This document shows positions 1 to 7,624 of a stretch of DNA of 7,624 nucleotides, piece by piece. Source of the DNA: a virus. Taxonomy: Duplodnaviria; Heunggongvirae; Uroviricota; Caudoviricetes. The position numbers and the translations under genes are program-made. Location of the stretch: the IMG/VR virus record IMGVR_UViG_2671180828_000013; one strand, given 5' to 3'. How positions within the stretch are numbered: the first letter of the stretch is position 1; each line of letters starts with the position of its first letter. The notes beneath the pieces were generated by a model. It was not told the origin of the DNA and did no database searches. It saw only the letters and a list, made by a program, of their open reading frames with translations.

Positions 1-585
1 TTACGCACCAGCCTTTTTCTGGGTTACATTTAAATGATTAACCTTAGCTTCACATTCTTCATAAATCTCTCTTACAGTATCATCGGGTAACTCTTGTAGA
101 CTCAATGCTAGTGCTCTTTTGACTCCGCTCAATGAGTGCAGTTTTTGAATATCTGTATCAAGCAAAACGGTTAGTAGTTCGGCCCCTTTTCTGATCAATA
201 AGTTGGACAAAATCTCTTGTTCAGATGAAGTTAGCGAGTCCCACGCCCTCATGATGATGGAATCACTATCATCAATTCTTTGTTTTTTTGTTCTTTTTGT
301 TTGTTCAATTGGTTCTTTTTTCATGCTTGGCTCATCACAATAACCATTGACCAGCCACTCCATAGATACATGTTCTCTTTCTGCAATGTTCTGGAGATGG
401 TGCTTTCTTGGTTGTGGTGGCGGCTGATTGTTTCTCCTTTTGTAGTAGTTCTGCAATGTCTGAACGTTTATTCCCCATGCTCTAGCCGCCTCACTTCTCG
501 ATTTGTAACGCTCTGCAAGACGAAAAATCCGTTCGATCACTGGTTCTTTTCCTTCGTCGAGAAAAGAACTGTTTTTCATGTTCAT
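1..585 (-). CDS. Phage CI-type repressor with N-terminal helix-turn-helix domain
   Basis: 194-aa ORF from ATG at 585-583 (second in-frame ATG at 579-577) to TAA at 3-1. AAGGAA Shine-Dalgarno about 9 nt upstream on the minus strand (plus coords 595-600). N-terminal stretch ERIFRLAERYKSRSEAARAWGINVQTLQNYYKRR ... MEWLVNGY fits the HTH pattern of phage CI-type repressors. Divergent to a Ner-like gene as in a Mu-type immunity region. The ORF-track extension to 714 is AT-rich and low-complexity (NNRTNKRTKSR...) and is treated as non-coding leader. Confidence 0.75.
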   Translation of the reverse strand: MNMKNSSFLDEGKEPVIERIFRLAERYKSRSEAARAWGINVQTLQNYYKRRNNQPPPQPRKHHLQNIAEREHVSMEWLVNGYCDEPSMKKEPIEQTKRTKKQRIDDSDSIIMRAWDSLTSSEQEILSNLLIRKGAELLTVLLDTDIQKLHSLSGVKRALALSLQELPDDTVREIYEECEAKVNHLNVTQKKAGA

Positions 586-752
586 GCTCTCAGGTTCCTT
601 TTTATTTATCTTATTGATATTAATAACAAAAACACCGCAAAGAATAAAAAGAACAAAATACCTTGATTTGGTTCTTTTGTTTGTTCTATTATTTACCCGT
701 ACAGATATCCGCACGAATATCCGCGCGGGTAACTTTTTAGAATAGAGGAAGT
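586..752. promoter_or_regulatory. Divergent switch region between repressor and Ner-like genes; expected to hold operators and both promoters
   Basis: 167-bp AT-rich intergenic region between divergently transcribed regulator genes. Contains a tandem direct repeat ATATCCGC (705-712 and 717-724, 12-bp period), a TTATTGATATTAATAA near-palindrome (about 611-626) and a GTTCTTTTGTTTGTTC motif (671-686). Function is inferred from position only. Confidence 0.5.
663..692 (+). promoter_or_regulatory. Candidate sigma70-type early promoter for the Ner-like gene and downstream operon
   Basis: TTGATT (663-668) as -35, 18-bp spacer, TATTAT (687-692) as -10, about 60 bp upstream of the ATG at 753; GAGG ribosome-binding motif at 745-748. 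Hexamer matching by eye only; alternative -10 candidates exist (e.g. TAGAAT at 738-743). Confidence 0.3.
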
Positions 753-1001
753 ATGAGTAGAAGAGAAGTTTCAGATCACGATTGGCCGCCTGAAATCATC
801 AAGGCGCGCTTACACATGGCTGGCTTATCACTGCGCTCTTTATCTTTAAAGGCTGGTTACAGCAGGGATTCGCTGAAAAGCGTATTACGTACTCCTTGCC
901 GACCGTATCAGCAAATAATTGCTGATGCTCTTGGGGTATCGCCTGAAGAAATCTGGCCCAGTCGATACCAGGTTAAGAGCTATATGAGAAAGGCGTCATG
1001 A
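753..1001 (+). CDS. ner: Ner-like DNA-binding transcriptional regulator (Ner/Nlp family)
   Basis: 82-aa ORF. Sequence DWPPEIIKARLHMAGLSLRSLSLKAGYSRDSLKSVLRTPCRPYQQIIADALGVSPEEIWPSRYQ matches the recalled Ner/Nlp pattern (DWH.ADIIAGL ... LS..S...G......L.NAL.R.WPKGE.IIA.AL...P..IWPSRY). TGA stop at 999-1001 is followed 1 nt later by the next ATG. Confidence 0.85.
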   Translation: MSRREVSDHDWPPEIIKARLHMAGLSLRSLSLKAGYSRDSLKSVLRTPCRPYQQIIADALGVSPEEIWPSRYQVKSYMRKAS

Positions 1002-1002
1002 T

Positions 1003-2421
1003 ATGTATGTCATTGCAAAAGAACTGATTGGCGCGCCCGGAATGCCTGCTACAACAAAAGGTATTCGCCAGGCATTACAACGTTACGTACAAGGGAAAAG
1101 CTGTTGTTCCCGTCGTCGCTCAGGCTCTAAAGCAACTGAATACAGCATCGACTGTTTACCTGAAGTGACGCAGCAGGCATTACGTGAACGCTACGCCCTG
1201 CAACTGATGACTCAAAAAGTCGATGAATCACCGGCTCCAGTGGTGACAAAGGCCAGACGCTCGCCTGCCGTGGTTGATGCGGTGGAGGCATATCGCGGAT
1301 CACCACAACTGATGGTCGAACGCCTTAATGCCCTGACTGAAAACCAGCGCCAGGTGGCTGATGCACGAATCGCGATCGTCAGCGAAGTTCTGAAAGTCGC
1401 GCAACAACCTGGTTTCAGCTGTGCGAAGGCTACCGCCCCTTCGGTGGCAGAAGATACGGCAGCTGCGCTGGAGCAGAAAAGCGGCTCAGCAATGAATCAG
1501 CTGTTTAACACACTTTCAGACGGCTGGACGGTGATTTCAGACGGTCTGCATGATGTACAGGCCATGACCGACACCATCAGCGATAAAATTGATGCGCTGG
1601 AGAATGCCGTTTCAGGGATGGGGATTGTGCAGGATATCAGTGCCTTTACGGCCAGTTTTACTGCCCTGAAAGGGAATGCCGCCGCCCTGATTAATGCGCC
1701 CCGTCGCATGGCTGAATCGCTGGCCGGAATGTTTGCCGTGCTGGCGGGGCTGCCCGGCGATCCTTCCCTGTCGCTGACCGGAAAAGCCGGAACGCCGTCC
1801 GGCAGCCTGACCACAAACCGTGACAGCACGACAGAGCAGGCCATGCCGCAGCTGTACCGCACACTTTCTTCCCTGCGTTACACCCTCAGCGAACAGGATG
1901 ATCCGCAGCGCCTGATTGGTCTGACGCCTGCGGCACAGAACAATATCCGTCTGCTGCGGAGCGTCATGCAGAGTGCAGCCCTGGTGTCGCAGGCGCAGAC
2001 GGTCGGAAAACTGCTGGATCAGGTCATCCGGCAGAATACGACGCACGTTCAGGATACTGACCGTGCGGGCGGACTGGCCTGGCTGGAAAGTTCTGCTGAT
2101 GTGCAGCGTATCAACCGGGATTTGAGCGATGTCATGGAACAACAGGTGCTGGATCTGTCCGCACAGGGCCATACCGGCACCGCCCTTACATTACGTGATG
2201 CAGGGCTTGCGCTGACAGAAGATTTAACCACGCGGAGCGTGCATCTTCCCGGTGCTTTTCAGGTCATGGTGCGAACCACCGAACCGGCACTGGTCACGCT
2301 GTACCGTGCCACCGGTAACAGCCGCCGCTGGCAGTATTTTGTCCGCAGAAACAATATCCCCGATCCGGTTTTTGTTCCGGGTGGCCGCCGCGTGGAGGTG
2401 ATCAGTGAGCAGCAGGATTGA
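1003..2421 (+). CDS. Hybrid ORF: MuA-transposase-like N-terminal DNA-binding domain (about the first 150 aa) continuous with a tail protein at the Mu gp43 (N) position (or tape-measure-derived segment); probable deletion-derived in-frame fusion
   Basis: ATG at 1003, TGA at 2419-2421. N-terminus ...APGMPATTKGIRQAL...SGSKATEYSIDCLPEVTQQAL resembles the recalled MuA N-terminus (...LPGLPKTSAGVIYVA...GVKGGKAIEYNANSLPVEAKAAL), and a following ENQRQVADARIAIV stretch resembles the MuA SDSQRRLAEKWLPAV region. No DDE catalytic-core-like sequence follows; the remainder is Ala/Gly/Ser/Thr/Leu-rich like tail/tape-measure proteins. Its 3' end overlaps the hub gene start by 17 nt, the position of the gene preceding the hub in Mu-like tail modules. 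Confidence 0.55.
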   Translation: MYVIAKELIGAPGMPATTKGIRQALQRYVQGKSCCSRRRSGSKATEYSIDCLPEVTQQALRERYALQLMTQKVDESPAPVVTKARRSPAVVDAVEAYRGSPQLMVERLNALTENQRQVADARIAIVSEVLKVAQQPGFSCAKATAPSVAEDTAAALEQKSGSAMNQLFNTLSDGWTVISDGLHDVQAMTDTISDKIDALENAVSGMGIVQDISAFTASFTALKGNAAALINAPRRMAESLAGMFAVLAGLPGDPSLSLTGKAGTPSGSLTTNRDSTTEQAMPQLYRTLSSLRYTLSEQDDPQRLIGLTPAAQNNIRLLRSVMQSAALVSQAQTVGKLLDQVIRQNTTHVQDTDRAGGLAWLESSADVQRINRDLSDVMEQQVLDLSAQGHTGTALTLRDAGLALTEDLTTRSVHLPGAFQVMVRTTEPALVTLYRATGNSRRWQYFVRRNNIPDPVFVPGGRRVEVISEQQD

Positions 2422-3529
2422 ACTGTATATCGGCGGCAGTATTTTTTCCGGCTGGCTGACGGTCAGCGTCCGTCGCTCGCTGGAGCATCTGGCCGGGTCG
2501 TTTGAACTGGGGCTGATGCTGCCCGGTGAGCGCATCCCCTCAGCCCTGCGGACCGGTCAGCCCCTGACGCTCAGAATTAACGGGCAGACGGTCATCAGTG
2601 GCTGGCTGGATCAGGTCAGTCAGCGGATCAGTGCAACCCGTCATCAGATCAGCATCAGCGGTCGGGATAAAACCGGCGACCTGGTGGACTGTGCCGCCAT
2701 CCATCCCGGCAGCCAGTGGCGCAACCGGACGCTGGCACAGATTGCCGCAGATTTATGTGCGCCCTTCGGGATAGCCGTGCGCTGGCAGGTTAACGACGAC
2801 ACGGCTGCACGCCCCTTCAGCTCTTTTACGCTGGAAAACTCAGAAACCGTGGCGGATGCGCTGACCCGTGCTGCCCGGCATCGCGGGGTGCTGGTGACCA
2901 GTAATGCTGACGGCGATCTGGTGTTCACCCAGGCAGGAAGCCAGCAGACGGACAGACTGGTGCTGGGAGATAACCTGCTTGATGCCGATTACAACACGGA
3001 CTGGCGAGGACGATACAGCGAATACCGTGTCCGGGGACACGGGCGCGGTGGTGGCAAACGGGGAGACAGCGAATCCGCCGCCCGTCTGGCAGCACCTGTG
3101 GGCGTCATCAGTGATGAGCAGATCGGCCGCTACCGGCCGAAAATCATCCTCGCCGATCAACAGACAGACATCACCGGTGCACGGCAGCGTGCCCTGCGTG
3201 AAATGCGCCGTGCGATTGCCCGTTCAGAACGGTTTTCTGCCACCGTGCGTGGCTGGTTCCGGGATGATGGCCGGTTATGGGATGTCAATCTGCTGACCGG
3301 TGTTTCAGCCCTGCGTTTCGGTATAGAACAGACTGAACTGCTGGTCTGTCAGGTGGAGTTTTTACTTGATGAGCATAACGGGGAAGTCACCCGGCTGGTA
3401 CTGGCACCGCGTGACGGCTTTATCGTTCCGGCAGAGCCGGACAGTAAGGGCCGGGGTGGTTCCGGTGACGATGTTGATGCCTTTATTCGCCAGCAGATGA
3501 AAAAACAGGGGATCAGCTTTGATGAATGA
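2405..3529 (+). CDS. Baseplate hub protein (Mu gp44 / P2 gpD late-control-D family)
   Basis: 374-aa ORF with GTG start at 2405 preceded by GGAGG (2394-2398) at 6-nt spacing; overlaps the upstream ORF by 17 nt. Size and sequence character (IELYIGGSIFSGWLTVSVRRSLEHLAGSFELGL ...) fit the gpD/gp44 family; TGA at 3527-3529. Confidence 0.8.
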   Translation: MSSRIELYIGGSIFSGWLTVSVRRSLEHLAGSFELGLMLPGERIPSALRTGQPLTLRINGQTVISGWLDQVSQRISATRHQISISGRDKTGDLVDCAAIHPGSQWRNRTLAQIAADLCAPFGIAVRWQVNDDTAARPFSSFTLENSETVADALTRAARHRGVLVTSNADGDLVFTQAGSQQTDRLVLGDNLLDADYNTDWRGRYSEYRVRGHGRGGGKRGDSESAARLAAPVGVISDEQIGRYRPKIILADQQTDITGARQRALREMRRAIARSERFSATVRGWFRDDGRLWDVNLLTGVSALRFGIEQTELLVCQVEFLLDEHNGEVTRLVLAPRDGFIVPAEPDSKGRGGSGDDVDAFIRQQMKKQGISFDE

Positions 3530-4133
3530 TGAAGTGTTCAGCCGCCTGATTGCCCCGGTAACGCGCGGTATTCGCCTGTTGTTTGGCCGGGGCGTTCTGA
3601 CCGGCACACATGACGAACTGAAAATGCAGAATGTGCAGCTCACCGGCATGGACGGCGAAACCTTTGATGATGTGGAGCGTCCCCAGCAGTACGGGCAGAT
3701 CAGCGTTCCCCTGCCGGGTGCGGAAACCTTTTTTGCCTGTCTGGGCGGACAGCGGGATCAGACTGTGGTGCTTGTGGTGGAAGACCGGCGCAGCCGCCCG
3801 ACCGGACTCACAGCCGGAGATACGGGGGTGTATCACCATGAGGGGCACCGGATACGGTTAACAAAGGATGGCCGCATTATTGTGACATGCAAAATGCTGG
3901 AGATTTACGCCGACGAGGGGATGCGGGTGGATACGCCGGAAGCCACCTTTACGGGCAATGTGACGGTGGATAAGAACCTGCATGTTAAGGGTAATTTCGC
4001 GCTTGAGGGTACGGGGAAATCTCAGGGACTGTTCACAATGTCGGATGCCGTTATTGCAGGGATACGGTATTCCGGCCATGTGCATCATGATAACGGCGAA
4101 GGCAGTAAGACAGGAGTGCCGGAGAATGGCTGA
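3522..4133 (+). CDS. Baseplate spike / baseplate assembly protein V-like (Mu gp45 family)
   Basis: ATG at 3522 (the ORF track opens at an in-frame TTG at 3519) overlapping the hub gene stop; about 203 aa, consistent with gp45/gpV-type proteins. Position directly after the hub gene. TGA at 4131-4133 overlaps the next start. Confidence 0.75.
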   Translation: MNDEVFSRLIAPVTRGIRLLFGRGVLTGTHDELKMQNVQLTGMDGETFDDVERPQQYGQISVPLPGAETFFACLGGQRDQTVVLVVEDRRSRPTGLTAGDTGVYHHEGHRIRLTKDGRIIVTCKMLEIYADEGMRVDTPEATFTGNVTVDKNLHVKGNFALEGTGKSQGLFTMSDAVIAGIRYSGHVHHDNGEGSKTGVPENG

Positions 4134-4563
4134 TATTGCAATTGTGTGGGATCAGGGATGCGGTTCGCTGCAACTGAACGGTGCCGACCTGCTGACGGAT
4201 GACAGTCTGCTGACGGCCGTTCTGATTTCGCTGTTTACTGACCGCCGGGCGCTGGCATCGGATGAAATCCCTGACGGTACGCGCGACCGCCGGGGATGGT
4301 GGGGAGACAGTTTTCGCCCGCGCCCCATTGGCTCCCGTCTGTGGCTTCTCAGCCGGGAAAAAACGCTGGCCTCGGTGATAAGCCGTGCCCGTGCTTACGC
4401 GGATGAGGCGCTGGGCTGGCTCAGTCAGGATGGCGTGGCGTCATCCGTGGTCTGTCATGCAGAACGTGTGGGACACGCGCGGCTGGCGCTTTCGGTGCGC
4501 ATAACCCTGCCTGATGGTTCAGTGAGGCCCATGATTTTTTATGCTGATCTTAAGGGGGAGTAA
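4126..4563 (+). CDS. GP46 / gp25-like (GPW family) baseplate wedge protein
   Basis: Start chosen at internal ATG 4126 (MADIAIVWDQGCG...), with AGGAG at 4112-4116 and ATGGCTGA overlap with the preceding stop. The upstream part of the 3982 ORF is out-of-frame overlap with the spike gene. 145 aa, typical for this family; TAA at 4561-4563. Confidence 0.8.
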   Translation: MADIAIVWDQGCGSLQLNGADLLTDDSLLTAVLISLFTDRRALASDEIPDGTRDRRGWWGDSFRPRPIGSRLWLLSREKTLASVISRARAYADEALGWLSQDGVASSVVCHAERVGHARLALSVRITLPDGSVRPMIFYADLKGE

Positions 4564-5645
4564 TGCCTTATCAGCCTTTACCGCTGGCACAGTTAATCAC
4601 GCAGACACAGCAGGATATCAGCCAGCGCCTGCCCGGCTCGCAGCCGGGTGTGAATGAAACCACCCTGAATGCCATTGCTTACGCTCAGGCAGGGTTATCT
4701 GCTCAGGAGCATGAGCATCTGGCCTGGATTGCGCGTCAGATCATCCCGACCGAAGCCGATGAAGCCGAACTGCTGAAACACTGTGCATTCTGGGGCGTCA
4801 TGCGTAAGCCTGCCTCTCGGGGGGACGGGCCGGTTCAGCTGATGCTGACCACGGATGCGGGGATCAAGGAAGGTGTGCTTCTCCAGCGAAGTGATGGCGT
4901 GGTTTACCGTATCACCACCTCCCTGACCGGTAAGGCCGGTACGCTGAATGTCAGTGTGGAAGCCGAAAGTGCCGGTCGTGCGGGGAATGCCCCGGCAGGG
5001 ACAAAACTGACATTTATCACACCGCAGGCGGGGATCAACCAGACGGCCACGGTGACCGGAACGGGGATCACCGGTGGTGCGGATGTGGAAACCGTGCCGG
5101 AGCTGCTTTCCCGTCTGGTTTTCCGGGTGCAGAATCCACCGTCCGGCGGCACGCAGTATGATTTTGAACGCTGGGCGCGTGAAGTGCCGGGCGTGACGCG
5201 GGCATGGTGCCGCCCGGAATGGCCGCAGGCGGGCAGCGTGGGGGTAACGTTTGTTCAGGATAATAACCCGGATATTTTCCCCGGTGACGGTGATGTTCAG
5301 CGGGTGGCGGATTATATCCGCAGTCATGATGATCCGGCGACCGGCCAGCCTGTCGGACAGCCTCTGGGGCCGACGGTGACCGTGTTTAAACTGACCAATA
5401 AGCCGGTGCCCTTCAGCATCAGGATCATCCCGAAAACACCGGAGAATCAGGCGGCCGTAAAACAGGCGCTGACCGACCTGTTGTATAACGAATCCCGGCC
5501 CGGCGGTCTGGTTCTGCCGTCGTCTTTCTGGCGGGCGGTGGCAGGGGTGAAAAATCTGGAGGATTTTGAAGTGCGCAGTCCGCTGACGTCAGTTCAGGCG
5601 GGAGACAGTGAGCTGCTGACGGTAGGAGAAATCACATGGCTGTAA
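4563..5645 (+). CDS. Baseplate J-like protein (Mu gp47 family)
   Basis: 360-aa ORF; ATG at 4563 in a TAATG overlap with the previous stop; GGGGGAG Shine-Dalgarno at 4554-4560. Size and position after the gp25-like gene fit baseplate J. Confidence 0.85.
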   Translation: MPYQPLPLAQLITQTQQDISQRLPGSQPGVNETTLNAIAYAQAGLSAQEHEHLAWIARQIIPTEADEAELLKHCAFWGVMRKPASRGDGPVQLMLTTDAGIKEGVLLQRSDGVVYRITTSLTGKAGTLNVSVEAESAGRAGNAPAGTKLTFITPQAGINQTATVTGTGITGGADVETVPELLSRLVFRVQNPPSGGTQYDFERWAREVPGVTRAWCRPEWPQAGSVGVTFVQDNNPDIFPGDGDVQRVADYIRSHDDPATGQPVGQPLGPTVTVFKLTNKPVPFSIRIIPKTPENQAAVKQALTDLLYNESRPGGLVLPSSFWRAVAGVKNLEDFEVRSPLTSVQAGDSELLTVGEITWL

Positions 5646-6196
5646 CCCTGACCCCGCATCAGCGCGCCCTGTTGCAGTTACTGCCTGACGGGCTGGCATG
5701 GGACAAGCGTCCGTCATCCGTACTGGCATCATTATGTCTGGGCCTCAGTCATTCGACAGCGCGTGTATCCTGGACGGGTAAACAGCTGCTTGCCGAGCGT
5801 TTCCCTGACACGTCGCGCCTGCTGCTGGAAGACTGGGAGCGTTATCTCGGGCTTCCCGAGTGTGATATGGCCGGAGCCACCCTCACGGAGCGACAGCGTT
5901 ATGCCGGAAATAAATACCGGATGAAGCCCTCGCTGAACCGTGAATTTTATATCCGGTTTGCGGCGGAGTTTGGTTATCAGATTGACATTCAGCCCTCACC
6001 GGATTCGCAGTGGGTCAGTATTGTCACGATTAACAGTGAAACCGGCTACCGGAATATGAATGTGCTGGATGATATTCTCACGCCGCTGCGTATTTATGAA
6101 GGCGGTGCGCTGGAATGTATTCTGAACCGTTATAAGCCTGCATGGCAGACGTTTATTTACGTTTATGCAAACAGCCATGAAGAGGAGACTATTTAA
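5636..6196 (+). CDS. Mu gp48-like baseplate/tail protein (YmfQ / DUF2313 family)
   Basis: 186-aa ORF; ATG at 5636 overlapping the baseplate J stop (TAA 5643-5645); AGGAG at 5624-5628. N-terminus [26 protein letters not shown] and the size fit the gp48/YmfQ family that follows baseplate J in Mu-like modules. Confidence 0.8.
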
Positions 6197-7077
6197 TGTT
6201 TCATGTTGATAATAATTCCGGCGTGGCGAATATGCCTGCGCTGGCACCGGCGCAGAGTAATACCACAACCTGGTTTACCGAAGGTGACGGACAAAAAGGT
6301 ATCAGCTGGATTGGTCAGGACTGGCTGAATATTCTCCAGGCCGAACTGCTGAATATTCTGGCTGAAGCCAGTATTCAGCCGGATAAGGCGCAGTTAAACC
6401 AGCTTACGCTGTCCATTAAAGCCATTATCGCTGCGAATGCCTTTTCCCGGAAAAATAACCTGAAAGAAATTGCTGATGCCGGTGCGGAGGCCCAGCGTCT
6501 GGCCCGTGGTTATCTTGGTCTGGGGACGCTTGCCACAAAAAACAGTCTTGGTCCCGGTGACGTTAATGCCCTGGCGAAGGATCAGAATCTCGCCGACCTG
6601 GAGAATAAGGGAACCGCCCGTAATAATCTGGATGTTTACAGCAAAAGCGAAGGTGATAACCGTTACCTGCGCAGGGAGCAGAACGGCGCAGACATTCCGG
6701 ATAAAGGGGCTTTTATCGATAACGTCGGTTTACGGGAAACGGTAAACAGGGCGGCGAATGCCCTGCCATCGGACGGCACCGCCGTTGCCGCGAACAGGCT
6801 GGCAAATGCCCACACAATTAATGGTGTTCCCTTTGACGGGACGCAGGATATCACTATCTCATCAGGAACAGTAACCGCCATAAGACTGGGGTCGGTGACC
6901 GCACATATGCCCGGAACATGGGAAAGCTGGGATCTGAATCTGGGGGGCGGCAATGTTCTTACCGGAATTAAAGTACAGGATGTCGGTAAGAATACGGCAG
7001 ATAACGTCGGCGGCGTGTATTACCGGCCGTTGCAGTATCTGTTAAATGGAGCATGGGTGACGGCTGCAAGTATATAA
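6196..7077 (+). CDS. Tail fibre protein (Mu S-like: constant N-terminal part plus a short variable C-terminal part)
   Basis: 293-aa ORF; ATG at 6196 in a TAATG overlap; GAGGAG at 6183-6188. N-terminus [33 protein letters not shown]...[16 protein letters not shown] resembles conserved tail fibre N-terminal domains. Contains a gix-like site at codons about 173-181. TAA at 7075-7077. Confidence 0.8.
6713..6738. other. gix/hix-like crossover site for a Gin/Hin/Pin/Cin-family serine DNA invertase
   Basis: TTATCGATAACGTCGGTTTACGGGAA matches the recalled Mu gix sequence TTATCCAAAACCTCGGTTTACAGGAA at 22 of 26 positions (13 of 14 in the right half). It lies about 175 codons into the tail fibre gene, where the constant/variable boundary sits in Mu S. 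A convergent tail fibre assembly gene follows downstream. Confidence 0.55.
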
Positions 7078-7085
7078 TGATATTC

Positions 7086-7105
7086 AGAAGGCCTTCCGGC
7101 CTTCT
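7086..7105 (+). terminator. Hairpin terminator between convergent tail fibre and tail fibre assembly genes
   Basis: Perfect 8-bp inverted repeat AGAAGGCC (7086-7093) / GGCCTTCT (7098-7105) with TTCC loop, followed by TTATT on the plus strand. Sits in the 31-bp gap between the stops at 7077 and 7109. Confidence 0.6.
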
Positions 7106-7108
7106 TTA

Positions 7109-7624
7109 TTACTGTGGCTGCTCAGGCCATTTAATGGCGTTAAATTCAGCTTCTGTTTTAATGGCGGGTAGTTCCATTTTCTTCACCTGACTGATGTATG
7201 CCATCCATTGGGTAAGTGCTGCTCTGTCTTCATCGCTGATGGTGCCCAGTTGTAGCTCCGTTCTCCAGTCATTAATTTTTTCATATGCCTGATTAAGATA
7301 TGACTGGCGCATTGCTTCCAGTTTTCTTGCGTAGTTAACCGGAATACGGGAGATTATGCCATTATCAAACTTCCAGTTTCCTGAAATATCCGTGCCTTCA
7401 GGGAGTTCATCGACCTCAACCACAGAAAACCCCGCAGGATACAGCGCCGAGGCGTCCTGTGATATTGAGCAGATAACGCCGCTGTCAGGTGTTATGCAAA
7501 GTTTATATTTTTTGGTGAATAATGGCAGGGATTCGTAGAAATCCTTACCATCTTCACTCTGGAAATACTGAACATTATTACCATATGGCATATTTTCAGG
7601 ATAATAACGGGTTATATTTTTTAG
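7109..7624 (-). CDS. Tail fibre assembly protein (Mu U / U'-type chaperone), 5'-partial at the window edge
   Basis: Stop TAA at 7111-7109 (minus). C-terminus LGTISDEDRAALTQWMAYISQVKK ... KWPEQPQ is the classic tail fibre assembly motif, and YFQSEDGKDFYE ... GVICSI ... SGNWKFDNGI matches recalled Mu U features. The minus-strand frame stays open from the in-window ATG (7591-7589) to the window end (LKNITRYYPEN upstream), so the true start probably lies just beyond 7624. Confidence 0.8.
   Translation of the reverse strand, partial: LKNITRYYPENMPYGNNVQYFQSEDGKDFYESLPLFTKKYKLCITPDSGVICSISQDASALYPAGFSVVEVDELPEGTDISGNWKFDNGIISRIPVNYARKLEAMRQSYLNQAYEKINDWRTELQLGTISDEDRAALTQWMAYISQVKKMELPAIKTEAEFNAIKWPEQPQ

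Follow-up and report, generated by a model that had tools for sequence, protein, structure and literature searches.

A probable hybrid repressor, with a CI/Cro-type head and a Mu c-type C-terminal module, in the exchangeable immunity cassette of a Mu-like Escherichia coli prophage

What kind of repressor governs lysogeny in a Mu-like prophage, and does it share its ancestry with the transposase that it opposes? In phage Mu, one DNA-binding domain is common to the repressor and the transposase, so that immunity acts directly against assembly of the transpososome at the enhancer. We examined this question in a Caudoviricetes record of IMG/VR (IMGVR_UViG_2671180828_000013; 7,624 nt, hereafter referred to as the window), for which a CI-type repressor, a Mu-type Ner and a MuA-type DNA-binding domain had been proposed from the sequence alone. 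Positions 1-1432 probably control lysogeny and early expression in an Sp18-like transposable E. coli prophage of the Mu family, which carries a hybrid repressor in an exchangeable cassette. As in Mu and D108, the repressor gene lies leftmost and is divergent from ner-A-B. Under this explanation, a CI/Cro-type head would read the operators and be followed by a disordered linker and a Mu c-type helical module, and the transposase would still carry the Mu-type Iα winged helix.

The repressor gene (1-585, minus strand) encodes 194 residues beginning MNMKN and is an annotated CDS in an intact relative (L001; 99.7% identical). Its product matched PHROG 3037, "transcriptional repressor" (profile search, E = 3e-58), and belongs to a family of 1,141 representative clusters at E ≤ 1e-3 in a profile search of 1.8 billion proteins. 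A five-helix CI/Cro/XRE-type helix-turn-helix (HTH) DNA-binding domain was assigned to codons 16-80 (346-540, minus strand) from the AlphaFold2 (AF2) model, Foldseek and the PF07022 matches of relatives. In the model, the domain had a pLDDT of ~78-91 (10-residue block means), with helices at residues 15-23, 29-36, 40-48, 60-70 and 74-79. Foldseek matched this head to P22 c2, the 434 repressor and Cro, ImmR, SinR, 186 CI and lambda cI, with target-normalised TM scores of ~0.7 and probabilities of ~0.5-1.0 (lambda cI lowest). Phage_CI_repr (PF07022) was matched by 15 of the 22 repressor relatives at E ≤ 0.01 (best E = 7.4e-6), and no match of the window repressor itself to PF07022 was obtained at this threshold. 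Since its own Pfam and NCBIfam matches were all sub-threshold (HTH_23, HTH_psq and a weak NCBIfam match to DicA), the domain type was settled through relatives and structure; a search of the PDB with the repressor sequence returned nothing useful. BLASTP of the repressor against its own intact transposase likewise gave nothing (best E = 0.94), compared with E = 6e-15 for the control of Mu c against MuA and 44% identity (E = 8e-13) for the in-lineage control, the repressor of the Mu-like prophage L009 against its truncated transposase. As modelled, the DNA-binding head is thus a CI/Cro-type HTH, unlike the winged helix that Mu c has in common with its transposase, and in this respect the original prediction holds.

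A Lys-rich linker (codons 87-104; 274-327, minus strand) is predicted to be disordered (pLDDT < 50 at model residues 86-103) and is poorly conserved, with variable and gapped alignment columns across relatives. It is followed by a helical C-terminal module homologous to the C-half of Mu c (codons 106-192; 10-270, minus strand), where the module spans residues ~100-180, and the protein ends in ...QKKAGA (codons 189-194, window 4-21), compared with VKKAV in Mu c. The C-half matched PHROG 7148, the Mu c family (E = 2e-7), and reciprocally the C-half of Mu c matched PHROG 3037 (E = 1e-4). A profile alignment of the two repressors (hhalign) paired the C-halves only, residues 109-185 with 99-177 (E = 1.5e-4); its probability was only 51%, so the homology to Mu c rests mainly on three bridging proteins, P0183 (locus L009), P0159 and P0205, in which PF02316 is joined to the same C-module (E = 5e-17, 2e-21 and 5e-13, respectively). 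The C-modules of P0183 and the window repressor are 41% identical (BLASTP, E = 9e-16), and the bridging proteins share the module including a ...NLTDKQANA tail. Their N-domains match the N-termini of their own transposases, which is the classical Mu arrangement. In L009, ner adjoins the repressor gene, and the truncated transposase has the same backbone as that of the window from residue ~57. Foldseek on the whole repressor model carried no information on the C-module because the HTH dominates the matches.

Sequence comparison thus indicates that the repressor is a hybrid, in which a CI-type HTH head is joined to a Mu c-homologous C-terminal module. The proposal that it is unrelated to the Mu repressor therefore stands for the DNA-binding head, which is not of Mu type, and falls for the C-half. 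Relative to the Mu c-type repressors of PHROG 7148, the protein has the C-module and the short basic tail and lacks the winged helix homologous to MuA Iα. It shares the five-helix HTH fold with P22 c2, 434 cI, 186 CI and DicA (PF07022/PF01381), but has the Mu c-type module in place of a 186-CI-type C-domain. Unlike the autocleavable LexA/lambda-CI repressors, it has no C-terminal S24 peptidase domain; Pfam scans of the window repressor and of 22 relatives detected neither S24 nor any other further domain. Mu c is subject to Clp-type proteolysis and modulation. By analogy, the window repressor may oligomerise and be controlled through its Mu c-type module and ...KKAGA tail, by Clp-type proteolysis or modulation as for Mu c and not by RecA-stimulated cleavage; a role of ClpXP itself would be an extrapolation from Mu and from the similarity of the tails.

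We further focused on the divergent switch between the repressor gene and ner (586-752; 167 bp, GC 0.329). The ner gene (753-1001, plus strand; 82 aa) opens the early operon, 5' of A, and its stop codon falls 1 nt ahead of the start codon of A. Its product scored 69.5 bits against HTH_35 (PF13693; cutoff 25) and aligned with Mu Ner at 43% identity (E = 3e-14), which bears out the predicted Mu-type Ner. A single sigma-70 promoter was predicted in the switch, directed rightward (-35 TTGATT, 663-668; -10 TATTAT, 687-692), and the promoter scan found no leftward promoter for the repressor gene. The IHF consensus WATCAANNNNTTR was not found in the window, a difference from Mu in the switch region. 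An imperfect inverted repeat (I2, 640-685; 80% complementary) flanks the predicted -35 element and is a candidate operator/enhancer. Just 3' of the predicted -10 element lies a palindrome (I7, 693-732; TTACCCG...GATATCCGCACGAATATCCG...CGGGTAA), a candidate Ner operator whose GATAaCCGCnCGgTTATCC...GTAAC core is kept in four of five relatives. In the proposed mechanism, the repressor would bind the switch and turn off the rightward early promoter for ner-A-B, and Ner would bind the conserved palindrome.

The repeat I2 holds a pair of GTTCTTTT words (647-654, minus strand; 671-678, plus strand). Seven copies of this 8-mer occur in 290-1024, a number reached by none of 2,000 local shuffles. Five of the seven fall inside genes, at K-E-P, K-E-L and similar codons, and the enrichment may therefore partly reflect coding. 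The site at 671 is kept in Hafnia and approximately in Salmonella and Edwardsiella; the word AAAGAAC is enriched in the immunity region of Pseudomonas phage VW-6B as in the window, but not in the relatives L004 or L005. Moreover, the recognition helices of the repressor and of A-Iα co-vary across relatives. With most copies coding, no enrichment in L004 or L005 and co-variation of both recognition helices, GTTCTTTT was rejected as an assigned repressor operator.

Exchange of the immunity module is directly visible in comparison with the sister E. coli prophage L005. Within a block of ~1.06 kb (74-1136), which holds most of the repressor gene, the switch, ner and codons 1-45 of A, the two prophages are 46.8% identical, and the flanks are 98.6% (1-73) and 95.6% (1137-1432) identical. 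GC3 is 0.33-0.43 inside this heteroimmunity cassette and 0.60 in the remaining part of A, with the step at the cassette boundary. The boundaries correspond to those of Mu and D108, one lying within the 3' end of the repressor gene and the other within the Iα part of A; in our control alignment of these two phages, identity resumes at Mu ~1529, i.e., A codon ~67, and the geometry is the same. From these alignments, an AT-rich block of ~1.06 kb appears to be exchanged as a unit between related prophages, as in Mu/D108. L009 is too diverged from the window in DNA for sharp cassette boundaries to be drawn. Judged from the encoded proteins, cassettes of the lineage appear to be of two kinds, one pairing a winged-helix repressor with a winged-helix A (L009) and one pairing a CI-type repressor with a winged-helix A (window).

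The Iα domain of Mu binds the enhancer, which overlaps the operators O1-O3 (PMC3145075). In the window lineage, A-Iα may likewise recognise an enhancer inside the cassette, and its co-segregation with the cassette would be explained if the proposed enhancer lies there. The strongest competing explanation is that operator and enhancer are uncoupled, i.e., that the repressor and A-Iα bind separate sites and the repressor controls transcription only, so that it would not directly block transpososome assembly. We regard this as a serious possibility, although not the likelier outcome. The DNA-binding domains of the two proteins are of unrelated folds and the repeated motif is assignable to neither; A codons 1-45 nevertheless co-segregate with the repressor and the switch as in Mu/D108, which is unexpected if Iα reads nothing there, and the Iα signature is kept across the lineage. 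Co-segregation could, however, merely reflect where homology allows crossover. The converse proposal, that the CI-type HTH and Iα are kept in one cassette because they read overlapping switch sites, with GTTCTTTT-type repeats as candidates, is put forward tentatively and is rather doubtful. If true, the competition between repressor and transposase known from Mu would owe its preservation to convergent specificity and not to a common ancestry of the two domains, and the repressor C-module would be a portable chassis for oligomerisation and turnover that accepts alternative DNA-binding heads.

The hybrid repressor stands opposite a gene that, in the window, is no longer a transposase gene. The ORF starting at 1003 matched the transposase family PHROG 310 (E = 1.5e-34) and begins with the first 143 transposase codons (A', 1003-1432, plus strand), which comprise the Iα winged helix and the start of Iβ and are identical in residues to the intact transposase of L001. 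A' matched PF02316 with 28.1 bits over residues 6-141 (cutoff 23.3), and Mu c itself matched the window A (E = 0.001). The Mu c/MuA signature PG[ML]P..G..G.KA.EY..LP is invariant among A', MuA and Mu c and is conserved across the lineage, and the Iα winged helix is present in A of both Mu and the window. In intact relatives, the transposase has 696 residues and is 22% identical to MuA; its DDE catalytic core and C-terminal domains are present there and deleted from the window A. A' continues in frame into the last 329 codons of the DNA-circularization/baseplate-hub gene ('N, 1433-2421, plus strand), which matched the baseplate hub family PHROG 184 over fusion residues 143-469 (E = 3.5e-57); gene N is annotated as "DNA circularization protein" in the relative L002. 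The MuA-type domain of the original prediction is therefore confirmed, and the protein that carries it proves to be residues 1-143 of A fused to gpN.

The deletion junction could be mapped base by base from the parental sequences; in the intact prophage, 25.6 kb separate the A and N halves. It falls at a TA microhomology (1431-1432), with 25,626 bp missing relative to NZ_OZ547136.1. Such a deletion would have taken the transposase core, B and the early, lysis, head and most tail genes, and would have left an intact repressor and Ner, the A'-'N fusion ORF, and the baseplate and fibre genes. The deleted prophage copy can confer immunity at most. A search of genome_contigs, viral_contigs and metagenome_contigs for the 37-mer across the junction gave no match, nor is the junction spanned by any complete E. 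coli genome. Since it was found in no other public sequence, the junction could be strain-specific or an artefact of assembly, curation or sampling, in which case the immunity region would derive from an intact NZ_OZ547136.1-like prophage. That the window opens exactly on the repressor stop codon and closes 6 nt into a fibre-assembly gene also fits an artefact. We nevertheless consider it unlikely, given that illegitimate recombination typically shows such 2-bp microhomology, which is not long enough to lead a k-mer assembler astray, that the fusion is in frame and that an analogous A'-gp36 fusion exists in L009, an independent Mu-like prophage.

We also asked how widespread and how old the arrangement is. 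The repressor is the leftmost prophage gene, divergent from ner-A-B, in the intact relatives L001, L002 and L004-L008, and an immunity region 99.7% identical to that of the window is found in many complete E. coli genomes, within intact prophages. Members of the family are likewise divergent from Ner, Mu transposase and MuB genes in Salmonella, Edwardsiella, Hafnia, a second E. coli type and Pseudomonas phage VW-6B, and the family also occurs in Yersinia phages. Across the Enterobacterales and the Pseudomonas phage, the repressor architecture and gene order are retained at 34-55% protein identity. The CI-type arrangement is thus an old property of the lineage and not a recent one of the window prophage, and the breadth of hosts suggests that the CI-HTH form is monophyletic and dates back as far as the lineage itself. 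Accordingly, the proposed exchange by recombination is evident in the comparison with L005, but as the origin of the CI-type arrangement it was not a recent event in the window prophage. The further proposal that exchange altered immunity specificity relative to Mu says little, given a transposase only 22% identical to MuA.

Base composition had been read as a sign of this exchange. The repressor gene (GC 0.402, GC3 0.369) and ner (GC 0.470, GC3 0.434) are indeed AT-rich compared with the late genes from N to gp47 (GC 0.56-0.60, GC3 0.61-0.65), and composition is not uniform across the window: GC is 0.33-0.47 in the region of the repressor, switch and ner and 0.56-0.60 in most late genes. This contrast is made to look sharper than it is by the deletion, which took away an early region that in an intact relative has intermediate GC (0.42-0.52) and lies between the immunity block and the late genes. 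The left end of Mu is equally AT-rich (GC 0.375-0.387 in the first 1.2 kb, ~0.55 in late genes). Since Mu, with its homologous c/A domain, has the same dip, AT-richness is no evidence of exchange, and this part of the prediction is not borne out.

A recent replacement of a Mu-type c by a foreign, AT-rich CI-type gene in the window prophage is consequently very improbable. The AT-richness of the region, the compositional step at the cassette boundary and the occurrence of cassette exchange between close relatives would all accord with it. It is opposed by the near-identical immunity regions of intact E. coli prophages, by the same architecture at 34-55% identity across the Enterobacterales and a Pseudomonas phage, by the AT-rich left end that Mu has without such exchange, and by the departure from the Mu type of the DNA-binding head alone rather than of the whole gene.

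That the head is a Mu-type winged helix diverged past sequence recognition, with no domain swap at all, would suit the gene position, length and C-module, all as in Mu c, but can be set aside almost entirely, because the model has five helices without a beta wing, the best 50 PDB and best 50 viral structure matches of the repressor model are all of CI/Cro/XRE types, and PF02316, matched by all 24 Mu c relatives, was found neither in the window repressor nor among its scanned relatives, most of which match PF07022. By Pfam, BLASTP, AF2 and Foldseek alike, no Mu-type winged-helix N-domain was thus found in the repressor.

The hybrid repressor is a widespread and apparently undescribed variant of the Mu-type immunity system; our literature search, which covered part of the Mu literature, found no description of it, and an earlier one may exist. 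Genes of the family are at present annotated as "hypothetical protein", and NCBIfam has no model for them or for Mu c. The portable C-terminal module defined here, together with the exact boundaries of the cassette that sets immunity specificity, should help in the annotation and typing of Mu-like prophages. A natural lineage appears to have swapped the repressor head alone and kept the Mu c-type tail, Ner and the enhancer-binding domain of the transposase; it thus offers a ready-made experiment on whether a shared domain is actually needed to couple immunity and transposition. The lineage takes in O157/STEC prophages and the temperature-switching phages of Yersinia pestis. SfMu was ruled out as the closest phage, as it carries a D108-type repressor (PMC4406740). 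Among isolated phages, Yersinia vB_YpM_5/6/Tongde and Pseudomonas VW-6B have repressors of the same family as the window (34-42% identity), and VW-6B shares the rep/ner/A/B layout. The paper describing such phages names the gene simply "C-repressor", without domain analysis (PMC10434027). In contrast to the deleted copy in the window, these phages are complete and plaque-forming (PMC10434027).

The repressor, Ner and MuA-type DNA-binding domain named in the original prediction are all present: the repressor (194 aa) is encoded at 1-585 on the minus strand, ner lies at 753-1001 (HTH_35, 69.5 bits; 43% identity to Mu Ner), and the Mu DNA-binding domain stands at the start of the ORF at 1003 (PF02316, 28.1 bits vs a cutoff of 23.3). 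With Mu c vs MuA as the positive control (E = 6e-15, 41% identity over 64 N-terminal residues), the window repressor gave no match to its own intact transposase (best E = 0.94, out of register). The transposase has retained its N-terminal winged helix (Ialpha): Mu c still finds the N-terminus of the window-type transposase (E = 0.001), and the signature PG[ML]P..G..G.KA.EY..LP, common to Mu c and MuA, is found unchanged in every transposase of the lineage. An AlphaFold2 model of the repressor from 22 family members (mean pLDDT 74.8) is confident within each domain, with residues 1-11 and 86-103 disordered, and has an N-domain of five helices, whose best PDB matches are the DNA-binding domains of P22 c2, 434 repressor and Cro, ImmR, SinR, 186 CI and lambda cI (target-normalised TM ~0.7; rmsd 2.3-3.3 A; probability mostly 0.9-1.0, lower for lambda cI). 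The top viral structure matches were all Cro/C1-type repressors, and a Mu-type winged helix was absent from both the PDB and the viral match lists. The window repressor did not reach E = 0.01 against Pfam, 15 of 22 relatives match PF07022 (Phage_CI_repr), and several sources name relatives 'bacteriophage CI repressor'. The protein has no autocleavage domain, as Pfam scans of the repressor and relatives returned no S24 peptidase domain. Together, the model and the sequence comparisons indicate a CI/Cro-type five-helix HTH head, which agrees with the predicted non-Mu type.

The repressor had also been described as unrelated to that of Mu, a view not borne out by its C-terminal half, which is homologous to the C-terminal half of Mu c. 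Mu c matches its own family, PHROG 7148, at 6.9e-73, and the C-terminal half of the window repressor matches the same family at 2e-7; reciprocally, the C-terminal half of Mu c matches the window repressor's family, PHROG 3037, at 1e-4. When the two families were aligned profile to profile, the C-halves alone aligned (109-185 with 99-177, E = 1.5e-4, probability 51%). Decisive here was a search with the repressor family profile through all of 1.84 billion representative proteins. It recovered 1,141 clusters (E <= 1e-3), most of them ~190 aa and matched end to end, and a few proteins matching in the C-module only, namely P0183 (5e-17), P0159 (2e-21) and P0205 (5e-13), whose N-termini are PF02316 Mu-type DNA-binding domains. 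The C-modules of P0183 and the window repressor share 41% identity (E = 9e-16), with tails of ...NLTDKQANA and ...NVTQKKAGA, respectively. Because these three proteins join PF02316 to the C-module, a single C-terminal module is found behind either type of DNA-binding head. The window repressor is a hybrid of a CI-type head and a Mu c-type C-module. In the prophage locus that encodes P0183 (L009), used as an in-lineage control, the repressor and transposase N-termini match each other (44% identity, E = 8e-13), as in the classical Mu situation. In Mu c, both multimerisation and turnover by Clp have been connected with this C-terminal module. The tail K-[KQ]-A-x-A is conserved in the repressor family (QKKAGA in the window; 4-21, codons 189-194) and resembles the Mu c end ...VKKAV and the MuA tail ...RRKKAI, which is listed as a ClpX degron (PMC8138137).

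A DNA alignment was further made between the window and L005, which represents a second E. coli prophage type and has a repressor 43% identical to the window's. Identity is 98.6% over 1-73, 46.8% over 74-1136 and 95.6% over 1137-1432, and the heterologous block takes in the first ~170 codons of the repressor gene, the switch, ner and the first 45 codons of A. The cassette boundary coincides with a GC3 step within gene A, from 0.33 (codons 1-45) to 0.60 (codons 46-696). Aligned in this way, Mu and D108 gave the same geometry: they are nearly identical in attL and at the very end of c, heterologous in c and the operators, through ner and into A as far as codon ~65, and identical again from ~Mu 1529. 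The last 24 repressor codons lie outside the cassette and are 98.6% identical between the heteroimmune prophages. The proposed modular exchange is thus visible in the DNA alignment; the AT-richness cited for it is not diagnostic, since the Mu left end is equally AT-rich (GC 0.375-0.387 in the first 1.2 kb; ~0.55 in the late genes). The compositional difference itself was confirmed by computed values for the repressor (GC 0.402, GC3 0.369), the intergenic 586-752 (GC 0.329, GC3 not applicable) and ner (GC 0.470, GC3 0.434) vs the late genes N to gp47 (GC 0.56-0.60, GC3 0.61-0.65). The early region of an intact relative has intermediate GC (0.42-0.52) and is missing from the window because a deletion took it out.

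The same gene order (repressor family, Ner, Mu-type transposase, MuB) was found in Salmonella, Edwardsiella, Hafnia and the second E. coli type, where PF02316 is on record for three of the four transposases (the Edwardsiella one with Mu-transpos_C only), as well as in the isolated Pseudomonas phage VW-6B, whose repressor gene is annotated 'C repressor'. Family members (34-41% identity), annotated as hypothetical proteins (H39-H41), are also encoded by three of the Mu-like phages of Yersinia pestis: vB_YpM_5, vB_YpM_6 and Tongde. The original interpretation accordingly keeps its non-Mu head and modular exchange, and loses the recent event along with the unrelated protein and the compositional evidence. 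The paper on these Yersinia phages names a 'C-repressor' and Ner, with no domain analysis, and reports temperature-dependent lysogeny, with lysogenisation at 26 C and lytic growth at 37 C (PMC10434027); the hybrid family may contain naturally thermosensitive repressors. In contrast to the hybrid repressor of VW-6B and the Yersinia phages, that of SfMu is D108-type (PMC4406740). No NCBIfam model exists for the window repressor or Mu c, and the hybrid architecture is described nowhere in the literature searched, which covers classical Mu work incompletely. This variant of the Mu immunity system is widespread and, apparently, so far undescribed. Two Stx-converting phage records (H36/H37; LC727881.1, LC727895.1) hold an 'inserted Mu-like phage' region with a family repressor (42.5% identity), and therefore a Mu-like element transposed into Stx prophages.

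In the switch (586-752), one sigma-70-like promoter was predicted, rightward, with -35 at 663-668 and -10 at 687-692; the promoter scan found no leftward promoter, and no IHF consensus was found. An imperfect inverted repeat (640-685) brackets the predicted -35 and holds, in opposite orientations, two copies of the 8-mer GTTCTTTT, which occurs seven times in the window, always within 290-1024. Shuffles of the local kilobase held a mean of 0.13 copies and never seven (0/2,000), and seven copies of any 8-mer whatever arose in 4/2,000. In the immunity region of the distant phage VW-6B, the core of GTTCTTTT, AAAGAAC, ranks first among enriched 7-mers (6 copies), and the enriched word in L009, with its Mu-type head, is a different one, ATATCAAA. 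The 8-mer is not attributable to the repressor or Ialpha, because five of seven copies are within coding sequence (K-E-P, K-E-L and similar codons), the word is not enriched in L005 or in L004, another locus with this repressor family, and the recognition helices of repressor and Ialpha co-vary across relatives. Just downstream of the -10, the palindrome GATAaCCGCnCGgTTATCC...GTAAC (693-732), conserved in 4/5 relatives, is the obvious candidate for the Ner operator. We propose that the repressor, bound to the switch by its CI-type head, keeps the early promoter repressed, that the Mu c-type module and basic tail serve its oligomerisation and regulation, that Ner acts at this palindrome, and that Ialpha of A recognises an enhancer within the cassette; the Mu enhancer overlaps O1-O3 (PMC3145075). 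Of interest is whether the two proteins, repressor and transposase, remain competitors for overlapping DNA, and the hybrid variant makes the need for a shared domain experimentally testable.

According to the ORF map, the family scans and a megablast search of 5,426 complete E. coli genomes, the window is a Mu-family prophage of a type that O157/STEC strains carry. The left block, 1-1435, comprises the repressor gene and ner with the 5' end of the gene for a 696-aa Mu-type transposase, and megablast matches it at 99.7-99.8% identity to left ends of such prophages. The right block, 1431-7624, matches the late region of the NZ_OZ547136.1 prophage at 99.9% identity; it comprises gene N (3' part only), P/gp44, gp45, gp46, gp47 and gp48, followed by a fibre gene and, convergent with it, a fibre-assembly gene. 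In that intact prophage, 25.6 kb separates the two blocks. Reading the window with both parental sequences placed the deletion junction at 1431-1432, with only the dinucleotide TA common to both parents (microhomology) and 25,626 bp missing. Residues 1-143 of A are fused in frame to the last 329 of gpN in a 472-aa ORF (1003-2421). No junction-spanning sequence was found by megablast among the 5,426 genomes, and a 37-mer over the junction had no match in GTDB species genomes, IMG/VR or JGI metagenomes. Gone from this copy are the transposase core and B, together with the early, lysis and head genes and most of those for the tail, and immunity is the most that the element can confer; the A'-'N fusion would be expressed, with no evident function. 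A second, independent Mu-like prophage, at L009 (3999-4547, minus; logan SRR23602822_23), has transposase residues 1-103 fused to the late gene gp36, with tail genes directly after. The recurrence of such deletions joining A' to late genes suggests decay or domestication by a common route, with the immunity and tail genes kept.

The window closes with a short fibre gene (293 aa) and the convergent fibre-assembly gene running off its end (6196-7624). This end looks like it falls within an invertible G-type segment, because a partial fibre gene and a Gin-like recombinase lie just past the matching position in an intact relative. Within the stretch absent from the window, the intact relative L002 has a RefSeq 'tRNA-OTHER' (21517-21596) between the virion-morphogenesis and minor-head genes.

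Follow-up and report, generated by a model that had tools for sequence, protein, structure and literature searches.

The DNA considered here is a stretch of 7,624 nucleotides (the window); it comes from an Escherichia coli prophage of the Mu-like, transposable kind that has suffered a deletion, and represents its left end. A leftward repressor gene and a rightward ner gene, the latter followed by transposase codons, diverge from a common intergenic region (Table 1); this order of genes at the phage left end, recognised from the open reading frames (ORFs), the Pfam matches and the gene content of intact relatives, is that of a Mu-type module. The repressor (protein accession WP_001056416.1) is the product of a gene that is annotated in identical form in intact prophages. 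The ner product shares 39-40% identity with the Ner proteins of Mu and D108, and matches the structures of Mu Ner (PDB 1neq, E = 9e-9) and of EnrR (PDB 7f9h, E = 1.6e-8). The ORF that follows (1003-2421) is composite: ~144 N-terminal residues belong to the transposase (PF02316), and the remainder is the C-terminal part of a DNA circularization protein, a name taken from the annotation in intact relatives, the two parts having been joined in frame by the deletion; baseplate and tail-fibre genes lie downstream. In intact relatives, a full transposase is followed by a MuB-like ATPase, and the prophages adjoin a disrupted host gene; the record of H26 labels the insertion "Bacteriophage Mu-like phage". 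A megablast search of 5,426 complete E. coli genomes found the first 1435 bases of the window in 233 of them (~4%), and essentially all of these bases in 90 of the 233. The carriers of this type of prophage include O157:H7 and other Shiga-toxin-producing strains, with one copy lying within an Stx phage; strain 95NR1 is an example of a carrier with an intact copy.

Table 1. Genes and predicted regulatory features at the left end of the window (positions count from its first nucleotide; a point marks features given without strand).
Feature	Position	Strand	Remarks
Repressor gene	1-585	minus	194 aa; ORF; PHROG 3037 "transcriptional repressor", E = 1.5e-58
Intragenic operator-like cluster	285-321	.	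linker codons; GTTC cores at 290, 303 and 312; 17-mer at 290-306
Half-site a, GGTTCTTTT	542-550	plus	codons G12-P15; left arm of inverted repeat; invariant within A clade
Half-site b, GAAAAGAAC as read on the plus strand	561-569	minus	codons S6-F8
Half-site-like element, GGTTCCTTT	593-601	plus	contains repressor Shine-Dalgarno sequence (AAGGA, minus strand); collinear and conserved in 15 loci
AT-rich segment	604-626	.	TTATC (606-610) and ATTGAT (613-618) conserved; includes near-palindrome 611-626
Pe operator, left arm (predicted)	628-662	plus	four ~9-bp-phased A-tract half-sites
Pe early promoter (predicted)	663-692	plus	-35 TTGATT 663-668, 18-bp spacer, -10 TATTAT 687-692
Pe operator, right arm (predicted)	670-689	plus	GGTTCTTTT-GTTT-GTTCTAT inside promoter spacer; contains 671-686 motif
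Ner operator (putative)	692-745	.	five hexamers, exact 12-bp period; found by inverted repeat search; contains ATATCCGC pair
ner gene	753-1001	plus	82 aa; Pfam HTH_35 (PF13693), E = 2.5e-19, above curated cut-off
Transposase remnant	1003-1435	plus	N-terminal 144 codons of Mu-type transposase, including Mu DNA-binding domain (PF02316)

A literature search yielded no publication that deals with operators of this family of repressors. The interpretation that follows relies on the comparison of 17 related control regions, all differing from one another, which come from prophages of E. coli, Salmonella and Shigella type, from Cedecea and Edwardsiella, from Pseudomonas phage VW-6B and Yersinia phage Tongde, and from IMG/VR contigs; these loci are themselves phylogenetically related, so that all counts given below overstate their independence. 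They were obtained from viral contigs and protein look-ups, a scan of genome contigs by repressor alignment having yielded only one locus. Their repressors are 36-92% identical to that of the window, and the DNA from the first repressor codons to the ner start codon aligns nearly gap-free across them. On these comparisons it is on balance likely that the choice between lysis and lysogeny of this Mu-like transposable prophage is controlled from 586-752, a divergent region that extends leftward into the repressor gene and in which we infer the operator roles described below.

Three intergenic motifs had been proposed in a preliminary description as candidate operator elements, namely GTTCTTTTGTTTGTTC at 671-686, a tandem ATATCCGC at 705-712 and 717-724, and the near-palindrome TTATTGATATTAATAA at 611-626. 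All three are present exactly there, and the recurrence of the first inside the repressor gene, as GTTCTTTTTGTTTGTTC, is also real, at 290-306 and not, as had been given, at 289-305. For a region of 167 nt with this composition, the probability of finding an exact 8-mer twice within 20 nt is P = 0.05, and that of a palindrome matching at 7 of 8 positions is P = 0.14, which is not significant alone. The 17-mer match between intergenic region and gene has P = 0.003 under codon-order shuffling and P = 0.25 when the protein sequence is fixed and synonymous codons are permuted; compared with local-composition shuffles, P is 0.017 over the whole gene and 0.002 over the linker only. Since the motifs alone give such mixed statistics, the verdict on them rests on the relatives, in which the motif of the promoter spacer and the array that contains the tandem repeat gain comparative support as candidate operator elements, but the symmetry of the near-palindrome is not kept. 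The core of the first motif, the 8-mer GTTCTTTT, is present in seven copies, which all fall between 290 and 1024, although only 0.2 would be expected in the window (none of 200 shuffles gave as many as seven; the mean count is 0.10 when shuffling is restricted to 100-nt blocks). One of these copies, at 1017-1024 in the transposase gene, is probably incidental; it lies in conserved K-E-L codons of the transposase N-terminus and is kept in locus L009. The promoter context of the motifs and a perfect 9-bp inverted repeat at 543-569, both treated below, had been overlooked in that description.

The repressor appears to have a DNA-binding domain different from that of Mu c. Its AlphaFold2 model shows a five-helix HTH (helices 16-24, 30-37, 41-49, 61-71 and 75-80) with pLDDT values of 80-89 over residues 12-82, followed by a linker without order (residues 85-104) and by a C-terminal domain predicted to be all-helical. 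In Foldseek searches, this HTH matches the P22 c2 and 434 repressors with target-normalised TM-scores of 0.70-0.74 (rmsd 2.3-2.5 for P22 c2), the E-values being weak (0.05-0.09), and the Pfam HTH matches fall under the cut-off; a direct sequence search against the PDB returned nothing significant. The modelled fold points to an XRE-like, cI/P22-c2-like five-helix HTH. No match to Peptidase_S24, the LexA-like autocleavage domain, was found in the repressor with Pfam or NCBIfam. Over the DNA-binding domain the protein is not homologous to Mu c (BLASTP E = 0.19), and only its C-terminal half matches the Mu-c-type PHROG 7148, whereas the N-terminus of the transposase does resemble that of Mu c (BLASTP E = 4e-5). 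As the DNA-binding domain of the repressor is not Mu-c-like, the two proteins lack the homologous domains through which transposase and repressor have common sites in Mu, and cannot share sites in that way.

The early promoter Pe is predicted as the sole promoter-like site within 500-800. Among the best-conserved positions in 17 loci are its -35 hexamer and, within the -10 hexamer, A2 and T6; by this measure Pe is a conserved sigma-70 early promoter. The places of these two hexamers put the 671-686 motif inside the promoter spacer. As for the promoter of the repressor gene itself, no minus-strand promoter-like site was predicted in 500-800, and no conserved -10/-35 pair was seen by eye in the alignments. 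Around Pe lies an array of half-sites of the type GGT-NN-TTTT (here GTTCTTTT), of which four run one way upstream of the -35 hexamer (AAAAACACC at 628-636, AAAGAAT at 639-645, AAAAAGAAC at 646-654 and AAAATACC at 655-662) and two run the opposite way inside the spacer (GGTTCTTTT at 670 and GTTCTAT at 683). Across the relatives, this layout amounts to an extended, imperfect palindrome with the -35 hexamer at its centre, many of them reading ATCACC-AAAAAYACC-TTGATTT-GGTRTTTTT-GGTGAT around it. The inverted half-sites stand 7 bp apart at Pe and 4 or 9 bp apart near the repressor start codon, an irregular spacing that is unusual for a simple HTH dimer and speaks against the operator reading.

The sequence of these half-sites varies among the relatives in step with the predicted recognition helix of the repressor (residues 41-49), and for this reason the array is assigned to the repressor. 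Repressors whose helix 3 reads NYY[KR]R have GTTCT next to the -35 hexamer in 10 loci, and GTTTC in L037; those with NSYF or KSYF have GGT[AG]TTTTT plus GTGAT in six of six loci, and those with INE[GS]T have AATCTTT or ATTCTTT in both loci concerned. A hybrid helix (NSYYK) is paired with a hybrid operator, CGTTCTTTT plus CGTGAT. Such tracking, to be expected of an operator, is a correlation among related sequences and not proof; it suggests that a repressor with a P22-c2/434-like HTH would bind sites of the GTTCTTTT type, cover the -35 hexamer and the spacer, and so shut off Pe.

Downstream of Pe, the pattern of conservation points to another regulator. What had been described as a tandem repeat does consist of two exact ATATCCGC copies, but these are the two inner hexamers of a ~40-bp dyad that is part of a five-hexamer array phased at 12 bp (TTTACC at 692, GATATC at 704, AATATC at 716, GGTAAC at 728 and GAATAG at 740), with an outer dyad TTACCCG...CGGGTAA. 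The constrained unit is (G/A)ATATCC and not the full 8-mer. The array, with hexamers of the general form (G/A)ATA(T/A)C, reaches from the Pe -10 hexamer to the ner ribosome-binding site, and its register is gap-free in 17 loci, where the hexamer columns hold 1.5-1.7 bits compared with about 1.2 for the CG-rich spacers. Since relatives carry GATAAC/GTTATC in the same register, each neighbouring pair of hexamers is an inverted repeat; the inner hexamers resemble a direct repeat here because this lineage reads (G/A)ATATC, whose ATAT core is self-complementary. Within the closest relatives (the A clade), the hexamers are invariant except for one C-to-T change in the TTTACC of L030, while the CG-rich spacers vary. 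In E. coli prophages with a 47%-identical repressor and an identical Ner (WP_001310454.1), positions 692-752 are unchanged, whereas the promoter spacer and the left flank differ. The array, being common to prophages that have different repressors and an identical Ner, is assigned to Ner, and the pattern points to this protein rather than to the repressor as the one that would bind it.

The place of this array between Pe and ner is that of the Ner operators of Mu and D108, and it is conserved together with Ner, but its sequence and geometry are unlike theirs: the dyads read from the two genomes, AGCTAGCTAAGT-N6-ACTTAGTTAAAT in Mu and CCGTGAGCTAC-N8-GTAGCTCACGG in D108, are each a single 11-12-bp inverted repeat, in contrast with five hexamers phased at 12 bp. 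EnrR, a member of the Ner family, is a monomer of which two copies pack side by side on the 6-bp palindrome CTATAG (PMC9023278). By analogy, such packing fits hexamer-sized units, and the hexamers found here (GATATC, or GATAAC/GTTATC in relatives) do match CTATAG in size and symmetry. Unlike the sites of EnrR, a global regulator of chromosomal origin whose consensus is AT-rich, they stand in a fixed 12-bp register, separated by CG-rich spacers, just downstream of one promoter. After the onset of lytic growth, Ner monomers may damp early transcription by assembling on these phased hexamers, which follow the Pe -10 hexamer.

To the left of the predicted Pe operator, the near-palindrome at 611-626 was set aside as an operator, given its P value and the loss of its symmetry in the closest relatives L009, L029 and L030; of this region only TTATC and ATTGAT persist in relatives. 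Positions 607-619 match the IHF consensus WATCAANNNNTTR with one mismatch, and the relatives, compared by eye, have anything from a perfect match to two mismatches. An IHF-type consensus, TATCAACGCGTTA, stands at the equivalent position in the Mu genome, next to the ribosome-binding site of c. The window shows no enrichment of IHF-like matches, of which seven were found and 4.6 expected, and 607-619 is a weak candidate only for an IHF site.

Half-sites of the same kind occur around the start codon of the repressor gene, where a perfect 9-bp inverted repeat, GTTCTTTTC-N9-GAAAAGAAC (543-569, arms 543-551 and 561-569), lies inside codons 6-15. Four half-site-like elements are collinear in 15 loci, wherever the start codon lies. 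In 18 loci, the third-position entropy of the half-site codons is 0-0.5 bits (0 bits at K13 and E14 of half-site a) compared with 0.76-1.95 bits, that is, saturation, in the DNA-binding domain. At the codon corresponding to S6, all 18 loci have xGT: only the first base varies, so that G, S, C or R is encoded, and the last two are fixed. The half-site residues in the first 15 codons are predicted by AlphaFold2 to be disordered. Judged from these alignments, the half-sites of codons 6-15 are under constraint at the nucleotide level. Part of the low third-position entropy could be explained by the preference for AU-rich codons near a start codon.

The third set of sites lies in the codons of the linker. 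The intragenic copy of the 17-mer encodes KKEPIEQTKRTKK, within the disordered and fast-evolving linker, and the GTTC cores of its cluster are kept in relatives with 88-92% identical repressors, though the segment itself is only 76-78% identical. The 65-nt promoter operator of each locus was aligned with its own repressor gene from codon 23 on. Although the linker makes up only 23% of this part of the gene, it held the best in-gene match to the own operator in 17 loci out of 18; 16 of the 18 exceeded dinucleotide shuffles of the linker at P <= 0.05, and 12 exceeded block shuffles of the whole gene, which retain local composition, at P < 0.05. By the whole-gene block shuffles, no significant intragenic match was obtained for L025, L026, L031 and L036. 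In Mu and D108, taken as negative controls, a comparable whole-gene shuffle test found no operator-like copy inside c (P about 0.35), which indicates that the feature is not general to Mu-like phages. Linkers of the GTTCT class carry AAAGAAC, and in those of the GGTAT/GTGAT class ATCACC...AAATACC is found, on one strand or the other; the linker of phage Tongde even contains the entire palindrome, as a copy of 47 nt. Scores of operators against linkers average 11.2 within a class and 9.0 across classes, and the linker matches are class-specific and independent of the peptide encoded. The suggestion, made with reserve in the preliminary description, that a distant second site might be functional is supported more strongly by these own-operator matches than by the motif on its own, and the intragenic copy is probably a real auxiliary operator.

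The alternative that bears most directly on the linker cluster is that it is a by-product of a disordered linker rich in Lys, Glu, Arg and Thr and written in A-rich codons, the intergenic sites alone being functional. This would agree with the permutation result given above, in which an equally good match arose in 25% of trials with the amino acids fixed, with the four loci that gave no significant match, and with the rapid evolution of the linker, which no other part of the gene equals; nor are the intragenic T-runs strictly conserved in the closest relatives (they change in L009 and L029). It does not account for linkers that are unalignable, encode different peptides and use different strands, yet each resemble the operator class of their own locus, nor for the excess over composition-matched shuffles in 16 of 18 loci, the higher same-class scores, the negative outcome in Mu and D108 or the GTTC cores kept in a diverged segment; we therefore regard it as doubtful, with an appreciable chance of being right. 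For the sites near the start codon, a different origin may be sought in RNA, the 5' inverted repeats of the repressor gene forming hairpins that control translation or stability of its mRNA. The repeat at 543-569 would make a perfect 9-bp stem with a 9-nt loop, and in relatives element b could alternatively pair with element c or with element d, which contains the Shine-Dalgarno sequence. Pairing and covariation are no better than in shuffles, however (348 and 299 of 500 reach the observed pairing), and changes at the central positions break a pair in 7-11 of 15 sequences and are uncompensated; as changes on one side of the putative stems find no compensation on the other, hairpins are unsupported and this explanation is very improbable.

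Some or all of the GGT-NN-TTTT sites, especially those of the cluster at 542-601, which stays the same from class to class, could instead form a transposition enhancer bound by the N-terminus of the transposase, like O1-O2 of Mu, and not, or not only, operators. The transposase keeps the Mu DNA-binding domain (PF02316), which resembles the N-terminus of Mu c as noted, and because the HTH of the repressor is unrelated to it, an enhancer not shared by both proteins through homologous domains must exist. Half-site a, GGTTCTTTT, is moreover the same in all operator classes, which counts against its reading as a repressor operator, and the transposase is ~95% identical between class A and class B, the latter having the repressor WP_000077537.1. 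Against an enhancer, it is with the recognition helix of the repressor, and not with the transposase, that the promoter and linker sites vary, and their position across the -35 hexamer and the spacer is what repression requires; an enhancer is accordingly considered unlikely as the explanation of these sites. The A-tracts upstream of the -35 hexamer might also be read as curved DNA, as an UP-like element or as a region bound by nucleoid proteins (IHF or H-NS) that modulates Pe. At 628-662, A4-A6 tracts recur every ~9-10 bp, as they typically do in bent DNA; 607-619 and 656-668 each match the IHF consensus with one mismatch, and in Mu, IHF acts on Pe (PMC3820752). Yet the window is not enriched in IHF-like matches, as stated above, and the bases that follow each A-tract vary with the repressor class, the same words recurring in inverted orientation in the spacer and again in the gene; curvature alone does not predict such class-dependent, inverted recurrence, and this explanation appears quite unlikely.

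The most far-reaching reading, somewhat less likely than not but a serious possibility, is that the repressor gene of this family holds its own operators, in its first 15 codons and in the codons of its linker, that the operator DNA sets the amino acids of these disordered segments, that the sites change with immunity specificity, and that the three clusters would be bridged into a looped complex which also obstructs the transcription of the gene itself. Second operator-like sites are found at a distance (285-321 and 542-601) from the primary ones (628-689), as sequence elements of the kind expected in a looping system. In the main interpretation, the start-codon cluster (~100 bp away) and the linker cluster (~365 bp away) would act as auxiliary operators to the Pe operator; an oligomeric repressor may bridge the clusters by looping and in this way raise its local concentration at Pe and strengthen repression, and the looped repressor could obstruct its own gene, resulting in autoregulation. 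Examples of peptides that could have been shaped by operators are, for the N-terminus, KEP-GSF-KEP and, for the linker, KKEPIEQTKRTKK, GICGNFGCSGD or SPENTKNTKHGDIRD.

The organisation described resembles that of Mu and D108 (c - O1/IHF/O2/O3 - Pe - ner - A, where O1, O2 and O3 are the names used in the Mu literature) in having a leftward repressor, a rightward ner and transposase, an early promoter overlaid by repeated sites of repressor type, and a dyad between Pe and ner. In Mu, too, repeats starting with CTTTT, as in the O2 sites, run into the first codons of c beside a sequence of IHF consensus. It departs from Mu in that the DNA-binding domain of the repressor is a P22-c2/434-like HTH and not the winged helix of Mu c, so that the N-terminal domain of the transposase is no longer shared with the repressor, and from both Mu and D108 in the operator-like copy inside the repressor gene, none being found inside c. 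Auxiliary operators that act by looping are known from lac O2 inside lacZ, gal OI inside galE and the flanking sites FL/FR of phage 186 CI. The predicted arrangement is similar in having a weaker second copy of the operator a few hundred base pairs away (~365 bp), here in coding sequence, and by analogy with these systems a distant, weaker copy fits cooperative binding by an oligomeric repressor; unlike in them, the candidate site is part of the gene of the repressor itself, where it coincides with the codons of a disordered linker, and changes with the immunity class.

Taken together, these data yield testable operator maps for two regulators, and explain how the repressor/operator module, and presumably immunity, can differ between prophages whose Ner is the same. 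They also suggest a clear instance of two codes that overlap, the amino acids of a disordered linker being shaped by regulatory DNA within its gene, and advise caution against reading conservation in such linkers and in N-terminal tails as a signal at the protein level. If confirmed, this organisation would extend the range of known phage switches by a design with self-contained auxiliary operators.

The prophage in the window is, as judged from sequence comparison, evidently a deletion derivative, because relatives match it in two separate parts, window positions 1-1435 and 1431 onwards, which lie about 25.6 kb apart in NZ_OZ547136.1, and because the junction at approximately 1431-1435 is absent from all 5,426 complete E. 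coli genomes. The two parts overlap by 5 bp at the junction, where the transposase gene is truncated after about 144 codons and continues as part of a fused reading frame. Further to the right, the convergent layout of the tail-fibre region (6196-7591) is similar to part of an invertible host-range segment such as the G segment of Mu.

Features of the transposase fusion and of the tail-fibre region (window coordinates)
Feature	Position	Strand	Content
Fused ORF	1003-2421	plus	transposase 5' part and DNA-circularization protein C-terminal part, in frame
Tail-fibre-like ORF	6196-7077	plus	no Pfam hit
Tail-fibre assembly gene	7109-7591	opposite to that of the 6196-7077 ORF	Caudo_TAP

With regard to the repressor (1-585), PHROG 7148 (repressor) matches its residues 94-191, so that the protein seems to be a composite, with a C-terminal half that resembles Mu c and an unrelated HTH of the P22 c2 kind. 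The same PHROG also matches residues 3-76 of the window transposase (1003-1230), and the N-terminus of Mu c aligns with the transposase N-terminus in BLASTP with E = 4e-5. Two close relatives (L009 and L030), whose repressors are 88-90% identical, carry an additional AAAAAGAAC within the repressor gene, at the equivalent of window 372-380; this word arose by an R70K change (AGA to AAA) and is a further half-site-like word derived from a non-synonymous change.

Within the whole region, conservation is highest in the block GGTAAC-TTTTTAG-(G/A)ATAG, which is found at window 728-745, immediately upstream of the ner ribosome-binding site, and which may be part of the Ner site or of a leftward promoter. 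Similar strings occur at the equivalent place in Mu (GCTAACTTTATAGATTAC, approximately 1060-1078) and in D108 (GCTACTTTATAGCGTAGC, approximately 1003-1020).

Annotation of the Stx2c-converting phage LC727881 (L004) places a class-B-type Mu-like phage within a Shiga-toxin phage genome, with a target duplication of 4 bp. In E. coli prophages such as L002 and L003, the repressor is 176 aa long and belongs to another class, the Ner protein is the identical one (WP_001310454.1), and the megablast matches begin at window 592 or 655. Given this identity and these starting points, the repressor and its operator appear to have been exchanged as a separate module, with apparent breakpoints either where the repressor gene starts, at its start codon, or immediately to the left of the -35 element of the early promoter.

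Follow-up and report, generated by a model that had tools for sequence, protein, structure and literature searches.

A Mu-like prophage of Escherichia coli in which a deletion of about 25.6 kb places baseplate genes behind the lysogeny switch

Related elements and the gene map of the window

The DNA analysed here is related most closely to a type of intact Mu-like prophage represented by the prophage inserted at dcyD in strain AF39. Sp18 of O157 Sakai, 38.76 kb in length, is of the same type, and the insertion sites of Sp18-type prophages are strain-specific (PMC7430833). In phage Mu, the simple baseplate has eight components, from the tube initiator gp43 to the fibre gp49 with its chaperone gp50, and the N-terminal β-barrel of gp43 starts the tube and participates in baseplate assembly (PMC11915804). 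Late transcription of Mu requires MuC (PMC12867686).

The e14 prophage of K-12 has a repressor/Cro-like switch, then the deletion-made chimera ymfN (annotated as 'chimeric replication protein/phage terminase'), baseplate J (jayE), ymfQ and fibres; chaperones and the Pin invertase are also present, without sheath or tube. The element presented here has the same layout, and e14 YmfQ is homologous to its gp48 (28% identity, E 8e-17). However, e14 is older, decayed (pseudogenes jayE and stfE), integrase-based and widespread, while the window element is young, transposase-based, intact in all its ORFs and of single occurrence. Laboratory mini-Mu and Mud elements, like the window element, are Mu-type genomes that have been deleted internally but retain the left end and the immunity region. 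It differs from them in being spontaneous, in carrying late tail genes instead of a marker, and in lying on a contig without a right end.

The window, the whole stretch of 7,624 nucleotides that was analysed, is 100% identical to positions 8174-15797 of the E. coli draft contig CDQN01000133.1 (GCA_000938575.1) and contains no N. Contig coordinates are given below as L002, and the AF39 prophage loci as L001 and L003. The contig is a short-read draft, and its 3' limit lies 1 nt past the window, inside an invertible segment. A literature search found no paper mentioning the accession prefix CDQN01.

The sequence-only reading of this DNA had advised a search for Mu-type ends in the flanks, and a left end was found. 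It starts at L002 7913, 261 bp left of the window, with TGTAACC... and three TTTGATAC-type repeats of the transposase-binding kind, and the AF39 homology begins exactly at this point, at TGTAACCAGGTGAATCATTTGATACC. The chromosomal flank of the contig matches K-12 and other E. coli at 100% identity, and the insertion lies in the lipoprotein gene ybfP, adjoining pgm, in contrast to dcyD in AF39. The 5'-TG left end, the repeated sites and the strain-specific location are those of a transposable Mu-like prophage, as is the divergent c repressor/ner switch (phrog_3037, phrog_769, PF13693).

The features of the window are collected in Table 1. A baseplate and tail fibre module lies directly after the lysogeny switch, as had been proposed, and the gene map of 753-7077 contains no head, sheath, tube or tape-measure genes. 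Neighbouring genes overlap by 1-17 nt, and ner and the following chimeric gene are separated by 1 nt. The c repressor gene is equal in length to that of AF39 (L003 6001-6585), and the baseplate and fibre ORFs all have the lengths found in this intact relative. By analogy with Mu, the region between the divergent repressor and ner genes would contain the operator and early promoter; a candidate Pe-like sigma-70 site occurs at 663-692 on the plus strand (TTGATT-18-TATTAT, 9/12 matches). No strong terminator-like site was found between this promoter and the fibre stop. The only one 3' of the early promoter is the hairpin that separates the fibre gene from the convergent chaperone gene, and terminator-like sites overall are at chance level (10 found vs 8.0 ± 2.8). 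No RNA families (Rfam) were detected in the window.

Table 1. Positions of the features in the window
Feature	Position	Strand	Evidence or remark
c repressor, Mu-type, 194 aa, full length	1..585	-	phrog_3037 transcriptional repressor, E 1.5e-58, full-length match
Putative divergent operator/early-promoter region	586..752		between divergent repressor and ner genes
ner, Cro-like early regulator, 82 aa	753..1001	+	PF13693 HTH_35, E 2.5e-19; phrog_769, E 3.1e-26
In-frame chimeric ORF, 472 aa	1003..2421	+	transposase A N-terminal part 1003-1432; gp43 part 1433-2421
Deletion joint, 2-bp microhomology TA	1431..1432		~25,626 bp of parental prophage missing
gp44 baseplate hub, 374 aa	2405..3529	+	PF21683, PF22255, PF21929; Mu gp44 1wru, E 1.7e-110
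gp45 central spike, 204 aa	3519..4133	+	PF06890, E 5.7e-25
gp46, gp25-like wedge protein 1, 145 aa	4126..4563	+	PF07409, E 1.1e-37; gene call on contig
gp47, baseplate J-like wedge protein, 360 aa	4563..5645	+	PF04865, E 2.8e-62
gp48, wedge protein 3, fibre-docking, 186 aa	5636..6196	+	PF10076, E 7.5e-22
Tail fibre, 293 aa	6196..7077	+	Mu S 5yvq, residues 1-198, E 1.4e-45; phrog_1833, E 4e-141
Left inverted repeat, Gin-type invertible segment	6718..6866		partner past contig end
GC-rich hairpin between convergent fibre and chaperone genes	7086..7105	+	8-bp stem, 5 GC pairs
Tail-fibre assembly chaperone, 5' end cut by contig end	7109..7624	-	PF02413, E 4e-19; phrog_136

The deletion joint and its occurrence

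The 5' part of the chimeric ORF encodes the N-terminal DNA-binding domain of transposase A (PF02316 at residues 6-141), and residues 1-158 match transposase phrog_310 at positions 8-144 of 696. Residues 143-469 match phrog_184 at positions 125-411 of 411 and Mu gp43 (PDB 9ki1) at residues 140-495. Residues 1-143 of transposase A are fused in frame with gp43 from about residue 124. The gp43 protein is the DNA circularisation/tube-initiator protein.

The two halves of the window map to one intact prophage of about 39 kb in AF39, at places 25,626 bp apart. Window positions 1-1432 correspond to L003 6001-7432 with 2 mismatches, and positions 1431-7624 to L001 20001-26194 with 5 mismatches. The large deletion that had been suspected, which created the chimera, is thereby supported. 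It is also recent, as had been suggested, since both halves are 99.9% identical to the intact prophage; for the retained DNA as a whole the identity is ~99.8-99.9%, with 7 substitutions in 7.6 kb. A 5-bp microhomology (TACCG) was considered at the joint and rejected as the product of a BLAST gap; direct alignment gives 2 bp, TA.

According to the AF39 annotation, the deleted stretch contains the transposase core, B ATPase, kil, gam, a Mor/C-family activator gene and the lysis genes and, in its late part, the terminase, portal, head genes, sheath, tube, tape measure and the tube-initiator domain of gp43. Of the 696 residues of transposase A, only 1-143 remain. The element is a defective and not an autonomous derivative, because the A core with PF09299 and the B gene are located in the deleted stretch. 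What it retains in common with the AF39 prophage is the left end, the repressor/ner switch, gp43-gp48, the fibre and the invertible segment; the Sp18/AF39 type has the 25.6 kb from the A core to the gp43 N-terminus and is without the chimeric ORF and the ybfP site, which is unique to the window element.

This architecture is best explained by one illegitimate-recombination event at the 2-bp TA, with the loss of ~25.6 kb from a ~39-kb prophage. Codon 143 of transposase A is thereby continued in frame at about codon 124 of gp43. The left end was kept together with the repressor/ner switch, and the chimera is followed by gp44-gp48, the fibre and a part of the invertible segment. If the right arm, with gin, com and mom, is intact as well, the remnant would be about 13.5 kb long. 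The chance of an in-frame joint is 1 in 3, and an in-frame fusion with an intact downstream operon would equally fit a selected arrangement.

The joint is known from one draft contig. The exact chimera occurs in this contig alone and forms a one-member 90% cluster among ~15 billion proteins. None of 5,426 complete E. coli genomes contains a joint-spanning or ybfP-inserted element; the architecture is a singleton without conservation. A 43-mer across the joint had no match among GTDB species representatives or in JGI metagenomes, and a 22-mer had none in IMG/VR or the metagenomes. The lone 22-mer match, in Porphyromonas gulae, was treated as chance, as it covers exactly 22 nt with dissimilar flanks; about 0.07 chance matches are expected in 596 Gb on both strands (own arithmetic). 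Of the complete E. coli genomes, 229 carry the baseplate block and 231 the sheath/tube block, with no excess of baseplate-only remnants. The phage collection gave only two matching records, Stx phages with an inserted Mu-like phage, at 92.7% identity.

Completeness and selection of the baseplate genes

The gene order is the same as gp43-gp50 of phage Mu (N, P, Q, V, W, R, S, U), and homology extends to each gene, although no megablast-level DNA similarity to the Mu records of the phage collection was found. The differences from Mu are the truncation of gp43 and an invertible segment with one chaperone gene instead of two. The baseplate chain had been taken as complete from the sequence, and this holds for gp44-gp49, which are present at full length. 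It does not hold for gp43, in which the N-terminal PF07157 tube-initiator domain (Mu residues 1 to ~139) has been lost, and the set of eight baseplate components is not complete. The tail-fibre assembly gene is on the minus strand and is cut by the contig end. With a truncated gp43, no late activator and the chaperone on the opposite strand, the set is less complete than it first appeared.

The position of the chaperone gene on the minus strand, apart from the fibre gene, is due to the orientation of the invertible segment; its AF39 counterpart (L001 25679-26200) encodes 173 residues. The constant part of the fibre ends at about 6850, and the variable C-terminus is coded within the segment. 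Homology of flipped-orientation copies to the window stops at 6848-6868. In AF39 the inverted repeat at L001 25288-25436 pairs with 26472-26620 at 84-94%, and a reverse match is found for window positions 6708-6851.

A MuC-type late promoter (TTAT-N5-6-ATAA) was not found upstream of gp44 in the window, and the two such sites in the AF39 locus are not above chance. This result is uninformative either way, because the activator of this phage may have a different recognition sequence.

Sheath, tube and tape-measure genes were found neither in the window nor in the 8 kb of the contig to its left; the parent carries them within the part that was deleted. The earlier statement that a baseplate without sheath and tube cannot form a tailocin is in agreement with this. 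R-type tailocins likewise consist of phage-derived tail genes on a bacterial chromosome, with no head genes, but the window element is without their defining sheath, tube, tape-measure and lysis genes, and a tailocin was rejected on the absence of the first three.

All five differences to the right of the joint are lineage-specific, four being nonsynonymous and one synonymous; they include S53P in gp44 (substitution at 2561). The resulting pN/pS is ~1.3, from five substitutions that are too few for a firm dN/dS and may include sequencing errors; in intact relatives the value is 0.08-0.20. At least four nonsynonymous changes in five have a probability of 0.63 under neutrality, falling to 0.07 at omega 0.2 and to 0.006 at omega 0.08. 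A signal of purifying selection is missing in the baseplate genes, as far as these five substitutions extend. The intact ORFs need no selection, since a divergence of 0.09% gives only ~0.16 expected stop codons. The suggestion of selective retention finds no support in the single contig, in the 4:1 pattern or in the complete E. coli genomes. A domesticated module would be recognized by conservation across lineages together with purifying selection, and what was found is a singleton with four nonsynonymous lineage-specific changes to one synonymous.

These observations lead us to consider, with a probability of about 0.86, that the window covers the left part of an Sp18/AF39-type Mu-like prophage made defective by a recent single deletion of ~25.6 kb, in which the ORFs are not selectively maintained. 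The baseplate ORFs would be intact because the deletion is very recent and not because of selection.

Alternative explanations and biological meaning

One rival explanation is a misassembly, with gene A and gp43 joined wrongly on the contig and the genome itself still carrying the whole prophage. The short-read draft source, the contig end 1 nt past the window and the restriction of the joint to one place would agree with such an artefact, which is nevertheless very unlikely. A graph mis-join is unsupported because there is no repeat at the joint, where the parental sequences have only 2 bp in common. The contig is continuous without N from pgm across the joint to the fibre, while a coexisting intact copy should branch the graph and break the contig there. 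Lineage-specific substitutions are found on either side of the joint.

The module could also have been kept by the host as a baseplate/fibre operon under the repressor/early-promoter switch. It might then serve as a complex for receptor binding or adhesion, as a decoy, or as a donor in recombination with incoming Mu-like phages; defective prophages are able to donate parts. The seven intact, tightly coupled ORFs, the in-frame fusion and the lack of a strong terminator-like site from the Pe-like promoter to the fibre stop are consistent with retention. However, this intactness is expected anyway at 0.09% divergence, and a singleton with a substitution pattern that looks relaxed, no population of baseplate-only remnants, a gp43 without its tube-like domain, a missing tape measure and a chaperone on the opposite strand make retention extremely unlikely; the roles of parts donor and receptor-binding complex are bare speculation. 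A natural mini-Mu, with both ends and the enhancer kept and with transposition or packaging, together with flanking host DNA, by a related helper in trans, would be compatible with the defective prophage and does not exclude it. Laboratory mini-Mu with deleted A and B is mobilised in trans by a helper, and here the left end with its three repeats and the operator/enhancer region are intact. It is very improbable all the same, as the contig ends before any right end, a homoimmune helper would be blocked by the resident repressor, and one insertion site gives no sign of spread. Extremely improbable, too, is an accidental new operon leading from the early promoter through ner and the chimera to a nearly full baseplate/fibre set, with decoy, interference or mini-Mu roles. 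If it existed, derepression would lead the cell to produce baseplate-fibre complexes without a tail, for example as a particle for receptor binding or as a decoy; the chimera of the MuA DNA-binding domain and gp43 would bind the operator/enhancer and interfere with superinfecting Mu-like phages; and the element might be a natural mini-Mu mobilisable by a helper.

The remnant, being a defective prophage, is unable to transpose or replicate, to lyse the cell or to assemble a particle, and the capacity that plausibly remains is repressor-mediated immunity. Mobility and lysis functions are lost and an immunity region with a full-length repressor is kept, as in a cryptic or 'grounded' defective prophage (PMC6379469). 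The host would probably benefit from the loss of A, B, kil and lysis. Because the late activator is gone, read-through from the early promoter upon loss of the repressor would be the only way to transcribe the baseplate genes, and their products would be unable to start a tail. SOS induction would not be the proper trigger, since repressors of the Mu type are not cleaved through RecA.

The significance of the remnant is small. It is an ordinary defective prophage that shows cleanly how the decay of a prophage begins, here with a single microhomology-mediated deletion by which a Mu-like prophage is 'grounded', and its intact parent is known within 0.1%. It is important to note that intact, tightly coupled ORFs beside a young deletion need not be a sign of selection, and that a layout like that of e14, with switch, chimera, baseplate, fibre and invertase, can originate in a single step.

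Gene content and location of the element

Searches of Pfam, PHROGs and solved Mu structures gave matches that support each ORF assignment in the window, which contains no head, sheath, tube or tape-measure gene. On these assignments, the sequence-only reading was correct that baseplate and fibre genes stand in the window without head, sheath or tube genes. The eight plus-strand ORFs between 753 and 7077 have neighbours that are 1 nt apart or overlap by 1-17 nt.

Genes of the window and the basis of their assignment
Feature	Position	Strand	Basis
Mu-type repressor gene, full-length	1-585	-	PHROGs
ner	753-1001	+	PF13693
Chimeric ORF, 472 aa	1003-2421	+	Pfam, PHROGs, solved Mu structures
gp44 hub	2405-3529	+	Pfam, solved Mu structure
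gp45 spike	3519-4133	+	Pfam
gp46	4126-4563	+	Pfam
gp47 (Baseplate_J)	4563-5645	+	Pfam
gp48	5636-6196	+	Pfam
Tail fibre, 293 aa	6196-7077	+	PHROGs, solved Mu structure
Tail-fibre assembly (chaperone) gene	7109-7624	-	Pfam, PHROGs

The exact chimeric protein is on record from a single contig, CDQN01000133.1 (15,798 bp, NCBI assembly GCA_000938575.1; locus L002). Positions 8174-15797 of this contig are the window at 100% identity, so the contig stops one base past it. The left part contains chiP, ybfN, fur, fldA, ybfE, ybfF, seqA, pgm and a truncated ybfP, and this flank matches many E. coli strains, K-12 among them, at 100% identity. The flanking DNA does contain a Mu-type end: homology to a related prophage starts with TGTAACCAGGTGAATCATTTGATACC, which lies 261 bp to the left of the window, and this left end has three TTTGATAC-type repeats. 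The insertion disrupts ybfP, a lipoprotein gene beside pgm (L002 7572-7912), and does not recur in any of the 5,426 complete E. coli genomes. Sp18-type Mu-like prophages of E. coli occupy strain-specific sites (PMC7430833), and the parent of the window belongs to this group.

The deletion joint and whether it recurs

A single intact Mu-like prophage, about 39 kb long and located in dcyD of E. coli AF39 (NZ_OZ547136.1), contains both halves of the window. Window 1-1432 differs from it by 2 mismatches and window 1431-7624 by 5, and in AF39 the two matches are 25,626 bp apart. The joint is in frame: residues 1-143 of the 696-aa transposase, its PF02316 DNA-binding domain, continue into gp43 (452 residues) at about position 124, so that the PF07157 domain is lost. 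According to the AF39 annotation, the missing stretch contains the transposase core, B ATPase, kil and gam, the sole annotated Mor/C-family activator, lysozyme and other lysis genes, terminase, portal, protease and major head genes, and the sheath, tube, tail assembly and tape-measure genes. An 80-nt 'tRNA-OTHER' is also annotated in this stretch, between minor head and virion morphogenesis genes (AF39 locus L001, 10585-10664, minus strand).

The joint is seen in a short-read draft contig and might be an assembly mis-join. This is unlikely, because the parental sequences have no common repeat at the joint, sharing only TA, and the contig contains no N.

In none of the 5,426 complete E. coli genomes does a match cross the joint (best coverage ends at 1431), and clustering of about 15 billion proteins at 90% leaves the chimera alone in its cluster. 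The joint was not found in GTDB representatives, JGI metagenomes or IMG/VR, save for one 22-mer. This exact 22-nt match in Porphyromonas gulae (L009 2130-2151) was judged to be chance, its flanks having no similarity. In the complete E. coli genomes the gp44-gp48 block is present in 229 and the sheath/tube block in 231, and thus baseplate-only remnants do not form a population in this phage group. The same deleted architecture across strains is neither conserved nor recurrent.

Recent deletion or selective retention

The sequence-only reading had proposed recent deletion or selective retention for the intact ORFs. The five right-arm differences from AF39 are all lineage-specific, the other base being common to four intact relatives. 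Nonsynonymous changes account for four of them (two in the gp43 part, S53P in gp44, A121G in the fibre) and a synonymous change for the fifth, giving a pN/pS of about 1.3 versus 0.08-0.20 between intact relatives. Under neutrality, at least four nonsynonymous changes out of five have a probability of 0.63; at omega 0.2 the value falls to 0.07, and at omega 0.08 to 0.006. The right arm therefore has no sign of purifying selection, a result that, with only five substitutions, leans rather than proves. The serine-to-proline change at gp44 codon 53 (window 2561) falls in the hub's first domain, where it may be damaging, and fits relaxed constraint.

About 0.16 stop codons are expected from five random substitutions, and intact ORFs are thus as predicted for a very recent deletion. 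Together with the 2 + 5 mismatches to AF39, this supports recent deletion. The singleton architecture and the pN/pS value do not support selective retention, and the suggested roles as a parts donor or receptor-binding complex found no support either. Tailocin identity was rejected, as sheath, tube and tape measure are absent.

Fibre segment, known elements and remaining capacities

The chaperone gene is on the strand opposite to the fibre gene because the invertible segment is oriented so as to separate the two, leaving the 293-aa fibre without a co-oriented chaperone. Strain STEC2018-553 has the flipped form, a 296-aa fibre with the chaperone downstream. The Gin-type segment of this phage group has a single tail-fibre assembly gene (window 6718-7624; L001 25288-27263; related-prophage loci L005 8766-11272 and L008 7769-9508). 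Strain M3 has the window orientation, but has neither a recombinase gene nor a second fibre end. The contig ends inside the segment (window 7624, L002 15798), about 280 bp short of the expected right inverted repeat. This break may be due to the segment occurring in both orientations in the culture that was sequenced, or to related chaperone genes at other places in the genome. A conserved DUF6645 gene of about 2 kb, a candidate accessory (moron-like) gene, follows the invertase or fibre region in all examined relatives (L001 27349-29403; L005 11372-13411; L008 9508-11577).

Among known elements, the cryptic prophage e14 of K-12 comes closest in architecture. It has the repressor ymfK, Cro-like ymfT, the deletion-made chimera ymfN, a portal fragment, pseudo-J jayE, ymfQ (28% identity to the window gp48, E 8e-17), fibres, chaperones and Pin, while sheath and tube are absent. 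The window element, an ordinary defective prophage seen only once, looks like a young, single-step counterpart of the e14 state. A Mu-like phage with 92.7% identity to the window baseplate region is inserted in each of two Stx-converting phage records, LC727881.1 and LC727895.1, both about 93 kb long.

The gp43 protein is a hexameric tube initiator, which begins the tube with its N-terminal beta-barrel and stabilises the wedge-hub connection (PMC11915804). This N-terminal domain, the tape measure, tube and sheath are all absent from the remnant. MuC is required for Mu late genes (PMC12867686), and the Mor/C-family gene was in the deleted stretch. The only obvious route for baseplate gene expression would be read-through from the Pe-like promoter (663-692), from which no convincing terminator-like sites were found up to the hairpin at 7086-7105. 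Immunity is the most plausible activity left to the element, since the full-length repressor is kept. With A, B, kil and lysis lost there is no risk of lethal induction, in agreement with the 'grounded prophage' idea (PMC6379469).

Follow-up and report, generated by a model that had tools for sequence, protein, structure and literature searches.

An in-frame fusion of transposase gene A and tail gene N

The window, that is the whole 7,624-nt stretch of DNA analysed here, contains a 472-aa open reading frame (1003-2421, + strand, ATG start codon) that joins the 5′ part of a Mu-like transposase gene A to the 3′ part of the tail gene N. BLASTP resolves its product into A residues 1-143 (100% identity) followed by N residues 124-452 (99.4%). 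We consider it probable that this A'::N' ORF is a by-product of decay of a Mu-like prophage of the Sp18/AF39 type, created by one illegitimate recombination event of 25,626 bp. For annotation purposes the ORF is a fusion pseudogene, neither a transposase nor a complete tail protein. The window comes from a 15.8-kb short-read draft contig of E. coli (GCA_000938575.1), which ends at window position 7624+1 in a repeat-prone region. Its features are as follows.

1-585, - strand: repressor (c) gene (ORF list; annotated CDS of AF39 at L002:4001-4585)
586-752, no strand: AT-rich c-ner intergenic region, putative operator/enhancer and early promoter (from its position)
753-1001, + strand: ner-type early regulator (PF13693 HTH_35, E 2.5e-19; identical to the AF39 gene)
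1003-2421, + strand: A'(1-143)::N'(124-452) in-frame fusion ORF, 472 aa (ORF list, Pfam, PHROG, PDB, BLASTP)
1003-1431, + strand: A-derived part, aa 1-143 (100% identity to AF39 A 1-143; PF02316)
1431-1432, + strand: deletion junction (three-way alignment, ungapped comparison)
1432-2421, + strand: N-derived part, aa 144-472, corresponding to N 124-452 (PDB 9ki1 match; PF07157 absent)
2405-3529, + strand: gp44/P baseplate hub (PF21683, PF22255, PF21929; 17-nt overlap with the fusion ORF)
3519-4133, + strand: gp45 spike (Pfam; AF39 annotation, offset 18,570)
4126-4563, + strand: gp46 baseplate (Pfam; AF39 annotation, offset 18,570)
4563-5645, + strand: gp47 baseplate (Pfam; AF39 annotation, offset 18,570)
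5636-6196, + strand: gp48 baseplate (Pfam; AF39 annotation, offset 18,570)
6196-7077, + strand: tail-fibre gene (Pfam and AF39 mapping of the 6196-7624 region)
7109-7624, - strand: tail-fibre assembly gene, convergent, cut by the contig end (PF02413 Caudo_TAP)

The repressor frame stays open up to position 714, while the annotation of the intact relative gives 194 aa; one nonsynonymous difference from AF39 (C126G) was observed. In the Pfam search this repressor gave weak HTH matches only and no PF02316, and sequence comparison revealed no homology to the N-terminus of A'. The c-ner intergenic region has a GC content of 38-43%, against 55-63% downstream, and its putative function follows from the gene order of Mu (PMC3145075). 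A promoter-like site at 663-692 (+ strand; TTGATT-18-TATTAT, 9/12 matches) was identified there by consensus match only. The native A start lies 1 nt past the ner stop. A promoter/terminator scan of the window revealed no + strand terminator; apart from the promoter-like site upstream of ner, the Rfam, repeat and promoter/terminator scans gave nothing touching the fusion ORF. Positions 6196-7624 form the beginning of the invertible host-range region; in AF39 a recombinase gene is located further downstream.

Domains retained and lost in the fusion protein

An earlier note, made from the sequence alone, had assigned the first ~150 residues to the enhancer/operator-binding domain of a Mu-type transposase. 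The Mu-type character of this N-terminus is well supported: residues 6-141 match PF02316 HTH_Tnp_Mu_1 (28.1 bits, cut-off 23.3), residues 1-158 match PHROG 310 'transposase' (profile positions 8-144 of 696, E 1.5e-34), and a profile built from A N-termini matches MuA I-alpha (1tns, 1.4e-11) and the DNA-binding domain of Mu c (1g4d, 6.7e-9). The PF02316 and 1tns/1g4d profile matches are confined to the N-terminal winged helix. The proposed extent has to be reduced to ~65-70 residues, the remainder consisting of a linker and a truncated next domain. In the A-derived part, the winged-helix I-alpha (~aa 1-65) is followed by the linker and then by ~45 residues from the start of the next conserved domain, which breaks off at A143. 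In intact A proteins this conserved block runs beyond residue 143, with A143, I144 and V148 invariant. PDB sequence and profile searches gave no match of the truncated domain to MuA I-beta and none beyond I-alpha, and the end-binding region (I-beta/I-gamma equivalents) was placed by conservation alone. On this placement, the fusion is predicted to lack a complete end-binding region, the latter being either cut at residue 143 or absent. In an AF2 model (mean pLDDT 42), aa 1-70 alone were confident, with pLDDT 70-84.

As the note had stated, no DDE core follows the N-terminal domain. Neither this core nor Mu-transpos_C was found by Pfam search of the fusion; the intact A of 696 aa, by comparison, has PF09299 (1.5e-17), weak rve matches and RSV-integrase matches at aa 329-593.

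The continuation was correctly recognised as tail-protein-like and as occupying the gp43 (N) position. In addition to the BLASTP result, residues 143-469 match PHROG 184 (profile positions 125-411 of 411, E 3.5e-57) and residues 141-469 match the phage Mu 'DNA circularization protein N' (PDB 9ki1, residues 140-495, E 4.7e-30). [quoted passage not shown] No match to PF07157 DNA_circ_N was obtained in the Pfam search of the fusion; in intact N this domain spans aa 9-94 (1.1e-24), whereas the fusion begins at N residue 124. The fusion stop overlaps the GTG start (2405) of the gp44/P baseplate-hub gene by 17 nt, exactly as N and P overlap in AF39. Since both the catalytic core and the tube-forming barrel of N are absent, the fusion protein is predicted to be incapable of transposition or of starting a tail tube.

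A single 25,626-bp deletion with 2-nt microhomology

By megablast, window 1-1435 and 1431-7624 fall at separate sites within a single prophage of E. coli AF39, with 99.8% and 99.9% identity, respectively. In this intact prophage, the A' and N' halves are 25,626 bp apart. The interval contains the transposase core, B, kil, Mor, the lysis and head genes, sheath, tube and tape measure, in agreement with the one large deletion that had been proposed from the window. Alignment locates the junction to nt 1431/1432, not far from the predicted interval of nt 1440-1500. Microhomology, which the note had suggested looking for, amounts to 2 nt: the TA dinucleotide is all that the two parental sequences have in common there, and CCG matches too after a 1-nt slip. 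The A'::N' junction k-mer sequence is GTGCGAAGGCTACCGCCCCTTCGG.

The preferred scenario starts from this event. One illegitimate recombination at the TA microhomology would have joined A codon 143 to N codon 124, and would thereby have stripped the prophage of its functions for transposing, killing, lysis and head and tail building. The remnant would keep the left end, the repressor, ner, the fusion ORF, baseplate genes gp44-48 and the tail-fibre genes. Over its 7,624 nt the window differs from AF39 at 7 positions, 5 of them nonsynonymous. Two private substitutions (V377 and T396) are located in the fusion ORF, both in the N' part and both nonsynonymous; these are among the signs of decay.

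Could the ORF be a natural full-length gene of intact phages? This was rejected: intact relatives encode A (696 aa) and N (452 aa) separately, and by megablast no match bridging the junction was present in any of 5,426 complete E. coli genomes. A mis-join of two parts of an intact prophage during assembly might be feared with a 15.8-kb short-read draft contig ending in a repeat-prone region. However, the 2 nt shared at the join are too few for a graph mis-join, and the same join is present, with different flanks, in two assemblies of an unrelated sample. An artefact was therefore rejected and appears virtually impossible.

The same junction in a second context

This unrelated sample is a metagenome (reads ERR8571716), represented by ENA scaffold_417 and a Logan contig. 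The junction is identical, and window 1171-3132 matches at 99.3% identity. No alignment of the two copies is possible upstream of position 1171: the second carries a different immunity module (repressor, ner and A residues 1-57) and occupies a different chromosomal site. Its adjacent repressor has the winged-helix domain of A (42% identity, E 1e-12), as in Mu. The conserved A segment is common to several immunity types, and from 1327 to 2131 the two copies are identical. Both copies retain an uninterrupted fusion ORF. The second one has undergone a further in-frame deletion of 9.4 kb, from gp44 to mom (gp44'::mom'), its contig stopping 54 nt into mom'. The Mu-type left end (TGTAACCAGG...) adjoins different host genes in the two copies, on the pgm side versus at malX; that of the window copy (TGTAACCAGG...) meets host DNA at L003:~7913, outside the window.

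Copies of the allele are extremely rare. Beside the absence from 5,426 complete genomes, just two protein clusters among 5.8 billion span the whole fusion, and the exact junction 24-mer had no match in GTDB representative genomes, IMG/VR or JGI metagenomes. Tape measure and full N are present in 32 of the 38 complete genomes with this N allele. A search of a representative library with N' returned 190 matches, ordinary N-family proteins from residues ~121-140 without new fusion types, and A' searched alone recovered mainly contig-end partial proteins.

The occurrence of one junction in two immunity types and at two chromosomal sites is unexpected for a dead-end remnant and speaks against simple decay. 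At least one extra event is needed, either mobilisation or a crossover inside a stretch of at most 260 nt. Under the decay explanation, the favoured account would be a single origin and later recombination in the short A stretch common to the two immunity types; the deletion allele could have been transferred into another resident prophage, or have moved with the assistance of a helper as a natural mini-Mu.

The last route can be extended into an explanation of its own, in which the element is a mobilisable defective derivative with both ends and the enhancer, which is replicated, packaged and re-integrated by Sp18-like helpers providing A, B and virions in trans, immunity modules being reassorted during co-replication. 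This would account for one junction in two immunity types and two insertion sites, and the Mu-type left end of both copies does adjoin different host genes. Complete genomes showed no intact prophage at either insertion site. Moreover, laboratory mini-Mu units need only L, E and R in cis, with A and B provided in trans (PMC3145075), and intact, efficiently packaged Sp18-type phages which might act as helpers exist in E. coli (PMC2669165). Nevertheless, the junction was seen in 2 samples only, with none in 5,426 complete genomes and no 24-mer match in three collections, and neither contig reaches the right end. The isolate contig is also unbroken across the junction, which makes a closely related helper or additional copies less likely there, and homologous recombination into another resident prophage accounts for the data equally well. 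We thus regard a mobilised mini-Mu as rather unlikely.

Alternatively, the same A-N junction may have arisen twice, at a deletion hotspot in N and perhaps in A too. The comparison of SNPs is uninformative about a single or double origin, given the identity of all three sequences compared from 1327 to 2131, and three different fusions do end within ~12 nt in N (see below). On the other hand, the two junctions are the same to the nucleotide, with 2-nt microhomology and in a partner gene of 2.1 kb, and DNA secondary structure at the two breakpoints is not significant (z-scores -0.46 and -0.82). Recurrence is consequently very unlikely.

Fusions in other defective Mu-like prophages

Analogous fusions, another sign of decay along with the 9.4-kb deletion of the second copy, were found in other defective Mu-like prophages: tube'::N', portal'::N', A'::Mor and N'::gp48'. 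Three independent fusions (A'::N', tube'::N' and portal'::N') end within ~12 nt, at N codons 121-124. This clustering may point to a hotspot, or to selection that keeps the C-terminal domain intact and translated. As regards a hotspot, the tube'::N' junction has its own 8-nt homology (CGATACCG) and other N deletions have endpoints elsewhere, both of which weigh against recurrence. Among junctions found without frame bias, gp44'::mom' and A'::Mor are both in frame, for which the chance is 1/9; in-frame junctions appear to be over-represented. The clustered N endpoints, the in-frame junctions and the fusion ORF kept intact in both copies all count against plain decay.

Such patterns leave some room for a variant of the mini-Mu explanation, in which the A'::N' element circulates and keeps the fusion ORF and N' in frame for a reason. 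The reason could be interference with the tail assembly or enhancer use of a helper or competitor, or expression of the downstream baseplate and fibre genes might require translation across N'. This variant we judge improbable, for either reason. Should the side patterns hold, exchange or mobilisation of defective Mu-like elements among E. coli may exceed what had been assumed, or there may be some reason why truncated tail or transposase domains persist.

Expression and possible function

Judging from the gene arrangement, expression of the fusion ORF from the early promoter is plausible. Such transcription would start only once the adjacent intact repressor was inactivated, and would then continue into the baseplate genes. 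As long as it is intact, the neighbouring repressor should keep the fusion ORF silent. The fusion most probably lacks a selected function, and a search of PADLOC-DB (E up to 0.01) gave no match for the fusion, repressor, ner or fibre protein.

The earlier note had speculated that a retained MuA DNA-binding domain could interfere with superinfecting Mu-like phages by binding their ends or enhancers. This idea found no support. Binding to ends is unlikely because only I-alpha is whole, the I-beta/I-gamma equivalents being cut at residue 143 or absent, and the repressor is expected to silence the ORF. The repressor of this immunity type is not even homologous to the N-terminus of A. In a broader form, the fusion could be a domesticated protein retained for blocking related phages, either through I-alpha occupying the incoming enhancer/operator or through a barrel-less N' poisoning tail assembly via baseplates. 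The I-alpha domain is indeed complete and the ORF intact in both copies; the helix-rich part of gp43 found in N' makes the wedge contacts (PMC11915804), and the N' endpoints of three independent fusions cluster at the domain boundary. Against this, no defence family was matched in PADLOC-DB, and the promoter should be shut by an adjacent intact repressor that already confers immunity by itself. Operator binding shared with the window repressor would be hypothetical without homology between the latter and A'. Both private substitutions in N' are nonsynonymous and the allele is extremely rare. Retention for interference is thus hardly credible.

Decay of an Sp18/AF39-type prophage remains the preferred explanation, and we see here a clear, well-dated case of a transposable prophage grounded by one 25.6-kb deletion. 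All dangerous functions disappeared in this deletion, leaving the immunity module and the baseplate and fibre genes.

Comparison with known systems

The closest relative is the 39-kb AF39 prophage (NZ_OZ547136.1; of the Sp18 type, as Sp18 of O157 Sakai), to whose matching parts the window is 99.9% identical. The two have a common gene order of c, ner, A ... N, gp44-48, tail fibre and invertible region. In contrast to AF39, the window lacks the 25,626 bp from A codon 143 to N codon 124 and is located at another chromosomal site.

Laboratory mini-Mu and Mud elements are similar in being internal deletion derivatives that keep the left end and the regulatory/enhancer region, with A and B provided in trans (PMC3145075). 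The window element, however, is natural and derives from a wild Mu-like phage rather than Mu, its mobilisation and right end being putative; it also keeps baseplate and fibre genes and forms an A'::N' fusion ORF.

The first ~60 residues of the fusion belong to the same family as MuA I-alpha and the Mu c repressor domain (1tns/1tnt, 1g4d/1qpm; PF02316). Here the winged helix is linked to part of a tail protein, in place of the transposase or the repressor oligomerisation domain, and the repressor of the window's immunity type is of another kind than that of Mu. Compared with Mu gp43 (N; PDB 9ki1), the fusion gene keeps the position and the 17-nt overlap with gp44, but the PF07157 beta-barrel is replaced by transposase sequence. 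With its N-terminal tube-like domain replaced, the protein would therefore be unable to form the hexameric tube-initiating ring, as deduced from the gp43 architecture (PMC11915804).

Finally, tube'::N' (P0003), portal'::N' with A'::Mor (P0013 locus) and N'::gp48' (P0019) likewise result from large internal deletions joined in frame, and in two of them the retained N' segment is the same, with its start at codons 121-124. They differ from A'::N' in their partners, deletion sizes and phage lineages, and A'::N' alone occurs in two immunity types.

Gene content of the window and make-up of the fusion ORF

The window is a Mu-like prophage remnant, with the following features.

Features of the window
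1-585, minus strand: repressor gene (ORF list, profile searches)
Between repressor and ner: AT-rich intergenic region with a promoter-like site at 663-692
753-1001: ner
1003-2421: A'::N' fusion ORF, 472 aa
2405-3529: gp44 baseplate gene
After gp44: gp45, gp46, gp47 and gp48 baseplate genes
6196-7077: tail-fibre gene
7109-7624: tail-fibre assembly gene, convergent, running past the window end

The G+C content steps sharply from 38-43% in the immunity region (1-1000) to 55-65% in A' and the tail genes (1200-6000). Two long antisense ORFs on the minus strand, at 1612-2172 (186 aa, in the fusion) and 4695-5327 (210 aa, in gp47), both lie in G+C-rich genes and are most likely composition artefacts. 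The G+C-rich palindrome AGAAGGCCTTCCGGCCTTCT (7074-7109), between the convergent tail-fibre and tail-fibre assembly genes, is probably a bidirectional terminator. No Rfam family was detected in the window.

The earlier note had read the fusion ORF as a Mu-type DNA-binding N-terminus, with no catalytic core behind it, joined to a tail protein, and profile searches agree. Residues 6-141 match the Mu DNA-binding domain PF02316 (28.1 bits; Pfam gathering threshold 23.3 bits) and residues 1-158 the N-terminal 144 of 696 positions in the PHROG transposase profile (1.5e-34); no transposase catalytic core or C-terminal domain was detected after the PF02316 region. Residues 143-469 match PHROG 184 (positions 125-411, 3.5e-57) and 'DNA circularization protein N' of phage Mu (PDB 9ki1, residues 140-495, 4.7e-30), identifying the tail protein as Mu gp43/N. 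As judged by BLASTP, the fusion consists of A residues 1-143 (100% identity) and N residues 124-452 (99.4%). Its stop codon overlaps the start of gp44, the baseplate hub gene, by 17 nt; an overlap with this gene had also been claimed.

A single deletion joins A' to N'

Window positions 1-1435 and 1431-7624 match separately in every case across the 5,426 complete E. coli genomes. In isolate AF39 (NZ_OZ547136.1), both parts lie within one intact prophage of ~39 kb, with 99.8% and 99.9% identity, where a 696-aa transposase is annotated immediately 3' of ner and a 452-aa 'DNA circularization protein' immediately 5' of gp44. The interval between A and N opens with B (AAA ATPase), Kil, Mor, lysozyme and LysC, includes the head genes (terminase, portal, head protease, major head protein) and closes with sheath, tube, tail chaperone and tape measure. 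A 'tRNA-OTHER' is annotated within this interval (L001:10585-10664 of AF39), between the minor head protein and virion morphogenesis genes.

Three-way alignment and ungapped comparison placed the junction at 1431/1432, approximately where it had been predicted (near nt 1440-1500). The parental sequences read ...GCGAAGGC-TA-TCCGG in A and ...GTGACGA-TA-CCGCCCC in N and share TA only, a 2-nt microhomology, plus CCG after a one-base slip. The claim that one large deletion fused A' to the gp43/N gene is borne out, the two halves being separated in AF39 by the deleted 25,626 bp (AF39 coordinates). Since the window and AF39 differ at only 7 positions, the deletion is recent. Five of the 7 changes, including both in N', are nonsynonymous; small as these numbers are, they give no sign of purifying selection in the remnant.

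The window corresponds to positions 8174-15797 of the 15.8-kb draft contig CDQN01000133.1 (GCA_000938575.1), in which it is preceded by the host genes chiP to pgm and by a Mu-type left end at about L003:7913. This contig breaks off at the edge of the invertible host-range segment, 6 nt before the inverted tail-fibre assembly gene begins; in the intact AF39 prophage a recombinase gene lies downstream of that point. The break was probably caused by repeats or inversion heterogeneity, and the right end of the element is thereby hidden.

The same junction in a second element

A protein search returned exactly one other full-length relative of the fusion, P0002 (470 aa, 90% identity), whose gene lies on an ENA metagenome scaffold and a Logan contig from a sample other than the window's. 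Its DNA matches window 1171-3132 at 99.3% identity, without gaps and across the junction. Upstream of 1171 no similarity to the window was found: the repressor differs (172 aa, carrying PF02316), and ner and A residues 1-57 are also unlike those of the window. This second copy is inserted in malX and the window element beside pgm; complete genomes hold no prophage at either site. Because the second copy is ungapped across the junction, with other flanks and in another sample, the junction is genuine; it occurs with two immunity types and at two sites in the chromosome. An assembly artefact is ruled out, as an overlap of 2 nt is too short to produce a mis-join in the assembly graph and the same junction occurs in another sample. 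The allele is rare: an exact 24-mer spanning the junction was absent from GTDB representatives, IMG/VR and JGI metagenomes.

Past window 3132, gp44 codon 242/243 of the second copy is joined in frame to mom codon 79 (L004:12091-12177), by a further deletion of ~9.4 kb with 2-nt microhomology which left a remnant of about 4 kb.

Expression and possible activity of the fusion protein

The fusion starts at the native A start, which is preceded by a GAGAAAGG motif and lies 1 nt past the ner stop. No terminator-like site was found on the plus strand between the promoter-like site and gp44, so that transcription from the putative early promoter would continue across the fusion and on into the baseplate genes. 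Since the adjacent repressor gene is intact, the fusion should be silent in a lysogen.

A profile of A N-termini matches the enhancer/operator-binding winged helix I-alpha of MuA (1tns, 1.4e-11) and the DNA-binding domain of the Mu c repressor (1g4d, 6.7e-9), both matches being confined to the first ~60 residues. Only residues 1-70 are confidently placed in the AlphaFold model, and their helix-strand pattern is consistent with a winged helix. A conserved block from A residue 95 (EAYRGSPQL...) extends past 143 in intact A proteins, so the second DNA-binding domain is cut in the fusion, and the rest of the end-binding region is missing, as are both the DDE core and the transposase C-terminal domain. 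Mu cryo-EM describes gp43 as a hexameric tube initiator in which a tube-like barrel at the N-terminus is followed by a flexible loop and then by a helix-rich domain, with a LysM module, that contacts the wedges (PMC11915804). The barrel (PF07157, aa 9-94 of intact N) is missing from the fusion, whose N part begins at about the flexible loop.

With a truncated A and a barrel-less N, the protein can neither transpose DNA nor initiate a tail tube. Its activity could extend at most to binding the enhancer/operator region through I-alpha, or docking to the wedges through N'. The loss of end-binding sequences speaks against the suggestion that the retained domain binds Mu ends. Interference with superinfecting Mu-like phages is unsupported, no catalogued defence family being matched; any such idea should be confined to I-alpha/enhancer binding or poisoning of the baseplate.

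Related fusions and clustered endpoints

Analogous fusions in other defective E. coli Mu-like prophages show that decay commonly produces such ORFs in this group of phages. P0003 joins tube (1-84) to N (124-452), with the junction inside 8 nt, CGATACCG, that the tube gene has in common with the paralogous end of the tube-like domain of N. P0013, from another phage lineage and seen in at least 4 samples, joins portal (1-~398) to N' (from codon ~121); its prophage adjoins fliT/amyA and also carries A' (1-375) running in frame into a complete Mor, with the junction 5 nt upstream of the Mor ATG (L008:3896-5443). P0019 joins N (1-301) to gp48 (55-end).

The right-hand endpoints of A'::N', tube'::N' and portal'::N' fall within about 12 nt, at N codons 121-124 (mapped at window 1420-1440, L006:368-1609 and L008:10001-12184). 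N deletions with other endpoints also occur (H128, H133), and DNA folding gave no hint of a structural hotspot at the breakpoints. The two junctions found without frame bias, gp44'::mom' and A'::Mor, are both in frame (chance 1/9). The A'::N' ORF is best explained as a fusion pseudogene made by ordinary prophage decay, via one illegitimate deletion. Its only unusual features are the occurrence of one junction in two contexts and the clustering of the N' endpoints, and these justify a population-scale look.

Origin of the two copies

Within A', the window and the second copy differ at 11 positions, all of them at 1180-1326, where the window has the AF39 state and the second copy that of intact phages of its own immunity type; over 1327-2131 all sequences are identical. 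A conserved A segment left of the junction is common to several immunity types. The boundary of the immunity swap, at A residue ~57, coincides with the end of the I-alpha domain.

To derive the two copies from a single origin takes one crossover, within the stretch of A (260 nt at most) common to both immunity types left of the junction. Two independent A-N deletions are far less likely, since they would have to coincide to the nucleotide with just 2 nt of homology. As to the second site, the allele could have got there through homologous recombination with another resident prophage, or by moving as a helper-dependent mini-Mu. Such movement requires L, E and R in cis, with A and B supplied in trans (PMC3145075); Sp18-type phages that are intact and packaged do exist (PMC2669165). 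However, the source contig is unbroken through the junction, which argues against a near-identical helper in that isolate's genome.

The single-origin arrangement resembles that of Mu and D108, where a swapped left arm ends inside the 5' end of A. In Mu, repressor and A share a winged-helix likeness. The second copy has it too, its repressor (L004:9040-9558) sharing the domain with its A' (42% identity, 1e-12), whereas the window's immunity type is without it, its repressor having no PF02316 and no similarity to the A' N-terminus (1-585 compared with 1003-1200).

Follow-up and report, generated by a model that had tools for sequence, protein, structure and literature searches.

The 26-bp sequence at positions 6713–6738 of the window, the 7,624-nucleotide stretch of DNA analyzed here, is most probably the left one of two recombination sites that bound a Gin-type invertible segment of approximately 1.3 kb in a Mu-like Escherichia coli prophage. 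We assign this reading a probability of about 0.93. Natural inversions that map to the site, matching centers of the two sites, homology of the adjacent recombinase to Gin, and in-frame fusions in both orientations were all observed. The system belongs to the Gin/gix systems of the Mu G-segment type, and every testable recombination-related feature that defines this type was found in it. The original prediction had described a G-segment-type invertible switch from its left half. A second site, an invertase gene, and both orientations are indeed present in loci that are near-identical to the window, and an effect on host range would be expected by analogy. The coordinates of the switch and of the surrounding prophage genes are shown in Table 1.

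Table 1 Features of the invertible segment and of the prophage around it. Positions are those of the window; L001 is the reference relative, a locus of E. coli JE86-ST05, and window position equals L001 position minus 3401.
Feature	Position	Strand	Remarks
Prophage left end	1–1435		Repressor-like gene (−), Ner-like gene (753–1001), and, from 1003, transposase N-terminus (Mu DNA-binding domain)
gp44/GpP-like hub	2405–3529	+	Pfam
gp45 spike	3519–4133	+	Pfam
GP46	3982–4563	+	Pfam
Baseplate_J	4563–5645	+	Pfam
Mu Gp48	5636–6196	+	Pfam
Tail fiber gene, Mu S homologue, 293 aa	6196–7077	+	Constant part to ~6724; from the crossover site onward, variable tip Sv, up to the stop codon
Left 26-bp crossover site, gix-like	6713–6738		TTATCGATAACGTCGGTTTACGGGAA = TTATCGATAACG-TC-GGTTTACGGGAA
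Left arm of the long inverted repeat	6718–6866		Blocks 6718–6803 and 6817–6866; shared first ~45 codons of both tips
Central dinucleotide TC	6725–6726		Right-site center GA on + is TC inverted; putative point of staggered cleavage and strand exchange
37 bp identical in both arms	6725–6761		Exchange interval in the window-type prophage; arm mismatches at 6724 and 6762
In-window part of the invertible segment	6727–7624		Whole segment 1,315 bp, ending at window-equivalent 8041
Inner continuation of the inverted repeat	6739–6750	+	ACGGTAAACAGG; codes for part of ETVNRA; same 12-mer after Mu gixL
G+C-rich hairpin	7086–7105 (L001 10487–10506)		Between fiber tip and assembly gene; 8-pair stem AGAAGGCCTTCCGGCCTTCT, then TTATT; from a terminator scan
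Tail fiber assembly (chaperone) gene	7109–7624	−	Convergent; first 6 codons past the window edge; co-oriented with S'v
Silent tip S'v fragment, 124 codons	L001 11083–11457	−	Annotated as a truncated pseudogene
Right crossover site	Window-equivalent 8030–8055 (L001 11431–11456)		TTCCCGTAAACCGAGGTTTTCAGGAA; inverted; center GA on + is TC on the other strand
Invertase gene, 190 codons	Window-equivalent 8121–8693	+	Resolvase and HTH_7 domains; 74% identical to Mu Gin

The left site was compared with gix of the actual Mu genome (AF083977). Both Mu sites (TTATCCAAAACCTCGGTTTACAGGAA) agree with it at 22 of 26 positions, so that the number given in the original prediction holds, and the runner-up match anywhere in the window, on either strand, reached 16 of 26. 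The number of gix matches of at least 22/26 expected by chance in the window is 4.3e-6 (binomial), and the best match in 200 shuffled windows never exceeded 19. The site covers codons 173–181 of the 293-codon fiber ORF in the same reading frame as Mu gix in S. Its central TC lies in codon 177, and the G-segment boundary of Mu is at codon 170 of S, in keeping with the proposal that the site stands about 175 codons into the gene, at the constant/variable junction of Mu S. The fiber protein of the window and Mu S align through the site, where the Mu S stretch is FIQNLGLQETVNRA.

The 12 bases directly inside the left site had been taken for a further inverted half-site, and this part of the prediction did not stand. 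They are conserved coding sequence: Mu gixL is directly followed by the same 12-mer, and the arm of gixR is followed by ACGGTAAATCAG. Because the same bases follow gixL, the stretch belongs to the Mu inverted repeat, as its inner portion, and is not a separate half-site. At the equivalent position in loci of the type of the Mu-like prophage Sp18 (Sp18-type), the two arms are unlike each other (ACTGTAAACAGG versus ACGGTAAATAAG) and these loci still invert, which indicates that identity of the arms at this motif is not required for inversion. The candidate third half-site was rejected on three grounds. Its reverse complement fits only 6 of the 10 aligned positions of a half-site consensus built from the sites found here and Mu gix, it is coding sequence in common with Mu, and the arms vary there in relatives that invert.

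The gene that contains the left site is a homologue of the tail fiber gene S of Mu. Residues 1–198 share 47% identity with Mu S, and a PDB sequence search with the fiber protein gave the Mu tail fiber S structures (5YVQ and 8JU3) as the best matches, with E values of 1e-45 to 1e-46. PHROG 1833 (tail fiber) matched at 4e-141, while Pfam searches with the fiber protein and the S'v fragment returned no family. The fiber ORFs of the two orientations encode 293 aa (with Sv) and 296 aa (with S'v), have the first 177 codons in common, and both cover PHROG 1833 over its full length. The Sv and S'v tips are 43% identical to each other and have homologues in the C-terminal domains of fibers of Mu (S), P1, and the P2 type. 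In the RefSeq annotation of the JE86-ST05 locus, the expressed fiber (L001 9597–10478) is called a "hypothetical protein", and the silent tip (L001 11083–11457) is called an incomplete "phage tail protein" pseudogene. These two annotated items are alternative ends of one switchable gene.

The source contig (CDQN01000133.1 of assembly GCA_000938575.1) stops one base past the window (position 15798 of locus L010 is window position 7624 + 1), and for this reason we infer the second site and the invertase of the source genome from its relatives. The JE86-ST05 locus is 99.9% identical to positions 5600–7624 of the window, and several complete E. coli chromosomes have loci that share 99.9% identity with the last 2 kb of the window. 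The window orientation is present at 98.5–100% identity in this region in 18 E. coli genomes, with an inverted second site approximately 0.4 kb past the window edge and then a Gin-like gene. In the JE86-ST05 locus, the fiber gene is followed by the assembly gene, the S'v fragment, the inverted second site, and the gene of a 190-aa recombinase. The right site matches Mu gix at 21 of 26 positions, and its inner half is exactly that of the left site. It is located in non-coding DNA, 65 bp upstream of the invertase gene. Both the inverted second site and a gin/pin/cin-like invertase gene had been predicted to lie beyond the right edge, and this is where they are found in the near-identical loci. 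A scan of a 20-kb related locus with the half-site consensus detected these two crossover sites and no others, and the switch is therefore a simple two-site system and not a multiple-inversion system.

The recombinase is an orthologue of Gin. In the relatives, Pfam detected the Resolvase (1.6e-51) and HTH_7 (4.9e-15) domains in it. The protein aligns with Mu Gin at 74% identity without gaps, and the GYxRVSTNDQ motif and Ser9 are kept. In the PDB, it is matched best by the Gin structures 4M6F and 3UJ3 (E 1e-88), with resolvases far behind, and the DNA-binding domain of Hin (1HCR) matches residues 138–183. The protein also keeps K46, R47, K50 and Q150, R153, L154 (Gin numbering, from the gap-free alignment with Gin), and the residue numbering of Hin is offset from that of Gin by one. 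The basic residues at positions 47, 48, and 51 of Hin, together with Q151, R154, and L155, are described as uniquely conserved in Fis/enhancer-dependent invertases and contact Fis and the enhancer (McLean et al.; PMC3798978). At the DNA level, the 5' 330 nt of the invertase gene shows 72% identity to Mu gin. Cores of the form G-N13-C are common; two conserved candidates within the gene are centered at nt 29 and nt 78, and approximately 107 bp separates the former from the center of the right site. By analogy with the known enzymes, inversion probably depends on Fis and an enhancer.

The strongest competing explanation concerns the source genome itself. The site there could be a locked relic, S'v, the second site, and the invertase having been deleted and the 26 bp surviving as fiber coding sequence. 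Six related E. coli loci (M1, M3, M18, CI5, S1-CAM-01-A, and JE86-ST02) do end just past the assembly gene and are devoid of S'v, the right site, and the invertase; moreover, the source contig is cut off 6 codons short of the assembly gene start, and the prophage is already a deletion remnant. However, these six loci are only 94–97% identical to the window, whereas all relatives with at least 99.5% identity to window positions 1431–7624 have the complete right half with the recombinase, and the end of a short-read draft contig is weak evidence of a deletion. We consider such a relic unlikely. Judging from the sequences of its closest relatives, the source genome probably still keeps the right-hand site and the invertase.

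Inversion of the segment is documented in natural isolates. When the 1,315 bp from one site center to the other is inverted in silico, the fiber ORF stays open, with 296 codons and a different set of last ~117 residues. The flipped sequence was found as one aligned piece in real genomes, with 100.0% identity in DLI.5a and TOE17 (2,000 bp aligned), and also in NCCP 13983 (99.8%) and FORC_043 (99.7%). Over 16,000 bp, NCCP 13983 and FORC_069 show 0 differences once the 1,315 bp is flipped. These two are Korean isolates of near-equal genome size, with the prophage inserted in a fimbrial usher gene that is the same in both. The expectation that both orientations exist is thus borne out by a strain pair that differs in this region by the inversion only. 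DLI.5a, TOE17, and SMN197SH3 each harbor two copies of the prophage in opposite orientations. The two copies of DLI.5a (L003 and L004) are differently deleted and occupy separate chromosomal sites, and the recombinase is annotated as frameshifted in both.

Orientations were counted by searching complete E. coli genomes with L001 9801–11800 and L007 2400–4600, each in both orientations. The chaperone-antisense orientation, which is that of the window and in which the assembly gene runs against late transcription, prevails over the opposite one by 19 to 5 in the window type and by 182 to 24 genomes in the Sp18 type, counts that are inflated by clonal relatedness. One copy departs from the pattern of matching centers: the right site of E. 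coli 13E0780 (approximately positions 2090–2115 of locus L011) has the center TT instead of TC (ATCCCTGAAACCTTGGTTTACGGGAT in the inverted orientation). Mismatched site centers are expected to block productive inversion (principle described in PMC1904230), and the 13E0780 copy may be locked.

The position of the exchange was delimited from sequence markers in the arms. In the window type, the arms are mismatched at 6724 and 6762, and the marker at 6762 moves with the segment in NCCP 13983 relative to FORC_069. The exchange is therefore confined to the 37 bp that is identical in both arms, which starts at the central TC. The Sp18-type arms are identical over only 13 bp, TCGGTTTACGGGA, corresponding to site positions 13–25 and including the central TC, and the flanking markers outside these 13 bp stay in place while those inside move. 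The exchange thus takes place within 13 bp, which is too short for RecA-dependent recombination and indicates site-specific exchange at the predicted site.

These intervals bear directly on the possibility that RecA-dependent homologous recombination between the ~150-bp inverted repeats inverts the segment, the gix-like sequence being incidental. A repeat search of the JE86-ST05 locus gave two arm pairs, I1 of 86 nt at 93% identity and I2 of 50 nt at 84% identity, so that the window-type arms offer a substrate for such a process, and the window-type exchange is narrowed only to the 37-bp identical stretch. Against this, both orientations are common in the Sp18 type even though its arms share only 13 bp. 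In addition, the three window-type flips that were examined (DLI.5a, TOE17, and NCCP 13983) exchanged in the interval next to the site center and none in the neighboring 32-bp identical stretch, and an orthologue of Gin is encoded next door. Homologous recombination is accordingly a very improbable source of the inversions. A chance match to gix, or mere common ancestry of fiber coding sequence with no recombination function anywhere, is refuted by the expected number of matches (4e-6), by the inverted partner with a matching center in non-coding DNA before the invertase gene, and by the exact center-to-center inversions in nature, although the site does lie within a protein segment that is conserved with Mu S and coding constraint explains part of the DNA similarity.

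For site-specific inversion by the Gin-like enzyme, the following course is proposed. The small serine invertase encoded just to the right of the segment would bind the left site and its inverted partner. Synapsis would presumably occur in an invertasome with Fis and an enhancer, as for Gin and Hin, the 5' part of the invertase gene being the presumed location of this enhancer. At each site, the enzyme would make a cut staggered by 2 nt at the central TC, and one half of the complex would turn by 180 degrees before religation, the shared central dinucleotide allowing the 2-nt overhangs to pair after the turn. Such an inversion would exchange the last ~117 codons of the fiber, giving the Sv tip and a 293-aa protein in the window orientation and the S'v tip and a 296-aa protein in the other. 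In the S'v orientation, the sole assembly gene would also be placed downstream of the fiber in the sense direction. The expected outcome is two particle types that differ in receptor specificity, as in Mu, and the two tips may accordingly confer different host ranges.

The assembly gene, of which there is only one, sets this segment apart from that of Mu. It is convergent with the fiber gene, as the original prediction had it, and its identity as a tail fiber assembly gene agrees with matches to Pfam Caudo_TAP (4.8e-19) and PHROG 136 (4.7e-56). The Sv stop codon is followed by 31 nt with the hairpin before the assembly gene, and the hairpin is probably a terminator for both transcription units. 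The segment contains no second assembly gene. In the flipped orientation, the assembly gene is located 51 nt after S'v and has an AGGAGG ribosome-binding site. The same arrangement, one assembly gene for two tips, is seen in window positions 7078–7624, L001 10479–11457, L007 2297–4214, and L014 1104–3031. A sigma-70 scan of L001 9500–12200 gave no promoter candidate on the minus strand from which the assembly gene could be expressed in the window orientation, and its hits in total did not outnumber those in shuffled sequences. Among phage proteins, tail2 of Rac-SA53 is the nearest homologue of the assembly protein (49–53% identical). The Rac-SA53 assembly gene lies directly behind a fixed fiber, and the tip of this fiber shares 65% identity with the one Sp18 tip for which no chaperone is encoded in cis. 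It is conceivable, although we hold it to be rather doubtful, that the switch does more than swap self-contained tip/chaperone cassettes: it might toggle the supply of the chaperone, or one chaperone might serve both tips via an unrecognized promoter, or chaperones of other prophages might act in trans. If inversion toggles the chaperone supply, the competence for fiber assembly would switch as well. The single-chaperone layout bears on how tail fiber chaperones are shared.

The window represents a prophage remnant. Its right two-thirds constitutes a Mu-type baseplate and fiber module on the + strand, and positions 1–1435 are the left end of the prophage (Table 1). Window positions 1431–7624 belong to the late region, which in NZ_OZ547136.1 lies approximately 25.6 kb from the left-end part, and this distance indicates that the window prophage has a large internal deletion. 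The two parts meet with a 5-bp overlap at 1431–1435. The ORF at 1003–2421 across this junction is a 472-aa in-frame fusion of the transposase N-terminus and the C-terminal part of the DNA-circularization protein, and the head, sheath, tube, and tape-measure genes are among the deleted material. The junction was absent from complete E. coli RefSeq genomes, GTDB representatives, and JGI metagenome contigs, searches that included an exact 40-mer search. An Rfam search of the window at the gathering threshold detected no structured RNAs. In the window genome, the switch belongs to a defective remnant and cannot alter the host range of a self-sufficient phage. Pin is likewise encoded in a defective remnant, e14 of E. 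coli K-12.

The likeness to the Mu G segment covers the two sites (22/26 and 21/26 matches to gix, the left one in the same codons and frame of S), the location of the right site just upstream of the invertase gene, and the invertase itself, which is 74% identical to Gin. It extends to the baseplate order of gp44, gp45, gp46, gp47, and gp48, followed by S, and to com/mom downstream. The two systems differ in size: the segment is 3 kb in Mu and 1.3 kb here, and the tips are longer than 300 aa in Mu and approximately 117–120 aa here. Mu has U and U' (as S-U and S'-U'), whereas a single assembly gene is found here; this is a feature of the gene content of Mu and not of the recombination mechanism. 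Unlike in Mu, the repeat arms reach approximately 150 bp into the segment because both tips share their first ~45 codons, and four extra genes, including that of a 684-aa DUF6645/SASA-domain protein, are present between the invertase gene and com/mom.

The closest counterpart of the switch is the invertible host-specificity region that was noted for the Mu-like prophage Sp18 of E. coli O157:H7 Sakai (PMC2669165). Both have a constant fiber part, site, tip, single assembly gene, inverted second tip, site, invertase gene, and DUF6645 gene in this order, the left sites are identical at 25 of 26 positions, and both orientations occur in genomes. The nucleotide identity over this region is approximately 85%, and the alleles differ, with 61% identity between the assembly proteins and 47–56% between the tips. 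The arms are identical over 13 bp in the Sp18 type and 37 bp in the window type, and the invertase has 186 aa in the Sp18 type versus 190 aa.

The C segment of P1 with Cin, the P segment of e14 with Pin, the H segment of Salmonella with Hin, and Min of p15B are further systems in which Fis/enhancer-dependent serine invertases act on 26-bp sites with a 2-bp crossover. Those of P1, e14, and p15B switch the C-termini of tail fibers. At the sequence level, the comparison with these systems covered the PDB matches. Hin switches a promoter and not a fiber gene as here. The p15B system, with six sites and multiple inversions, differs from the two-site switch in this respect. The system described here belongs to a well-known kind and leaves the knowledge of invertases unchanged. 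It does provide clean evidence, from nature, that site-specific inversion takes place at the bases that were predicted, in the form of a strain pair that differs by the flip only and an exchange interval of 13 bp, and it is a case in which a classic phage host-range switch was correctly recognized from half of the switch by sequence alone. The switch is carried by many E. coli genomes, O157 included.

The 684-aa protein is encoded directly after the invertase gene and before com/mom in the JE86-ST05 locus (L001 12180–14234; window-equivalent ~8779–10833). It has a SASA domain, which is sialate O-acetylesterase-like, and DUF6645 at its C-terminus, and it matches PHROG 143, a family of unknown function, with an E value of 1.7e-296. 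Mu has no counterpart of it at this position. In M3 (L009 3297–5036) and the other relatives of its kind, the DUF6645 gene directly follows the assembly gene, the fiber is frozen in the window orientation, and the chaperone gene is antisense to it.

Follow-up and report, generated by a model that had tools for sequence, protein, structure and literature searches.

Invertible tail-fibre segments of phages have been described as mirror images, in which each alternative tip is followed by a downstream gene of its own (PMC4134206, PMC11915804). In P1 (invertase Cin), e14 (Pin) and the P2-like EC958 prophages, a serine invertase acts at 26-bp sites of the same consensus, the C terminus of the fibre is exchanged in frame, and each variable part carries its own 'minor fibre' or Tfa gene (PMC4134206). 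The segment considered here is also to be compared with the G segment of Mu and SfMu, which is inverted by Gin, is arranged S-U/U'-S' and spans ~3 kb in Mu. Fibres of Mu and P2 are canonically dependent on Tfa, as is established knowledge (PMC9608196). In that source, the Mu complex of Tfa with the fibre tip (PDB 5YVQ) is presented with an N-domain of Tfa that binds the distal end of the fibre (there summarising North 2019) and a conserved, helical C-domain. Each Mu tip is co-transcribed with its own Tfa, which stays on the virion.

The DNA analysed here belongs to the Sp18 family, represented by Sp18 of E. coli O157:H7 Sakai and by Sp18-like phages of STEC. DNA of Sp18 is packaged (PMC2669165), transposing Mu-like phages are present in STEC CC119, and relatives of Sp18 occupy variable sites in CC119 strains, consistent with ongoing transposition (PMC10132054). 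The family is already known, whereas the presence of one chaperone gene for two tips, and the minimal size of those tips, were not found discussed in the accessible literature. As in Mu and SfMu, a gp44-gp48 baseplate operon precedes the fibre gene, the constant part of the fibre is homologous to Mu S, the fibre ORF contains a gix-type site, the recombinase is of the Gin family, the tips have the S/S' fold and the chaperone is homologous to Mu U. The serine invertase, the site consensus and the in-frame exchange are likewise those of P1, e14 and EC958. The Sp18-type segment differs in length (~1.3 kb), in the size of its variable parts (116-126 aa as opposed to 319-341 aa in SfMu, the middle domain being absent), in having one Tfa gene rather than two, in the AT-rich 51-121 nt that precede tfa where SfMu has a tip-to-Tfa spacer of 1-2 nt, and in an inverted repeat of ~150 bp that is coding. 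The mirror symmetry of the P1, e14 and EC958 segments is broken, and one tip is without the co-transcribed Tfa that each tip of Mu has. This asymmetry is real and unusual. With a probability of roughly 0.9, it belongs to a complete, conserved and naturally inverting segment with a single Tfa gene, and not to a product of deletion.

The fibre gene and its surroundings

The locus lies in a 7,624-nt stretch of DNA, here called the window, that holds a fragment of a Mu-like E. coli prophage. Another E. coli locus, L001, is 98.9% identical to the window from position 1431 onward and extends past its end (window coordinates equal L001 coordinates minus 2805). The features of the window are:

1-714, minus strand: repressor-like gene
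753-1001: Ner-like gene, downstream of the repressor-like gene
1003-2421: hybrid ORF, in which ~143 codons from the start of the Mu A transposase gene are joined to the distal part of the DNA-circularisation gene
Upstream of the fibre gene: baseplate genes gp44, gp45, gp46, gp47 and gp48; four of them match Pfam families (PF21683/PF22255, PF06890, PF04865, PF10076), and gp46 takes its name from the annotation of L001, 99% identical
6196-7077, plus strand: tail-fibre gene in the Sv-ON state, from the ORF list, 293 aa, in which the constant part, Sc, reads in frame into a short variable part, Sv
6196-6724, plus strand: Sc, the fibre's constant N-terminal part (baseplate attachment and shaft), ahead of the crossover core, homologous to the N-terminal part of Mu S and joined to the alternative tip, S'v, in locus L002
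6713-6738: gixL-type 26-bp crossover site, TTATCGATAACG-TC-GGTTTACGGGAA, core dinucleotide at 6725-6726
6718-6866: left arm of a long inverted repeat, found by a repeat search in L001, encoding ~45 residues common to both tips
6867-7074, plus strand: Sv-specific distal tip domain, ~70 aa, presumably the end of the fibre that binds the receptor
7086-7105, plus strand: terminator between the convergent Sv and tfa, a G+C-rich hairpin AGAAGGCCTTCCGGCCTTCT followed by the T-rich TTATTACTGT
7109-7624, minus strand: tfa, which encodes the tail-fibre assembly protein (a chaperone), converges on the fibre gene and is clipped by the end of the window

The crossover site is the sole match to a Gin/Cin-type pattern in the window, a pattern that matched none of 200 shuffles, and it agrees with the reverse complement of Mu gixL at 22 of 26 positions. 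Alignments between the two orientations of the segment break at this site, which also resembles the crossover sites of the EC958 prophages printed in PMC4134206. The variable part at 6739-7077 comprises 113 codons with the stop (7075-7077) counted. The hairpin that follows scored as terminator-like on the plus strand in a terminator scan, and its sequence is identical in L001 and L012. A first-pass annotation of the window had reported the gix-like site, the 113-codon run to 7077, the terminator and the convergent chaperone gene, all of which are confirmed here. Full-length tfa encodes 173 aa and starts 6 nt past the window end (L001 9914-10435); its product is a Caudo_TAP protein (PF02413, E 4e-19, 69.5 bits against a cut-off of 22.1) homologous to Mu U (PDB 5YVQ_B, E 4e-16). 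No candidate plus-strand chaperone ORF lies between 7077 and 7109, and the 31 nt that separate the stop codon of Sv from that of tfa contain no Tfa remnant.

The window copy of the prophage is defective. Alignment to an intact relative, the type B 39-kb Sp18-like prophage L083, which lies in comEC and has all its genes intact, equates window 418-1432 with L083 4073-5090 and window 1431-6866 with L083 30563-35995, leaving an internal stretch of ~25.5 kb absent from the window prophage. Placement in the Sp18 family goes through L083 and L004, a CC119 Mu-like phage found inside the Stx2c phage LC727881. Both relatives have the gene order and the one-Tfa segment of the window, which differs from them in its type A tip alleles (Sv 46-48% identical to that of type B) and in its internal deletion. 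A megablast search of the region against complete E. coli genomes returned 26 genomes with a coverage of 80% or more, the best being 99.9% identical over the region.

Searches of the PDB with phmmer align fibre residues 1-191 with Mu S 1-184/191 (8JU3, E 1e-46; 5YVQ, E 1e-45; over residues 1-191/198), and the N-terminal baseplate-attachment and shaft region of the Mu S type (Mu S 1-190) is present. A profile of the tip matches the C-terminal tips of Mu S (5YVQ_A 403-503, E 4e-23) and Mu S' (8JU3 415-488, E 1e-18), and the alignment with Mu S' reaches its very last residue. What is absent from both tips of the segment is the ~210-aa middle domain of Mu (about residues 190-400 of Mu S), the variable part here having 116 aa as against 319-341 aa in SfMu. 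The proposal that 6739-7077 encodes an N-terminal fragment of a longer tip was put to this alignment and is contradicted by it, the match being to the C-terminal tips of Mu S and S' instead. The phiTE short tail fibre (PDB 9CUY) also matches the tip by sequence; only its N terminus has been modelled, and the entry is therefore uninformative on Tfa. Structure prediction of the whole 293-aa product, which the first-pass annotation had recommended as a test for a complete receptor-binding tip, lends weak support. Foldseek searches with the modest AF2 model return 5YVQ_A and 8JU3 as top matches, with weak E-values (0.017 and 0.06). The monomer model as a whole (25-sequence alignment) is poor, as would be expected when a trimeric fibre is predicted as a monomer; its mean pLDDT is 44, and the tip alone reaches 56-84.

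The complete segment and its inversion

In L001 the segment can be followed to its far end. It measures ~1.32 kb from core to core, contains exactly one tfa, and reads gix, Sv tip, terminator, tfa (minus strand), S'v tip (minus strand), gix, gin. S'v extends 119 aa from the crossover site, compared with 116 aa for Sv; the two are alike over some 45 residues at their start, beyond which they differ but can still be aligned to the end (IRLG...G.V.TG...RP.Q...G.W). The partner crossover site is at L001 10835-10860 on the minus strand, the arms of the inverted repeat are at 9523-9608/10770-10855 (86 nt, 93%) and 9622-9671/10707-10756 (50 nt, 84%), and the recombinase gene lies beyond the window at 10926-11498 on the plus strand, encoding 190 aa that are 75% identical to SfMu Gin. 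In PGAP annotation, S'v next to gin bears the label 'incomplete phage tail protein'. The first-pass annotation had advised inspection of the segment beyond the window, which has revealed, beyond tfa, an S'v as short as Sv, the partner gix and gin. The same annotation had supposed that ~1.2 kb was missing, made up of distal variable sequence and a chaperone gene on the plus strand; the complete segment of L001, at ~1.32 kb and with an equally short S'v, does not bear this out. Its account of the Mu G-segment layout was sound: in SfMu the variable parts measure 319 and 341 aa, and a Tfa gene of its own follows either one.

Both orientations of the segment occur in nature, and the fibre is in frame in each: 293 aa with Sv (window, L001 and L103) and 296 aa with S'v (L002). 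In L002 (NCCP 13983), Sc and S'v together form an ORF of 296 aa, tfa comes next in the same direction, and Sv stands reversed beside the recombinase gene. L002 and L103 (FORC_069) are 99.5% identical over 3.2 kb on each side, and their sole structural difference is an inversion of ~1.35 kb. A description of FORC_069 and NCCP 13983 as a single clone differing by one flip was rejected, the flanks being 99.5% and not 100% identical. Among type A copies in complete E. coli genomes, 26 are Sv-ON and six S'v-ON; several genomes carry two copies in opposite states, and each state is seen in several IMG/VR loci. The segment therefore has what characterises Gin/Cin/Pin-type segments, namely an adjacent serine invertase, two inverted 26-bp sites of which one is inside the fibre ORF, and both orientations. 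It departs from the mirror-image plan, in which an assembly or chaperone gene stands behind each variable part, by having one Tfa gene per segment and per 39-kb phage; a Tfa profile finds one match in the whole genome of L083. The canonical two Tfa genes are carried by SfMu, L046 and vB_YpM_44. The data show an invertase-driven exchange of Sv and S'v on Sc in a ~1.32-kb minimal host-range segment of the Gin type, whose two homologous tips face each other head to head and whose proximal half is window region 6739-7108. Mechanistically, the Gin-family serine invertase flips the DNA between 6713-6738 and the partner site, fusing Sc to Sv (293 aa) or to S'v (296 aa).

The layout is shared across the family. 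A search of IMG/VR with the fibre protein gave 77 loci, in which every complete segment has the order Sc, Sv, terminator, convergent tfa, S'v, gin, or its inversion, and none of the complete Sp18-like segments among these loci has two Tfa genes. About 4% of complete E. coli genomes, those of O157:H7 and other STEC included, carry the phage family with one Tfa, and the one-Tfa layout recurs, its tip alleles diverged, in ~200 E. coli genomes and in Citrobacter rodentium. The C. rodentium fibre is 92% identical, and the equivalent of the recombinase there (L101) carries PF00239 and PF02796. Sv exists as alleles A, A' (79%) and B (46-48%), and S'v as alleles A, B and C, 29-40% identical to the S'v of the window. 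Type B has the same layout; 182 of 231 matching complete genomes, mostly of STEC, cover at least 80% of the query. A contig search with an Sc profile gave 14 loci, too few for statistics, and located one-Tfa segments in Citrobacter, Kluyvera and Pantoea. The Tfa-less tip of the Kluyvera and Pantoea segments has a different, collar-domain fold. C. braakii has the opposite arrangement: its Sv-type tip is linked to Tfa, and the other tip, of the same fold, is without it. Absence of Tfa is therefore not the mark of a single clade of tips. The family also includes 'locked' derivatives, known from seven complete genomes and seven IMG/VR loci, that have lost S'v and most of gin and have kept Sv, the convergent tfa and the spacer. 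They share one common junction and carry both Sv alleles.

The first-pass annotation had read the locus as an asymmetric or partly deleted invertible segment. The asymmetry stands, with one Tfa for two tips; the partial deletion is unsupported, as the segment of L001 is complete. A recent remnant of a Mu-like 3-kb G segment, having lost distal variable sequence together with a chaperone gene on the plus strand, might be suggested by the comparison with Mu and SfMu, whose variable parts are each ~0.65 kb longer and whose segments have one more Tfa gene, and by the large deletion elsewhere in the window prophage. However, the identical layout is present in intact 39-kb prophages and in ~200 genomes whose tips are 46-48% (Sv) and 29-40% (S'v) identical to those of the window, the two tips are short to the same degree and terminate just as Mu S' does, and the interval between Sv and tfa is free of Tfa remnants. 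Any loss of a Tfa gene would thus date to the ancestor of the whole lineage and not to the window copy. Short tips without a same-strand chaperone gene, which the first-pass annotation had named as evidence against its own reading, occur in intact L083, in CC119 phages (PMC10132054) and presumably in Sp18 (PMC2669165). A deletion remnant is accordingly very improbable, and recent deletion is excluded as the origin of the window copy. A different account would make Sv-ON an OFF or decoy state, in which the 293-aa product misfolds without a co-transcribed Tfa, particles are fibre-less or non-infective, and S'v-ON alone works. The canonical Tfa dependence of Mu and P2 fibres (PMC9608196) and the antisense position of tfa relative to the late operon in Sv-ON would fit such a state, but Sv is under strong purifying selection (dN/dS 0.05-0.16 between alleles, at dS of 0.12-1.4), at least three Sv alleles (A, A' and B) are maintained, Sv-ON is the commoner state in lysogens (26 versus 6 for type A, about 182/231 for type B), and the locked derivatives became fixed in Sv-ON and then diversified into both Sv alleles. 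An OFF state is improbable on this evidence. The related suggestion of the first-pass annotation, that the fibre may be truncated or non-functional in this orientation, is likewise not supported, given that Sv reaches the last residue of Mu S' and evolves at the dN/dS values just cited.

Possible supply of Tfa to two tips

How the tip without an adjacent chaperone gene is served can be approached through its homologues. In all eight phages checked (SfMu, Pectobacterium POP15, Cronobacter CR8, Escherichia 19-1-2, Av-05 and A4, Actinobacillus pPE4 and Yersinia vB_YpM_44), a same-strand Tfa or chaperone gene lies 1-10 nt downstream of the Sv-type tip, and the Sv-type fold is therefore normally Tfa-linked. 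Canonical pairs of tip and Tfa have a spacer of at most 10 nt (about 11 cases compared). In the four one-Tfa segments with two tips of the same fold, the S'v stop and the tfa start are 51, 79, 121 and 69 nt apart, and the DNA between them has a GC content of 22-36%. Spacers that are AT-rich and 51-121 nt long leave room for separate tfa expression signals, and in type A a strong Shine-Dalgarno sequence (AGGAGG) precedes tfa. The N-domain of Tfa is 89-94% identical in comparisons of window type A with locked variants, of locked variants with one another and of locked variants with type C. By eye, a similar N-domain is visible in loci with S'v of types A, B and C, even though the type B S'v tip is only ~40% identical, and Tfa is therefore probably not specific to a tip allele.

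Judged from sequence, the chances are about even that the single Tfa serves both tips. The N-domain, predicted to bind fibres without allele specificity, would service Sv as well as S'v. Its gene would be freed from the late operon by signals of its own, the Shine-Dalgarno sequence and the AT-rich spacer of 51-121 nt, and Tfa would therefore be made also in the 'wrong' orientation, that of the window. An orientation-independent tfa inside invertible DNA, serving two tips of the same fold with its supply uncoupled from the late transcript that selects the tip, is put forward tentatively, at slightly less than even odds. Sigma-70 consensus scans for a promoter on the tfa strand stayed at background level for types A, B and C. 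A good match (ATGATA-17-TATAAT) turns up in the locked variant alone, at its deletion junction, and does not count as evidence of function. A candidate late-promoter motif, TYCCGCAAARCCYGCC, common to the presumed Plys and PI of L083, was dropped, as it is absent upstream of gp44, com and tfa.

A shared Tfa is opposed by these negative promoter searches, by the terminator between Sv and tfa and by the behaviour of the Tfa alleles, which vary independently of the Sv alleles; Tfa has two main alleles, and these track S'v type. Hence a chaperone-independent Sv, the fallback of the first-pass annotation, retains some weight, though it is less likely. In this reading the short fibre would trimerise by itself in Sv-ON and Tfa would be needed only for S'v, perhaps staying bound in the adhesin, and the asymmetry would stem from a genuine biochemical difference between the two homologous tips. 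Besides the allele pattern, it draws on the absence of a same-strand Tfa gene, the terminator directly after Sv and the failure of the sigma-70 scans to detect a promoter for the convergent tfa. The fibre is also far shorter than Mu S and is without the ~210-aa intertwined middle domain, so that register errors, which Tfa is thought to prevent, may matter less. Fibres of Sf14 have no Tfa homologue at all (PMC11821841), and the collar-domain tips of Kluyvera and Pantoea show that truly Tfa-independent tips can sit in one-Tfa segments, albeit with a tip of another fold. Pointing the other way, Sv and S'v agree in fold and in their conserved core, all eight homologues of the tip that were checked directly precede a Tfa gene, Tfa belongs to the Sv-type tip in C. 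braakii, and the locked derivatives, with Sv as their only tip, keep an intact tfa.

The force of this last observation depends on how tfa has evolved in the locked derivatives. The N-domain portion of their tfa has a dN/dS of 0.07-0.18, and the non-coding DNA adjoining or upstream of tfa is 4-5% diverged, compared with a tfa dS of 0.17-0.45. As proof of function the dN/dS value is weakened, since the adjoining non-coding DNA is 4-10 times less diverged than synonymous sites. The difference points to a recombination mosaic or to constraint. The diversity of tfa in locked variants looks largely recombinational, and purifying selection may therefore date from their unlocked ancestors.

Consequences for fibre biology and engineering

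Tips and Tfa chaperones are the parts that are swapped when phages and tailocins are re-targeted, and a rule of thumb in such engineering is to move a tip with its downstream chaperone. The widespread Sp18-like family breaks this rule: it has two tips and one chaperone gene, which in the commoner orientation is antisense to the late operon. Annotation of these phages can be corrected in two places. The 293-aa 'hypothetical protein' is a complete fibre, and the 'incomplete phage tail protein' pseudogene beside gin is a silent alternative tip and not a sign of decay. If Tfa is shared, one chaperone would act on tips with as little as 30-50% identity and could be supplied in trans, which would be useful for engineering; if Sv is independent of Tfa, a Mu-type tip of ~70 aa would fold alone, which would be useful likewise. 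Whichever holds, the two tips of Sp18-like phages form a naturally matched pair for asking what makes a tip need Tfa.

Deletions in the window's prophage and in locked segments

The prophage to which the window belongs has undergone a large internal deletion, the junction of which lies within a fusion ORF. At other loci, a smaller deletion defines a locked derivative of the invertible segment, fixed with the Sv tip fused to Sc.

Window 1003-2421: fusion ORF that begins with the DNA-binding domain from the N-terminus of Mu transposase A (PF02316) and continues as a distal portion of gp43, the DNA-circularisation protein; junction near 1431
L012 4882-5760: locked derivative; also in L017, L016, L010 and seven complete E. 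coli genomes

Relative to the intact Sp18-like prophage L083, ~25.5 kb is gone, comprising the remainder of A together with B, the early and middle genes, and those for lysis, head, sheath, tube and tape measure; particle production is impossible. In the locked derivative, S'v and most of the invertase gene gin have been lost precisely, with ~95 nt remaining from the 3' end of gin, and Sv, the terminator and the convergent tfa with its 120-nt spacer are retained. The deletion junction joins ...GGCTTATAAT to TTAATTAACG, thereby creating a near-consensus promoter-like site (ATGATA-17-TATAAT) directed at tfa. Over the 320 nt upstream of tfa, the non-coding stretch that separates it from the DUF6645 gene shows just 4-5% divergence among locked lineages (L012, L016 and L010), against 17-45% at synonymous sites in the adjoining tfa N-domain. 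This sequence comparison points either to a divergent promoter region under constraint or to a mosaic produced by recombination.

Segment states also vary within single genomes. NZ_AP022815 (JE86-ST05), NZ_CP103972 (DLI.5a), NZ_CP069093 (TOE17) and NZ_AP043639 (AST46) each carry at least two Sp18-like copies that differ in state (Sv-ON, S'v-ON or locked).

One-Tfa segments in other genera

L087 (Citrobacter braakii) 6819-6896, 8780-8856, 9190-9223: three gix-like repeats instead of two
L090 (Candidatus Pantoea persica) 6001-7731: fibre and Tfa as a single continuous 576-aa ORF
L090 7752-8201: inverted alternative tip with a tail-collar-type domain, without Tfa
L098 (Kluyvera intermedia) 6001-8748: one-Tfa invertible segment

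The C. braakii locus has one Tfa, and its last two repeats are ~330 nt apart; it may be a Min/shufflon-like system of multiple inversions that includes a third mini-tip. The continuous ORF of Ca. Pantoea persica reflects either a fusion or loss of a stop codon. The K. intermedia segment encodes a collar-like Sv and Tfa on the plus strand and, on the minus strand, a lone 186-aa alternative tip adjoining the invertase gene.

The gene beyond gin and the annotation of the tips

L001 (99% identical to the window) 11584-13638; L083 37957-39996; L101 (Citrobacter rodentium) 7584-9635: ~684-aa protein with SASA (sialate O-acetylesterase-like, PF03629) and DUF6645 domains

This protein is present in all Sp18-like phages, its gene lying between gin and com/mom, with DUF1378 and DUF826 genes after it; it may be surface-glycan-modifying cargo or a virion enzyme. 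In RefSeq/PGAP the silent alternative tip (L001 10487-10861 and its equivalents) is entered as a pseudogene ('incomplete; missing N-terminus'); for the active fibre of 293 aa the label is 'hypothetical protein'. Both are misleading for an invertible segment.
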